Assembly: GCF_963921235.1 (NCBI RefSeq)
Contig: NC_086097.1
Span: 32,118,001 to 32,182,000, forward strand
Reading direction: 5' to 3'
Origin: Mobula hypostoma
Lineage: Eukaryota
DNA: 64,000 nucleotides
Position 1 is the first letter of the stretch. The number at the start of each line of letters is the position of its first letter. Shown piece by piece: positions 1 through 64,000 of the stretch. The notes under the pieces are model-generated. The model was given only the letters and a program-made list of their open reading frames with translations, made no database searches and was not told where the DNA came from. The position numbers were made by a program, and so were the translations under genes.

Positions 1-599
1 ACAGTTTGTTGTCCATTGTTTACAGTTACTGTTCTATAGAGTGGCTAAGTATGCCTGCAGAAAAAGATTCTCAGGGTTGTATGTGGTGATATGCATGTAC
101 TCTAATAATAAATTTTGCTTTGAACCACTTCACACTTCTCTGGGCTGAACTTCATCTGCCACTTCTCAGCCCAACCCTGCATCCTGTCAACGATTATTTG
201 CAACCAACAACAACCCTCCACACTTCACAACTCCACCAATCTTCCTGTCTTCGGCAAGCTTACTAACCCACCCTTCCACTTCCTCATCTATTCTTATTTA
301 CATAGTTTGTCTTCTTTCGCACAATGGTTGTTTGTTAGTCTTCGTATATGTAAAGTTTTTTTGCAACATTCGATTCTATTTCTTTTTTTTCCTGTAAATG
401 CCTGCAAGAAAATGGATCTCAAGGTGACAGTAAGTAGGAAGTTACTGTTGAAAGTAAGTAGGAAACCCTGTCGGAGATGAGGACAGGAGCAGACTGCAAG
501 TTCCTGATTTCATGATACTCTCGGCCCAAAACATCTAGTCCTCTCTACGGATGCAGCCTGACCTGCTGAGTTCCTTCAGCATTTTGTGTGTATTGGCAT

Positions 600-866
600 A
601 AGACCATAAATCACAGGAGCAGAATTAGGCCATTTGGCTCACCATTCCAACATGGCTGATATATTATCCTTCTTATCCCCATTCTCCTGTCTTTTCCCTA
701 TAACCTTTGACACGCTTACTAAACAAGAACCTATCAACCTCCACTTTAAATATACTCAATGGCTTGGCCTTCATAGCCATCCTTAGCAATGAATTCCACA
801 GATTCGCCACCATCTGGCTAAAGAATTTCCTTCTCAACTCTATTCTAAATGGATGTCCTTCTATTC
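600..866 (-). mobile_element. CR1-type LINE 3' fragment, left half (continues at 7282-7625)
   Basis: ORF 673-879 encodes the CR1 C-terminal motif (RRKFFSQ..NLWNSL); the sequence resumes after the hAT insertion. Confidence 0.8.
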
Positions 867-2644
867 CAGTAGTTCCCAAAATGGGTGATGTCGTGCCCTG
901 GGGGGCAGTGGAATTTTCTAAGGGGACGATAAAAATAACGGAGGCGGAGGGGGATGGGCTTGGTAGGGAAGGGGTAGGCTTATCTTAAGAAATTAATTAC
1001 TTATTCTAAGCATTTGATCCTCAATGCCTCATAATTGATTACAATGATCACGTAATCACCTCATCTCTTGCTAATCTCCCGTTCTCTTAGACTTTGCTCA
1101 AAGCGCATTATAGTTGTTGGAAAGCAGTGTGACGCTTCTGTATTTGGCATGTCTTGAGAAATCTGGACTGAAGAAGCCCAAGCATTTTTACTGTTTACTA
1201 CAGTAGTAGTGTTAGCTACTACGATTCCCATTCTAATCTCATAGTGATGCAATTCCAGTGAATTAGGGTATGGTATTCAATGGTGTAAAGTTCAGAATCT
1301 GACCTTTCAAATGGTTCGTACCACACTTCTCTCACCCACAGCCCAATTGAGATATCACTGCCCCACTTTATGCACCTTCAGGCAGAGAGTCTGGTCTTGC
1401 CTGAGCTATGATGATGTCATAACTTTCCCCTTTATTGATCGCAGGGCTTGAGGCTGGACTTAAACAGTAGGTGATTGACCACGGTCAATAATCCATAATG
1501 AAAATGGCAGAAGCAGACCAAATGAAAAAGAAGTGTAGACAGTATAGTGTGGGGTATCTGAAATATGGATTTATACCTGCACCAAGCAAACAACAGCAAT
1601 CAATGTGTCTGTTGTGTAAAGAAGGATTTTTTTTAAAATGAGGCAATGAAACTGTCCAGACCCCTTGAACATGTGAAGAGAATACACTCTGATAAAGCAA
1701 AAAAGAACTTTACTTATGTAATGTCCTGGTTAAGGTTGTTACAGCTATGCTATAGGTATTTCATTTTAGCAGTTTTGTCAAAGCAGTGAGTTCTGCTTTT
1801 AGAATGTTTTGGTTTCAGCTAAAAGATACAGGGCTATGATGTTCAGTTCAGGAATGCTGTGTTAGCCAATCAGGATGGTGGAATTGGGAGAGGGTTGCGG
1901 TCCCCAACCACCGGGCCATGGACCGGTACCGGGCTGCAAAGCATGTGCTACCGGGCCGCAAGGAAACAATATGATTTGGCGATAGGAGTCAGCTGCACCT
2001 TTCCTCATTCCCTGTCACACCCACTGTTGAGCTTGAACGCACGTGAGGTCATTACGCACAGTCATCCATGTCAGCGCGGGAAGGAGATCAACTCCTCGAG
2101 CTTGCAAATGATGGCGGGCTGAAAAGTATGTTTGACATAACATCTCTGCCAGCATTCTGGATTAAAGGCTGAATATCCTGAGATAGCCACGAAAGCACTG
2201 AAAACGTTGCTTCCATTTCCAACATATCTCTGCAATGAATGCAACGAAAACGAAATTGCGGAATAGACTGGACATAAGAATCCCCCTTCAAGTATCACTG
2301 TCTCCCATCACCCCTCGATGGCACCGTCTTGTTGCAGGGAAACAAGCCCAGGGCTCCCACCGATTCAGCGATATTGGTGTGTTGCAATGAGTTTATATGT
2401 TCATACGGGGAAAATATTTGCTGTGTGTTTAATATCCAAACGTTACTTAAAATGTTATAATGCTAGTGACTTATATAACCATATAACAATTACAGTACGG
2501 AAACAGGCATCTCTGCCCTTCTAGTCCATGCCGAACGCTACCCTCACCTAGTCCCACTGACCTGCATTCAGACCATAACCCTCCATTCCTTTCCTGTCCA
2601 TATACCTATCCAATTTTTCTTTAAATGATAATATCGAACCTGCC

Positions 2645-3702
2645 ACCAGCCTCCGGGTCCAACATATTATTCTCCGTAACTTCTGCCACCAGCCTCCGGG
2701 TCCAACATATTATTCTCCGTAACTTCCGCCACCTCCAACAGGATCCCACCACTAAGCACATCTTTCCCTCTCCCCCTCTCTCTGCTTTCCGCAGGGATCG
2801 CTCCCTACGCGACTCCCTTGTCCATTCGATCCCCCCATCCCTCTCCACTGATCTCCTTCCTGGCACTTATCCTTGTGAGCAAAACAAGTGCTACACATGC
2901 CCTTACACTTCCTCCCTTACCACCATTCAGGGCCCCAGACAGTCCTTCCAGGTGAGGTGACACTTCACCTGTGAGTAGGTTGGGGTGATATACTGCGTCC
3001 GGTGCTCCCGATGTGGCCTTCTATATATTGGCGAGACCCGACGCAGACTGGGAGATCGTTTTGCTGAACACCTACGCTCTGTCCGCCAGAGAAAGCAGGA
3101 TCTCCCAGTGGCCACACATTTTAATTCCACATCCCATTCCCATTCTGACATGTCTATCCACGGCCTCCTCTACTGTAAAGATGAAGCCACACTCAGGTTG
3201 GAGGAACAACACCTTGTATTCCGTCTGGGTAGCCTCCAACCTGATGGCATGAACATTGACTTCCGCTAATGCCCCACCTCCCCCTCGTACCCCATCTGTT
3301 ATTTATATACACATTCTTTCTCTTACTCTCCTTTTTCTCCCTCTGTCCCTCTGACTATGCCCCTTGCCCATCCTCTGGGTTTTCCCCCCCTCCCCCTTTT
3401 CTTTCTCCCTGGGCCTCCTGTCCCATGATCCTCTCATATCCCTTTTGCCAATCAACTGTCCAGCTCTTGGCTCTATCCCTCCCCCTCCTGTCTTCTCCTA
3501 TCATTTTGGATCTCCCCCTCCCCCTCTCAAATCTCTTACTAGCTCTTCCTTCAGTCAGTCCTGACGAAGGGTCCCGGCCTGAAACGTCGACTGTACCTCT
3601 TCCTAGAGATGCTGCCTGACCTGCTGCGTTCACCAGCAACTTTGATGTGTGTTGCTTGAATTTCCAGCATCTGCAGAATTCCTCGTGTTTGCGTTTTTAA
3701 AT
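2645..3702 (+). mobile_element. 5'-truncated Penelope-like retroelement (GIY-YIG endonuclease remnant plus terminal repeat), inserted in a CR1 3' fragment (about 2476-3761)
   Basis: VIYCVRCSRCGLLYIGETRRRLGDRFAEH...HFN...EQHLVFRLGSLQPDGMN preceded by a Cys-rich linker; two in-frame stops; pyrimidine-rich UTR; the host CR1 text rejoins across it. Confidence 0.9.
3556..3593 (+). ncRNA. Minimal type I hammerhead ribozyme motif (PLE-associated)
   Basis: Helix I CAGTC/GACTG, core CTGACGA, helix II GGGT-cccg-GCCT, GAAA, palindromic ACGT helix III, predicted cleavage after GTC at 3588. Confidence 0.8.
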
Positions 3703-4553
3703 TCTACCACTTCTACTGGAAGTTCGTTCACACCTACTTCAAGTTCCCCTGTCCTCCCTTGATAATTGACTTATCACTATATTCATGCGAGGAAAATATG
3801 CGCTGTGTGTCTAATATTAAATTTATTAGATAAACCCTTCTAAAAATGAAATTGAGTGTATTAGCCACTTATCACCTATATTCCGGTCATGATTAACAAC
3901 CCCTCCCACCCATACAGAATCACCAAAAGCAACTTGTAGAAAAAAATTGGCGTGTACGCATATGTGCAAGTCACACATGCACACTGGTGCCCGCGCAAGG
4001 CTTCATGGTCATTGTAGTCTTTCTCGGGTTAACACAACATATTTGACTGCTACTCTTGTCCGTTGGCAACCCTACCCTCCCCCCGCACCCCGGGTCAGCC
4101 GGTCCACAAGAATATTGTCAATAATAAACCGGTTCGTGTTGCAAAAAAGGTTGGGGACCCCTGTTCTAGAGGGAGCAGGGCGAAGAGAGATTTGTGATGG
4201 ACAGTGTGGTTCATGTGTTTTTTGGGGGGGGAGCTGGAAGAGGACAGGAGGGAAGATGGCTGAAGATGCTGTGGAAAGGAGTGCCCCTGTTGCAAGAAGT
4301 GCTTTGTGCAGATGAATAGCTCCAAGGAGGAAGGGCCAAAACTCCCGAGAGAGAGAGCCTGTTGGTTCGAAGTGAAGCTCGGAACGTGACGTGTGCTTTC
4401 ACACAGACCATGGGTCCAGTATGTGAGTAAAAAGGACAACTTCAAGATGAGATCCAACAATGTGCACATTTGGACTGAGCTAACTGTAATGGGCCCTTTA
4501 TTTTTCTTTCCCTTTCCTACTAACTGTTCCATAAATGTGAAATTAGTAAATAT

Positions 4554-5101
4554 TTATATCAAATACAAAAGAGTGTGGCAGGTACAGTACTAGGGTAGGT
4601 AGTGGATACAGAAGAGAGGAAACTGTGTGGACTAGGTTAAGGCTGTGCATTAAAGGAACCATTGAAAATGATAGGGAAACACCAGACAGGATTGCGTGAG
4701 GAATGTCAGGAAGAGGAGTCAGTAGAACATGTAGTTCTGAGTTACAGGAAGTATGGGAAACAGAGAGAGATGATGAGAATTAATCAAAGGGAATTGGGGG
4801 TGCAGGAATTCACATTAAAAGGGTTGCTGGGCATGGGTGAGAGCACAGGTCAGGGTATTTTTAGCGTTTTTAAGGGATACAGGTTTTTTTTATATAGGAT
4901 ATGATGGATAATCAGGAATAAGGTACTAGGAAGGCCAAAGATGGGAGGATAAAGTGTAGGTTAGGGTATGTGTGTGTGTGCGCGATTGGGTGAAGGGATT
5001 TAGAATGTACGTCTATCGCTTACTCCGAAGCAGAAGATGGCGTTAATGCACCATTAAGCTGGGTGCCAACCGCTGTAAAACAAGACAAAGAAGAAGAAGA
5101 A
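4554..5101 (+). mobile_element. 3' end of a non-LTR retrotransposon (I/Nimb-like) with (GAA)n tail
   Basis: 15-bp TSD GAAATTAGTAAATAT (4539-4553, 5102-5116); decayed zinc-knuckle peptide GL.EECQEEESVEHVVLS; clade call tentative. Confidence 0.7.
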
Positions 5102-7281
5102 GAAATTAGTAAATATACTTCCTTTAAAATTTTAAGTGGTGTATGATCTGTTATTTTGTGCCGACCGACTATTGTGTATGGACAGTATTTACACAGCATT
5201 CGCTCAAATCAAGGTTTCTTTAATCAGAACATCACGACATTCCTGTTTGGCTGAACCCCAAATCATATCGACCCTAGACACCTATTGTTTATGAGAGATG
5301 TCATTCTCACCACTGAGTCCCGTGACTGTTAGCAGAATTGGCTAACGGGCCAAGTTTGTATATGGGCCCAGTGAGGAGGTTTCACTTACTTTGAGTCAGG
5401 AAAACTTTCAGACAGGAAAAACACTTCAAAAACATATCTGCCAGCACTTCACAACAAAACACTGATGGTTTGCATGGTTCATACATTTCACTGCTCATTG
5501 CAAACTCTGAAAAGCCCCATGTAATTGGAGAAAAACTGATTCTGCCAGCAGTAAGGGAAGTTCTGAGTACAGATTTGCATAAGTCAGCCATTCCATTCAG
5601 TGACAACTCTGTTCAGAGATGAACAGATGAATGTCTGAGAATGTGGAATACACATTGTGCACCATACTCAGGACAACAGAATTTGCTCTGCAGTTGGATG
5701 AGTCAACTTTGCCAGGCAATGAATCTTTGCTTCTTGATTATGTTCACTTCATAAAGGAGGAAAGCATGGCTCAGTAGCTATCATTTGTGAGGTGACTGGA
5801 AACAGATATGAAGCGGGAATCAATATTATGGGTTGTTGAAAAATTTTTCAAAGAGAAGGGTTAGGGGTCCCCAACATTCTTGCTTGTGCAACAGATGGGG
5901 CACCAACAGTGACAGGCCATGACCTTGGGGTTATTATTTTCTTGAAAAAGCTGTACCTAACATTTACCATTCACTGTGTAATTCACAAACAACACCTTGT
6001 CGCATAAAACCTAAGTGATTGACTGCACAAGTACTGTTATCACAGTGGTAAATAAAATCAAGTCCCATGCTCTCAATTCTTGACTATTTTAAGAGCTTTG
6101 TATTGAGAATGATGAACAGTTTGAACGCTTGCTGTTGTACACATAAGTCAGTGGCTCTCAAAAGGAAACTTCCTGAGACGGCTTTCATGATCTTTTTGAA
6201 ACTGTGATAAAATTCTTTGAAGGCTCAAATGCCTCATTCAGTAATCAACTCAAGAATATTGCATGACATTGCATATTTGTCAGAATTATTTGCAAAGTTT
6301 AGTGAAATCAATCTTCATTTCCAAGGAAATTATGTGAATCTTCTTAAAAGTCAAATCAGTCATCTCCACGTTTGTCAAGTTAACCCTATTTAAGTGCAAC
6401 ACTGGCCATTGCGGCCTTTTCTAATTTCCAAGACTGAGTGGAAGAGAAAGAAAGAATACCAGCTGATGATCTTCGAGTACTCTGTGCCCACCTAGGTGAG
6501 CTACATAAAGGACATGTCAGAAAGATTTTGGGATCTTCTCCTCCATCCAAATTGGGTAATAAATCCATTCCTGAACACTTGTAATGAGGAATTAACAGGA
6601 AGGATGGAGGAAGAACTGATCTTGCTACAAAATGACTTGGGACTGATGATGAGGTTCAAAAAATCATATCAAGACTACTGGTTGCAGAAAAGAAAGTCTC
6701 TGAGTGCTATATTGCACTATGGAAAAAGGTCAAGATGTTCTTTATTGCCTTTCCAACATTATATTTAGTCGAGTGTGGTTTCAGTGCAGTAACCCAACTT
6801 CTTTCAAAGCAACCAAGCAGACTGCAAATTATTGATAGTGGGGATCTGCGACTCCTCAGTGACAGTCAGCCTGATGTTGAGAAGCTGATATCAGTGCACC
6901 AAGCTGATCCTTCTCATTGAAAGATGAAAAAGCAATGACGTAGAGAACAGTCGAACTACTAATGTACGGTCTAAAATTGTTAATGAAAATTGTTTTACTA
7001 TAACTAAATACAGAAATAATTTTATTTATAGCTTTAAATAGATTTGAATATTTTTTGCAATTATTTGTCGCTGCTTTGAGTTTGCAGTTCATATTTTCTT
7101 TCATTGTGTATCGTAAATCAAAACTCTTTACAGTTTTTATGTAATGGCCGAAGAGGGAGAGATAGCTGCTGGGAATGTGGTCTGGGAGCTGAGGGGGCTG
7201 TAACCCATAAGAGTTTGGGAACCACTGTCTAGGAGTCTAGAGCAGAGAACACAGCCTCAAAATAAAGTCTGAGGAATAGAA

Positions 7282-7625
7282 TCTATTCTGAGGCTGTACC
7301 TTCTGGTCATGGACTCTCCACTTCAGAAAGCATCCTCTCCACATTCGCTCCATCTTGGCCTTTCCATATTCGATAGGCTTCAATGAGATCCTCCCCGCAT
7401 TCTCCTAAACTCCAGCCCAGAGCCATCAGGTGCTCTTTGTACATTAACACTTTCGTTGTCAGGATCATTCCCACGAACCTCCTCTGGACACTCTCAAGTA
7501 CCAGCACATCCTTTATTACATAAGGAGCCCAAAACTGTTCACCGGTGCAGTCTGACTAACACCTGAGAAAGCCTTAGCATTACATCCTTGCTTCTATATT
7601 CTAGTCCTCTCAAAATTAATGCTGC
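7282..7625 (-). mobile_element. CR1-type LINE fragment, right half of the 600-866 copy
   Basis: LESVQRRF...DLIEAYRI peptide in ORF 7307-7507. Confidence 0.8.
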
Positions 7626-7785
7626 AGCAGACTTCCAGTATCTACAGAATTTTTTGTGCCCCCCCCCCCGGTCAGGTTGCACTGTTGGTGCCTCTAACCC
7701 CCAGCTTCGATCCCTATCGTCACACAGGACAAACTATGGGTATCCACAACCCCTGTCTTTGGGGAGACTCAGCACTATCAGCATC

Positions 7786-8070
7786 AGACGGCATGGTAAC
7801 AGGGCACCTAGCGTCACACTTCATAGTGCCAGTGATCGAGGTTCAATTCCCGTTGCTGTCCTTGAGGAGTTTGTACGTTCTCCCCAGGACCCTGTGAATT
7901 TCCTCCAGGTGCTCCCGTTTCCTCCCACATCCCAAAGTTCGGGTTAGCAAGCTGTGGGCATATTGTGTTGGTGCCGAAAGTGTGGTGACACTTAGCAAAC
8001 CTTCGAACTGTGTTGGCTGTTGATGTAAAGGACACATTTTGCTGTACATGCGACAAACAAAGCCAATCGT
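7786..8070 (+). mobile_element. tRNA-derived V-SINE (HE1-like)
   Basis: B-box GGTTCAATTCC followed by the V-domain-like GGAGTTTGTACGTTCTCCCC...TTTCCTCC; many copies in the window. Confidence 0.75.
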
Positions 8071-8391
8071 TACCTTTGTTTGCAAACTCCCCCTCGGCAC
8101 TGACATCTACATCCTGAGCAGGGTCAGGATCCCCCTGCTGGCAGCAACACCCTCTCCCATCAGACCCCCCCACCCCCCATTCAGCTTCCCTCGTGCAGTG
8201 TGAACGCGGAGTGTGGGTGCAGGGAGCCCTCGCAGCTCGGGGTTTGACGTGGTTCAGATGGCGCACGCAAGTCTTACACACCGAGAGTCGGCAGTTCGAG
8301 CCCCGCTCTCTCCAGCACCTCAGCACCTGACAGAACGCAAACCAATTCCTTATGGGTTTGCAGGTTAGGATTAGCTTTCCTGTCACCTATA

Positions 8392-8675
8392 CGTCAAATT
8401 AAACAATGAAATGCGCCGCTCAAATCAACGAGGCTGTGTTGGGGGCAGCCCGCCAGTGTCACCACGCTTCCAGCGCCAACATATCGTACCCACAAATCAG
8501 TAACACTAACGTGCACGTCTTCGGAATATGGGAGGAAACCAGAGCACCCTGAGGAAAGCCACATGGTCACAGGGAGAGCGTACAAACTCCTTACAGACAG
8601 CGGTGGGAATTGAACCCTGATCTTATAGTTGGCGTTGTAAGGGATTACGCTGACCACTACACCACTGTGCCAGCC
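8392..8675 (-). mobile_element. tRNA-derived V-SINE (HE1-like)
   Basis: Reverse-complement copy of the family at 7786-8070. Confidence 0.75.
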
Positions 8676-8904
8676 CTGCGGGCAGTACAACCTCTCACCC
8701 CTGCCATCTCTGGTCACGGGATCACCGCACAATGAGGCCATTCAGCCGTCCAGCAGCAGGGGAGACTGTGGTGTCAGTCTGGGGACAGCAGGGAGTCCAC
8801 TCTGCCCCTCCAGCCCATCTCACCTCCGAGGGGTGGACTGGCCTCTCGGCATTGTGTTCCCAAACAACCCCGGCACGTAAAGGGGCTCAGGCATCCCGGC
8901 ACAC

Positions 8905-9026
8905 CTGCACAATGTCCAGGCCGTGTCCCACGCTAGTTTCCAGCGACGTTCCAGATCCCGCACCCGGCAATGCTCTCCCTCCAGCACCGTGCCAAGGTGC
9001 CTCACGGTGCCCAGGATCATGGACGC
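8905..9026 (-). CDS. SYNE2: Nesprin exon (ASMILGTVRH...RRWKLAWDTAWTLC), 40 aa; may extend to 8824
   Basis: Acceptor ctctcttacag; two in-frame phase-2 donors, GTGTGC at 8904 and GTGAGA at 8823. Confidence 0.65.
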
Positions 9027-9227
9027 CTGTAAGAGAGAGACCGGCAGTGGTCAGTACCAAGGAGGGGCAGTGCTGAGGGAGCGTCACATCATGGAAGAGG
9101 TGATTTTCAGAGTGGGGGGGTGGTCGGCTTTGATTTACTGATGGTCAGTCCTCTGCCACAATGCAGGGACATTGCTGGACAGGCCCAGATGGTGGGATTG
9201 GGGCTGGGGGAGACTGATGACACCTAC

Positions 9228-9365
9228 CTTGACCATCTCCGCCCAGGCCTGTCCCACCGCCTGGGACCCCACGCCAGAGGATCCCAGAGCCTCTTCCCAT
9301 CGGTCCATCAGCCTCTCCAGGTGCTCTGCACTCCTTTGGAATTCCTGCCGTTGCTCCAGTAAACC
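9228..9365 (-). CDS. SYNE2: Nesprin exon (GLLEQRQEFQ...AEMVK), 46 aa
   Basis: Acceptor gttcaccag, donor GTAGGT, 138 nt. Confidence 0.82.
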
Positions 9366-9584
9366 CTGGTGAACGGTAACATAAGCATCAGCAAACAGAG
9401 AACAGAGGGTGAACATGGTTCTCCTGTATCTACAGAGGAGGCTGGTGAGGAGTTGGAAGACCCAACCTGGATGGTCAAGAATGTCCTGGTCCCCACCTTA
9501 TTATTTCCTGTGGCCACTTCCTTATCCTGAGGGTGTCCCCATCCCATCGGTCACCTTTCCCTGATGCTCCCTCTCCACACAGAA

Positions 9585-10220
9585 TCTCATAGAGACCTAC
9601 AGCACAGAAACAGGCCTTTCGGCCCATCTAGTCCATGCTAAACTTTTATTTTGCCTTGTCTTATCATCCAACCTCTCAACCATACCTCTCCCATCCATGT
9701 ACTTATCTGAACCTCTTAAAGGTCACAGTCAAGCTGCATCCACCTCTTCCGTTGGCAGCTCATTCCACACTCGCATATGAATGAAGAACCCCCTCAGGTT
9801 TCCCTTAAACATTTCACCTTTCACCCTTAACCTGTGATCTCTAGTTCTAGTTTCACCCAGCCTCAGGGGGAAAAAGAACCTGCTTGCATTTACCCTTTCT
9901 ACACCCCTCATAATTTTGGACACCTCCCTCAAATCTCCCCTCATTTTCCTACACTCCAGGGAATACCGTCCTAACCTAGTGAACTTTTTCCCGATAACTC
10001 AGGTCCTCAAGTCTTGGCAACATCCTTATAAATTTTTTCTGTACTCTTCCAATCACATTGACATCTTTCCTGTTGGTAGGTGACCAAACTGCACACAATA
10101 CTCCAAATTAGGCCTCACCAATGTCTGACACAACTTCAACATTAAGTCCCATCTCCTGTACTCATTTAATGAAGGTCAATGTGCCAGAAGCTTTCTTTAC
10201 AACTTTATCCACCTGTGCCA
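9585..10220 (-). mobile_element. CR1 LINE 3' fragment
   Basis: MRGDLREVSKIMRG...TRDHRLRV...VWNELP peptide plus 3' UTR. Confidence 0.8.
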
Positions 10221-10993
10221 TCGTGGACCATTTACAGGCCCCTCAGCCCACAACGCTGTACCGACCTTTTAACCTACTCCGAGGTCAATCGAACCTTATT
10301 GTGCTTTCTTGTACAGTAGTCTGTACAATTTAAGTTTAATTTACATCTCTCTTGAGAACGTTGTGTCTCTGATGCTATGTGCCTGTGATGAAAGATGAAA
10401 GGTGAAACGTTTAGGGGGAACTTCTTCACTCAGAGGGTGGTGTGAGTGTGGAACGAGCTGCCGGTAGAAGTGGTGGATGCAGATTCGACTGCAGCATTTA
10501 AGGGAAGTTTGGATAAGGACATGGATGGGAGGGATATGGAGGACTATAATCCAGGTCAATGGGACAAGGCAAAATAATATTTTGGCATGGACTAGAAAGG
10601 TCAAAGGGCATGTTTCTGTGACGGAGAGTTCTATACCTTTAGGACTCTATGCTGTTGCAAGGAAGATTTTCATTGTACCTGTGTGTGCACGTACTGTGCA
10701 GATGAACTCCAATTTCACATCTGCAGCTTCTTGCCCACTGAATGACCCCCCCCACCTTCCTGCACACATTCTGCTCCCTCCCCACAGTCAACTCTCCCAC
10801 CAGCATTAGCTCCCCAGCACAGCAGAACATGCAAACTCTACACAGACAGCGTCGGAGGTGGGGATTGAACCTGGAACCCTGGAGCCATGAGGCAATGTAT
10901 GCAATGGAGATGGGCCTGTTTCCATGCTGAAGGATTCTGTGACTTGGACTGTGTTATACAAGCAAGTATGAGTTAGGCTGTTAATAATTTTAC

Positions 10994-11176
10994 CTGAACT
11001 TCCTGTGTCTTGACTGACAGTAACTCCAGCAGACGGGATACCCGGCCAGAAACATGTTGAGCGTCTGACTGAACAGCTGCAGACGATGAAGGGTCCAGGT
11101 GTCCAGCCAATTCATCTGCGGCTTCGCGCAGAGGCAGGATTCCCTGCTGCAGGGTCTTTAGGTCGTTAACAGAGTC
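10994..11176 (-). CDS. SYNE2: Nesprin exon (DSVNDLKTLQ...LDPSSSAAVQSD...TQEVQ), 61 aa
   Basis: Acceptor ctgttggaag, donor GTAAAA, 183 nt open; not in the ORF track. Confidence 0.82.
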
Positions 11177-11589
11177 CTTCCAACAGATGACAAGATCGTC
11201 AATTATTCTGCCCAGTCACTGTCCACCAAACTGCCCCAGCACCCCGTGTATCCAAACGAGAGTGGGTTGAGATAAGGTAAGGGGCAGGTGATTCAAGGGG
11301 ATTCTGAAGAGTAACACGGGACACCCAAGGGACGGCAGATGCTGGAATCTGGAGCTACACAATCTGCTGGTACAAGGTCGTCGACCATCCCTCTCAGATG
11401 CTGCACAGCCTGCTGAGCTTTCGCAGCAGATTGTTTTTTGAGGGAAAGGTTTGCTGTTACTGAGGGAACGGCTGATGCCTGGAACTCACTGACAGAGGAG
11501 GTGGAGGAATCAGATACAATCTTAAGGTGAGTGAGAAAGATTTAATGGAAATCCAAGTGGTGATTTGATCTGCATGAACATGAAAGGCA

Positions 11590-12410
11590 CTTCATGCTGT
11601 TCTTCATGCCTTTACCATTTCCACCTATCACCTCCCAGCCTCTCACTCTGTCCCCACTCCCTGACCCTCCTACCCTCCCCCTTACCTATCACCTCCCAGC
11701 CTCCCACTCCGTCCCCACTCCCCCACCTGCCTACCCTCCCCCTGCCCCTGGCTTTTCCTATCATCCTCCAGCCATCCCCACTCCCCCAACCCACCCACCT
11801 TCCCCCCTTACCTATCACCTCCCAGCCTCTCACTTCATCCCCACTCCCCCACCCACCTACCCTCCCCTTCCCTTAGCTTTACCTATCATCCTCCAGCCAT
11901 CCCCACTCCCCCACCCACCCCCCCTTCCCCTGGCTTTACCTATCACCCTCCAGCCATCTCCACTCCCCCAACCCATCTACCCCACTTCCCCTGGCTTTAC
12001 CTATCACCTCCCAGCCTCTCACTCCATCCCCTCTCCCTCAACCCACCTAGCCCCCCTTCCCCTGGCTTTACCTATCACCTGTCACCTTGTACTCCTTCAC
12101 TACCACCTTATTCTGACCTCTTCCCCCTTCCTTTCAGTCCTGAGGAAGGGTCTCAGCCTGAAACATTGACTGTTCATAGCCGTAGCACTGTGTTCCCCTG
12201 GTGCCCCACGTAGATGCTGCCTGAACTGCTGAGCTCCTCGGAATTTTGGGTGTGTTACTCAGGATTTCCAGCATCTGCAGAATCTCCTTGAGTATGGAAG
12301 ACATATGGTGGATGAAGGCTTAGCCCAAAACGTCGACTGTACAGGCCCCTCTGAAGATGTTGCCTGACCTGCTGAGTTCCTCCAGCATTTTGTGTGTGTT
12401 AGTACACCAG
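11590..12410 (+). mobile_element. PLE 3' UTR and terminal-repeat remnants with an expanded C-rich tandem repeat; CpG-decayed hammerhead motif at 12135-12172
   Basis: Repeating ACCTATCACCTCCCAGCC units; CAGTC-CTGAGGA-AGGGTCTCAGCCT-GAAA-CATT-GACTG; two GATGCTGCCTGACCTGCTGAG-type blocks. Confidence 0.7.
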
Positions 12411-12912
12411 TATCCAGTACACATGACAGTTCTCAATGTTTTCACTAAAAGGTGATCGAGCTGCCAGATGAAATCACTGAGGTAGAGGTACATCAGCAAC
12501 ATTTAGAATTGGATCTCTTCATTATTGTCAAATGTGTCAAAGTACAGTGAAGAACTTGCCTTGCATAGCGTTCATACAGATTGTTTCATTACATTACAAT
12601 AGTGTGTTGAGGTGGTAGAAGGGAAAACAATATTAGAATGCAGAATAAAGTGTAACAGCTACAGACAAAGTGCAGTGCAGGCAGGCAATAAGGTGCAAGG
12701 TTATAACAAGGTAGATTGTGAGGTCAATAGTGCATCTTATCCTACTGGGGGCTGATCAATAGTCTTATAACAGTGGGATAGAAGCTGTTGTTGAGCCTGG
12801 TGCCATTTCTATCTTTAACCCGACGGGATGGGGTTGAGGTAACCGTGGAAGAGGGTGGTCCTGTGGAGATGGAGGGGAACGGGTGTGGGATGGAGGAGGG
12901 GCAGTGCCTGAC

Positions 12913-13117
12913 CTGTGTGCTCCGGAGTCGACCCTGCAGCCTCTCCGGGGTGCTCTCCTCCGCGGAGGTTGCTGCCAGCAGCCACCCGCACTGCTTCTCC
13001 AGCGCCTGGACCTTCTCCAGAGCGCGGCTGTGCGCCGAGCTGAACTGCTGCCACAGCACCAGGCAGGCGCCAGCCAACCTCAGCCGCTCCGACACGTCCT
13101 GGTTGATGCCAGTCCAC
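12913..13117 (-). CDS. SYNE2: Nesprin exon (WTGINQDVSE...RLRSTQ), 68 aa
   Basis: Acceptor ttgttccag, donor GTCAGG, phase 2/0 matching the previous exon. Confidence 0.9.
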
Positions 13118-13648
13118 CTGGAACAAGAGCCTGCCTCAGACACGGCCCGCCAGTGTGCTTGAGACATCCACTGTCTCCCCATCCATGGGTGCTGGAGTCT
13201 CCCACCCCTCCCATGGCTACTGGACTCACCCACAGCCGCCCATCCCACTCATGGGTACTGGAGCCACCCACAGACAACTTCCCTATCCACTGGGGCAAGA
13301 CTCAACCCGATCTGCCCACCCCACTCATGGGTGCCATCGAAGCACAGGCACTCTCCCCACCAATGTGCTAGAGCCTGTCCACCCATGGGTGCCGGATCCA
13401 GCTATACCCTCCCTCCTCCCTCCCCACACCAAGGTGCTGGACCCACAAGCCTTCCCAGAGGGTTGACCCTCACGGTGGGGGGGGGGAGGGGAGAACTGGC
13501 AACATGATCAGGAGATTTTGGTGTGGGTGGGGTGGAGGGGGATGATGACCCTGCCCAGGCCAGTGCCTGGGGCTAAGTTAGGTACCGGCCTGTGTATCGA
13601 AGGCAGTGGGGTGGGGTGGGGTAGCTGTGCTGACCGCCTGGCTCTTAC

Positions 13649-13782
13649 CTCCTCTCAGTGTCCCGGACCCTGTTCTCCAGCTGGACCTTCATCTTCGGGC
13701 AGCATTCCTCTTGCAGGCGTTGTGAAACCTCTAGGAACTTCCTCCAGCTCCCCTCCCCACCATCCATCATGTCCTGCAGAGC
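13649..13782 (-). CDS. SYNE2: Nesprin exon (ALQDMMDGGEGSW...RDTER), 44 aa plus split codon
   Basis: Acceptor ccccccag, donor GTAAGA, phase 0/2; resembles nesprin-2 SLQDEAESSEGSW (recalled). Confidence 0.9.
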
Positions 13783-13869
13783 CTGGGGGGGTCGGATAGA
13801 GGGGGAAATAAAAGATGACGGGGTGAGCACAGCAGGGACTACTGGAGGCAGCCTTCACCCCATCTCCCA

Positions 13870-14910
13870 GGGTCCCCAAACCACATTTGCAGCACAGTGG
13901 ACAACTTTGGGCCCTATCTCCAAGACGTATGTGCTGAGATTGGAGAGGGCCCAGAGGAGGTTCACGAGAATATTCCTGGAAATAAACGGGAGTTAGTGTA
14001 CAAGGAACATTTGATGGTTTTGGGTCTGTACTCACTGGAGTTTTGAAGAATGAAGGGGGTGAGTCTCATTGAAACCTACTGAATATTGAAAGGCATATAT
14101 TGAGTGGACATGGAGAGGATGTTTCCCATAGTGAGAAAGTCTTGGACTAGAGGACACAGCCTTAGAATAGAAGGACATCCCTTTAGAACAGAGAAGAAGA
14201 ATTTCTTTAGTTGGAGGGTAATGAATCTGTGGAACTTCACTGCCACAGCAGGAGGCCAGGTCACTGGGTATATTTAAAGCGCAGGTTGATAGATTCTTGA
14301 TTAGTAAAGGCTGATTTATACTTGTGCGTCAAATGTACGCCGTAGGTACTGCGTACCTTACGCCGTAGGGTGACGTGCACCTCCCCAAAAGTGTAACTCA
14401 CACGTCGCAGCGATGTAGACCGCAATAACTGTGATTGGTCCGCTTGGTAGCATTGCATTTCCTCATATGCATTTCTGGGTTGCTTTTCTCCGTCATGTCT
14501 GTACACTGATGTGAAATAAATGGTTGGAGACGATGGACCAAATCGTCAAATCTACCTGCCGACATCCAAAAATATTTGAAATGCATTTCCTCGTCCATGT
14601 CTCTCATGAAGAAACTCAACACAATGGCATAGAAACCCCACTGCCAACTAGCATTTTGGCGGTGAATTGTAGAGCGATGCAGGCACAACTACGCATGCGC
14701 GCTACGGCGTAGGGCTACGCAAAAGTATAAATCAGCCCTACGGCGTAGCCTGGACGCACAAGTATAAATCAGCCTTGAGGGTGTCAAAGTTACAGGGAGA
14801 AAACAAGAGAATGAGCTTGAGAGAGAAATTAAATCAGCCATAATGGAATGGTTGAGAACATTCAAAGGGCTGATTGGCTTAAAACTGCTCCTATGTCTTA
14901 CTGTCTTATA
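13870..14910 (+). mobile_element. CR1 3' fragment interrupted by a Harbinger-type MITE
   Basis: LERAQRRFTR peptide; 3' end matches other CR1 copies such as 57350-57965. Confidence 0.75.
14308..14775 (-). mobile_element. PIF/Harbinger-type non-autonomous element
   Basis: 23-bp TIRs AGGCTGATTTATACTTGTGCGTC; TAA/TGA flanks; internal remnant [23 protein letters not shown] resembling a Harbinger transposase N-terminus. Confidence 0.8.
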
Positions 14911-15888
14911 GCACAGCTCTTTCCTTTGTCGCACAAACTCCTGAATAGTGTGATCCCTCAGTCCCTAAGAATCACATTCCTCCCTTGTCTTCCCCCCCCC
15001 CCCCCCAACCCCTGGCTGGTGTGACAGAGTCAGAGATTCACACAGTACAGATGCAGGCTCTTCAGCCTAACTCATCTGTGCTGGCCAAGCTGCTACCAGT
15101 GTTCATCCCATGTGGCCCCTTTCCCTCTGAACCTCTCCTATTCACAGACCTGTCCAAATATAAATGCCCCCATCTCTATCACCTCCTTGTTCCACGATGA
15201 CATGAGGGTGGGTGGTGTTGTGGATAGTGTAGAAGGTTGTCGTAGGTTACAATGGGACACTGACAGGATGCAGAGCTGGGATGAGAAAAGGCTGAGAGAG
15301 TGTTCAGACCAGAAAAGTATGAAGTGATACACTTTGGAAGGTCGAATTTGAAGGCAGATCACGGGGTTAATGGCAGGATTCCTAGCAGTGTGGAAAAACA
15401 GAGGAATCGTAGTGTCCATGTCCATAGATCCTGCAAGATTGTCGCACGTTGATAGGTTTGTTAAGAAGATGTATGCTGTGTTGGCCTTCATGCATCGGGG
15501 ACTGAGTTCAGGAGCCGCGGGGTAGTGTTGTGGCTTCTGTAGAATCCCTGCTTAGACCAGAGCACTGGGCTCATTTCTGGTCACCTCCTTATAGAAAGGA
15601 GGTGGAAGCTTTGGAGAAGGTGCACATGAGATTTGCCAGGATGCTGCCTGGATTAGCGAGCATGTCTTAAGGCAGTGGTCCAAAACCTATTTTGCACCGC
15701 GGACCGACCAACTGGGGGAGGTGGGGGTGTTAATCACGACCGGAATATAGGTGATACATCAACTGTAAGTCACTTATAAGTGGCTACTACACTCAATTTC
15801 ATTTCTAAAGGGGTTTATCTAACAAATTTAATATTAAACACACAGCGCATATTTTCGTCGCATGAGTATAGTGATAAGTCAATTATAA

Positions 15889-16152
15889 CAGTGGTCCCAA
15901 ACCTCCGGGCCGCGGGCCGATACATTGCCGCAAAGAATAGAGCGGTACAGCGGTGGCCGAAACGCACCCAGCACACCTTTAAGAAAAAAGCCGAAATTTG
16001 CATCGTCTCTGATCTGGGCCGATATTTACATGCCGGGCAGCACCTAATCTATTAGCTTGTTTATTTGGCTTTTTTCTTAAAGATGTGCTGGGTGCGTTCC
16101 AGCCACCGCTGCACCACTGCATTCTTCACGGCCCGGAGGTTGGGGACCACTG
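15889..16152. mobile_element. 264-bp palindromic hAT MITE
   Basis: Long inverted arms beginning CAGTGGTCCC; perfect 8-bp TSD AATTATAA. Confidence 0.9.
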
Positions 16153-16438
16153 AATTATAAGCCACTTTTAAGTCAATAGCATCATAACATTTTAAGTAAC
16201 GTTTGGATATTAAACACACAGCACATATTTTCCCCGTATGAACATATAAAATCATTGCAACACGCCAATATCACTGAATCAGTGGGAGCCCTGGGCTTGT
16301 TTCCCTGCAACAAGACGGTCCCATCGAGGGGTGATGGGAGACAGCGATACTCGAAGGTGGTTCCTTATAGAACCATAGAAACTACAGCACAGAAACAGGC
16401 CCTTTGGCCCTTCTTGGCTGTGCCGAACCATTTTCTGC

Positions 16439-19400
16439 CTAGTCCCACTGACCTGCACACGGACCATATCCCTCCATACACCTCCCATCCATGTATCTGT
16501 CCAATTTATTCTTAAACGTTAAAAAAGAACCCGCATTTACCACCTCATCTGGCAGCTCATTCCATACTCCCACCACTCTCTGTGTGAAGAAGCCCCCCCT
16601 AATGTTCCCTTTAAACTTTTCCCCCCTCACCCTTAACCCATGTCCTCTGGTTTTTTTCTCCCATTGCCTCAGTGGAAAAAGCCTGCTTGCATTCACTCTA
16701 TCTATACCCATCATAATTTTATATACCTCTATCAAATCTCCCCTCATTCTTCTACGCTCCAGGGAATAAAGTCCTAACCTATTCAACCTTTCTCTGTAAC
16801 TGAGTTTCTCAAGTCCCAGCAACATCCTTGTAAACCTTCTCTGCACTCTTTCAACCTTACTTATATCCTTCCTGTAATTTGGTGACCAAAACTGAACACA
16901 ATACTCCAGATTCGGCCTCACCAATGCCTTATACAACCTCATCATAACATTCCAGCTCTTACACACAATACTTCGATTAATAAAGGCCAATGTACCAAAA
17001 GCTCTCTTTACGACCCTATCTACCTGTGACGCCACTCTTAGGGAATTTTGTATCTGTATTCCCAGATCCCTCTGTTCCACTGCACTTCTCAGCGCCTTAC
17101 CATTAACCCTGTATGTTCTACGTTGGTTTGTTCTTCCGACGTGCAATACCTCACACTTGTCAGTATTAAACTCCATCTGCCATTTTTCAGCCCATTTTTC
17201 CAGCTGGTCCAAGTCCCTCTGCAGGCTCTGAAAACCTTCCTCACTGTCTACTACACCTCCAATCTTTGTATCATCAGCAAACTTGCTGATCCAATTTACC
17301 ACATTATCATCCAGATCATTGATATAGATGACAAATAACAATGGACCCAGCACTGATCCCTGTGGCACACCACTAGTCACAGGCCTCCACTCAGAGAAGC
17401 AATTCTCTACCACCACTCTCTGGCTTCTTCCATCGAGCCAATGTCTAATCCAATTTACCACCTCTCCATGTATACCTAGCGACTGAATTTTCCTAACTAA
17501 CCTCCCATGCGGGACCTTGTCAAAGGCCTTACTGAAGTCCATGTAGACAATATCCACTGCCTTCCCTTCATCCACTTTCCTGGTAACCTCCTCGAAAAAC
17601 TCCAACAGATTGGTCAAACATGACCTACCACACACAAAGCCACGTTGACTCTCCCTAATAAGCCCCTGTCTATCCAAATGCTTGTAGATTCTGTCTCTTA
17701 GTACTCCCTCCAATAACTTAGCTACTAATGACGTTAAACTCACCGGCCTATAATTTCCCGGATTACTTTTCGATCCTTTTTTAAACAACGGAACAACATG
17801 AGCCACTCTCCAATCCTCTGGCACTTCACCCGTAGACAGCGACATTTTAAATATTGCTGCCAGGGCCCCTGCAATTTCAACACTAGTCTCCTTCAAGGTC
17901 CGAGGGAATACCCTGTCAGGTCCCGGGGATTTATCTACTTTAATTTTCCTCAAGACAGCAAGCACCTCCTCCTTTTCAATCTGTACAGTTTCCATGGTCT
18001 CACTACTTGATTCCCTCAATTCCATAGATTTCATGCCAGCTTCCTTAGTAAATACAGACGCAAAAAACCTATTTAAGATCTCCCTCATTTCCTTTGGCTC
18101 CGCACTAAGCTGACCACTCTGATCTTCAAGAGGACCAATTTTATCCCTTACAATCCTTTTGCTCTTAATATACTTGTAAAAGCTCTTTGGATTATCCTTC
18201 ACTTTGACTGCCAAGGCAACCTCATGTCTTCTTTTAGCCCTCCTGATTTCTTTCTTAAGTATTTTCTTGCACTTCTTATACTTCTCAAGCACCTGATTTA
18301 CCCCCTGTTTCCTATACATTTCATACAACTCCCTCTTCTTCTTTATCAGAGTTGCAATATCCCTTGAGAACCAAGGTTCCTTATTCCTATTCAATTTGCC
18401 TTTAATCCTGACAGGAACATACAAACTCTGCACTCTCAGAATTTCCCCTTTGAAGGCTTCCCACCTACCAATCACATCTTTGCCAGAGAACAACCTGTCC
18501 CAGTCCACGCTTTTTAGATCCTTTCTCATTTCTTCAAATTTGGCCTTCTTCCAGTTCAGAACCTCAACCCTAGGATCAGATCTATCCTTGTCCATGATCA
18601 AATTGAAACTAATGGTGTTATGATCACTGGAACCAAAGTGCTCCCCTACACAGACTTCTGTCACTTGCCCTAATTCGTTTCCTAACAGGAGATCCAATAT
18701 TGCATCCCCTCTAGTTGGTCCCTCTATATATTGATTTAGAAAACTTTCCTGAACACATTTTACAAACTCTAAACCATCTAGACCCCTAACAGTATAGGAG
18801 ACCCAATCAATGTATGGAAAATTAAAATCCCCTACCACCACAACTTTATGTTTCCTGCAGTTGCCTGCTATCTCTCTGCAGATTTGCTTTTCCAAGTCTC
18901 GTTGACTATTGGGTGGTCTGTAATACAATCCCACTAATGTGGCCATACCTTTCCTGTTTCTCAGCTCCACCCATAAGGACTCAGTAGACAAGCCCTCTAA
19001 TCTGTCCTGCCTGAGCACCGCTGTAATATTTTCCCTAACAAGCAATGCTACTCCCCCACCTTTCATTCCTCTGCCTCGATCACATCGGAACCCTGGAATA
19101 TTAAGCTGCCAGTCCTGCCCCTCCTGTAGCCAAGTTTCACTAATTTCTACAACATCATAATTCCACGTGTCAATCCACGCCCTCAACTCATCCGCCTTCC
19201 CCGCAATACTCCTAGCATTGAAATATATACACCTCAGAAGATTTTTACCACCACTCACAACCTTTCTATCAGAGGATTTGCTTAAACTTTCAATATCATT
19301 TATTTTCACCCCAGCCACACTGTCAGCTCTGGCACTCTGGTTCCCATCCCCCTGCAAATCTAGTTTAGAGCCTCCCCAATAGCAATAACAAACCTCCCTG

Positions 19401-19480
19401 AAAGGATATTGGTCCCCCTGTGGTTCAAGTGTAACCCGTCTCTCTTGTACAGGTTCCACCTGCCCCAGAAGAGGTCCCAA
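16439..19480 (-). CDS. CR1 ORF2: AP endonuclease plus reverse transcriptase, uninterrupted
   Basis: 1013-aa ORF with YFNARS, SETW, YRPPN, GDFN, SDH (endonuclease) and NYRPVSLTS, DFSKAFD, GVPQGSVLGP, FADD (RT); true start codon uncertain. Confidence 0.93.
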   Translation of the reverse strand: MGPLLGQVEPVQERRVTLEPQGDQYPFREVCYCYWGGSKLDLQGDGNQSARADSVAGVKINDIESLSKSSDRKVVSGGKNLLRCIYFNARSIAGKADELRAWIDTWNYDVVEISETWLQEGQDWQLNIPGFRCDRGRGMKGGGVALLVRENITAVLRQDRLEGLSTESLWVELRNRKGMATLVGLYYRPPNSQRDLEKQICREIAGNCRKHKVVVVGDFNFPYIDWVSYTVRGLDGLEFVKCVQESFLNQYIEGPTRGDAILDLLLGNELGQVTEVCVGEHFGSSDHNTISFNLIMDKDRSDPRVEVLNWKKAKFEEMRKDLKSVDWDRLFSGKDVIGRWEAFKGEILRVQSLYVPVRIKGKLNRNKEPWFSRDIATLIKKKRELYEMYRKQGVNQVLEKYKKCKKILKKEIRRAKRRHEVALAVKVKDNPKSFYKYIKSKRIVRDKIGPLEDQSGQLSAEPKEMREILNRFFASVFTKEAGMKSMELRESSSETMETVQIEKEEVLAVLRKIKVDKSPGPDRVFPRTLKETSVEIAGALAAIFKMSLSTGEVPEDWRVAHVVPLFKKGSKSNPGNYRPVSLTSLVAKLLEGVLRDRIYKHLDRQGLIRESQRGFVCGRSCLTNLLEFFEEVTRKVDEGKAVDIVYMDFSKAFDKVPHGRLVRKIQSLGIHGEVVNWIRHWLDGRSQRVVVENCFSEWRPVTSGVPQGSVLGPLLFVIYINDLDDNVVNWISKFADDTKIGGVVDSEEGFQSLQRDLDQLEKWAEKWQMEFNTDKCEVLHVGRTNQRRTYRVNGKALRSAVEQRDLGIQIQNSLRVASQVDRVVKRAFGTLAFINRSIVCKSWNVMMRLYKALVRPNLEYCVQFWSPNYRKDISKVERVQRRFTRMLLGLEKLSYRERLNRLGLYSLERRRMRGDLIEVYKIMMGIDRVNASRLFPLRQWEKKTRGHGLRVRGEKFKGNIRGGFFTQRVVGVWNELPDEVVNAGSFLTFKNKLDRYMDGRCMEGYGPCAGQWD

Positions 19481-20321
19481 TGATCCTGAAATCTGAAACC
19501 CTGCCCCCTACACCAGTTCCTCAGCCACTTGTTCTTCCTCCAGAGCATCCTATTCCTACCCTCACTGGCACCTAGCACAGGTAGCAATCCTGAGATTACC
19601 ACCCTTGAGGTCCTGCTTTTCAACTTCCTACCAAGCTCTCTATACTCACTGTCCAGGTTCTCTTCACTCTTCCTTGCTATGTCATTGGTACCAATGTGCA
19701 CCACGACATCTGGCTGGTCACGCTCCCACTTCAGAATGTCATGCAATCGATCAGAGACATCCTTGACCCTGGCACCTGGGAGGCAACAAACCATTCTGGA
19801 TTCTCTGTCATGACCACAGAACCTTCTATCTGCACCTCTAACTATCGAGTCCCCTATCACTACCGCTCTCCTCTTTTCCCCCCTGCCTTCTGCACCGCAG
19901 AGCCAGACTCAGTGCCAGAGATCCAGCTACTGCAGCTAGTCCCAGGTAAGTCATCCCCCGCAACAGTATCCAATGCGGTATACTTGTTGTTGAGGGGAAT
20001 GGCCACAGGGGAACCCTGCTCTGCCTACCCTTTCCCCTTCCCTCGCCTGACAGTGACCCAATTTCCTGTCCTCTGCTCCTTTGGCGTAACTACCTCCCTG
20101 TAGCTACGATCTATAATCTCCTCATTCTCCCGAATGATCCGCAGGTCATCCAGCTCCTGCTCCAGTCCCCTAACGCGGTTTGTCAGGAGCTGCAGCTGGA
20201 TGCATTTCTTGCAGGTGTCGTTGTCAGGGACACCGGAGGGCTCCCTGACTTCCCACATCCTGCAAGAGGAGCATTCCAACATCCTGCCTGGCATTCTCTC
20301 TACGCTAGACAATCTGAACAA
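19360..20321 (-). pseudogene. CR1 ORF1 (zinc finger, leucine zipper, SGNH esterase), disrupted
   Basis: CSSC...CKKC plus heptad segment (20025-20321) and GDSIVRG, GAR, HIGTND, DGLHLN (19360-19860); one TAG at 20025-20027 and one frameshift near 19870. Confidence 0.85.
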
Positions 20322-20401
20322 AAAAACTTACCAGAACCTACCCTGGCCTCTGCCTGTTCTCGCTGAAGCCTGTTGAGCCAAAACCGTCCCACTCTGACTC
20401 A

Positions 20402-20647
<246 letters not shown>

Positions 20648-21786
20648 TCAGAATGTCAGCAGAGGTGTTATGTCAAACATACTTTTCAGCCCGCCGTCAT
20701 TTGCAAGCTCAAGCAGTTGATCTTCTTCCCATGCTGACATGGAAGGTTCACCGGAAACATTCACAAATGGGTCACGGACCCATTCATTGCACATCTTGGG
20801 TCACTGATGACCTCGTGTGCGTTAAAGTTCAACATTGGGCATGACAGGGAATGAGGAAAGGTGAAGCTGACTCATATCGTTTCATATTGCCAAATCATAT
20901 TGTTTCCTCGCAGCCCGCGGCCCGGTGGTTGGGGACCACTGTCTTAAGGGGATAGATTGAGTGAGCTAGGACAGAGGTGTACAAGATGATGAGGCATGGA
21001 TAGAGTGGAGAAATAGAGACTTTTCCCCAGGGTGGAAATGGTGAATATGAGAGGGCATGATTTTACAGTGATTGCAGGAAAGTATAAGGGGGATGAGAGA
21101 GGTAGGTTTTTTACAGAACGTGGTGAGCGCACTGCCAGGGATGGTGGTAGAGGCAGGTACATTAAAGACGTTTAAAGAACTCTTCGATAGGCTCATGGAT
21201 GAGGAGGAGGAGGATTGTGAGGGAGGGAAGGGTTAGATTGCTTTATAATGTCACTTCTGTACAGCCACCTCAGCCTTTTCACTCCAGGGTTCCGGTCCCA
21301 GCCTGTCCAGCCTTTCTGGAGAACTCTAGCCCTCCAGTCCTGGTAACTCCCTCTGGATGCTGACAATCTCACTCCAGGGGACAGGAAAGAACCCACAGTC
21401 CTGCAGCGTGTAATTTGACCTTCACCAAGGGAATCTTCCCCTCCACTCCGAGGAGACCCACCTTGACTTTCTCCCAACTCTCCACAGACCAGATCCGACA
21501 CTGTTAATGATAATAAACTTGATTCAGAATCTATCCCTCTACCTAACTTGGTTTAAGTTTGATAATTAGCATGAGCAGATGGGGCAGAATGGCCTGTTCC
21601 ATTTCGTTGTGACTCTATAACACTACAGTCTTTTTGCACAACATACCTTTTGGCCCATCTAGTCCATGGCAGCCTATACAGAAGAGAAACATGAGGGAAC
21701 GGAATGGGTGGGAGCTTGCACTCAACGGGCTGAATGGACTGCAATCTCCCTACAGGCAGGTAGCTCTGCAGTCGGGGCGGACTGAC

Positions 21787-21957
21787 CTGTAGCTTGTTCA
21801 CCACAATCCGGGCCGTCTCCAGGGAAGGGCGGAGTGATGTCCAGTGCTCCAGGGTGTATCTTACTGAGATAATGTTCACGTTCACCTGCTTGTAGGTATC
21901 CTCATAGGCCGTCCAGAGCTGGCGTCGAGAGGCCAGGACGGATTCCACTTGGTTCAC
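21787..21957 (-). CDS. SYNE2: Nesprin exon (VNQVESVLAS...VNKLQ), 57 aa
   Basis: Acceptor cccggcag after a 100-nt intron, donor GTCAGT, 171 nt. Confidence 0.88.
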
Positions 21958-22057
21958 CTGCCGGGCACCAGAAGGGAAAAGTTAGGGCCGGTCCATCAGC
22001 CTGTTCGTCTGTGAAGGTGCACCACAGGGAGACCCAGCCCAACACCGGGACTCCTAC

Positions 22058-22213
22058 CTCAACAGCCAGGCTCTGAAACTCGGCCTGCAGTTGGTCCAGT
22101 GTTGCCACACTCTCCACCTGTGTCTCCAGAGACACCTGTCTCGTCTCTCGATCCAACGTCTCCCTCAGCTGCTGAAACTCCATCTCCTTCACCTTCAGCT
22201 GCTCGCACAGTTT
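22058..22213 (-). CDS. SYNE2: Nesprin exon (KLCEQLKVKE...QSLAVE), 52 aa
   Basis: Acceptor tcccttag, donor GTAGGA, 156 nt. Confidence 0.85.
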
Positions 22214-22334
22214 CTAAGGGAGGAAGCACACCGATCAATCGCGAGGGTCGTAATCCCACAGGTCACCGGCTGTTCCCACACAGAGCACAGCACCTGCGGC
22301 CTCAGCCTGTAACCCACTGCAGGGAGCGGGTTTT

Positions 22335-22615
22335 AATTTAGAGACACAGTGCAGAACGGGCTCTTCCGGCCCAAAGAGCCACACTGTCCAGCAACTCACT
22401 GATCGAACCCTAGACGAAGGGCAATTTGCAACAATCAATTAACCTACTAACCGGTGTGCCTTTGGAATGTGGGAGGAAACCGGAGCATCCGGAGGAAACT
22501 CACGCGCACACAGGAAGGAATATTCAAACTTCTTTACAGAGGACGCCGGAATTGCACCGAACTCCGACAGCCCGAGTTGTAATAACATCGCGCTAACAAT
22601 TACATTACTGTGGTG
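22335..22615 (-). mobile_element. V-SINE-type element with CR1-like tail
   Basis: V-domain-like TTTCCTCCGGATGCTCCGGTTTCCTCCCACA on the minus strand. Confidence 0.65.
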
Positions 22616-23179
22616 ATTGTTCCACATATAAAATCCTACATCCCTGTGCTAGATCCCAGTCTGTAACCCACTTACAGGGATTTGTTATCCTACATATAAA
22701 CACCTACATCCCTGGATTAGATTCCAGCCTGTGACTCACTCCTGGGGATCTGTTCTTCCATTGGATTCCAGCCTGTCTCTATAAAACTCCCTCAACTGCG
22801 GTCCAGTTTGTACTGCTGCAGCCACAAGAATATTGGTATCGATGGCTTTGCCCTTTGACAGCAGTGATTTACCCTCAGTCCTGCCTCCCCACCTCGCTGT
22901 CTCAATGCCCAGTAGCAGCTGATGGGACACGATCAGAAATGGGGAAATGGGGAGACCTGACACTATGGCTCACAATATTTTTTTTTGCTTTCTTTTCTCA
23001 CTACTTAATTATTTAATATATATTTCTTATTGTAACTTACATTTTAAAAATTATGTATTGCAATGTAAATCAACAAATTTCATGACCTATGCCTGTGATA
23101 TTAAACCCAATTCTCAGGGGTTCCTCTGCCTCTGAAGGGATAATAGCTGACCGGGAATTCTTGGTACGTCACTAAAACC

Positions 23180-23610
23180 TCGCGCAAATTTCTACCGATC
23201 GGCAGTGGAGGGCATTCTAATGGGTTACATCACCGGCTGCTATGGAGGCTCCAACGAGCAGGATGGAAAAAGCTACAGAGGGTTGTAAACTCAGACAGCT
23301 CCATCACGGGCACAACCCTCCCCACATCGAGGACATCTTCGAGAGGCGGTGCTCTTTAAAAATCTTCACCATGCAGGACATGCTTCAAGGAGGTGACACA
23401 GGAGTCTGAACACACATGCTCAATATTTTAGTATCAGCTTCTTCGCCATATTTCTGAATGGTCCATGAACCCATAAACACTACCTCATCATTCCTCTTTT
23501 GCAGTATTTATTTACCTTGTAATTTATAGTGATTTTTTTTATGCCTTTGCACTCTACAGCTGCCGCAAACAACGAACCACTCATCATTTAGGACAGAGGT
23601 AATAAACTTC
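23180..23610 (+). mobile_element. Decayed Rex1-type LINE 3' fragment
   Basis: Homologous to the Rex1 C-terminus and 3' UTR at 24040-24750. Confidence 0.6.
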
Positions 23611-23748
23611 TGACTGAACCAAGGAACTGGAGGAGTTGTCTGGGGAGATCTGCCTTTTAGGGCAAAGTTAGGTGGGTAGGTGACAGAGTTGGATAAGGCT
23701 GGGTGCTGACTGCTTGTAGGGGAAGGACGTGAGGGGAGGGGAGCTTAC

Positions 23749-23904
23749 CTGGCAGTCTGTCAGCGAGCCCAAGAGGGAGGTGTAGCTGCTGGCCTCTCGA
23801 ATGTGCTCCAGGCGCTTTGCCTGAGTCCCCAGCCAGCTCACCAACACCTGCACACTGTGCTCGTGGTCAGTCCAGGTCTCCAACGCTAGGTCTAGTTTTT
23901 GCAC
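23749..23904 (-). CDS. SYNE2: Nesprin exon (VQKLDLALET...LTDCQ), 52 aa
   Basis: Acceptor catcacag, donor GTAAGC, 156 nt. Confidence 0.9.
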
Positions 23905-24014
23905 CTGTGATGAGAGTGAGACAGAGAGACAGAGCAGTAAGTCATAGCAGCGCAGTCGGACACAAGACAGTGACCGGCTATGGTCACAACCTCTGCATCA
24001 CCATCCCTTCATTA

Positions 24015-26595
24015 AAAGTTCAAGTTCACAGTAAATATATTATCAAAGTACATATATGTCACCATATACAAGCCTGAGATTAAAATCAAAGTACATATAT
24101 GTCACCATATACAACCCTGAGATTAATTTCTTGCAGGCATACTCAAAAAATCCAATGACCATAACAGAATCCATGAAAGACCGCACCAAAAGGGCAGACA
24201 ACCAGTATGCAAAAGACAATAATTGTGCAAATACAAAGAGGAAAACAGAAATAATAATAATAAATAAATAAATAAACAACAAATATCAAGAACATGAGAT
24301 GAAGAGTCCCAAAAAGTGAGTCCATAGGTTGTGGGAACAGTTCAGTGATTGGGCAAGATAAGTCGAGTGGTTATCCCCTCTTGTTCAAGCCTATGCTTGA
24401 GGTGAAATAATTGTTTCTGAACCTGGTGGTGTGAGTCCTGAGGCTCCTGTACCTTCTTGCAGATGGCATCAGTGAGAAGAGAGCGTGACCTGGGTGGTGG
24501 GGCTCTCTGAGGATGGATGCTGTTTTCCTGCAACAGCGCACCGAATAGATGTGCTCAATGGTGGGGAGGGGTTTACCCATGATGGACTGGGCCACATCCA
24601 CTACTTTCGGTAGGATTTTCCATTCAAGGGCATTGGTGTTTCCGTACGAGGCTGTGATGCAGCCATCCGATATACTTGTCACCACAAATATATAGAAATT
24701 TGTCAAAGTTTCAGATGTCAGGCCGAGCCTTTGTAAACTCCTAAGCAAATAGGGGCTCTGCTATGCCTTCTTCATAATTGCACTTACATGCTGGGCCCAG
24801 GACAGGTCAAGTGAGAACAAATTCAAATTTAATTATCATTCAACTATACATGAATGCAACCGAACAAAACAGCTAGTAAAAAAAACATTGTCACACAAAA
24901 AAAACATATATAGTCCAAGACCCAGAGCAACATGTCATGCAAATTGATTGTACGGATTCCCAGCAGTGCGCTGCCACTGCAGTCCAACCTGTCATTCCAC
25001 CAATCAAACACTGGAGGACAGCACCAATAGGAGAGGCTAGTCTCCCAACCGAGCACGGATGAAATACTACACTCCTCCGGCATCCCTCCCCTGGACTGCA
25101 GCAGCAGGCAAGCACACGGCTTGAGGCCTAGACCTTGCTACAACCAAGGCCACGCATCTCCCACGCCACCTACTGCACCGCCAGACAAGGGAAACAGGCC
25201 TGCATCATCTTACATTATCAATGTCCAGCAGGGTCTTGCAACCACAAGAGAAATGTCCAAGACAATCACCCACGGTTACATCGCATGCTGCCTTCGTGCA
25301 CCAGCTCCGATGCCTGCAAGCAGCAGGCAGCAACGTGATCTGCACCCAGGCCCACTCCTCCGAACCCAGGTCGGTTCCTCCGATCAACGAGCAGCTCACC
25401 GATGGGGTAGGCTCGCAGCACCGTCTTGCGATTGTAAAAAACACATTTAACAAAGAGAAAAATACATTTGGTTGGCCCGAGAGGCTGCTGCATCCGAACA
25501 CATCACCATCTCACTGGTCCTCTGAAATGATAACATTGAGGAATTTAAAGTTCCTCTCCCATCTCTGATCCCCCGATGAGAACTGGTTCACAGACCTCTG
25601 ATTTCCTCTTTGATAATTAGCTTCTTGGCTTTGCTGACATTGAGTAAGAAGTGGGAGGGGGGAGAAGATGGCGCGACGGCAGCGCGTGCGGCCACTTCAG
25701 TGATAAATATCTGTTATCTGTCAAGTAGGGGTCCGTGCACAATTCTGATTTGATGGAGATAGATGTGAGAGCACGGAGAAACATCTGGAAATTTTCTGAA
25801 ATGCCCGCTTCGCTGCCGCTGCTACTGTGTGGTAACCGGAATCTCCGGAGCAGAAGGCCACGAAATCCTCGGCTTTGTGTGCTTCAGTGGCCAGGGAGAG
25901 GTCGAAGGTGCTCGGCAGAGGATGGTGCTCGGGAGGCTGTATAGGAGAGGCTGGTCGGAAGCTCGAAGTTTTCGGACGGATAGACTCAGTGTCGGCTGCT
26001 TCCAAGGCATCGGCAAGTTGACAGTGCCTGGAGGTTTATGGCAGGGAGTTTCTCCCTTTTGCCGCCTGCTATCGGGGACTCGGGACTTTGAGACTTTTTT
26101 TTTACTGTGCCCATGGTCTGTTCTTCATCAAATTATGGTATTGCTTTGCACTGCTGTAACTATATGTTATAATTATGTGGTTCTGTCAGTGTTAACGTCT
26201 TTGGTCTGTCCTGTTTTCTGTGATATCACTCTGGAGAAACATTGTATCATTTCTTAATGCATGTGTGTATTTCTAAATGACAATAAGAGAGGACTGAGTG
26301 TTCTCATAATCTAAAAAAAAGTTGTTGTAGCACCACTCAGCCAGATTTTCAATCTCCCTCCTACATGCTGATTTGTCATCATCTTTGATTCAGCCAACAG
26401 TGTTGTCAGCAAACTTCAATATGGCATTGGAGCTGTGCTTAGCCACACAGTCATAAGTGCGAAGTGAGTAGAGCAGGGGGCTAAACACACAGCCTTGTGG
26501 TGCACCTGTGCTGATGGAGATTATGGAGGAGATGTTACCAATCCGAACTGACTGGGGTCTGCAAGTGAGGAAATTGAGGATCCAATTGCACATTA
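24015..26595 (-). mobile_element. Rex1/Babar-type LINE fragment interrupted by two insertions (about 24812-25510 and 25653-26320)
   Basis: [19 protein letters not shown]...KFAD (26390-26593) and LTNFY...CITASYGN...HPGHALFSLMPSARRYRS (24371-24748). Confidence 0.8.
25653..26320 (+). mobile_element. About 670-bp non-coding retroelement, copy 1
   Basis: Starts GAGAAGATGGCG, ends GAGGACTGAGTGTTCTCATAATCT plus A tract; colinear with 26663-27326. Confidence 0.7.
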
Positions 26596-26662
26596 TTTGT
26601 AAACCGGTTTATTATTGTCACATATTTTGAGGTACAGTGAAAAACTCTGTTTTGTTGCCATC

Positions 26663-27326
26663 TGGGCGGGATGAGAAGATGGCGACGCGACGCAGCTCGC
26701 AGTGGTCACTCCGGTGGTGATATCTGATATCTGTCAAGTAGGGTGCCGTGCACAATCCTGATTTGATGGAAAGCATGGAGGAACATCTGGTGAAACTTCT
26801 GAAATGCCTGTTTCACTGCCGCTGCTACTGTGTGATCCAGAATCTCCTGAGGGAAAGGCCCCGAGTCCATGGCTTTGTTTGTTGCTCGGCGGCCCGGGCG
26901 GGGTCGAAGCGCTCGGCAGAGGATGGCGCTCGGTATCGGAGGGCTGGTTGGAGGTTCAAAGTTTTCGGACGGACTCAGAGTCTGCTGCAGTCGGGTGCTT
27001 CCAATGGTGCTGCATCAGCAAGTTTGCAGCACTGGATGTTCATGGCAGGGAGAGTTTCTCCTTTCTACTGACTGCGTGAGATGATGGGGCTATCAGAACT
27101 TTGAAACTTTTTTTTACCGTGCCCATGGTCTGCTCTTTATCAAATTACGGTATTGCTTTGCACTGTTGTAACTATATGTTATAATTATGTGGTCTTGTCA
27201 GCTTTAGTCTTGGTTTGTCTTGTGTTTCTGTGGTATCACTCTGGAGGAACATTGTATCATTTTTTAAAGCATGCATTTCTAAATGATAATAAATGAGGAC
27301 TGAGTGTCCTCATAATCTAATCTAAT
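26663..27326 (+). mobile_element. About 660-bp non-coding retroelement, copy 2
   Basis: Same 5' AAGATGGCG start and 3' end as copy 1, with an (AATCT)n tail. Confidence 0.7.
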
Positions 27327-27649
27327 CATCACAGACCAATTAATCACATCAGTACACTGAGATAGCACTAGGGAGTGTCTGTGTGGAGTTTGCAGGTTCT
27401 ATTTGCGAGCACGTGGGTTTTCCTTGGGGCTCCGGTTTCCTCACAAGCCCAGTGATGTGCGGGGTCAGTGGATTAATCTGCTGCTGTAAATTGCCCCCCT
27501 AGCATGTGTGTGAAGGGTAGAACCTGGGGCAGCTGATGGCAATGTGAGGAAAATAAAATATGATGCTTGTAGGATTAGTCAAAGTGAGTGGTTTACGGTC
27601 AGCATGGACTCAATAGGTTGAAAGGCTGCTTTCCGTCCTGTAGAACTCG

Positions 27650-28650
27650 AGGGCCTGAGTTATAGGGAGAAGCGAGACAGGCTGGGACGCAGGAGAATAT
27701 AGAGTGACCTGATAGAGGTGTATAAAATGAGGGGTATACTGTAGATAGGGTGAATATACAGCTTCATCCCAGGACTGCGAATCAAGAACTAGAGGGCACT
27801 GTGAGAGCAGGGAGATTTAATAGGAACCTGGGGGTTAACCTTTTCACCCCAAGGATGGTGGTGTGTGGTATGAGCTGCCAGACAAAGTGGTAGAGGTGGG
27901 TACAATTACAACATTTAAAAGACACTTGGACAGTTACGGTGCGTGGACAAGAAAGGGTGAGCAGGCCAAATGTAGTTCTGTGTACACAAAATCATGAGGG
28001 GTAAAGGCAGGGAAAACGCAGGCAGCCCTTTTCCACTGAGGTTGGGTGAGAGGAGGACTAGGGGCCATAGGTTAAGGGTGAAGGGTATAACATTTAAGGG
28101 GCAAATTCCTCACTCAGAGGGTGGTGAGAGTGTGGAACGAGCTGCCAGACGAAGTGGTAGATGCAGGTTTGACTACACCATTTACGAGGAATTTGGATAG
28201 GCACATGGATGGGACGTGTATGGCCCAGGTGCAGGTAGGTGGGACCAGGCAGCAGATCAGGTTGGCATGGACTAGATGGGCTGAAAGGCCTGCTTACGTG
28301 CTATAGTGCTCTATGACTCTAATCGGAACTAGGTCAGCAAAACCTACCAACTATTGAAAGTGTTGGATTTGCAGAGGACGTTTCCAACAGTGGGAGAGTC
28401 GAGGACCCAAGGGCACAGCCTCAGAACAGATGCACCTCCCTTTAGAACAGAGATGAGGAGGAACTTCTTTAGCCAGAGGGTGGTGAATCCATGGAATCCA
28501 TTGTCACTGATGCTGTGGAGGGCAAGTCATTGGGTGTATGTAAAGCTGAGTTTGATAAGTTTTTGATTAGTCAGGGAGTCAAAGGTTAGGGGGAGAAGGC
28601 AGGAGAATGGGGAAACACATCAGCCATGATGAAATGGCGGAGGGCAGGAT
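27650..28650 (+). mobile_element. Three consecutive CR1 3'-end fragments
   Basis: Each carries the TRGH.L..., RVV.VWN.LP signature. Confidence 0.7.
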
Positions 28651-28687
28651 GGGCTGTGCTTGCTGTGTGACTGCTCCGGTCACTCAC

Positions 28688-28864
28688 CCTGGTGTTCAGG
28701 TTGTGGCACAGCGTCTCCCAGTAGAGGTTCAGACTGCCGAGTTGTTCAGCCAGCTCCATCTTGCTGTACCGGCTGCCCTCCACGTCCTCGTCTCTCACTT
28801 GGAGCAGAGAGTGGTTCACAGAGTCGACTGCTGGCTGCCAGCAGCTTACTTCCAGTTTCTGGCG
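28688..28864 (-). CDS. SYNE2: Nesprin exon (RQKLEVSCWQ...HNLNTR), 59 aa
   Basis: Acceptor ctcctgcag, donor GTGAGT, 177 nt; resembles the nesprin VDFVNQSLLQ...DVES.R motif. Confidence 0.92.
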
Positions 28865-29436
28865 CTGCAGGAGAGAAGGGCAAGGGTCACTCACCTCCAC
28901 AACCCGCGAGGGCCATCTTCAGCCCTGCTCCCTCCACACTTTCCCCAGCCCATCCTTGCACCTGGCACCTCCTGAGAGCCTCACCCTTGTAGCGAGAGGA
29001 TCTGCCCACCTCTCCTCACTCCATGACCTACCTCTTGCCAAATGCCCCCGTGTCCCTGAACCAATGCTCCTTGCCCCATGCTCATCGCTCTACAACTCCT
29101 GTCCTCTGGCCGCCACTTGGCCTCAAATCTTGCCCCATATCTCCTGCTCCTTCATCACTCCACAACTCCTGCCCCCTCACCTGACCTCTTGCCCTTAGCT
29201 CTTGCCCTATGTCCTTCACTGACTGTCCCACATCTTTTTTTCACTTGTCTATCCCTCCTCACCCAATTCTTGACCCCTGCCCTTTGTCCAGTGTCCCACA
29301 CCCTTCCTCGTTGCCCAACATTCAACAATCCTCACCGCATGTCTATCCTTTGCCTTTTATCCTTTCCCAACAGCTCCTGCCCTTTGCCCAATGTCCCCCT
29401 GGCCCTTTGCCTTTGGGGCCAGCCTACAATCCCTAC

Positions 29437-29583
29437 CTGGCAGTCACGCAGTTCCTGCGACACAGCTGCACTGCTGCCCAGCGCTGGTACCTCTGCTGCT
29501 GCACGAAGCCGCGTGTCCACACCGCTGACCCACTCAACCAGCTCGGCCAGGAGCAACTTGGAGGGCGTCCCCTCCACCTGTAG
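29437..29583 (-). CDS. SYNE2: Nesprin exon (LQVEGTPSKL...ELRDCQ), 49 aa
   Basis: Acceptor ctgttccag, donor GTAGGG, 147 nt. Confidence 0.88.
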
Positions 29584-30173
29584 CTGGAACAGAGGAAGAG
29601 GCCGTTGAGGGAGGGACAGCATAGGGGGAGAGGAAGGGGATGGTAGAACTGTAGGCCACTCAGTCCCTCGATCATGCCCCACCCTTTGGCTGATCTTTGC
29701 CATCTGTGCCAGTTCACCACAACCCTCTGGTTCCTCAATCTTCTGGATATTTGTCCATCTTCACCCCAGGTATATCCAAAGATCTGCTCTCCCCCATCCT
29801 CGGGGACAGAGAATTCCAGAGAGTTACAGACAGACTGGGTGGGTCTAATCATCTAACTCTGCTCCTAACTCTGGGTCTACTCCATTATGTGGGTCTAAGA
29901 AAAGAAATATCTACACTCCAGTTTTAGATGACCCACCCTTTATTTTGTAACCTCACCCCCTTGTTTGTGACTTTCTCACTGGTGGAAGCATCTCAACATC
30001 TCCCTCGTCAAACCCTATACAGATGTTCTATGCCTGACTAAGGTCACACCACCAACCCCACCTCCCGCACCCAGTCTTCTAAGCTCCAAGGAGCACAGAC
30101 CCAGCCAGTCTAGCCTCTCTTGACAGAACAACCCTCTCACCCCAGGATTAAGGGCAGGGTTTATGGACTTCCA

Positions 30174-30401
30174 TAGCCGGCTGGTGGCATAGTGGCATCA
30201 GCGCCGGACTTCGGAGCGGAGGCTCCTGAGATTGAATCCAGCCGGCTCCCTTGCACGCTTTCCATTTGTGCTGGGTTGAGCGCCGAGCTAGCAACTCAGC
30301 CTCGTAAAAAAAATAAGAAAGCCTGCTAAAAAAACGCCATAATGATGGCGCCCCAATGACTCCACTCGGAGTGAAGGGCTTTCTTCTTCTTCTTCTTCTT
30401 C
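30174..30401 (+). mobile_element. tRNA-derived SINE with (TTC)n tail
   Basis: A-box TGGCATAGTGG, B-box-like GATTGAATCC, 13-bp TSD TTATGG(A/G)CTTCCA at 30161-30173 and 30402-30414. Confidence 0.82.
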
Positions 30402-30965
30402 TTATGGGCTTCCACTGAATTCAAACTTGATACTTAATAGCACTGCCGTGAAGAGGGATCTTGGGTTCCACATCCATCGCTCTCTGAAAGTGGCAACGCA
30501 AGATGGTAAAGATAGCTTTCATCGGTCAGGTCATTGGGTGTAAGAATCAGGAAGTCATGTTGCAGATGTATAATGTATTCCTCTCCATAGAAGCTGCCTG
30601 ACCTGCTGAGTTCCTCATATTGTGTGTGCTCTCCTGCAGATGTATAAAACTTTTGTCAGGCAGCACTTAGAGTATCACGTGCAGATCTGGTTGCTCCATT
30701 ATAAGACAGATGCAGAGGCTTTGGAGAGGGTGTAGGACGGGCTCACCAGGATGCTGCCTGGATTAGAGGATATGTGCCATCACGAGAGGTTGGGTGGCAC
30801 AGTGGCAGAGCAGTTTACAGTGCCAGCTGCTGGGTTCAATTCCCACAGCTGTCTGTAAGGAGTTAGTACATTCTCCCCATGGACACGCGGGCTTCCTTCG
30901 TCTGCAGGTTAGTATGTTAATTGGCCACAAAGGTCTGTTGCTGTGTATCTCTAAATATATGTAAC

Positions 30966-31070
30966 ACACATCAAAGTTGCTGGTGAACGCAGCAGGCCAG
31001 GCAGCATCTCTAGGAAGAGTGCAGTCGACGTTTCAGGCCGAGACCCTTCGTCAGGACCCTAATCTAAATA
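30966..31070 (-). mobile_element. About 100-bp solo PLE terminal-repeat insertion with an intact hammerhead core (31022-31057)
   Basis: Minus strand reads GTC-CTGACGA-AGGGTCTCGGCCT-GAAA-CGTC-GAC; 16-bp duplication TCTAAATATATGTAAC at 30950-30965 and 31071-31086. Confidence 0.8.
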
Positions 31071-31484
31071 TCTAAATATATGTAACTTGTTTTCTCTGGA
31101 GTGTCAGAGGCTAAGGGGAGATCTGTTACAAGTTTACAGAATTAGGAGAGGCATAGATAGATAGTCAGAGGGTAAAATGTCAAGATAATAGGTTTAAAGT
31201 GAGAGGGGGGAAATTTAAAGGAGGCCTGCGGGCTAAGTGTGTTTTTATTTACACACAGGTGGTGGGTGCCCAGAATGTGCTGGTAGGAGAGTTAAATATG
31301 ATGGTGGCAATTGAGAGACAAATGAGTATGTGGAGAAGGGAGGGATATGGTTTATGTGTAGGCAGAAGAGATTTAATTTAATTTGGCATCGTCCGGCATA
31401 GACATGGTGGGCCGAAGGGCCTGTTCTTGTGCTGAATTTTTCAATGTTCTATGGACTACGGTACATAGTCTAACTGCACTAACC

Positions 31485-32105
31485 CCCACCCCCACAGAGC
31501 TATAGTGGGCCCACCCCAGGAACATGAACGCCTGAACCAATCTCCACTCTCATATATTTCTACCCTGAACCCTTCCTTCACCCCCTCCTCATTGCTTCTC
31601 CACCCCCACCACCCTGCCTCGCCCCTTCCGAAACACCCACCCCACCCACCCCTCCATCCCTCAACCCAACCCACACTCCCTTCCCACACCCCCACCACTT
31701 AACCCTCCCCCAGCCTCTCCACCTAAATCCCTCCTTCCCCATGCTCTCCCCTCCCTGCCTCCCATCACCCGAATGAATGGCCCACTCTCGCCCTCCCATC
31801 CCTCCACAAATTCCTCCTCCATTCAATGCCCACCCTGCACCCCACTCTCCCCACCCTCCCGACCACCCATCACCCCTACTCCTGAACCCTCCTCCACTCC
31901 CCCACACCCAATATTCCTCCTGTATCCCATCTTACCCTCCCCCATAAACACCCATTACACCCCACCCTCCTGACCAGCCATCACCCCCACTTCTGAACCC
32001 TCCTCCACTCCCCCACGCCCAATACTCCTCCTGTACCCTATCCTTCCCTCCTTCCCCCATAAACACCCTGCCCATCACGCTCTCACCGTTCCTGCCCTTT
32101 TCTAC
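31485..32105. repeat. C-rich low-complexity tract with internal duplication
   Basis: C/A/T runs; the block near 31840-31960 recurs near 31960-32070. Confidence 0.7.
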
Positions 32106-32116
32106 CCCATCCTGAC

Positions 32117-32299
32117 CTGCAGCAGCCGTTCCTGGATGGGGGGCAGCTCCCCGGCCAGTTGTGCCCAACGCCTCTCCAACTGCTCCAGCTGTTCCTGCAC
32201 AGCGGCACTTGGGGTGTGCTGCAGTGCCAGCAGCCGGCGCCCACTGCCGGTCACCGCTGCCCCGGAGGGGTTCCGCTCCTCCACCTCCTTCCTGAAGTC
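32117..32299 (-). CDS. SYNE2: Nesprin exon (DFRKEVEERN...IQERLLQ), 61 aa
   Basis: Acceptor ctcctccag after a pyrimidine tract, donor GTCAGG, 183 nt. Confidence 0.9.
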
Positions 32300-33146
32300 C
32301 TGGAGGAGGGGAGAAAGAGAGAGGTTGATCCCAGGTTCAGGAGAGGCAGATGCCCAGCTCAGGGTCTCTCGGGGAGACTACACCCCGGTGTGGAATCTAC
32401 ACCACACATGGACACAGAAGGCACAGAAAGTGGTAGAACTCCACCAGTTCTATCACGGGTACAGCTCACCCACTGAGGATATCTCAGGAAGGCAACATCC
32501 ATTATCAGAGATCCCCGCCATCAAGAAGACATGCCCTCTTCTCAATGCTGCCATCTGAAGACTCAGACTACACCTCAAAGTTCAACAATGGCTTCTTCCC
32601 CACTATTCTCAGACTTTAGAACATAGGCCTCCACCGGACAGCGATCTATGATCTTGAGCTCAACTTTAAACTATTCGAAGATAGACCTTCCCTCCCACGT
32701 AGCTCTCCATTTTTCTATCATCCATGTGCCTATTTAAAACATTAATGATGTATCTGCCTCTACCACCACCTCTGGCGGTGCATTCCACAATCCCACCACG
32801 CTCGGTGTGAAACAAAACTTTCCTCCGATATCCCTCCCCCAGACTTTCCTCCAAGCACCTTAAAATGATGTCCCCTTGAATTAGCATTTCTACCCTGGGA
32901 AAAAAATCTGGTTGTTTTGGAAGCTTTAGAGAGGATGTAGAGGAGATTTACCAGGATGCCGTCTGGATTAGAGAGCATATTTTATGAGGACAGATTGAGT
33001 GAGCTAGGGCTTTTCTCTTTGGAGTGAAGCAGGATGAGAAGTGACTTGATAGAGGAGGACAAAATGATAAGAGGCATAGATAGAGTGGCCAGACAGAGAC
33101 CCAGGGTGGAAATGGTTAATATAGGGGGGCATAATTTTGAGGGAAG

Positions 33147-34550
33147 TACTTTATACTTTATTCTTTATCGTCACCAAACAATTGATACTAGAACGTACAA
33201 TCATCACAGCGACATTTGATTCTGCACTTTGCACGCCCTGGAATACAAATCAATAGTAAATATTAAAAATTTAAATTATAAATCATAAATAGAAAATAGA
33301 AAAGGGAAAGTAAGGTAGTGCAAAAAAACCGAGAGGCAGGTCCAGATAGTTGGAGGGTATGACCCAGATCCGGGTCAGGATCCATTCAGCAGTCTTATCA
33401 CAATTGGAAAAAATCTGACCATACGAGTCTTCAAGCTCCTGAGCCTTCTCCCGGAGGGAAGAGGGACGAAAAGTGTGTTGACTGGGTGGACCGTGCCCTT
33501 GATTATCCTGGCAGCACTGCTCCGACAGCGTGAGGTGTGAAGTGAGTCCAAGGACGGAAGATTGGTTTGTGTGATGTGCTGGGCTGTGTTCACGATCTTC
33601 TGCAGCTTCTTCCGGTCTTGGACAGGACAACTTCCATACCAGGTTGTGATGCACCCTAGAAGAATGCATTCTACAGTGCATCTATAAAAATTAGTGAGGG
33701 TTTTAGGGGACAGGCCAAATTTCTTTCACTTTCTCAGGAAGTAAAGGCGCTGGTGGGCTTTCTTGGCAATGGACTCTGCTTGGTTGGACCAAGTCAAGTC
33801 ATTTGTGATATTGACCCCGAGGAACTTAAAGCTTTTGTCCTGTTCCACTTGCGCACCACCGATGTAAATAGGGTCGTGCGGTCCGCTACTCCTTCTGAAA
33901 TCAACAACCAATTCCTTCGTCTTGCTGATGTTGAGGGGTAGGTTATTGTCTTTGCACCATGCCACCAGGTTTTTAATTTCCTCTCTGTACTCAAACTCAT
34001 CATTACCCGAGATACGGCCGGCAATTGTGGTGTCATCAGCAAACTTATATATTGAGTTCGATGGAAACTTGGCTACACAATCATGGGTGTACAGTGAGTA
34101 CAGCAGGGGGCTGAGTACACAGCCTTGTGGGGCACCAGTGCTCAGAGTGATTGTAGAGGAGAGCTTGTCCCCTATTTTTACAGCCTGGGTCCTGTCTGTG
34201 AGGAAGTTTAAGATCCAGCTGCAGATCTGAGTGCTAAGGCCCAGGTTCCGGAGCTTAGGAATCAGATTATTTGGAATGATGGTATTAAAGGCAGAGCTGT
34301 AGTCAATGAAAAGGAGCCTTACATATGCGTCTTTATTCTCCAGGTGTTCTAAGGAGGAATGTAGGGCCAGAGAGATGGCATCTGCCATTGACCTGTTGCT
34401 CTGGTAGGTGAATTGCAAAGTGTCGAGGTTGACCGGTAGGCTGTGGTTGATGTGTGCCAAAACCAATCGCTCGAAGCACTTCATAGCAATTGATGTCAGA
34501 GCCACAGGTCGATAGTCATTCAGGCATGCCACCCTGCTCTTCTTCGGCAC
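33147..34550 (-). mobile_element. 5'-truncated Rex1/Babar LINE (RT domain) inserted in a CR1 3' fragment
   Basis: ORF 33726-34550: [48 protein letters not shown]; 3' UTR with short tandem tail. Confidence 0.9.
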
Positions 34551-34943
34551 TGAGGATATAAAGGGGATATCAGAGGTAGGTTTTTTTGCTGTTGTTGTTG
34601 TTGTGTTTTTTTTTTAAATACACACAGAGTATAGTGTGTATGTAGAACACCCTGTCAGGGGTGGTGGCAAACGCAGATACATTAGGGACATTTAAGAAAC
34701 ACATAAATTGAAAGAAAAATGAAGGGCTATGTGGGAAGGATGATGATAGCATGTGGCTGGTGGTCAGTACGAACTCCGTGGAATGAAGGGCCTGTTTAGT
34801 GCTGTACCTCACTTGAGATGGTTTGGCTAGATTGGAATTCACTGCCTGATTCCAGACTCTAACTTGGGAATACCGTGGGGCTGCCCTCGGAGAGGTGATG
34901 GGATTAATGCGGGAGCCCGGACCCAAGCATGACCAGTACTTAC

Positions 34944-35076
34944 CAGGAAGAGTTTGAGCTGATTCCTTCTGCTCTCCACATTCAAGGGGACACTCAGCGA
35001 CTCCTGCTTCCAGTACATCACCTGGTTCCCAGCCTGATCCAGCCACTCCTCAAAGCCACCGGATTCTCTCTGAAAC
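34944..35076 (-). CDS. SYNE2: Nesprin exon (FQRESGGFEEWL...QLKLFL), 44 aa
   Basis: Acceptor attcccag, donor GTAAGT, phase 2/0 matching the previous exon. Confidence 0.9.
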
Positions 35077-35119
35077 CTGGGAATTTCAAGGGAAGCCATT
35101 ATGGACATCGTAGTGGAAG

Positions 35120-35615
35120 AAGCGAGAGAAACAGAGGGGGGACGGAGAGATGGGGGGGGGGGATGGAGAGACAGAGTGGGAAAGTCAGAGAGGGGGTGAG
35201 AGAGACAGAGGGGGGGAGCGAGAGAGACAGAGAGGGGGAGCGTGAGACAGAGAGGGGGAGTGTGAGACAGAGAGGGGGAGTGTGAGACAGAGAGGGGGCG
35301 AGAGAGACAGACAGAGAGGGGGAGCAAGAGAGACAGACAGAGAGGGGGAGCGAGAGAGACGGGGAGCGAGAGAGACGGGGGGCGGGAGAGACAGAGGGGG
35401 GAGCGAGAGGAAGTGAGAGAGACAGAGAGGGGGAGCGAGAGGAAGCGAGAGAGAGAGACAGGGAGGCAGAGAGAGAGACGGGGGGGCGAGAGAGAGAAAC
35501 GGGGGGCGAGAGAGATGGGGGGACGGTGAAAGAGACGGGGGGGACGGTGAGAGAGACGGGGGGGGACGGTGAGAGAGACGGGGGGATGGTGAGAGAGACG
35601 GAGGGAGGGGGGCGA
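35120..35615. repeat. GA-rich simple repeat
   Basis: GAGAGACAGAGAGGGGGA-type units; pyrimidine-rich on the gene strand just upstream of exon 34944-35076. Confidence 0.85.
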
Positions 35616-36124
35616 GGAATGAACAGGGACTCTACTGTCCCTGACAGGGGGCTCCCAGACCAGACGTCACCTGGACATCATCAAGAAACTTCAATCATTT
35701 TCCAGCATTTTCCGTTCACTATCTCCCTCCCAGCCATTCCCCCTCCTCCACAGGATGAGCCTCTTCCCTCAGGTTCCCACAGCGCTGGTCAATTGTCAGG
35801 GACACAGCATTTCCTGATCACTCTCTTCATTGCTGGCCCCATCTACAGCCTGGAGTTCACGTTAGTGACTCGCGCCCCTGATGGGGAGCAGAGAGCAACA
35901 TCTGGACCACACACAAGTTACAGATTCATTTATCACGTGTACATTAAAACGTACAGTGAAATGTGTTGCTTGCAGTACACAACCCAAGGATCTGCTCGGA
36001 ACAGCCCACAAGTGTTCCACATCTTCCAGAACCTGCGTAGCAGGTCCACAATACTCCGAAGAACAGAAAAAGAAGCCCCATTCCTCCCAACCACTGATTC
36101 AAAATGCTGGAGGTAGGCAGCGGG

Positions 36125-37327
36125 TCTATGCAAGGGAATAAACAGTCAAGGTTTCAGGCTGAGGCCCTTTGGCAGGAATGGAAAGAAAATGGGAAGAATC
36201 CAGAATAAAAAGGTGAGGGAGGGGGAAGAAATACAAACTGGCAGGGGATAGGTGAGGGGGAGATGGGTGGATGGAGGGAGAGGTGAAATAAGAAGCTTTG
36301 GGGGGGTGGTGATAGGTGGAAGAGGTACGGGGGTTGAAGAAGGCGGCATCTGATAGGAGAGAGAAACAAGAAAAAAAATCTGCAGATGCTGGAAATCCAA
36401 GCAAGACACACAAAATGCTGGAGGAACTCGGCAGGCCAGGCAGCATCTATGGAAAAGAGCGCAGTCGACGTTTCCAGCCGAAACCCTTCGGCAGGACTGG
36501 AGAAAAAAAAGCCGAGGAAGTAGATTTAAAAGGTGGGGGAAGGGGAGAGCGAACCACCAGGTGATCGGTGAAACCTGGAGGGGAGGAATGAAGTAAAGAG
36601 CTGAGGAGTTGATTGGTGAAAGAGAGAGAAGGCCATGCAAGAAAGAAAAAGGGGGAAGGAGAACCAGAGGGAGGCGATGGGCTGAGATAAGGTGAGAGAG
36701 GGAATCGGGGATGGGAAATGGTGAAAGGGGGAGGGATTCGGGGAGCATTACCAGAAGTTTGAGAAATTAACGTTCATGCAATTAGGTTGGAGGCTACCCA
36801 AACAGAATATAAGGTGTTGTCCCTCCAACCCAAGTGTGGCCTCATCATGACAGTGGAAGAGACCATGGATGGACATATCGGAATGGGAATGGGAAGTGGA
36901 ATTATAATGGGTGGCCACTAGGAGATCCTGTTTGTTCTGGCAGACAGAGCGTAGATGCTCGGCGAAGTGGGTCTCACCGCTATAGAGGAGGCCACACCGG
37001 GAGCACCGAACACAGTAAGTGACCCCAACAGACTCACAGGTGAAGTGTCACCTCACCTGGAAGGACTGTTTAGGGCCCTGGATGGTAGTGAGGGAGGAGG
37101 TGTAGGGGCAGGTGTGGCACTTGTTCCGCTTACAAGGATAAGTGCCAGGAGGGAGATCATTGGGGAGGGACAAATGGACAAGGGAGTCGCGTAGGGAGCA
37201 ATCCCTGCGGAAAGCAGAAAGTTGGGTAGAGGGAAAGATGTACTTAGTGGTGGGATCCTGTTGGAGGTGGCGGAACTTTCAGAGAATTATGTACTGGACG
37301 CGGAGACTGGTGGGGTGGTAGGTGAAA
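36125..37327 (-). mobile_element. Penelope-like element 3' part with tandem terminal repeats; core-mutated hammerhead motifs at 36142-36178 and 36462-36499
   Basis: Homologous to 2645-3702 on the opposite strand; cores read CTGCCAA and CTGCCGA instead of CTGANGA. Confidence 0.8.
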
Positions 37328-37906
37328 TGGATCCATTTCACATAAGTCTGCTCTTACCCCATCTTCCTGCCACCCTACCAGGGATAGAATTTCTCTCGTC
37401 CTCCACAACTTCTGACACTGGGAGGGGAAGTAATCCGATAGGAGAGGAGAGCGGACCATGGGGAAAAGGAAGGAGGAGGGGTACCAGAGCGAGGTGAGAA
37501 AAGAAGGGGAACCAGAACATGGAATGGAAAAAGAGGGTAGTGGGAGGGGGAGAAATCTGACAGGAGAGGAGAATGGACTCCTTTCCTCCCTCCACCCAGT
37601 CTTCCAACTCCAAGCACAACATCTTCACTGCAGAGTGTTTGGTCACCGGCTGAATGCCACGTGGATACTTGCTGTGTGGGAGATGGACAGAACTGTTGCC
37701 CATTAGGACAATGGGCTTGCACCAGGTCTTTCCTAACGCCGGTGCTGTGGACGGGGAGGGTTCGCACTGATACAGGAGATTCTGCAGACGTTGGAAATTT
37801 TGAGCAACACATACAAAAAGCTGGAGGAACTCAGCAGGTCAAGCAGCACCTATGGAGAGGATTAAAGAGTGAATGCTTTGGGCCAAGATCCTTCATTCAC
37901 ACTGAC

Positions 37907-38103
37907 CAGTTCCACTGCTCCAGTAACGTCTCCATGCGGAGTAACTCCTGGTGGAGTCGGTTCCTCAGGGAGAGCCAAGCATCCTCCAGGGCACGGAGAT
38001 GGGCCTCTAGCTCAGGGTTGTCCACCACCTCCAGTAGGGTCCTCCCGCTCCTCAGTGCCTCCTCCATCCTCGGCCAGCTGTCCGCAAGACTCTCCCGGAT
38101 ATG
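37907..38103 (-). CDS. SYNE2: Nesprin exon (HIRESLADSW...LLEQWN), 65 aa plus split codon
   Basis: Acceptor accctgcag, donor GTCAGT, phase 0/2; TG plus G of the next exon gives Trp. Confidence 0.9.
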
Positions 38104-38684
38104 CTGCAGGGTCACAGAGAGCACGGCATTGATGGAGGGCAAGCTGGGGGTGAGGGGGAGGGGAAGAGGGAGAGCAAGGGGGAGGGAAGAGGGAGCCTCC
38201 TACCAAGCTCTGGATGAACAAGTCCCCACTGGTTCACTCCTTCCCCAGACATCTTCCAAACCCACAACCTTTCCCACATCCTCCCTCAACCAAGGAAAAG
38301 GACAATAGGGGAACCCCTGGTACCCCTCCCAGTCACACACCACCCTGTCCTGGGAAGTATATCCTTGGTCCCTCCTCCTTATTGAGTCTACACCCTGCAA
38401 AACCCTTCCCAACGCCTGTATCTATGAGGAGTGTGGTGGTTCAGAGGTGGCTCTCCCTCATCTTCTCAAGGGGCAGTTAGAAAGTTGCAATAAATACTGG
38501 TCTTCCCAGCAACCACTTCAGCTCAGGGCTCTCCACCAACTCCAGTTCCTCAGCACCTCCTCCATCCTCACCCTTTGCCCCTGTGATCCCCATCCATAGA
38601 GCTGTCTTACGACATGCGCTGGGTCCTTAGCCCCCAGACGCTTTTCCTCCAGCAGCACTCTGGTCCCAAAACATCACTAAGTTT

Positions 38685-39210
38685 AAGACCATAAGACAGA
38701 AGCACAGAATTGGTCTGCTCTGCCATTCAATCATGGCTGATTTATCCTCCGTCTCAAACCCTTACTCCTGCCTCCTCCCCATTGCCTATTACACCTTTAA
38801 TAATCAAGAAACTATCAACCTCCTTTTTAAATATACCCAATGACTTGGCTGCTCGTGGCAATGAATTTCACAGATTCGCTGTCCTGTGGCTAAAGAAATT
38901 CCTCCTCATCTCTTTTCTAAAGGAACATCCTTCTATTTTTGAAGCTGTGCCCTCTGGTCCTAGACTCCCCCATGACAGGAAACATTCTCTCCACATCCAT
39001 TCTATTGGACTTTTCAATATTCGTTAGGTTTCAATGAAATTCACCTCATCCAGAGCCGTCAAATTTTTTACACCTCTAAAAGGTCCCCCCTCGTTCTCCT
39101 AGGCTCCAAGGAATTAAAACCCAGCCTGGCCAACCTCTGCCTATAACTCAGGCCCTTGGTCAATCTTCTCTGCACGGTCTCCAGTTTAACTAGGTCTTTC
39201 CCACAACAGT
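38685..39210 (-). mobile_element. CR1 3' fragments
   Basis: Matches the CR1 fragment at 600-866 plus 7282-7400. Confidence 0.7.
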
Positions 39211-39240
39211 CTCCTATGCAGCCCCATCAATGCGACTGAC

Positions 39241-39372
39241 CTGAAGGGTGCCGATGACTTCAGCCACGTGCTCCTTCGTCTCCTCCACCAGCCCGACGGA
39301 CGGTAGCCGGGAGCTCAATGTCTCTACCTCCTCTGTCAGAGCCTCCTGCTCGGCCTCCAGCTCAGCCCAGAC
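39241..39372 (-). CDS. SYNE2: Nesprin exon (VWAELEAEQE...LPSVGLVEETKEHVAEVIGTLQ), 44 aa
   Basis: Acceptor gatcggaag, donor GTCAGT, 132 nt; LPSVxLVEET motif recalled from nesprin-1/2. Confidence 0.88.
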
Positions 39373-39464
39373 CTTCCGATCAGAGGGGAGAAATTGGCAC
39401 ATGGCCAGTAAGCTGGCAAAGTGAGTCCAGCCACACGCTTCACTGCAGCACCAACTCCAAAAAC

Positions 39465-39770
39465 TGTGATGGCCACAGTAACGTAGCTTTTACCACAATC
39501 GCTTATTAGTGTCAGTGACCACTGTCTGGGGTTCAATCCCCACTGCCGTGTAAGGAGTTTGGATGTTCTCCCCATGACCACATGGGTTTCCTCCAGGTGC
39601 TCCGGTTTCCTCCCAAATTCCAAAGACGTACAGGTTAGGGTTAGGGTTGTGGCATGCACGTTTATAGGTTGGCCCCAGAACATCCTCGGACTATATCAGT
39701 CATTGATGCAAACAACACATTTCACTCATGCTTTGATGTACATATGACAAACAAAGGTAATCTTTTTTTA
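39465..39770 (+). mobile_element. V-SINE (HE1-like)
   Basis: B-box GGTTCAATCCC plus V-domain-like core. Confidence 0.72.
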
Positions 39771-40534
39771 AACCTTAATCCAGCACAAGTCATGGAGTAA
39801 TACAGCACAGAAACAGGCCTTTCAGCCCATCTCATCCATGCCGACCTTTGTGTCCATCTGCACCAATACCATTGGCCCACATTAGGAGAAAGCTGCCTTG
39901 AGGGGGAAACATCCCTCAAAGATCCCCACCATTCAGGCCACACCATCTTTGCACAGCCGCCATCGGGCAGGAGGTACAGAAGCCTTAAGTCCCACACCAC
40001 CAGGTCCAGGAACAGGCATTTCCCTTCAACCAGTCAGTTCCTGAATGTTACATTATGGCGTATGTGGTCACCTGGCAGAGGGCTGCCTCAGAGCTCCAGC
40101 TGTGTGCATCTGCCTTCCTGCATCCATCTCCTCCAGGTGCCCCAGCTTCCCTCTACATTAAAACTGGCATCTTAGTTCAGATCGTGCCTTGTCTGTGGAT
40201 GAGCGGTAACGCGCACACGAAGTTCTGGAGATGTTGAGCAGGTCAAGCAACATCTATAAAGGGGAATAAATGGTTGACATTGCACCTTTTGTGTGAGTTG
40301 CTCAAGATTTCTGACAGCTGCAGAATCTCATGTTTAAGATGAGTGGTAAGATCTTGCCGCTGCTGATGGAATGCTATGGGAAAACCTAGCAGGAAAATGG
40401 GATTACTCTGTAAGCGAGCAGGGACTCGATGGGCTGAATGGCCATATTATAAACAAGTGTGGCAGACAGTTGTGGACCACCCAGCACAACTGTAGTCACG
40501 GTAGTTTAGCCATACGTCATAGTGTATGGTGTTA

Positions 40535-40805
40535 ATATAGTAGCATAATAACACAGTTTGTGTCAACAACCAACACAGTCTGATGATGTGCTGAGGGCAG
40601 CCCACAAGAGACACCGTGCTCCCCACAGCAACGTAGTATACACACAACTTTCAAACCCTAACCTATACTGTACATCTTTGGAATGTGGGAGGACACCCAC
40701 ACGGTAATTGGAGAGCATACAAACTCCTTACAGACAGTGGTGGGAATTGAACACCAATCACTGGCGTTATAGAGCTTTATGCTAACAGTTACACTACCAT
40801 TCTGC
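40535..40805 (-). mobile_element. V-SINE (HE1-like)
   Basis: Reverse-complement copy of the same family. Confidence 0.65.
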
Positions 40806-41015
40806 CAACCGTCCCACAGTACCAACCTCGGTACTGACCCTCCCACAGAACTGACACCCCCCACGGTACCGACCCTCCCATGGAACAGACTCTCCCACGG
40901 TCCCGACCCTCCCACAGAACCGACCTTCCCTCAGTACCGCACCCCCCACCACCACCACGGTACTGACCCTCCCACAGAAGCACCGCCCTCTCCTACAGTA
41001 CGACCCTCCCACACC
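40806..41015. repeat. Short degenerate minisatellite (ACGGTAC(T/C)GACCCTCCCACAG)
   Basis: Several diverged units next to the donor of exon 41092-41265. Confidence 0.7.
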
Positions 41016-41091
41016 GTGTGCTGCGTGCCTGGGTGCAAGCCATGTGGAAGGCTGCGTCGTGCCTGTGTGTTGTGGTGGGACAGGTCCTCAC

Positions 41092-41265
41092 CTGGAGTGC
41101 GGTCTCCATGTGCACCCCCCACCTGAGGGCCTGCGACTGTATCTCCACGTGCCTGTTCACCAGTTCCATCCACCTCTCCTTGTGCCTGGCAATCACCCGC
41201 TCTGGAACCGCCATGGAAAACTGCTCGGCAGCACTCACGTGACCCTCCAGCCTCTGGAAAAAGAG
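41092..41265 (-). CDS. SYNE2: Nesprin exon (LFFQRLEGHV...METALQ), 58 aa
   Basis: Acceptor ctcctgcag, donor GTGAGG, 174 nt, phase 0/0. Confidence 0.88.
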
Positions 41266-41389
41266 CTGCAGGAGGGAGAGAGGGGTTATCGCGGGAGGGC
41301 AGTAGAAGCTCACAGTGCCCCCGACCTTCAGACCATGCAGCCACATGCCACCGACCTTACCCCAGAACTCAACTGACCCAACTCATTCC

Positions 41390-41882
41390 AACTAGAAGAG
41401 CACAGAGAAAATTTACAAAGATGTTGCCAGGACTTGAGGACCTGAATTATAGGGAAAGGTTGAATAGAATAGGACTTCATTCTCTGGAGTGTAGGAGAAT
41501 GAGGGGAGATCTGATAGAGATATACAAAATTATGAGGGATACGGATATGGTAAATGCAAGCAGGCTTTTTCCTCTGAGGTTGGGTGAGACTAGAACTAAG
41601 GGTCATGGGTTAAGGGTGAAAGGTGAAATATTTAAAGGGAATATGAGGGAGAACTTCTTCACTGAGAGGGTGGTGAGAGCATAGAACGAGCTGCCAGAGG
41701 AAGTGGTGTTTGCAGATTTGATTGCAACATTTAAGAGAAGTTTGTATAGGTACATGGATGGGAGGGGTATGGAGAAGTATGGTCCAGGTGAAGGTCAATG
41801 GGACTAGGCAAAATAAGAGCTTGGCATGGACTAGATGGGCCAAAGGATCTGCTTCTGTGCTGTTCTGCTCTATGACTATGAC
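41390..41882 (+). mobile_element. CR1 3' fragment
   Basis: ORF 41421-41684: MLPGLEDLNYRERLNRIGL...MRGDLIEIYKI. Confidence 0.85.
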
Positions 41883-42089
41883 ACCCTGCGTGTCTCTGTG
41901 TGAGTAGTTGTCCTTCAGGTGCCTATCAAATCTCTCCCCTCTCATCTTAAACCTGTGCTCTCCAGTTCTTGATTTCCACTTCCTGAGAGAAGAAAACTCT
42001 GTGCATTCACCCTATTATGCCCCTACTGGATGTATACACCTCAGTTTCCCAGGCTCCAAAGAATGAAGACCCAACCTACCCAAATTCCT

Positions 42090-43110
42090 ACCACTCCATC
42101 AGCCTCTGCATCTAACTCGCCATCCTCCGCAATGTCCATCATCTCCACAGGGATCCTACCACTGAACATATCCTTACCCCTCCCACTCCCTGCTTTCCAC
42201 TGGGATCACTCCCTCCATGATTCCCCTATCCATTTGCCTATCCCCACTAATCTCTCTCCTGGCACTTAATCCTGCAAGCGACCCAAGTGCTACACCTATC
42301 TATTAACCTCCTCCCTCACCTCCAGCAGAGCCCCAAGTTGTACTTCCAGGTGAGGCAACACTGCACATGCAAATCTGCTGTGTCCGACGCTACTGATGTG
42401 GCCTCCTCTACATTGGCGAGTCCCATCGTAAATTGTGGGACTGCTTCATCAAACACCTCCGGGACTTCCCGGTGGCCAAATATTTTAGTTCCGATTCCCA
42501 TTCCTGTTCTGACATGCTGGTCCAGGGCCTCCTCTTGTTCCTAGATGAGGCCTCCCTTGGGGTGGAGGAGCAACATCCTATATTCCATTCGCGTAGCCTC
42601 CAACCTGATGTCGCGAATATCAATTTCTCCTTCTGGTAAAATTTTTTTTCCCTCTTCCTTCCCTCTTCTTCCGTACCTCACTCTGGCCTCTTACCTCTTC
42701 TCACCTGCCTATCTCATCCCCCAGGTCCCCTCCTCCTTTCCCTTCTCCTATGGTCCACTCTCCTCTCCTGTCAGATTCCTTCTTTTCCAGCCCTTTACCT
42801 GTCCTACCCACCTGGCTCCACCTATCATCTTCTGTCTACCCTCCTTCCAGCCACCCCCCCCCCACCTTTTTATTCTGGTGTCCTCCCCCTTCCTTTTCAG
42901 TCTTGAAGAAGAGTCTCGGCCTGAAACATCAAATGTTTGTTTCTTTCCATAGATGCTGCCTGACCTGCCAAGTTCCTCCAGCAAATTGTGTGTGTTACAC
43001 TATAACTCAGTGTCATGAAGAAGGGCACGGCCTGAAACATTAACTGTTTGTTCCCCTCCATAGATGCTGCCTGACCTGCTGAGCTCCTCCATCATTTTGC
43101 ATGTCTTTCT
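42090..43110 (+). mobile_element. Decayed Penelope-like element 3' part with two terminal repeats
   Basis: Colinear with 2645-3702; degenerate hammerhead motifs near 42898-42935 and 43008-43046. Confidence 0.75.
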
Positions 43111-43452
43111 CTATAACTGAGCCCTCGAATCCTGGCACACTCAATGCCAGGAACAGCTTCTCCTCCCCCAGATTTCTGAACAGTCCGTGAACCACGAACA
43201 CCACCTCATTATTCATCTTTTTCATGATTTATGTATTTTGTAACATACAGTTTGTGACATGCACTGTAAACAAATTTCAAGTCACGGTGTGCCAGTGATA
43301 ATGAACCTGATTCTGATTCCCATTTCCCCATGATTCTTCTCTGCATTCTTTCAGGCTAAATTTTAACTTCCTTATAACAGGTGTCCAAAACTGACCGCAG
43401 TAGACCATGTGCAGCCTCACCAACGACTCATACAGGTGCTACATAACCTCAA

Positions 43453-44040
43453 ACAACACACACAAGATGCTGGAGGGACTTAGCAGGTCAGGCAGCATTG
43501 ACAGAAAGGTCCACATTTCCGGCCAAGACCCTTCATCCACACTGGAAAGGAAGGGGGAAGAAGCCAGAATAAGAAGGTGCGGGGAGGGGTGGAGTACACG
43601 CTCTCAGGTGATAGGTGAGACAGCTGGTGGGTAAGTTGGGGGGGGTGGGGGAGGATGAAGTGAGAAGCTGGGAGGTGATAGATGGAAGAGGTTGAGGTCT
43701 GACGAAGAAGGAATCTGCTAGGAGAGGACAGTGGACCGTGGGAGAAAGGGGAGGAAGAGGGGAGACAGAAGCAGGTGATGAGTAGGTAAAGAGAAGAAAC
43801 AGGACAAAGGCAGAACCTGCATGGGGAATGTAAAAAAAGAGAAGGGGAGGAATTACTGGAAAACAATGTTCATGCCATCAGGTTGGAGGTTACCCAGACA
43901 GAGTATGAGGTGTTGCTCCTCCAACCTGAGTGTGACCTCGTCATGGCAGTAGAGGAGGTCATGGACCGACATGAGGGAATAGGAAAGAAAAGTTGAATCA
44001 AAATGGTTGGCCGCGGAAATCCTGACTTCTGTGGCAGATT
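43453..44040 (-). mobile_element. Decayed Penelope-like element 3' part
   Basis: LEEQHL..LGNLQPDGMN remnant and terminal repeat on the minus strand. Confidence 0.72.
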
Positions 44041-44175
44041 CTCCTTCTGTGTCTTATGGTCTTATAAAGTGAAGGTGTTCACAAAGTCTATACCATCTAC
44101 AGGCCACTATGCAATAATTCAACAAACTCGTCAGACCAAACCTGCCAAGCCCACCACCTCTATCAGGACATAACG

Positions 44176-44982
44176 TCCCCCTCTCCCCATCACCCCTCCA
44201 ATCCCCTCCCCCTCTCCCCATCACCCCTCCCCTCCCCCTCTCTCCATCACCCCTCCAATCCCCTCCCCCTCTCCCCATCACCCCTCCCCTCCCCCTCTCT
44301 CCATCACCCCTCCAATCCCCTCCACCCCTTCCCTCCCCCCACTCCATCACCCCTCCAATCCCCTCCACCCCTCCCCCTCTCCATCACCCCTCCAATCCCC
44401 TCCCCCCTCTCCATCACCCCTCCAATCCCCTCCCCCTCTCCCCATCATCCTTCACCCTCTCCCCCTCTCCCCTCCCCCTCTCCCTCTCTCCATCACCCCT
44501 CCCCTCCCCCTCTCTCCGTCACCACTCCAATCCCCTCCTCCTCTCTCCATCACCCCTCCAATCCCCTCCCCCTCTCCCCATCATCCTTCATCCTCTCCCC
44601 CTCTCCCCTCTCTCCATAACCCCTCCCCTCCCCCCACTCTCCATCACCCCTCCAATCCCCTCCCTCTCTCTCCATCACCCCTCCAATCCCCTCCCTCTCT
44701 CTCCATCACCCCTCCAATCCCCTCCACCCCTCCCCTCCCCCCACTCTCCATCACCCCTCCAATCCCCTCCCCCTCTCCCCATCATCCTTCACCCTCTCCC
44801 CCTCCCCTCTCTCCATCACCCCACCCCTCCCCCTCTCCCCATCACCCCTCCAATCCCCTCCCTCTCTCTCCATCACCCCTCCAATCTCCTCCCCCTCTCC
44901 CCATCACCCCTCCAATCCCCTCCCTCTCTCTCCATCACCCCTCCAATCCCCTCCCCCTCTCCCCATCACCCCTCCTCTCCAA
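44176..44982. repeat. C/T-rich degenerate tandem repeat (CCATCACCCCTCCAATCCCCTCCCCCTCT)
   Basis: About 800 bp almost free of G on the plus strand. Confidence 0.9.
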
Positions 44983-45032
44983 TGTATAATGGAGACACGG
45001 CCAGGATGACAGTAGTGACTCGAGGGAGGTAC

Positions 45033-45233
45033 CTTGTATCGCTGCAGGTGGGTCTGTAGTTCACTGATGCTCCGGAACAGAAGAGGTTCATCTGGGCTAG
45101 CAGTCACCTGCTCGCTCTCCAGTAGGGAGGCAAGACCTTGCAGGAGCCCTTGGTGCTGACGTCCCAGCAGCAGGCAGTGCTGAATCTCCCTCCTCTGCTC
45201 GCCCACCCATGTCCAGCTGTCCTCCAGTGCCTC
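45033..45233 (-). CDS. SYNE2: Nesprin exon (EALEDSWTWV...LQRYK), 67 aa
   Basis: Acceptor ccctgaag (tandem AAG/GAG, so the start could shift 3 nt), donor GTACCT, 201 nt. Confidence 0.8.
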
Positions 45234-45624
45234 CTTCAGGGCAGAGCAATGGCAGGTCAGAGACCAGGACTGGGAGGTCATAGGTCATGGGTCACGTTCT
45301 GGAGTTTCACCAGACCACGTTACCTGGTTTAGGGAGACGGGGAGAGGGGAAGAGGAGAAAGGGGGAGGGCAGAGAGTGTGGGGTGGATGGAGAGAGAAAC
45401 GGGAAGAATCGGATGGGGAGTGCGAGGTGGTGATGTTGGGGAGGGGGCTTCTGAGTCTAGTGTTGGTGTGGGTGATTGTCAATGCTCCTTCTGCCCAGGC
45501 TATAGGGAATGGGATTGGGAGTGGGGTCGGGATGGGACTGGGAGTCGGAATGAGATGGAGACACAGTGCGGGGGTGGGGGTGGTTGAGGAAGGGGCAGGG
45601 TTATCCCGTCACTAGCGTCTGTAC

Positions 45625-45744
45625 CTCCAGCACGTTGACCTCCTGCTCCCAGCAGGGACCTGCATTCCACCGATCCATCGTGCCCCGCAGCTCCAGCAGA
45701 CTCCCTTCTAACCGGAGCAGCTCAGCCGCCAGCCCCTCCACCAC
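45625..45744 (-). CDS. SYNE2: Nesprin exon (VVEGLAAELL...EVNVLE), 40 aa
   Basis: Acceptor ctgtcgcag, donor GTACAG, 120 nt, phase 0/0; too short for the ORF track. Confidence 0.75.
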
Positions 45745-46405
45745 CTGCGACAGGGCGGAGAGATGGGCGTCAGTGGGGAAGGAGGAGGGTAGGTCGGAGA
45801 AAGGGGGTTAGAGAAAGAGCGAGGGGGAGGAGGGGGTGGGGAGACGGGCATGGAGAGAGGGGGAGGAGGGGGCAGGGAGAAATGGAATGCAGGGAGAGAG
45901 GGGGTGGAGGGGTAGAGAGGGGAGACAGGAGAGAAGGGGCGGAGAGAGAGGGGGCGTACAGGGAGGGGGGAGAGGGGAGTAAGGGGGGAGAGAGAGGGGT
46001 ACAGGGTGAGATCTCGTTATTTCTCAGAGTTGCAACTTCTCCATTCACTATAATAATCAAATTCTCTCTACTACAACATTGATATTGAAAAATTCTTATG
46101 CTCCCCACCCCCATCACTGTAGCTATGAGATTCAGACACACAACTCAAGCAGACAGAATTTTGTCTGAAACCCAATTCGAGCATCTCCTGTGTCTGGCCT
46201 GTCACGTGGCTGGCCGGGTACAGTTGGCATTGAGTGAATCGTCCACCACTCACTGGCTCCAAGTCATTCTGAATGCAGGGAGTGGGCAACACATTGATAC
46301 ACCCGGCCCACACGGCTCTCAGGGAAGTAACCGTGATTACCAGTGGCCCTGCAGACATGACGCCCAGCCCTCAGCAGGAAGAATACTCGGCAGTTTAAAG
46401 CAGCT

Positions 46406-46629
46406 CATAAACACAAAATAATCTGCAGATGCTGCAGTCAAAGCAACACTCACAACACGCTGAAGGAACTCAGCAGGTCGGGCAGCATCCGTGGAAAAGA
46501 TTGGTCGACCTTTCGGGCCAGAACCTGACGAAGAGTCCTGACGAAGGGTTCCGGCCTGAAACGTCGGACGATCGTTTCCACGGATGCTGCCCGACCTGCT
46601 GAGTTCCTCCAGCGTATTGAGAGTGTTGT
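46406..46629. mobile_element. Fold-back (head-to-head) PLE terminal-repeat element with a central hammerhead core (46535-46569, +)
   Basis: Inverted arms about 46443-46509 and 46563-46629; CTGACGA 46538-46544, GAAA 46558-46561, CGTC; 12-bp duplication TTTAA(A/G)GCAGCT. Confidence 0.8.
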
Positions 46630-46757
46630 TTTAAGGCAGCTTCTCCCCCTCCACCATCAGATTTCGGAACAGTCCATAATCATTGTCTCACTGTTTTACC
46701 CTCATTTTGCACCAATTATTTTGTCATATATATTGTTGTTGTGATTTATAATCTACA

Positions 46758-48400
46758 TCAAAAAAAGATTTTGGAACGAAAATTGGTAATGCCTGAAACA
46801 CATATAAAAATTTTGGCAAAAAAAACATCTTAACCGCATTAATACGACCAATCAAAGTTAAATATAAGGGAAACCATTTAGATGAAAGTTGAGTAATATG
46901 GTCTATTAATGGTAAAAAGTTAGTCTTAAATAAATCTTTGTATTTACAAGTAATTTTAATCCCAAGATATGAAAAGTAATTATTAATCAATTTAAATGGA
47001 AATTTATAATATAGGGGAAGATGTTTATTAATCGGAAAAAGTTCACTCTTACTAAGATTTAATTTATAACCTGAGAAAAGACCAAATTGTGCTAATAACT
47101 CTAAAACAGCAGGAATGGATCTCTCAGGATTAGAAATATATAAAAGTAAATCATCAGCATAGAGTGATAATTTATGGGACTTTAATCCCCGAGTTATCCC
47201 AGTAATATTTGAAGATTCTCGAATAGCAATTGCAAGAGGTTCTAATGCAATATCAAATAATAGGGGACTAAGAGGACAGCCTTGTCGAGTACCACGAAAG
47301 AGAGGAAAAAAAGGTGAGTTTAAAGAGTTAGTACGAACCGAGGCTACAGGGGAGTGATATAACAGTTTAATCCAGGATATAAATTTCAAACTAAAATTAA
47401 ACATTTCAAGCACCTTAAATAAATAAGGCCATTCTACTCTATCAAAAGCTTTCTCGGCATCTAAAGAAATAACACACTCAGGAACATTTTGTGAGGGAGT
47501 ATAAACGATATTTAACAATGTACGAATATTATAAAAAGAGTAACGACCTTTAATAAAACCCGTTTGGTCTTCCGAAATAATAGAAGGAAGTACTTTTTCT
47601 AGTCTATTTGCTAATAACTTAGAAAAAACTTTAGAATCAACATTTAATAAAGATATTGGTCTATAAGATGCACATTGAGCAGGGTCTTTATCCTTCTTTA
47701 GTATTAGAGAAATTGATGCTCTATTAAAAGATTCAGGAAGTTTACCAAGTTTCAAAGAAGCCTCAAAAACCCTACCGAGCCAAGGGATCAATAAAGAAGC
47801 AAAACATTTATAAAATTCAACGGTAAACCCATCAGGGCCAGGAGCTTTCCCCAGATTCATAGAAAAAATAACATTCTTAATCTCATCCATTGTGATGGAA
47901 GTATCTAATAAAGAAGACATATCCTGTGAAATCTGAGGGAAGTCTAACTTATCTAAAAAATCATTCATATATTTAGAATCTCGAGGAGACTCTGATTGAT
48001 ATAAAGAAGAATAAAAATCACAAAAGGTTTGATTAATCCCCACATGATCCAATATCAATCGATCATTTTGGTTATAAATCTGATTGATTTGAGATTTAAC
48101 ATAATTAGATTTCAATTGATTAGCCAGCAGCTTGCCAATTTTGTCACTGTGAACATAAAAGTCACTTCTTGTTTTCTTTAATTGGTTTACAATCGAGGAC
48201 GAGAGTAGTAAACTGTGTTCCATTTGAAGTTCAGTTCTTTGTTTGTATAGCTCCTCAGAAGGAGCCATAACATATTTCTTATCAATTTCTTTAATCTTGT
48301 CCACAATTGCCATCTCCTCCTGCTTCTGTTTCTTCCTCAAAGCAACAGAATACGAAATAATCTGACCCCGAATATAGGCTTTAAAAGTATCCCAAAGAGT
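46758..48400 (-). pseudogene. L1 ORF2 RT domain (inverted segment)
   Basis: KAPGPDGF, SYRPISLLN, SLDAEKAFD, RGTRQGCPLSP, LYADD, YLGI; open throughout. Confidence 0.9.
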
Positions 48401-49676
48401 TGACTCTAAAATTTCTTCATTTATTTGGCAGAATAAGAATCCGAGACTGGGTAAAATACATTTATAGAAAGCTAAGAGAGATGGAGGTTTAGCATTACCT
48501 AACTTTAGATTCTATTATTGGGCTATTAATATTCGACATATGAAATTTTGGTTACTTGACCAGGACATACTATCTATTCCTAAATGGGTAGCATTGGAAT
48601 TACAATCTGTTCAGGGTTATACACTTGGTTCTATTTTAGGCTCCTCTCTCCCTTTTGATTCGAAACGTCTTAAGCAGGTCTCTAACCCGATAGTTAAATA
48701 TGCTTTGCGCATTTGGTTTCAATTCAGAAAATTTTTTGATCTTAATCAATTCGGGTTAGCGATTCCTATTTTAGGTAACATATTTTTTCCTCCCTCTTTT
48801 ACGGATCGCGCTTTTCAAACTTGGAAGACTAAGGGTATTTTACGGTTTTTGGATTTATTTTTAGATGGTTCCCTTATGTCTTTTGAACAATTATCTAATA
48901 AATATAACTTATCAAGAATACATTTTTTTAGATATTTACAAGTTAGAAATTTCCTAAGTACTATACTTTCTTCCTTTCCAATGCCTCCTCCTACATATAT
49001 TTTAGATTCGATAATTAACCTTAATCCATGTCAGAAAGGTGCATCGGCTATGATTTATAATATTATTATGAAACTTAGGAAAGCTCCATTTGATAAGATT
49101 AGGGTAGATTGGGAACAGGAATTGGGGCTTACCATTTCTGTGGATGATTGGGGGCAGATTTTACAATTAGTTAATACTTCCTCTATTTGTGCTAAACATT
49201 CCCTAATTCAATTTAAAGTGGTTCATAGAGCACATATGTCCAAAGATAAGTTAGCGCGTTTTTACTCGCATATTAATCCTTTCTGTGATAGATGTTCGGG
49301 GCAGATAGCCTCTTTAACTCATGTGTTTTGGTCTTGCCCTACTTTGGAAACTTTTTGGAGAGATATTTTCAATATTATTTCTAAGGTATTAAATATAGAT
49401 ATCTCTCCTCACCCTATTACTGCTATCTTTGGACTACCTAAAATTTCTAGTAATCTTTCCCCTTCAGCCCGTAGAATGATTGCATTTCTTACTTTAATGG
49501 CGAAAAGATGTATTTTACAACATTGGAAAGAGCTTAATGCTCCAACTACCTTTTTTTGGTTTTCTCAGACGATTTTATGTTTGAATTTGGAGAAAATTAG
49601 AAGTAACCTTTATGATTCTTCATTTAAATTTGAACAGATTTGGGGACCTTTTATTCGATATTTTCATTTAATGTAA
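48399..49676 (+). pseudogene. L1 ORF2 C-terminal part with CCHC knuckle
   Basis: VDSKISSFIWQNKNPR...GGLALPNF..YYWA, one TAG near 48465, CDRC...THVFWSC. Confidence 0.88.
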
Positions 49677-50143
49677 TATTTACCCTTCTTGTTTTTTTTT
49701 CACTGTTTTTAATGGAGGTCGGGATTGAGGACATGATTTTAAGTTTAACTCTGTTTGGTTTCAAGTTAGCCCATTGCTTTGCCTTGCTTTTAGTTAGCTG
49801 CACGGTGGGTTTTTTTGGGGGGTTTTTTTTCTTTTTTTTCCATTGATATATATAAAATTTAGTATACTATTATGTTATCTTGGTTTCTTATGTTTAAATT
49901 ACATTGTTTGTAGTATTTTCTTTTTGGTATTGATATCTTTTGGAATTTTATTATACTTTAACATTGTATTAATGTTTATATGGCTTACCTTTTTTGTATA
50001 CTTACTCAATAAAAAGATTTAAAAAGAAAAAAGATTTATAATCTACAGTATTTTATGTATTCCATTGTACTGCTGCAGTAAGGCAACAAATTTTATATCA
50101 TTTGTCAGTGATATTAAACCCGATTCTGATTCTATTCCCAATG

Positions 50144-51013
50144 GACTCCCTTGTCCATTCGTCCCCCCCATCCCTCCCCACCGATCTCCCTCCTGGCACT
50201 TATCCTTGTAAGCGGAACAAGTGCTACACATGCCCTTAGACTTCCTCCATCACCACCATTCAGGGCCCCAGACAGTCCTTCCAGGTGAGGCGACACTTCA
50301 CCTGTGAGTCGGCTGGAGTGATATACTGCGTCCGGTGCTCCCGATGCGGCCTTCTATATATTGGCGAGACCCGACACAGACCGGGAGACCGCTTTGCTGA
50401 ACACCTACGCTCTGTCCGCCAGAGAAAGTAGGATCTCCCAGTGGCCACACATTTTAATTCCACGTCCCATTCCCATTCAGATATGTCTGTCCACGGCCTC
50501 CTCTACTGTAAAGATGAAGCCACACTCAGATTGGAGAAACAACACCTTATATTCCGTCTGGGTAGCCTCCAACCTGATGGCATGAACATCGACTTCTCAA
50601 ACTTCTGCTAATGTCCCACCTCCCCCTCGTACCCTATCCATTATTTATTTATATACACACATTCTTTTTCTCTCTCTCCTTTTTCTCCCTCTGTCCCCTC
50701 TCACTATACCCCTTGCCCATCCTCCAGGCTTTTTCCCCCCTCCCCCTTTTCCTTCTCCCTAGGCCTCCTGTCCCATGATCCTCTCGTATCCCCTTTTGCC
50801 TATCACCTGTCCAGTTCTTGGCTCCATCCCTCCCCCTCCTGTCTTCTCCTATCATTTTGGATCTCCCCCTCCCCCTCCCACTTTCAAATCTCTTACTCAC
50901 TCTTCCTTCAGTTAGTCCTGACGAAAGGTTTCGGCCTGAAACGTCAACTGTACCTCTTCCTAGAGATGCTGCCTGGCCTGCTGCGCTCACCAGCAACTTT
51001 GATGTGTGTTGCT
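50144..51013 (+). mobile_element. 5'-truncated Penelope-like element (GIY-YIG remnant plus terminal repeat)
   Basis: Highly similar to 2810-3656; VIYCVRCSRCGLLYIGET motif. Confidence 0.9.
50909..50950 (+). ncRNA. Minimal type I hammerhead ribozyme motif
   Basis: CTGACGA 50918-50924, helix II AGGT-ttcg-GCCT, GAAA 50938-50941, CGTC; helix I imperfect. Confidence 0.72.
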
Positions 51014-51930
51014 GAAGAGAGGGGTTAAAGATATTGGTGAACACTCCAGCTAGTTGATCAGCACAGGTCTTTAGTACTCGGCTCGATACCATATTTGAGC
51101 CTGATGCTTTCCGTGGTGAAGGGTGGGAGTATTGGATGCTGAGCTGTAGTCAATGAAGAGCATCCCAATGTGCACATCTTCACTGCCCAGGTGCTCCAGG
51201 ATTGAGTGAAGAGCCAAAGAAATAGTATCGGCTGAAGGATGTTCTCATGTCGGCCTCAAAGACTGAAACCACAGGGCTGTTGGGGTCTGTGGGAGTTCAC
51301 GATGGTTCCTCAATGTTTTGATGGTCAGAGTGAGCTCATCTGGAAGCAAAGCACTATTGTCACCTATGTCACTTGGTTTCATGTTGTAGGAGGTAATAGC
51401 ATTCAAGCCCTGCCACAGCTGTCGAGCATCATTCAGTGATTCAAGTTTGGTCCAGCATTGACATTTGGCACGTGAGATGGTGCTCCTGGAGGTCACACCC
51501 GGAGCTCTTGTATTTTACTTGGTCGGCAGACTTGAATGCCACTGATGGGGCCCTCAGCAGATTGCAGATCTCATGTTCATCCAGGGTTTCTGGTTGGGGA
51601 AGACTCAATGATTTTGTGGGAACACACTCATCTACGACTGTTTTCATAAAGTCCATACAAGTATAGTATATTCATTCAGATCCTCCAAAGAGTCCTTGAA
51701 CACGGTCCAATCCACCGATTCGAATCAATCCCATAGGCACTTCCCTGCCTCCCACGACCACCTCTTTGTTGTCCTAGCTATTTAGCCTCTGCCTGTATGT
51801 AGGTAGAAGGACTGCCAAGTGATCAGATTTGCCAAAATGCAATCCAGGCATGGAATGGTAGCCATTCCTAATCATCGTGTAGCAGTGGTCAAGTGTGTTG
51901 GGATCCCTACTGCAGGTGATAAGTTGATGA
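51014..51930 (-). mobile_element. Decayed Rex1-type LINE fragment
   Basis: [47 protein letters not shown] remnants. Confidence 0.72.
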
Positions 51931-51944
51931 GATGATTGAGCAGA

Positions 51945-52895
51945 GATCTCCATGATAGCCTTCCTTGCTGTCCACTACACCCCCAATCTTGGTGTCATCT
52001 GCAAATCTGCCAATCCAGTTAACCACATTATCATCCAGATCATTGACATAGATGACAAACAACAAGTGACCCAGCACTGAATCCTGCAGCACTCCACTAG
52101 TCACAGGTCTCCAGTCAGAGAGGCAACCGTCTACTACCACTCTCACCTTCTCCCACAAAGCTAATGTCTAATCAAATTTACAACTCCTTCTGAATGCTGA
52201 GTGACTGAACCTTCTTCACCAGTCTCCCATGGAGTCCATGAAGGGAAGCCTGGTTTCCATGATGTGCTGAGTTTTAACCTAACTCAAAGATCAATCTAAC
52301 TTGTCCATCCCACACTGCCCTCATTTTTTTATCATCCATGTGCCTACCTAGTTTCTTAAATACCTCTACCACCACTCACCCCTAGCAGGGTATTCCACAC
52401 ACTTATCATTCTCTGTATATTAAAAAAAAAACCCTCTAACATCCCACTTACACTTTTTTCCAATCACCTTAAAATTATGCCCTCTCATATTAGCCATTTC
52501 CACCCTGGAAAATATCTCTGGCTATCCGCTTGATCTGCGGCTCTTTTCATCTTGCACATCTCTGTCAAGTCACCTCACATCTTCCTTCACTACAAAGAAA
52601 AACCCGAGCTCGTTCAACCTATCCTCATAAGCCAATGCGCTCCAATCCAGGCAGCATCCTGGTAAATCTCCTCTGCATCCTCTCTAAAGCTTCTACATCC
52701 TTCCTATAATGAGGTGGTCAGAACTGAGCACAGTATTCCAAGAGTGGTCTCACCAGAGTTTTATAGCGCTGCAGTATTACCTCGCTAACAACCCTATCAA
52801 CTTGCCTAATGAAGGCCAACATACTGTACACCTTCTTAACAACCCCATTAACTTGCAGATCAACTTTGAGGAAACAATGGACATGGACCCCAAGA
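51945..52895 (-). mobile_element. CR1 fragments
   Basis: WRPVTSGVLQDSVLG...FADDTKIGG and YKTLVRPLLEYCAQF remnants. Confidence 0.75.
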
Positions 52896-52981
52896 TCTAC
52901 AACCCACACTTGCACAATTAGTGCCCCTGTGGAGTCTCCCTCTGGGGAAGGGTCTGAGGTGTAGCGAGGGCTGTGAGTTAC

Positions 52982-53083
52982 CTGCAGCTGTTCATCCAGA
53001 CTGCAGCCTGGAGACTCCAATAGTTGATGCTGCACAGTCATTCTCCTCTCTGACAACGCAGCCTGTAGCTGTTTCAGCTTCAC
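52982..53083 (-). CDS. SYNE2: Nesprin exon (VKLKQLQAAL...DEQLQ), 34 aa
   Basis: Acceptor ctgctacag, donor GTAACT, 102 nt, phase 0/0. Confidence 0.75.
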
Positions 53084-53260
53084 CTGTAGCAGGAACATAC
53101 AAACCAACAAAGAATGGCAGTTTAGCAGTTAGCGTAATGCTTTACAGTGCTTGTAATCAGGGTTCAATTCCTGCCACTGTCTGCAAGGAGTTTGTTCTCC
53201 CTGTGACCGTGTGGATTTCCTCTGGGTGTTCCAGTTTCCTCCCACAATCCAAAGACGTAC

Positions 53261-55761
53261 ATATAACCATATAACCATTACAGCACGGTAACAGGCCATC
53301 TCGGCCCTTCTAGTCCGTGCCAAACTCTTGCTCTCACCTAGTCCCACCGACCTGCACTCAGCCCATAACCCTCCATTCCCTTCCTGTCCATATAGCTATC
53401 CAATTTAACTTTAAATGACATCATCGAACCTACCTCAACCAGTTCTGTTGGAAGCTCGTTCCACACAGCTACCACCTCATGTTACCCCTAAACTTTTGCC
53501 CTTTAACTCTCAACTCATGTCCTCTTGTTTGAATCTCCCCTACTCTCAATGGAAAAAGCCTATCCACATCAACTCTATCTATCCCCCTCATAATTTTAAA
53601 CACCTCTATCAAGTCCCCTCTCAACCTTCTACGCTCCAAAGAATAAAGACCCAACTTGTTCAACCTTTCTCTGTAACTTAGGAGATGAAACCCAGGTAAC
53701 TTTATATTAAATCTCCTCTGTACTCTCTCAATTTTGTTGACATCTTTCCTATAAGTCGGTGACCAGAACTGTACACAATACTCCAAATTTGGCCTTACCA
53801 ATGCCTTGTACAATTTCAACATTACATCCCAACTCCTATACTCAATGCTTTGATTTATAAAGACCAGCATACCAAAAACTTTCTTCACCACCCTATCCAC
53901 ATGAGATTCCACCTTCAGGGAACTCTGTACCATTATTCCTAGATCCCTCTGTTCTACTGCATTTCTTCAATGCCCTACCATTTACCATGTATGTCCTATT
54001 TTGATTAAAATGTAGCACCTCACATTTATCAGCATTAAACTCCATCTGCCATCTTTCAGCCCACTCTTCTAACTGGCCTAAATCTCTCTGCAAGCTTTGA
54101 AAACCTACTTCATCATCCACAACGCCACCTATCTTAGTATCATCTGCATACTTACTCATCCAATTTACCACCCCATCATCCAGATCATTAATATATATGA
54201 TAAACAACATTGGACCCAGTACAGACCCCTGAGGCACACCACTAGTCACCGGCCTCCAATCTGACGAACAGTTATCCACCACTACTCTCTGGCGTCTCCC
54301 ATCCAGCCACTACTGAATCCATTTTACTACTTCAATATTAATACCTAACGATTGAACCTTCCTGACTAACCTTCCATGTGGAACCTTGTCAAAGGCCTTA
54401 CTGAAGTCGATATAGATAACATCCACCACTTTACCCTCCTCAACTTTCCTAGTAACCTCTTCAACAAATTCAATAAGATTTGTCAAACATGACTTTCCAC
54501 GCACAAATCCATGTTGACTGTTCCTAATCAGACCCTGTCTATCCAAATAATTATATATACCATCTCTAAGAATACTTTCCATCAATTTACCCACCACTGA
54601 CATCAAACTCACAGGCTGATAATTGCTAAGTTTACTCTTAGAACCCTTTTTAAACAATGGAACAACATGAGCAATACGCCAATCCTCCGGCACCATCCCC
54701 GTTTCTAACGACATTTGAAATATTTCTGTCAGAGCCCCTGCTATTTCCACACTAACTTCCCTCAAGGTCCTAGGGAATATCCTGTCAGGACCCGGAGACT
54801 TATCCACTTTTATATTCCTTAAAAGCGCCAGTACTTCCTCTTCTTTAATCATCATAGTTTCCATAACTACCCTACTTGTTTCCCTTACCTTATACAATTC
54901 AATATCCTTTTCTTTAGTGAATACTGCAGAAAAGAAATTGTTCAAAATCTCTCCCATCTCTTTTGGCTCCGCACATAGCCACCCACTCTGATTCTCTAAG
55001 GGACCAATTTTATCTCTCACTATCCTTTTGCTATTAATATAACTGTAGAAACCCTTGGGATTTATTTTCACCTTACTTGCCAAGGCAACCTTATATCTTC
55101 TTTTAGCTTTTCTAATTTCTTTCTTAAGATTCTTTTTATATTCTTTTTATTCCTTGAGCACCTCATTAACTCCAAGCTGCCTATATTTATTGTAGATATC
55201 TCTCTTTTTCCGAACCAAGTTTCCAATATCCCTTGAAAACCATGGCTCTCTCAAACTTTTAACCTTTCCCTTCAACCTAACAGGAACATAAAGATTCTGT
55301 ACCCTCAAACTTTCACCTTTAAATGACCTCCATTTCTCTATTACATCCTTCCCATAAAACAAATTGTCCCAATCCACTCCTTCTAAATCCTTTCGCATCT
55401 CCTCAAAGTTAGCCTTTCTCCAATCAAAAATCTCAACTCTGGGTCCAGTCCTATCCTTCTCTATAATTATTTTGAAACTAATGGCATTGTGATCACTGGA
55501 CCCGAAGTGCTCCCCAACACAAACCTCCGTCACCTGACCTATCTCATTCCCTAACAGGAGATCCAACACTGCCCCTTCTCTAGTTGGTGGCTCTATGTAT
55601 TGCTGCGAAAAACTATCTGCACACATTTTACAAACTCCAAACCATCCAGCCCTTTTACAGAATGGGTTCCCCGGTCTATGTGTGGAAAATTCAAATCTCC
55701 CACAATCACAACCTTGTGCTTACTACAAATATCTGCTATCTCCTTATAAGTTTGCTCCTCC
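53261..55761 (-). mobile_element. 5'-truncated CR1 LINE (2.5 kb, ORF2 broken), inserted in a V-SINE (about 53113-53260 plus 55762-55900)
   Basis: Consecutive ORF pieces 53469-55626 parallel the 1013-aa ORF2; YADD motif; the SINE rejoins as GACGTAC/AGGTTAG. Confidence 0.92.
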
Positions 55762-56129
55762 AGGTTAGGGTTAGTGAGTTGTGGGCATGCTGTGTTGGTG
55801 CCGGAAGCACGGTGACACTTGCAGGCTGCCCCCAGCACGTCCTCAAACTGTGTTGGTTGTTGACACAAACAGTGCATTTCACTGTATGTTTCAGTGTACT
55901 TTATTTTCTAAACTTTTCTTATCAATGTGCTTATCCCTCTTTCATCTTAAACTCTGCCCACTAGCATTTGACATTTCTACTCCATTATATAAACTTCTAT
56001 CAGCTCTTGTTTTGCTTTATTTCTTATTGTGACTTGAAGTAATTTTTATGCTTTGCTCTGTGTAGTTGTCACAAAACAACAAATTTCACGACAAATGTCA
56101 GAGATAATGAACTTGATTCTGATTCGGAC

Positions 56130-57967
56130 TGCTGGAAAATGACACTGGTCGACACCGGGAGACAAAGAAATGGCCAATGACTGAGTAACTTTTTTGCGTC
56201 AGTCTTCACTGTAGAAGACAGTGGCAGAATGCCAGAAATTCGAGAGTGTCAGGGGCAGAAGTGAGTGTCGTTACTATTACTAAGGTGGTGCTTGGGAAGC
56301 TGAAAGATCTGAAGGTAGATAAGTCACCTGGACCAGATGGACTACACTGTAGGGTACTGAAAGAGGTAGCAGAAGAGATTGTGGAGGCATTAATAATGAT
56401 CTTTCAAGAATCACTAGATTCTGGAATGGCTCCAGAGAACTGGAAGATTTCAAATGTCACTCCACTCTTCAAGAAGGAAGAGAGGCCGAAGAAAGTAAAT
56501 TATAGGCCAGTTAGCCTGACTTCAGTGGTTGGAAAGATGTTGAAGTCAGGGGAACTCAGCAGGTCGGGCAGCATCAGTGGAAACGATGAGTCGACTCATT
56601 GTTTCCAGTGATGCTGCCCGACCTGCTGAGTTCCTCCAGCGTGCTGTGAGTGTTGTTTTGATCCCAGCATCTGCAGATTATTTTGTGTTGAAGTCAGGGA
56701 ACTTGAAGACACATGACAAAATAGGCCAAAATCAGCAAGGTTTCCTTAAGGAATTTGTTTGAATTCTTTGAGGAAATAACAGGCAGGATAGACAAAGGAG
56801 AGTCAGTGGATTTTTTTTGGATTTTCAGTAGGCCTTTAAGCATTTGCTTAACAAGATGAGAGCCAATGGTATTACAGGCAAGGTGCGAGCAGGAATAGAA
56901 GATTGGCTAACTGGCAGGAAGCAAAGAATGAGAATAGAGGAGGCCTTTTCTGATTGGCTGCTGGTGACTAGTGGTATTTGGTATTCACAGGGGTCAGTGT
57001 TGGGACTGCTTCTGTATGCATTATATGGTTTGGATGAAGGAATTGATGGCTTTGTGGCCAAGTTTGCAGATGATACAATAATAAGTGGAGGAGCAGGTGG
57101 TGTTGAGGAAGCGATGACTCTGCAGAAGGACCTAGGCAGATTTGGGGAATAGGTAAAGAAATAGCATATAGTGCAGGGGAGTGTATGGTCATGCACTTAG
57201 GGAGAAGGAATAAAGGCATGGATTATTTTGTAAATGGGGAGAAAATTCAAAAATCAGAGGTGCAAAGGGACTTGGCAGTCCTTGTGCAGGATTCCCTAAA
57301 GGTCAACTTCCAGGTTGAGCTGATGGTAAAGGCAAATACGATGATCTCATGCATTTCCAGAGGACTAGAACACAAAGCAAAAATGTAATGCTGAGAATTT
57401 ATAAGGCACTGGTCAGACCTCATTTGGAGTACTGTGAGCAGTTTTGGGCCCCTTATATAGGGAAAGATGTGCTGGGATTGGAGAGGGTCCAGAGAAGATT
57501 CACGAGAAAGACCCCAGAAATGAAAGGAGCATTTGATGGCTCTGGGCTTGTACTAGCTGGTGTTTAAAAGAAGGAAGGAGATTTCATTGAAACATATTGA
57601 ATATTGAAAGGACTAGATAGATTGCATGTGGAGAGGATGTTTCCTGTAGAGGGGGAGTCTAGGACCAGAGGGCACACCCTCAGAATTGAGGTACATCCAT
57701 TTACAACAGAGATGAGGAAAAATTTCTTCAGCCAGAGGGAGGTGAATCTGTGGAATTCATTGCCACAGACAGCTGTGCAGGCCAAGTCATTGGGTATATT
57801 TAAGGCAGAGGGTGATAAGTTCTTGATTAATCATGGTGTCAAAGGTTACAGGGGGAAGGCAGAAGAATGGGGTCGAGAGGGATAATAAATCAGCATGATG
57901 GAATGGCGGAGCAGATTCAACGGGCCAAATGGTCCAATTCTGCTTCTATTTCTTATGGTCGTATGGC
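56130..57967 (+). mobile_element. Decayed CR1 LINE (RT and 3' end)
   Basis: KSPGPDGLH, NYRPVSLTS, SQGSVLG, KFADD, LVRPHLEYCEQFW remnants. Confidence 0.88.
56552..56685. mobile_element. Fold-back PLE terminal-repeat mini-insertion inside the CR1
   Basis: 42-bp arms 56551-56592 and 56593-56634 (2 mismatches, no spacer); 14-bp duplication TGTTGAAGTCAGGG at 56538-56551 and 56686-56699. Confidence 0.82.
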
Positions 57968-58675
57968 CTTTGGTTAGCATAGATGTGTTGGGCCAAATGG
58001 TCTGTTTATGTGATGCGTGACTCTGTGAGGTCCCTCAGCTTTCTCCACTCCAGGGAACAGAGTCTATTCAGTGCCAGAATCATTATAACGTACAGGTGTC
58101 ATGAAGTTTGCTGTTTTGTGAGAGCAGTACAGTGCAAGGACAAAAGAAAAATATCATAAAGTACAAAATTAAATTAATAAATAGTATAAAAGACACATGC
58201 AAATTGCTGGAGGAACGCAGCAAGTCAGACAGAATCTATGAAAGGAAAAGTTTATTCCTCACTATGAATGTTGCCTGACCTGCTGAGATCCTCCAGCATT
58301 TTGTTTGTGTCGCTCAAGATCTCCAGTATCTGCGGAAACTCTTGTGTTTATGATTTCCTGAGTTATTGTGTGGGTCCTCAGGTGAGCTCTCTGCTCCCAG
58401 CTGAGCCTTAGGGTGGAAAGGAACAGCACAACCATAGTCACCTTCCCTCTGAGTCCATGCTAATCCACTGAAACTGCTCTAAGATTCCCCTGTCACTGTC
58501 CCTCTCACCCACACTGACCTGAGGCCTGACTGGAAGAGTCACTGTCAGGTGTAGTGGAGCCTGACCACAGCCAACAGGGTTGGGAAGAATTTGTCCCTCC
58601 CTCTGTCTCTGGGACACAAGCAGCGAGGGTTTCTCCTCCCTGACCACACCAGCTCATCAGTGCCCCCACCATTAC

Positions 58676-58867
58676 CTGGCACTCAGAGGCGTGGTCCACA
58701 TTGGCACGCAGCGAGTGGGTGAGCAGGCAGCCACTGCGGATGAACAGCCCAAGCCGGTTGTGTAGGTCCAATAGGGAGCCCCGAGCCTCGGTACAGTTGA
58801 AGGCGTCCGACTGCCCCAGCGCCTTGACTTCCTCCGCCATGTCCTGGCAAGCTGTCTCCAGCAGTAC
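58676..58867 (-). CDS. SYNE2: Nesprin exon (VLLETACQD...HASECQ), 64 aa
   Basis: Acceptor gtgtcacag, donor GTAATG, 192 nt, phase 0/0. Confidence 0.8.
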
Positions 58868-58935
58868 CTGTGACACAGGGGATCTCGTCAATGCCTGTCT
58901 TACCACCCCTCCAGCAACAGCCCTGGGTCAAACTG

Positions 58936-60010
58936 CAACTGAGGGAGGGGTCGTACTGAGGGAGCATCGGTAATGAGGCAGGGTCACACTGTGGGAGCGT
59001 CGGTAATGAGAGAGGGTCACACTGTGGGAGCGTCGGTAATGAGGGAGGGTCACACTGTGGGAGCGTCGGTAATGAGGGAGGGTCACACTGTGGGAGCAGC
59101 AGTAATGAGGGAGGGTCACACTGTGGGAGCGTTGGTAATGAGAGAGGGTCACACTGTGGGAGCGTCGGTAATGAGGGAGGGTCACACTGTGGGAGCAGCA
59201 GTAATGAGGGAGGGTCACACTGTGGGAGCGTCGGTAATGAGGGAGGGTCACACTGTGGGAGCATCGGTAATGAGAGAGGGTCACCCTGTGGGAGCAGCAG
59301 TAATGAGGGAGGGTCACACTGTGGGAGCGTCGGTAATGATAGAGGGTCACACTGTGGGAGTGTCGGTAATGAGGGAGGGTCACACTGTGGGAGCAGTGGT
59401 AATAAGGGAGGGTCACACTGTGGGAGAGGAGGTACTGAGGGAGGGTCACACTGTGGGAGCGTCGGTAATGAGGGAGGGTCACACTGTGGGAGCGTCGGTA
59501 ATGAGGGAGGGTCACACTGTGGGAGCAGCAGTAATGAGGGAGGGTCACACTGTGTGAGCATCGGTAATGAGAGAGGGTCACACTGTGGGAGCAGCGGTAA
59601 TAAGGGAGGGTCACACTGTGGGAGAGGAGGTACTGAGGGAGGGTCACACTGTGGGAGAGGAGGTACTGAGGGAGGGTCACTGTGGGAGCATCAGTAATGA
59701 GGGAGGGTCACACAGTGGGAGCGTCAGTAATGAGGGAGGGTCACACTGTGGGAGCAGCAGTAATGAGGGAGGATCACACTGTGGGAGCATCGGTAATGAG
59801 GGAGGGTCACACTGTGGGAGAGGAGGTAATGAGGGAGGGTCACACTGTGGGAGAGGAGGTACTGAGAGAGGGTCACACTGTGGGAGAGGAGGTAATGAGG
59901 GAGGGTCACACTATGGGAGAGGAGGTACTGAGGGAGGGTCACACTGTGGGAGCATCGGTAATGAGGGAGGGTCACACTGTGGGAGCAGCAGTACCGAGAG
60001 AGGGTCACAT
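58936..60010. repeat. 33-bp minisatellite, about 32 copies (GGGAGCGTCGGTAATGAGGGAGGGTCACACTGT)
   Basis: Direct tandem units with recurring variants (GCGTCG, GCAGCA, GAGGAG); starts about 70 bp upstream of the acceptor at 58868. Confidence 0.95.
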
Positions 60011-60044
60011 TGCAGCAGGGGCACACTGAGGGATGGATGGTACT

Positions 60045-60215
60045 GTAGAGGGAGCACACGGTCATGGCGGGCACATTGGGGGATTTCCGTGAGCAGTGGC
60101 TCCCCCCGCAGTATAGACTGTTTTATAGACGGTAGTAACCGTATAGAAATTTGAGTATAACTACTATCTTGTAAATATTGTTTGTCTTGTGTCTGTGTGT
60201 TGTAAATAAACTTCT
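60045..60215 (+). mobile_element. Possible Tx1-type LINE 3' end
   Basis: REHTVMAGTLGDFREQWLP-like peptide followed by a T-rich UTR and AATAAA; weak. Confidence 0.4.
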
Positions 60216-60649
60216 ATAGCTTTGATACAAAACAAAGGATGGTACCGTGGGGGGGGGGGTGGTACCGGGGGGTAGTTACATTGTGGGAGGGTGGGAGGGA
60301 CAGCTCCTGCGGGGTTTGACTATAAACTAAAGATTCACGTGCATTCTCAACACAGGCCATTCAATAAACTTCAGCCCATATACAGAAGAACAGGCATAAA
60401 TGGTCACTGATACCTCACAGCCATTGAATGATTTTTAAAAAAGTCTCCACAGAAACCAAGGCCAAACGCAATACTGCGTGGATCACACCATGGGAATTAA
60501 GGCCACGCTCCGTGGCAACCTTCAGCCCCACAGTAATGGCAGTGAGTGACTGAGCCACTGATCAGAATCAGTCTAGCTGCGACTAGTGTGTCTCTCTCTG
60601 GATGGACCCCAGAGATCCCCCAGATGTCAAACAACACAACTTAAGTCAG

Positions 60650-61262
60650 TACATGGTGTGTTGGCCTTCATCAGTTGGCGCATTGAATTCAAGAGCAACG
60701 AGGTAATGTTCCAACTCTATAAAAGTCTGGTAAGATGACACTTGGAGCATCGTGTTCAGTTCTGTCACCTCATTATAAGAGAGATGTGGAAGCTTTTGAG
60801 AAGGTGCAGAGATTTACCAGGATGCTGCCTGGACTGGAGAGCATGTCTTATGGGGGCAAGTTAGGTGAGTGAGGACTTTTCTTTTAAGAGCCAAGGAGAA
60901 TTAGAGGTTGCTTGATGGAGATGTACGAGATAATAAGAGGCACAGACTGAGTGGACAGCCAATATCGTCTTTCCTGGAACAGAAATGGGTAAAACCAGAG
61001 GACATACATTTAAGATGAATGGAAGAAAGTTTAAGGAAGATGTAAGAGGTAGTTTTTTTTTTCCTTTTTACACAGAGGGTGGTGAGTGCATGGAACACAC
61101 TGCCAGGGGTGGTGGTAGAGGCAAATACATTCGGGGCATTTGAGAAACTCTTAGATGAGCACATGGATGACAGAAAAATGGAGAGCTGTGTAGGAGGGAG
61201 AGGTTAAAAGGTTGGCACAACATTGTGGGCCAAAGGGCCTGTACTGTACTGTAATGTTCTAT
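60650..61262 (+). mobile_element. CR1 3' fragment
   Basis: Decayed copy of the CR1 C-terminus and 3' UTR. Confidence 0.72.
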
Positions 61263-62841
61263 TCGTTGTGTATTCTACATCAGAAGAGCAAACTGTTCCC
61301 ATAACGGATGAATGAAACTTTTGATGGGGTTAGTGAGAATGATAATAATGTGGAGTGATTTCAGTCACTGAGCAGTGCTTTAATAAATTAAATTGTCGTC
61401 TCACCAGGTACAATATAATGCGAGCTTCTGTGTTCTGTCCCAGCTCCAGAACACCAATGTGTGGGAGAGGGCGGTGTCTCAGGGTAGCATTCTGAACCCA
61501 ACCACCTTCAGCTGCTCAATCTGTGATCTTCATTCCATCATGAAGTCAGAACAGGGGTGGTCACTGATGTTCATTCCCTCCCCAACGCCTCAACCCCAGG
61601 AACCCCTGATGCCTGCATGTGGCTGGGTACCAGACAACAGTCATAGGAACGTTCCTGTCACCCGATGTCATTCAGTTCTGGCCGCCCGTTATGGGATGGA
61701 TGTCAAAGCATTGGAGAGGGTGCAGAAGAGGTTCACCATGATGCTGCCTGGATTAGAGCACATGCTATGAGGAGAGGTTGGACAGAATAGAGTTGTTTTC
61801 TCTGGAGCATCGGAGACTGAGGGAAGACCTGAAAGAAGTTTGTAAGTAATGAGTGGCAGAGAGTGGATAGTTGCTATCATTTTCTCACAGCAGAAACATA
61901 GAACATAGTATTTAATATTTAATGTGAGAGGCGGAAAGTTCAAAGGAAATGTATGAGGATTTTTTTTTCCCAGCTGGTGACTGGAATGGGCTGCCAGGAT
62001 TGGAACTGGGAGCAAATATGATAGAGGCATTTATGTGGGCAGAGAATGGAGGAACATGGACACTGTGTAGACAGAAGGGACTAGGTGTCCTGACAGAGAG
62101 CCTTGGCCCAAAATGTCAACTGTTTATTCCTCTCTGTAGATGCTGCCTGACCTTCTGAGTTCCTCCAGGACTTTTTGTGCGTTGCTCTGGATTTGAACCT
62201 GCAGAATCTCCTGTGTTTAGAGATTAGATTAGATGACCAACGTGGAAGATAGAACATTACAATACAGGCCCTTTTGCCCATGAGGTTATGTCGACCTTTC
62301 AACCTACTTCAAGATCAAACTAATCATTCCCTCAAACACAACCTTCCATTTTTCTATCACCCGTGTGTCTATATAACAGTTTCTTTAAATGTCTCTAGTA
62401 TACCTGCCTCTACCACCCCAGCAGAGCATTCCACACACCCACCACTCTCTGTATAAAAAACCTAACTCTGACATCCCCTCCAATCACCATCAAATTATAT
62501 CCCCTTGTATTAGCCCATTTCCGCCCGGGGAAAGAATCTGGCTGTCCACACAATCAATGCTTCTTATCATCTTTTACACCTCTATCAAGTCACCTCTTAC
62601 CTTCCTTCCCTCCAACAGAAAAGTCCCAGCTCGTTCAACCTCTCCTCATAAGATATGTTCTCCAGTCCAGGCAGCAGCCCGGTAATTAGTCATTAGTCAT
62701 TATTTTAGTAGGTTACATCGTGGGCCAAAAAACCTGTTCGTGTCCTGCGCTGTTCTACAGTCAGTGTTGTGTGTTCTGGGTCGCCGTTAAGCAGAAACTC
62801 GACCGATGCAGCCATATGGACACCCTGATCTTCCCAGTTAC

Positions 62842-62997
62842 CTGGTGATGCTGTAGTTGTTGTTCTGCTTCCGCAAGAGGCACCAGGCTGCCGCTGTTCA
62901 GCTCCGCCTGCGCCCCATCTAGCCAGTCGCTGATGCGGTGAGCGATCCTCTGCACGGCCATCTCCAACTTTAAGCGCGCATCCTGGTGAACGGTCCC
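62842..62997 (-). CDS. SYNE2: Nesprin exon (GTVHQDARLK...QQLQHHQ), 52 aa
   Basis: Acceptor ttgcttag, donor GTAACT, phase 0/0, 156 nt open. Confidence 0.8.
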
Positions 62998-63464
62998 CTA
63001 AGCAACGGATAAGGATGGTCAGACCTATTCAGTGTGCAGGGGACCCGCAAGGCACGGGCTGGACATCAGCACTCTGCTCTGCCCCTCACTGAGTGAGGGA
63101 GACACTCAGTGCTCAAGGACAGTCCTGGAGCGTCAGGACAAATGAAGGAGAATGCTGCTGTTTGGGAACAGAGTACTAGCAGGGGGCTGGCGGGTTGATA
63201 AGTTGTTAAGTTTCTTAACTTTTCACAAGAGCAAAGACAGATGCATCTGGTGTCTAGGATACAGAGGATAAATCTGAGGGTGTTCTCTCCCCACACTGTC
63301 TCATCACACATTTCTGGGTTTAGACACCAAGTGACGCACCCTCCACACCATCCCATCACACACTCTTGGGGTTAGACATGAAGTGCAACTCCCTTTGCAA
63401 CATCCTATCAAACACTTGGGGGTCAGTCACAGATTGAAGCTCCCTCGAAACTCATGACGTCTCA

Positions 63465-64000
63465 ACACTCTTGAAAGTGGTGTCACAAGTAGATGGGGTA
63501 ATAAAGAGAGCTTTAGGCATATTGGCCTTCATAAATAAAAATACTGAGTACAGGAGCTGGAATATTATGTTGAAGGTGTATGAGGCCTCATTTGGAGTAT
63601 TGTGTGCAGCCTGGTCACCTGTCTACAGGAAAGATGTCAATAAGATTGAAGGAGTTCAGAGAAAATTGACAAGGATATTGCTCAGACTTCAGGACATGAG
63701 TTATAGGGATAGATTGAACAGGTTAGGACTTTATTCTCTGGAGTGTAGGAGAATGAAGGGAGATTTGATAGAGGTATACAAAATTACGAGGGATATAGAT
63801 CGGGTAAATGCAAGCAGGCTTTTTCCACAGTTTTGGTGAGACTCAAACTAGAGGTTGTAGATTTAGGGTGAAAGGTGGAATATTTAAGAGGAACGTGAGG
63901 GGGAGTTTCTTCACTCAGAGGATGGTGAGAGTGTGGAACAAGCTGCCAGTGGAAGTGGTAGATGTAGGTTTGATTACAAAAAGATTTGGATAGGTGCATG
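63465..64000 (+). mobile_element. CR1 3' fragment running off the window
   Basis: KVVSQVDGVIKRALG...MKGDLIEVYKI...TRGCRFRV...VWNKLP. Confidence 0.85.

Follow-up and report, generated by a model that had tools for sequence, protein, structure and literature searches.

A 64,000-nucleotide stretch of the Mobula hypostoma genome (the window) carries at 3556-3593, on the plus strand, what is almost certainly a minimal type I hammerhead ribozyme lying in the pseudo-LTR of a Penelope-like element (PLE), a member of a high-copy, Neptune-type ray family. The explanation that best fits the observations as a whole, in which we place scarcely less confidence, is that this is the minimal hammerhead of canonical PLEs, slow and conditional in its source elements, and that the window copies are fossils.

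A Minimal Hammerhead at 3556-3593

An earlier note on this DNA had described a hammerhead at this position, and the sequence reads as it had claimed: CAGTC / CTGACGA / A / GGGT-CCCG-GCCT / GAAA / CG / TC / GACTG. The predicted parts are:

3556..3593 (+), minimal type I hammerhead with an extra A, a palindromic CG and a GUC cut site; predicted cut 3588/3589
3556-3560/3589-3593 (+), helix I, 5 bp, CAGUC/GACUG
3561-3567 (+), C3-A9 core, CUGACGA
3568 (+), extra A between 9 and 10.1
3569-3580 (+), helix II, 4 bp, GGGU-CCCG-GCCU, with a G10.1-U11.1 wobble
3581-3584 (+), GAAA, followed by the CG palindrome (3585-3586), U16.1 (3587) and C17 (3588)

The catalytic core (C3 U4 G5 A6 N7 G8 A9, G12 A13 A14 A15.1, U16.1 H17) has no lesion between 3561 and 3588. 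Helix I, which closes a type I motif with 4-5 bp, has 5 bp in this copy, and helix II is accompanied by the extra nucleotide between 9 and 10.1, an A (A3568) that recurs in all 34 motifs aligned below. In place of helix III stands the 15.2-16.2 palindrome, read as ACGU at 3584-3587, whose C is kept in 91% and whose G is kept in 97% of 32 relatives. A pattern derived from the copies matched the window seven times and 100 shuffles not once; a generic descriptor (core, both helices, palindromic spacer) matched twice, at 3561(+) and 31054(-), against one match in total over 40 shuffles.

The Rfam check that the earlier note had suggested recovers no hammerhead: hammerhead families gave no match at E<=5 over the window, nor at E<=10 in a 351-base stretch, a miss that probably reflects the lack of helix III and loop I. 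Rfam's miRNA-like matches at 56543-56642 coincide with an inverted pseudo-LTR pair and are false. Folding of the isolated motif gave unremarkable stability (z -1.35 to +0.27 in seven stretches), a measure that says little for motifs taken singly. Such ordinary stability and the empty Rfam search are what would be expected if the hammerhead look had arisen by chance in one founder and had merely been copied by the repeat, as is the finding that the core is kept no better than the downstream block within the window. We give that idea almost no credence, because distant families share both the core and its place, with different compensating helices.

The Host Element and Its Family

The hammerhead sits near the 3' end of a truncated element with the following features:

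2641..3697 (+), 5'-truncated copy of a putatively Neptune-type PLE, with a 44-base duplication at its 5' end
2685..3269 (+), dead ORF remnant with thumb end, linker and GIY-YIG endonuclease; two premature stops
2874..2900 (+), C-x4-C-x2-C linker, CEQNKCYTC, of Neptune/Nematis type
2982..3206 (+), GIY-YIG domain PF01541, 23 bits against a cut-off of 22.6, E=1e-4
3270..3555 (+), pyrimidine-rich 3' untranslated stretch, differing between subfamilies
3607..3653 (+), conserved block after the hammerhead; the shorter of two family 3' end points lies near 3653
3654..3690 (+), optional tail of ~35 bases; element end at 3690-3701

No convincing target-site duplication was found around the copy at 2641-3697. 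Its ORF remnant (2685-3269) has 25 longer homologues, headed by proteins of Mobula hypostoma (P0002, 91% identity), Hypanus, Rhincodon, Stegostoma and Chiloscyllium, and reverse-transcriptase (RT) motifs precede the endonuclease in the close homologues P0002, P0005 and P0009; the 64-kb window itself holds no PLE RT core. The family has two end points, near 3653 and 3690, and the tail is present on one arm only in all three inverted pairs; beyond 3690-3701, contigs of other runs continue into A/T-rich unique flanks. Penelope insertions are described as having a 30-40 base tail on one end and inverted, 5'-truncated arms (bioRxiv 2021.04.23.441226, cited here, like the other sources below, from the part of its text available). 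The C-terminal GIY-YIG domain, the Cys linker, the RT-bearing relatives, the tail and the inverted arms together support the identification of the element as a canonical PLE. As for the clade, the available text of the same source describes a CX2-5CxxC linker ahead of the endonuclease in Neptune and Nematis alone, so that the linker points to one of these two; Neptune is preferred because only Neptune and Poseidon are reported among the PLEs of vertebrates (bioRxiv 10.64898/2026.07.22.740005, in part).

Family records on 341 bases number 19,472, 32,270 and 9,904 contigs in three related runs and 22 in a fourth. With the 22 pieces in the window, and on the basis of the window and the contigs of related runs, these thousands of contigs in three of four runs agree with the earlier note's proposal of a high-copy, ribozyme-bearing PLE family. 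Three of the five endonuclease-bearing copies (2641-2686(+), 37326(-) and 42086(+)) start within ~15 ORF bases at an LVLTYHP motif and are 67-74% alike, and this shared start may represent a reverse-transcription stop or a common non-autonomous form. A candidate conserved short ORF after the motif was rejected, since its frame differs among subfamilies. A gene model from zebra shark reads through into a peptide, with LMKGLRPKRQL at its end, that matches one encoded by the copy at 50909.

Position and Covariation in Relatives

Related loci were taken from metagenome contigs, the best 80 of 489 being used, and these supplied 55 endonuclease ends followed by 200 bases or more of sequence (a further five were too short on that side). 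Among these best 80 loci the core lies within 500 bases after the endonuclease in 32 of the 55 ends, 31 of them at 83-211 bases, compared with 6 of 400 reverse-strand control windows (Fisher p=3e-28, some loci being near-duplicates). The remaining 23 ends had no motif by the simple pattern.

Of the 34 motifs aligned, 30 come from these relatives after removal of two duplicates, two are upstream motifs and two are window copies. Across nine helix pairs, 83.7% of 306 cells are paired and 73 two-sided changes occur; none of 500 shuffles scored as high, and partners slid out of register were 18-40% paired. Covariation had been named in the earlier note as a check on the motif, and the helices do covary, with counts that are inflated by relatedness and by the choice of structure; even so, the signal is strong. 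Two-sided changes were found at all 5 helix I pairs across the relatives, and the search pattern made no demand on helix I. Between the relatives and the window copy, the helix I strands are 19% identical, the flanks 25-29% and the core 95%, the last partly by selection. Rays and even distant invertebrate-type elements retain the catalytic letters. A chance origin is refuted by the position and covariation seen in relatives, and 19% helix I identity excludes one recent family as their source. As far as the alignment can be read, it establishes that base pairing has been under selection across the source lineages, in keeping with a genuine PLE hammerhead.

In the related runs, agreement of other ray subfamilies with the reference is confined to the interval from 3555/3556 to 3593/3594 and breaks down beyond either edge, as read from the 24 of 934 loose ends listed. 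One related family has CCGACGA for CUGACGA (U4C) in several copies (L013, L021, L026, L027, L058, L064, L072 and others). A viral collection yielded no match to the DNA pattern and no relative among 26 candidate stretches, and a collection of prokaryote genomes gave two pattern matches. One of the two, at L081:1495-1535(-), shows a similar minimal hammerhead in A/T-rich DNA, on a bacterial metagenome-assembled contig that is possibly animal DNA in a bacterial bin.

Other Copies in the Window

An nhmmer search found 22 pieces of the surrounding repeat in the window and none on the reversed window, with no strand bias (13 plus, 9 minus), and 15 candidate motif sites were scored individually. An intact motif is present in two of the 22 pieces, and these lie 27 kb apart on opposite strands. 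The principal sites besides 3556 are:

31023..31058 (-), second intact motif; helix I of 4 bp including a G-U pair
12135..12172 (+), damaged copy; CATT for CGTC, changing the palindrome from CG to CA and the cut site to UU
46533..46570 (+), damaged copy; extra G after GUC, helix I with only 2 contiguous pairs
50913..50950 (+), damaged copy; C-A mismatch in the helix I pair beside the cut, A10.1-U11.1
36462..36499 (-), damaged copy; A6C, helix II broken; after the GIY-YIG remnant 36730-37326
42898..43047 (+), two decayed tandem motifs 111 bases apart; after the GIY-YIG remnant 42086-42630
56549..56689 (no strand assigned), inverted pair of pseudo-LTR pieces; centre 56592/56593 at the predicted scissile bond

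Candidates with such mismatches were rejected by Perreault et al. (PMC3088659, available in part). The intact motif at 31023-31058(-) belongs to a short solo copy that starts with helix I; its target-site duplication is 16 bases long. The copy at 46533-46570 forms the right arm of an inverted pair, the left arm being 46409-46525, the copy at 50913-50950 follows the GIY-YIG remnant 50144-50605, and the inverted pair at 56549-56689 is bounded by a 14-base target-site duplication. All three tandem pairs (42903/43014, 12140/12307 and 36494/36175) are damaged.

Much of what the earlier note had said of these copies holds. The five helix II loop sequences are exactly as it gave them, all five GIY-YIG remnants in the window are followed by a repeat that carries the motif (decayed motifs counted), and its estimate of at least 10 intact or decayed motifs accords with a covariance model that finds nine at E<0.01 and a tenth at E=0.19, its training set containing two window copies. 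Three statements need narrowing. Five cores had been called intact or near-intact; those at 3556 and 31054(-) keep all elements, but those at 12135, 46535 and 50909 are damaged. The same five had been placed after GIY-YIG remnants, which is correct for 3556 and 50909, whereas the other three are pseudo-LTR pieces without a remnant. Finally, the exchange of a G-U for an A-U pair is present in the 50909 copy, but it is one-sided and confined to a single copy, and hence not covariation.

Identity to the majority letter across 10 window copies is 0.92 in the core and 0.83 at other motif positions, and in the downstream block (9 copies) it is 0.92. The earlier note had set core-versus-flank conservation as a test, and this measure is ill-suited to dead copies. 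The window copies are mostly broken, passive fossils.

A Wobble at Position 11.1

The 3556 copy has U at position 11.1 and so a G10.1-U11.1 pair; all 32 distant relatives have C there and form a G-C pair. In the related runs U11.1 accounts for 18% of depth in X19, 34% in X21, 78% in X1 and 51% in X9, and C11.1 for 82%, 66%, 22% and 49% in the four. Decay at two further CpG sites of the motif amounts to 3-11% in the three deep runs, and the excess of U11.1 over this level implies that source elements with the wobble were amplified. This suggests that U11.1 arose at a CpG and was carried by active source elements. Taken by itself, the window, with 8 U11.1 against 4 G12A among 15 sites, is compatible with plain decay.

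Amplification of wobble-bearing source elements is also what one would expect if the fold were retained as a signal to the element's protein, for binding or folding, or as a promoter or splice signal, with cleavage vestigial in the ray lineage. Published results lean the same way, in that ribozyme mutants of the Anolis element inserted normally in vitro (PMC11167929, in part) and Naiad elements spread without hammerheads (bioRxiv 2021.04.23.441226, in part). The preservation of the catalytic letters between rays and distant invertebrate-type elements speaks against a vestigial role, as does the fact that G-U still pairs and that natural hammerheads have even U-U at 10.1-11.1 (PMC3088659, in the available portion). 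On this evidence we regard vestigial cleavage as unlikely, if a serious contender.

Proposed Working of the Ribozyme

By analogy with other families, we lean towards the view that source elements of the ray family really cleave in vivo. Drawing on published work on those families, we propose a slow, conditional ribozyme. In a lone RNA, which has no helix III, a predicted rod fold would pair G5-G8 with C15.2-C17 and hide the core; a cut after GUC would then need a second copy, pairing through the ACGU palindrome, and would probably be assisted by the element's own protein. Cleavage of this kind could serve to trim the tandem precursor RNA of source elements, the ribozyme being normally off and switched on by partner and protein in tandem transcripts.

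In a folding model the 3556 monomer forms the G5-G8/C15.2-C17 lock with a probability of 0.98, 4 kcal/mol below the open form. The lock exceeds a probability of 0.5 in 8 of 17 intact motifs (of the 34 aligned), all eight having C or U at position 7, and in all 17 the active dimer comes out as less stable than a pair of separate monomers, in a model that omits magnesium and tertiary terms. Minimal PLE hammerheads have been reported to be inactive as monomers and of low activity as dimers (Cervera and De la Pena, PMC4209133, in part). The ribozyme of the Anolis element cut only with the element's protein, and the available text reports no RNA-seq reads ending at its cut site (PMC11167929). Eight of nine Xenopus retrozyme dimers were without cleavage (bioRxiv 10.64898/2026.07.22.740005, in part). 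Within the window no dimer can form in cis, because the two intact motifs are on opposite strands; since they are also 27 kb apart and the tandem pairs are damaged, local RNA cleavage is unlikely.

The 5' Ends of Short Copies

In 15 of 21 anchored copies (one of the 22 pieces could not be anchored) the 5' end falls in or just after the motif, 10-62 bases upstream of 3615, a clustering that exceeds the expectation of a single exponential (p about 1e-5, against a crude null). Target-site duplications of 13-16 bases occur at three short solo copies or pairs. Both observations would suit a separate non-autonomous retrozyme or SINE-like unit, mobile via hammerhead-cut RNA, and animal retrozymes are reported to derive from pseudo-LTRs (bioRxiv 10.64898/2026.07.22.740005, in part). 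Such a unit is improbable in our view, given that the window has no tandem array of intact units and its tandem pairs are decayed, that the 5' ends spread over 50 bases with several downstream of the motif, and that both 3' ends are common to the endonuclease-bearing copies, as simple truncation of the PLE predicts.

A further, doubtful possibility is that the 5' ends of short insertions record germ-line hammerhead cleavage or RT arrest at the folded ribozyme, to which the 15 of 21 starts and the inverted pair centred exactly on the scissile bond would point. Against it, the exact cut is not over-represented among the short copies (4 of 12 events fall near it, p=0.24), and the 24 of 934 loose ends listed form no cluster at 3589. 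The inversion junction at 56592/56593 lies in a palindrome able to fold back unaided. In distant relatives, none of nine inverted arms ends in the motif; two short direct copies in one locus (L022) do. Joints ending in the motif (10 of the 15 listed, of 25) were discarded, as subfamily divergence can produce them. In a family of thousands of copies, a sharp genome-wide peak of 5' ends at the bond, if there were one, would show in vivo that the template is cut by a Penelope hammerhead, and the C11.1 and U11.1 subfamilies would provide a natural comparison. Evidence of this kind is called lacking in the available text of the papers cited here.

An old pseudo-LTR copy at 37897-37915(-) starts right at a putative host exon end, where GTCAGT could be a splice donor.

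Neighbouring Features of the Window

An open frame of 1022 residues at 16439-19908(-), with endonuclease and reverse-transcriptase domains and an ORF1-like frame ahead, is by its reading frames a young, nearly intact LINE. A LINE with inverted structure occupies 46724-49676, with an RT frame at 46724-48511(-) and a C-terminal-looking frame at 48468-49676(+). The LINE fragments in the window are presumably of CR1/L2, L1 or RTE type. Short coiled-coil-like frames scattered over 9135-59000(-) (Pfam E=0.11; Atlas 0.88) weakly suggest exons of a spectrin-repeat, nesprin-like host gene. An array of 33-base units at 58683-60036 has open repetitive frames on both strands. The long-armed inverted repeat at 15949-16110 may be a small DNA transposon, and next to it 15720-15886 matches 3762-3906.

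Comparison With Known Systems

Minimal hammerheads in the pseudo-LTRs of metazoan PLEs, including the fish elements Neptune, Poseidon and Xena, were described by Cervera and De la Pena in 2014 (PMC4209133, in part), so that the class to which the earlier note assigned the motif is a known one. No cartilaginous fish is named in the available text of that paper, and retrozymes were found in the one cartilaginous fish sampled by Li, Clavereau and Pollet (bioRxiv 10.64898/2026.07.22.740005, in part). Our literature search found no paper on this ray or shark Neptune family, which Repbase or paper supplements may list. The present work adds a ray Neptune family to the class described in 2014 and shows that Rfam misses such motifs. 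This family has a very high copy number, many truncation points that can be dated and, at the best-conserved pair of helix II, two natural variants; it could be used to test whether Penelope hammerheads cut in vivo and why they persist.

Animal non-LTR retrozymes resemble the ray repeat in having type I hammerheads related to pseudo-LTRs, but they consist of tandem units that each hold an intact ribozyme (bioRxiv 10.64898/2026.07.22.740005, in part), and the 64-kb window has no such array. Assignment to the non-LTR retrozymes, which needs intact hammerheads in at least two consecutive units, was rejected, all tandem pairs in the window being damaged.

A closer parallel is PAc, the Poseidon element of Anolis carolinensis (Frangieh et al. 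2024, PMC11167929, in part), which likewise has a pseudo-LTR hammerhead and two 3' ends that define a tail. Its reverse transcription starts 85-92 bases after the cut (computed from PMC11167929), compared with ray ends at ~65 and ~102. PAc differs in clade, the Cys linker being described for Neptune and Nematis only in the available text of bioRxiv 2021.04.23.441226, and in that its ORF starts in stem II; its activity has been measured, that of the ray motif being predicted.

With the Rfam hammerhead families (Hammerhead_1 and relatives) the ray motif shares identical catalytic core letters, although it is not matched by them. Compared with the minimal hammerheads of PMC4209133 (in part), it has a helix II of 4 bp where Schistosoma examples have 7-8 bp, and the ray lineage has G10.1-U11.1 where the class typically has a highly conserved G10.1-C11.1. 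By every testable defining feature that can be read from its letters, the ray motif belongs to this class of minimal PLE hammerheads.
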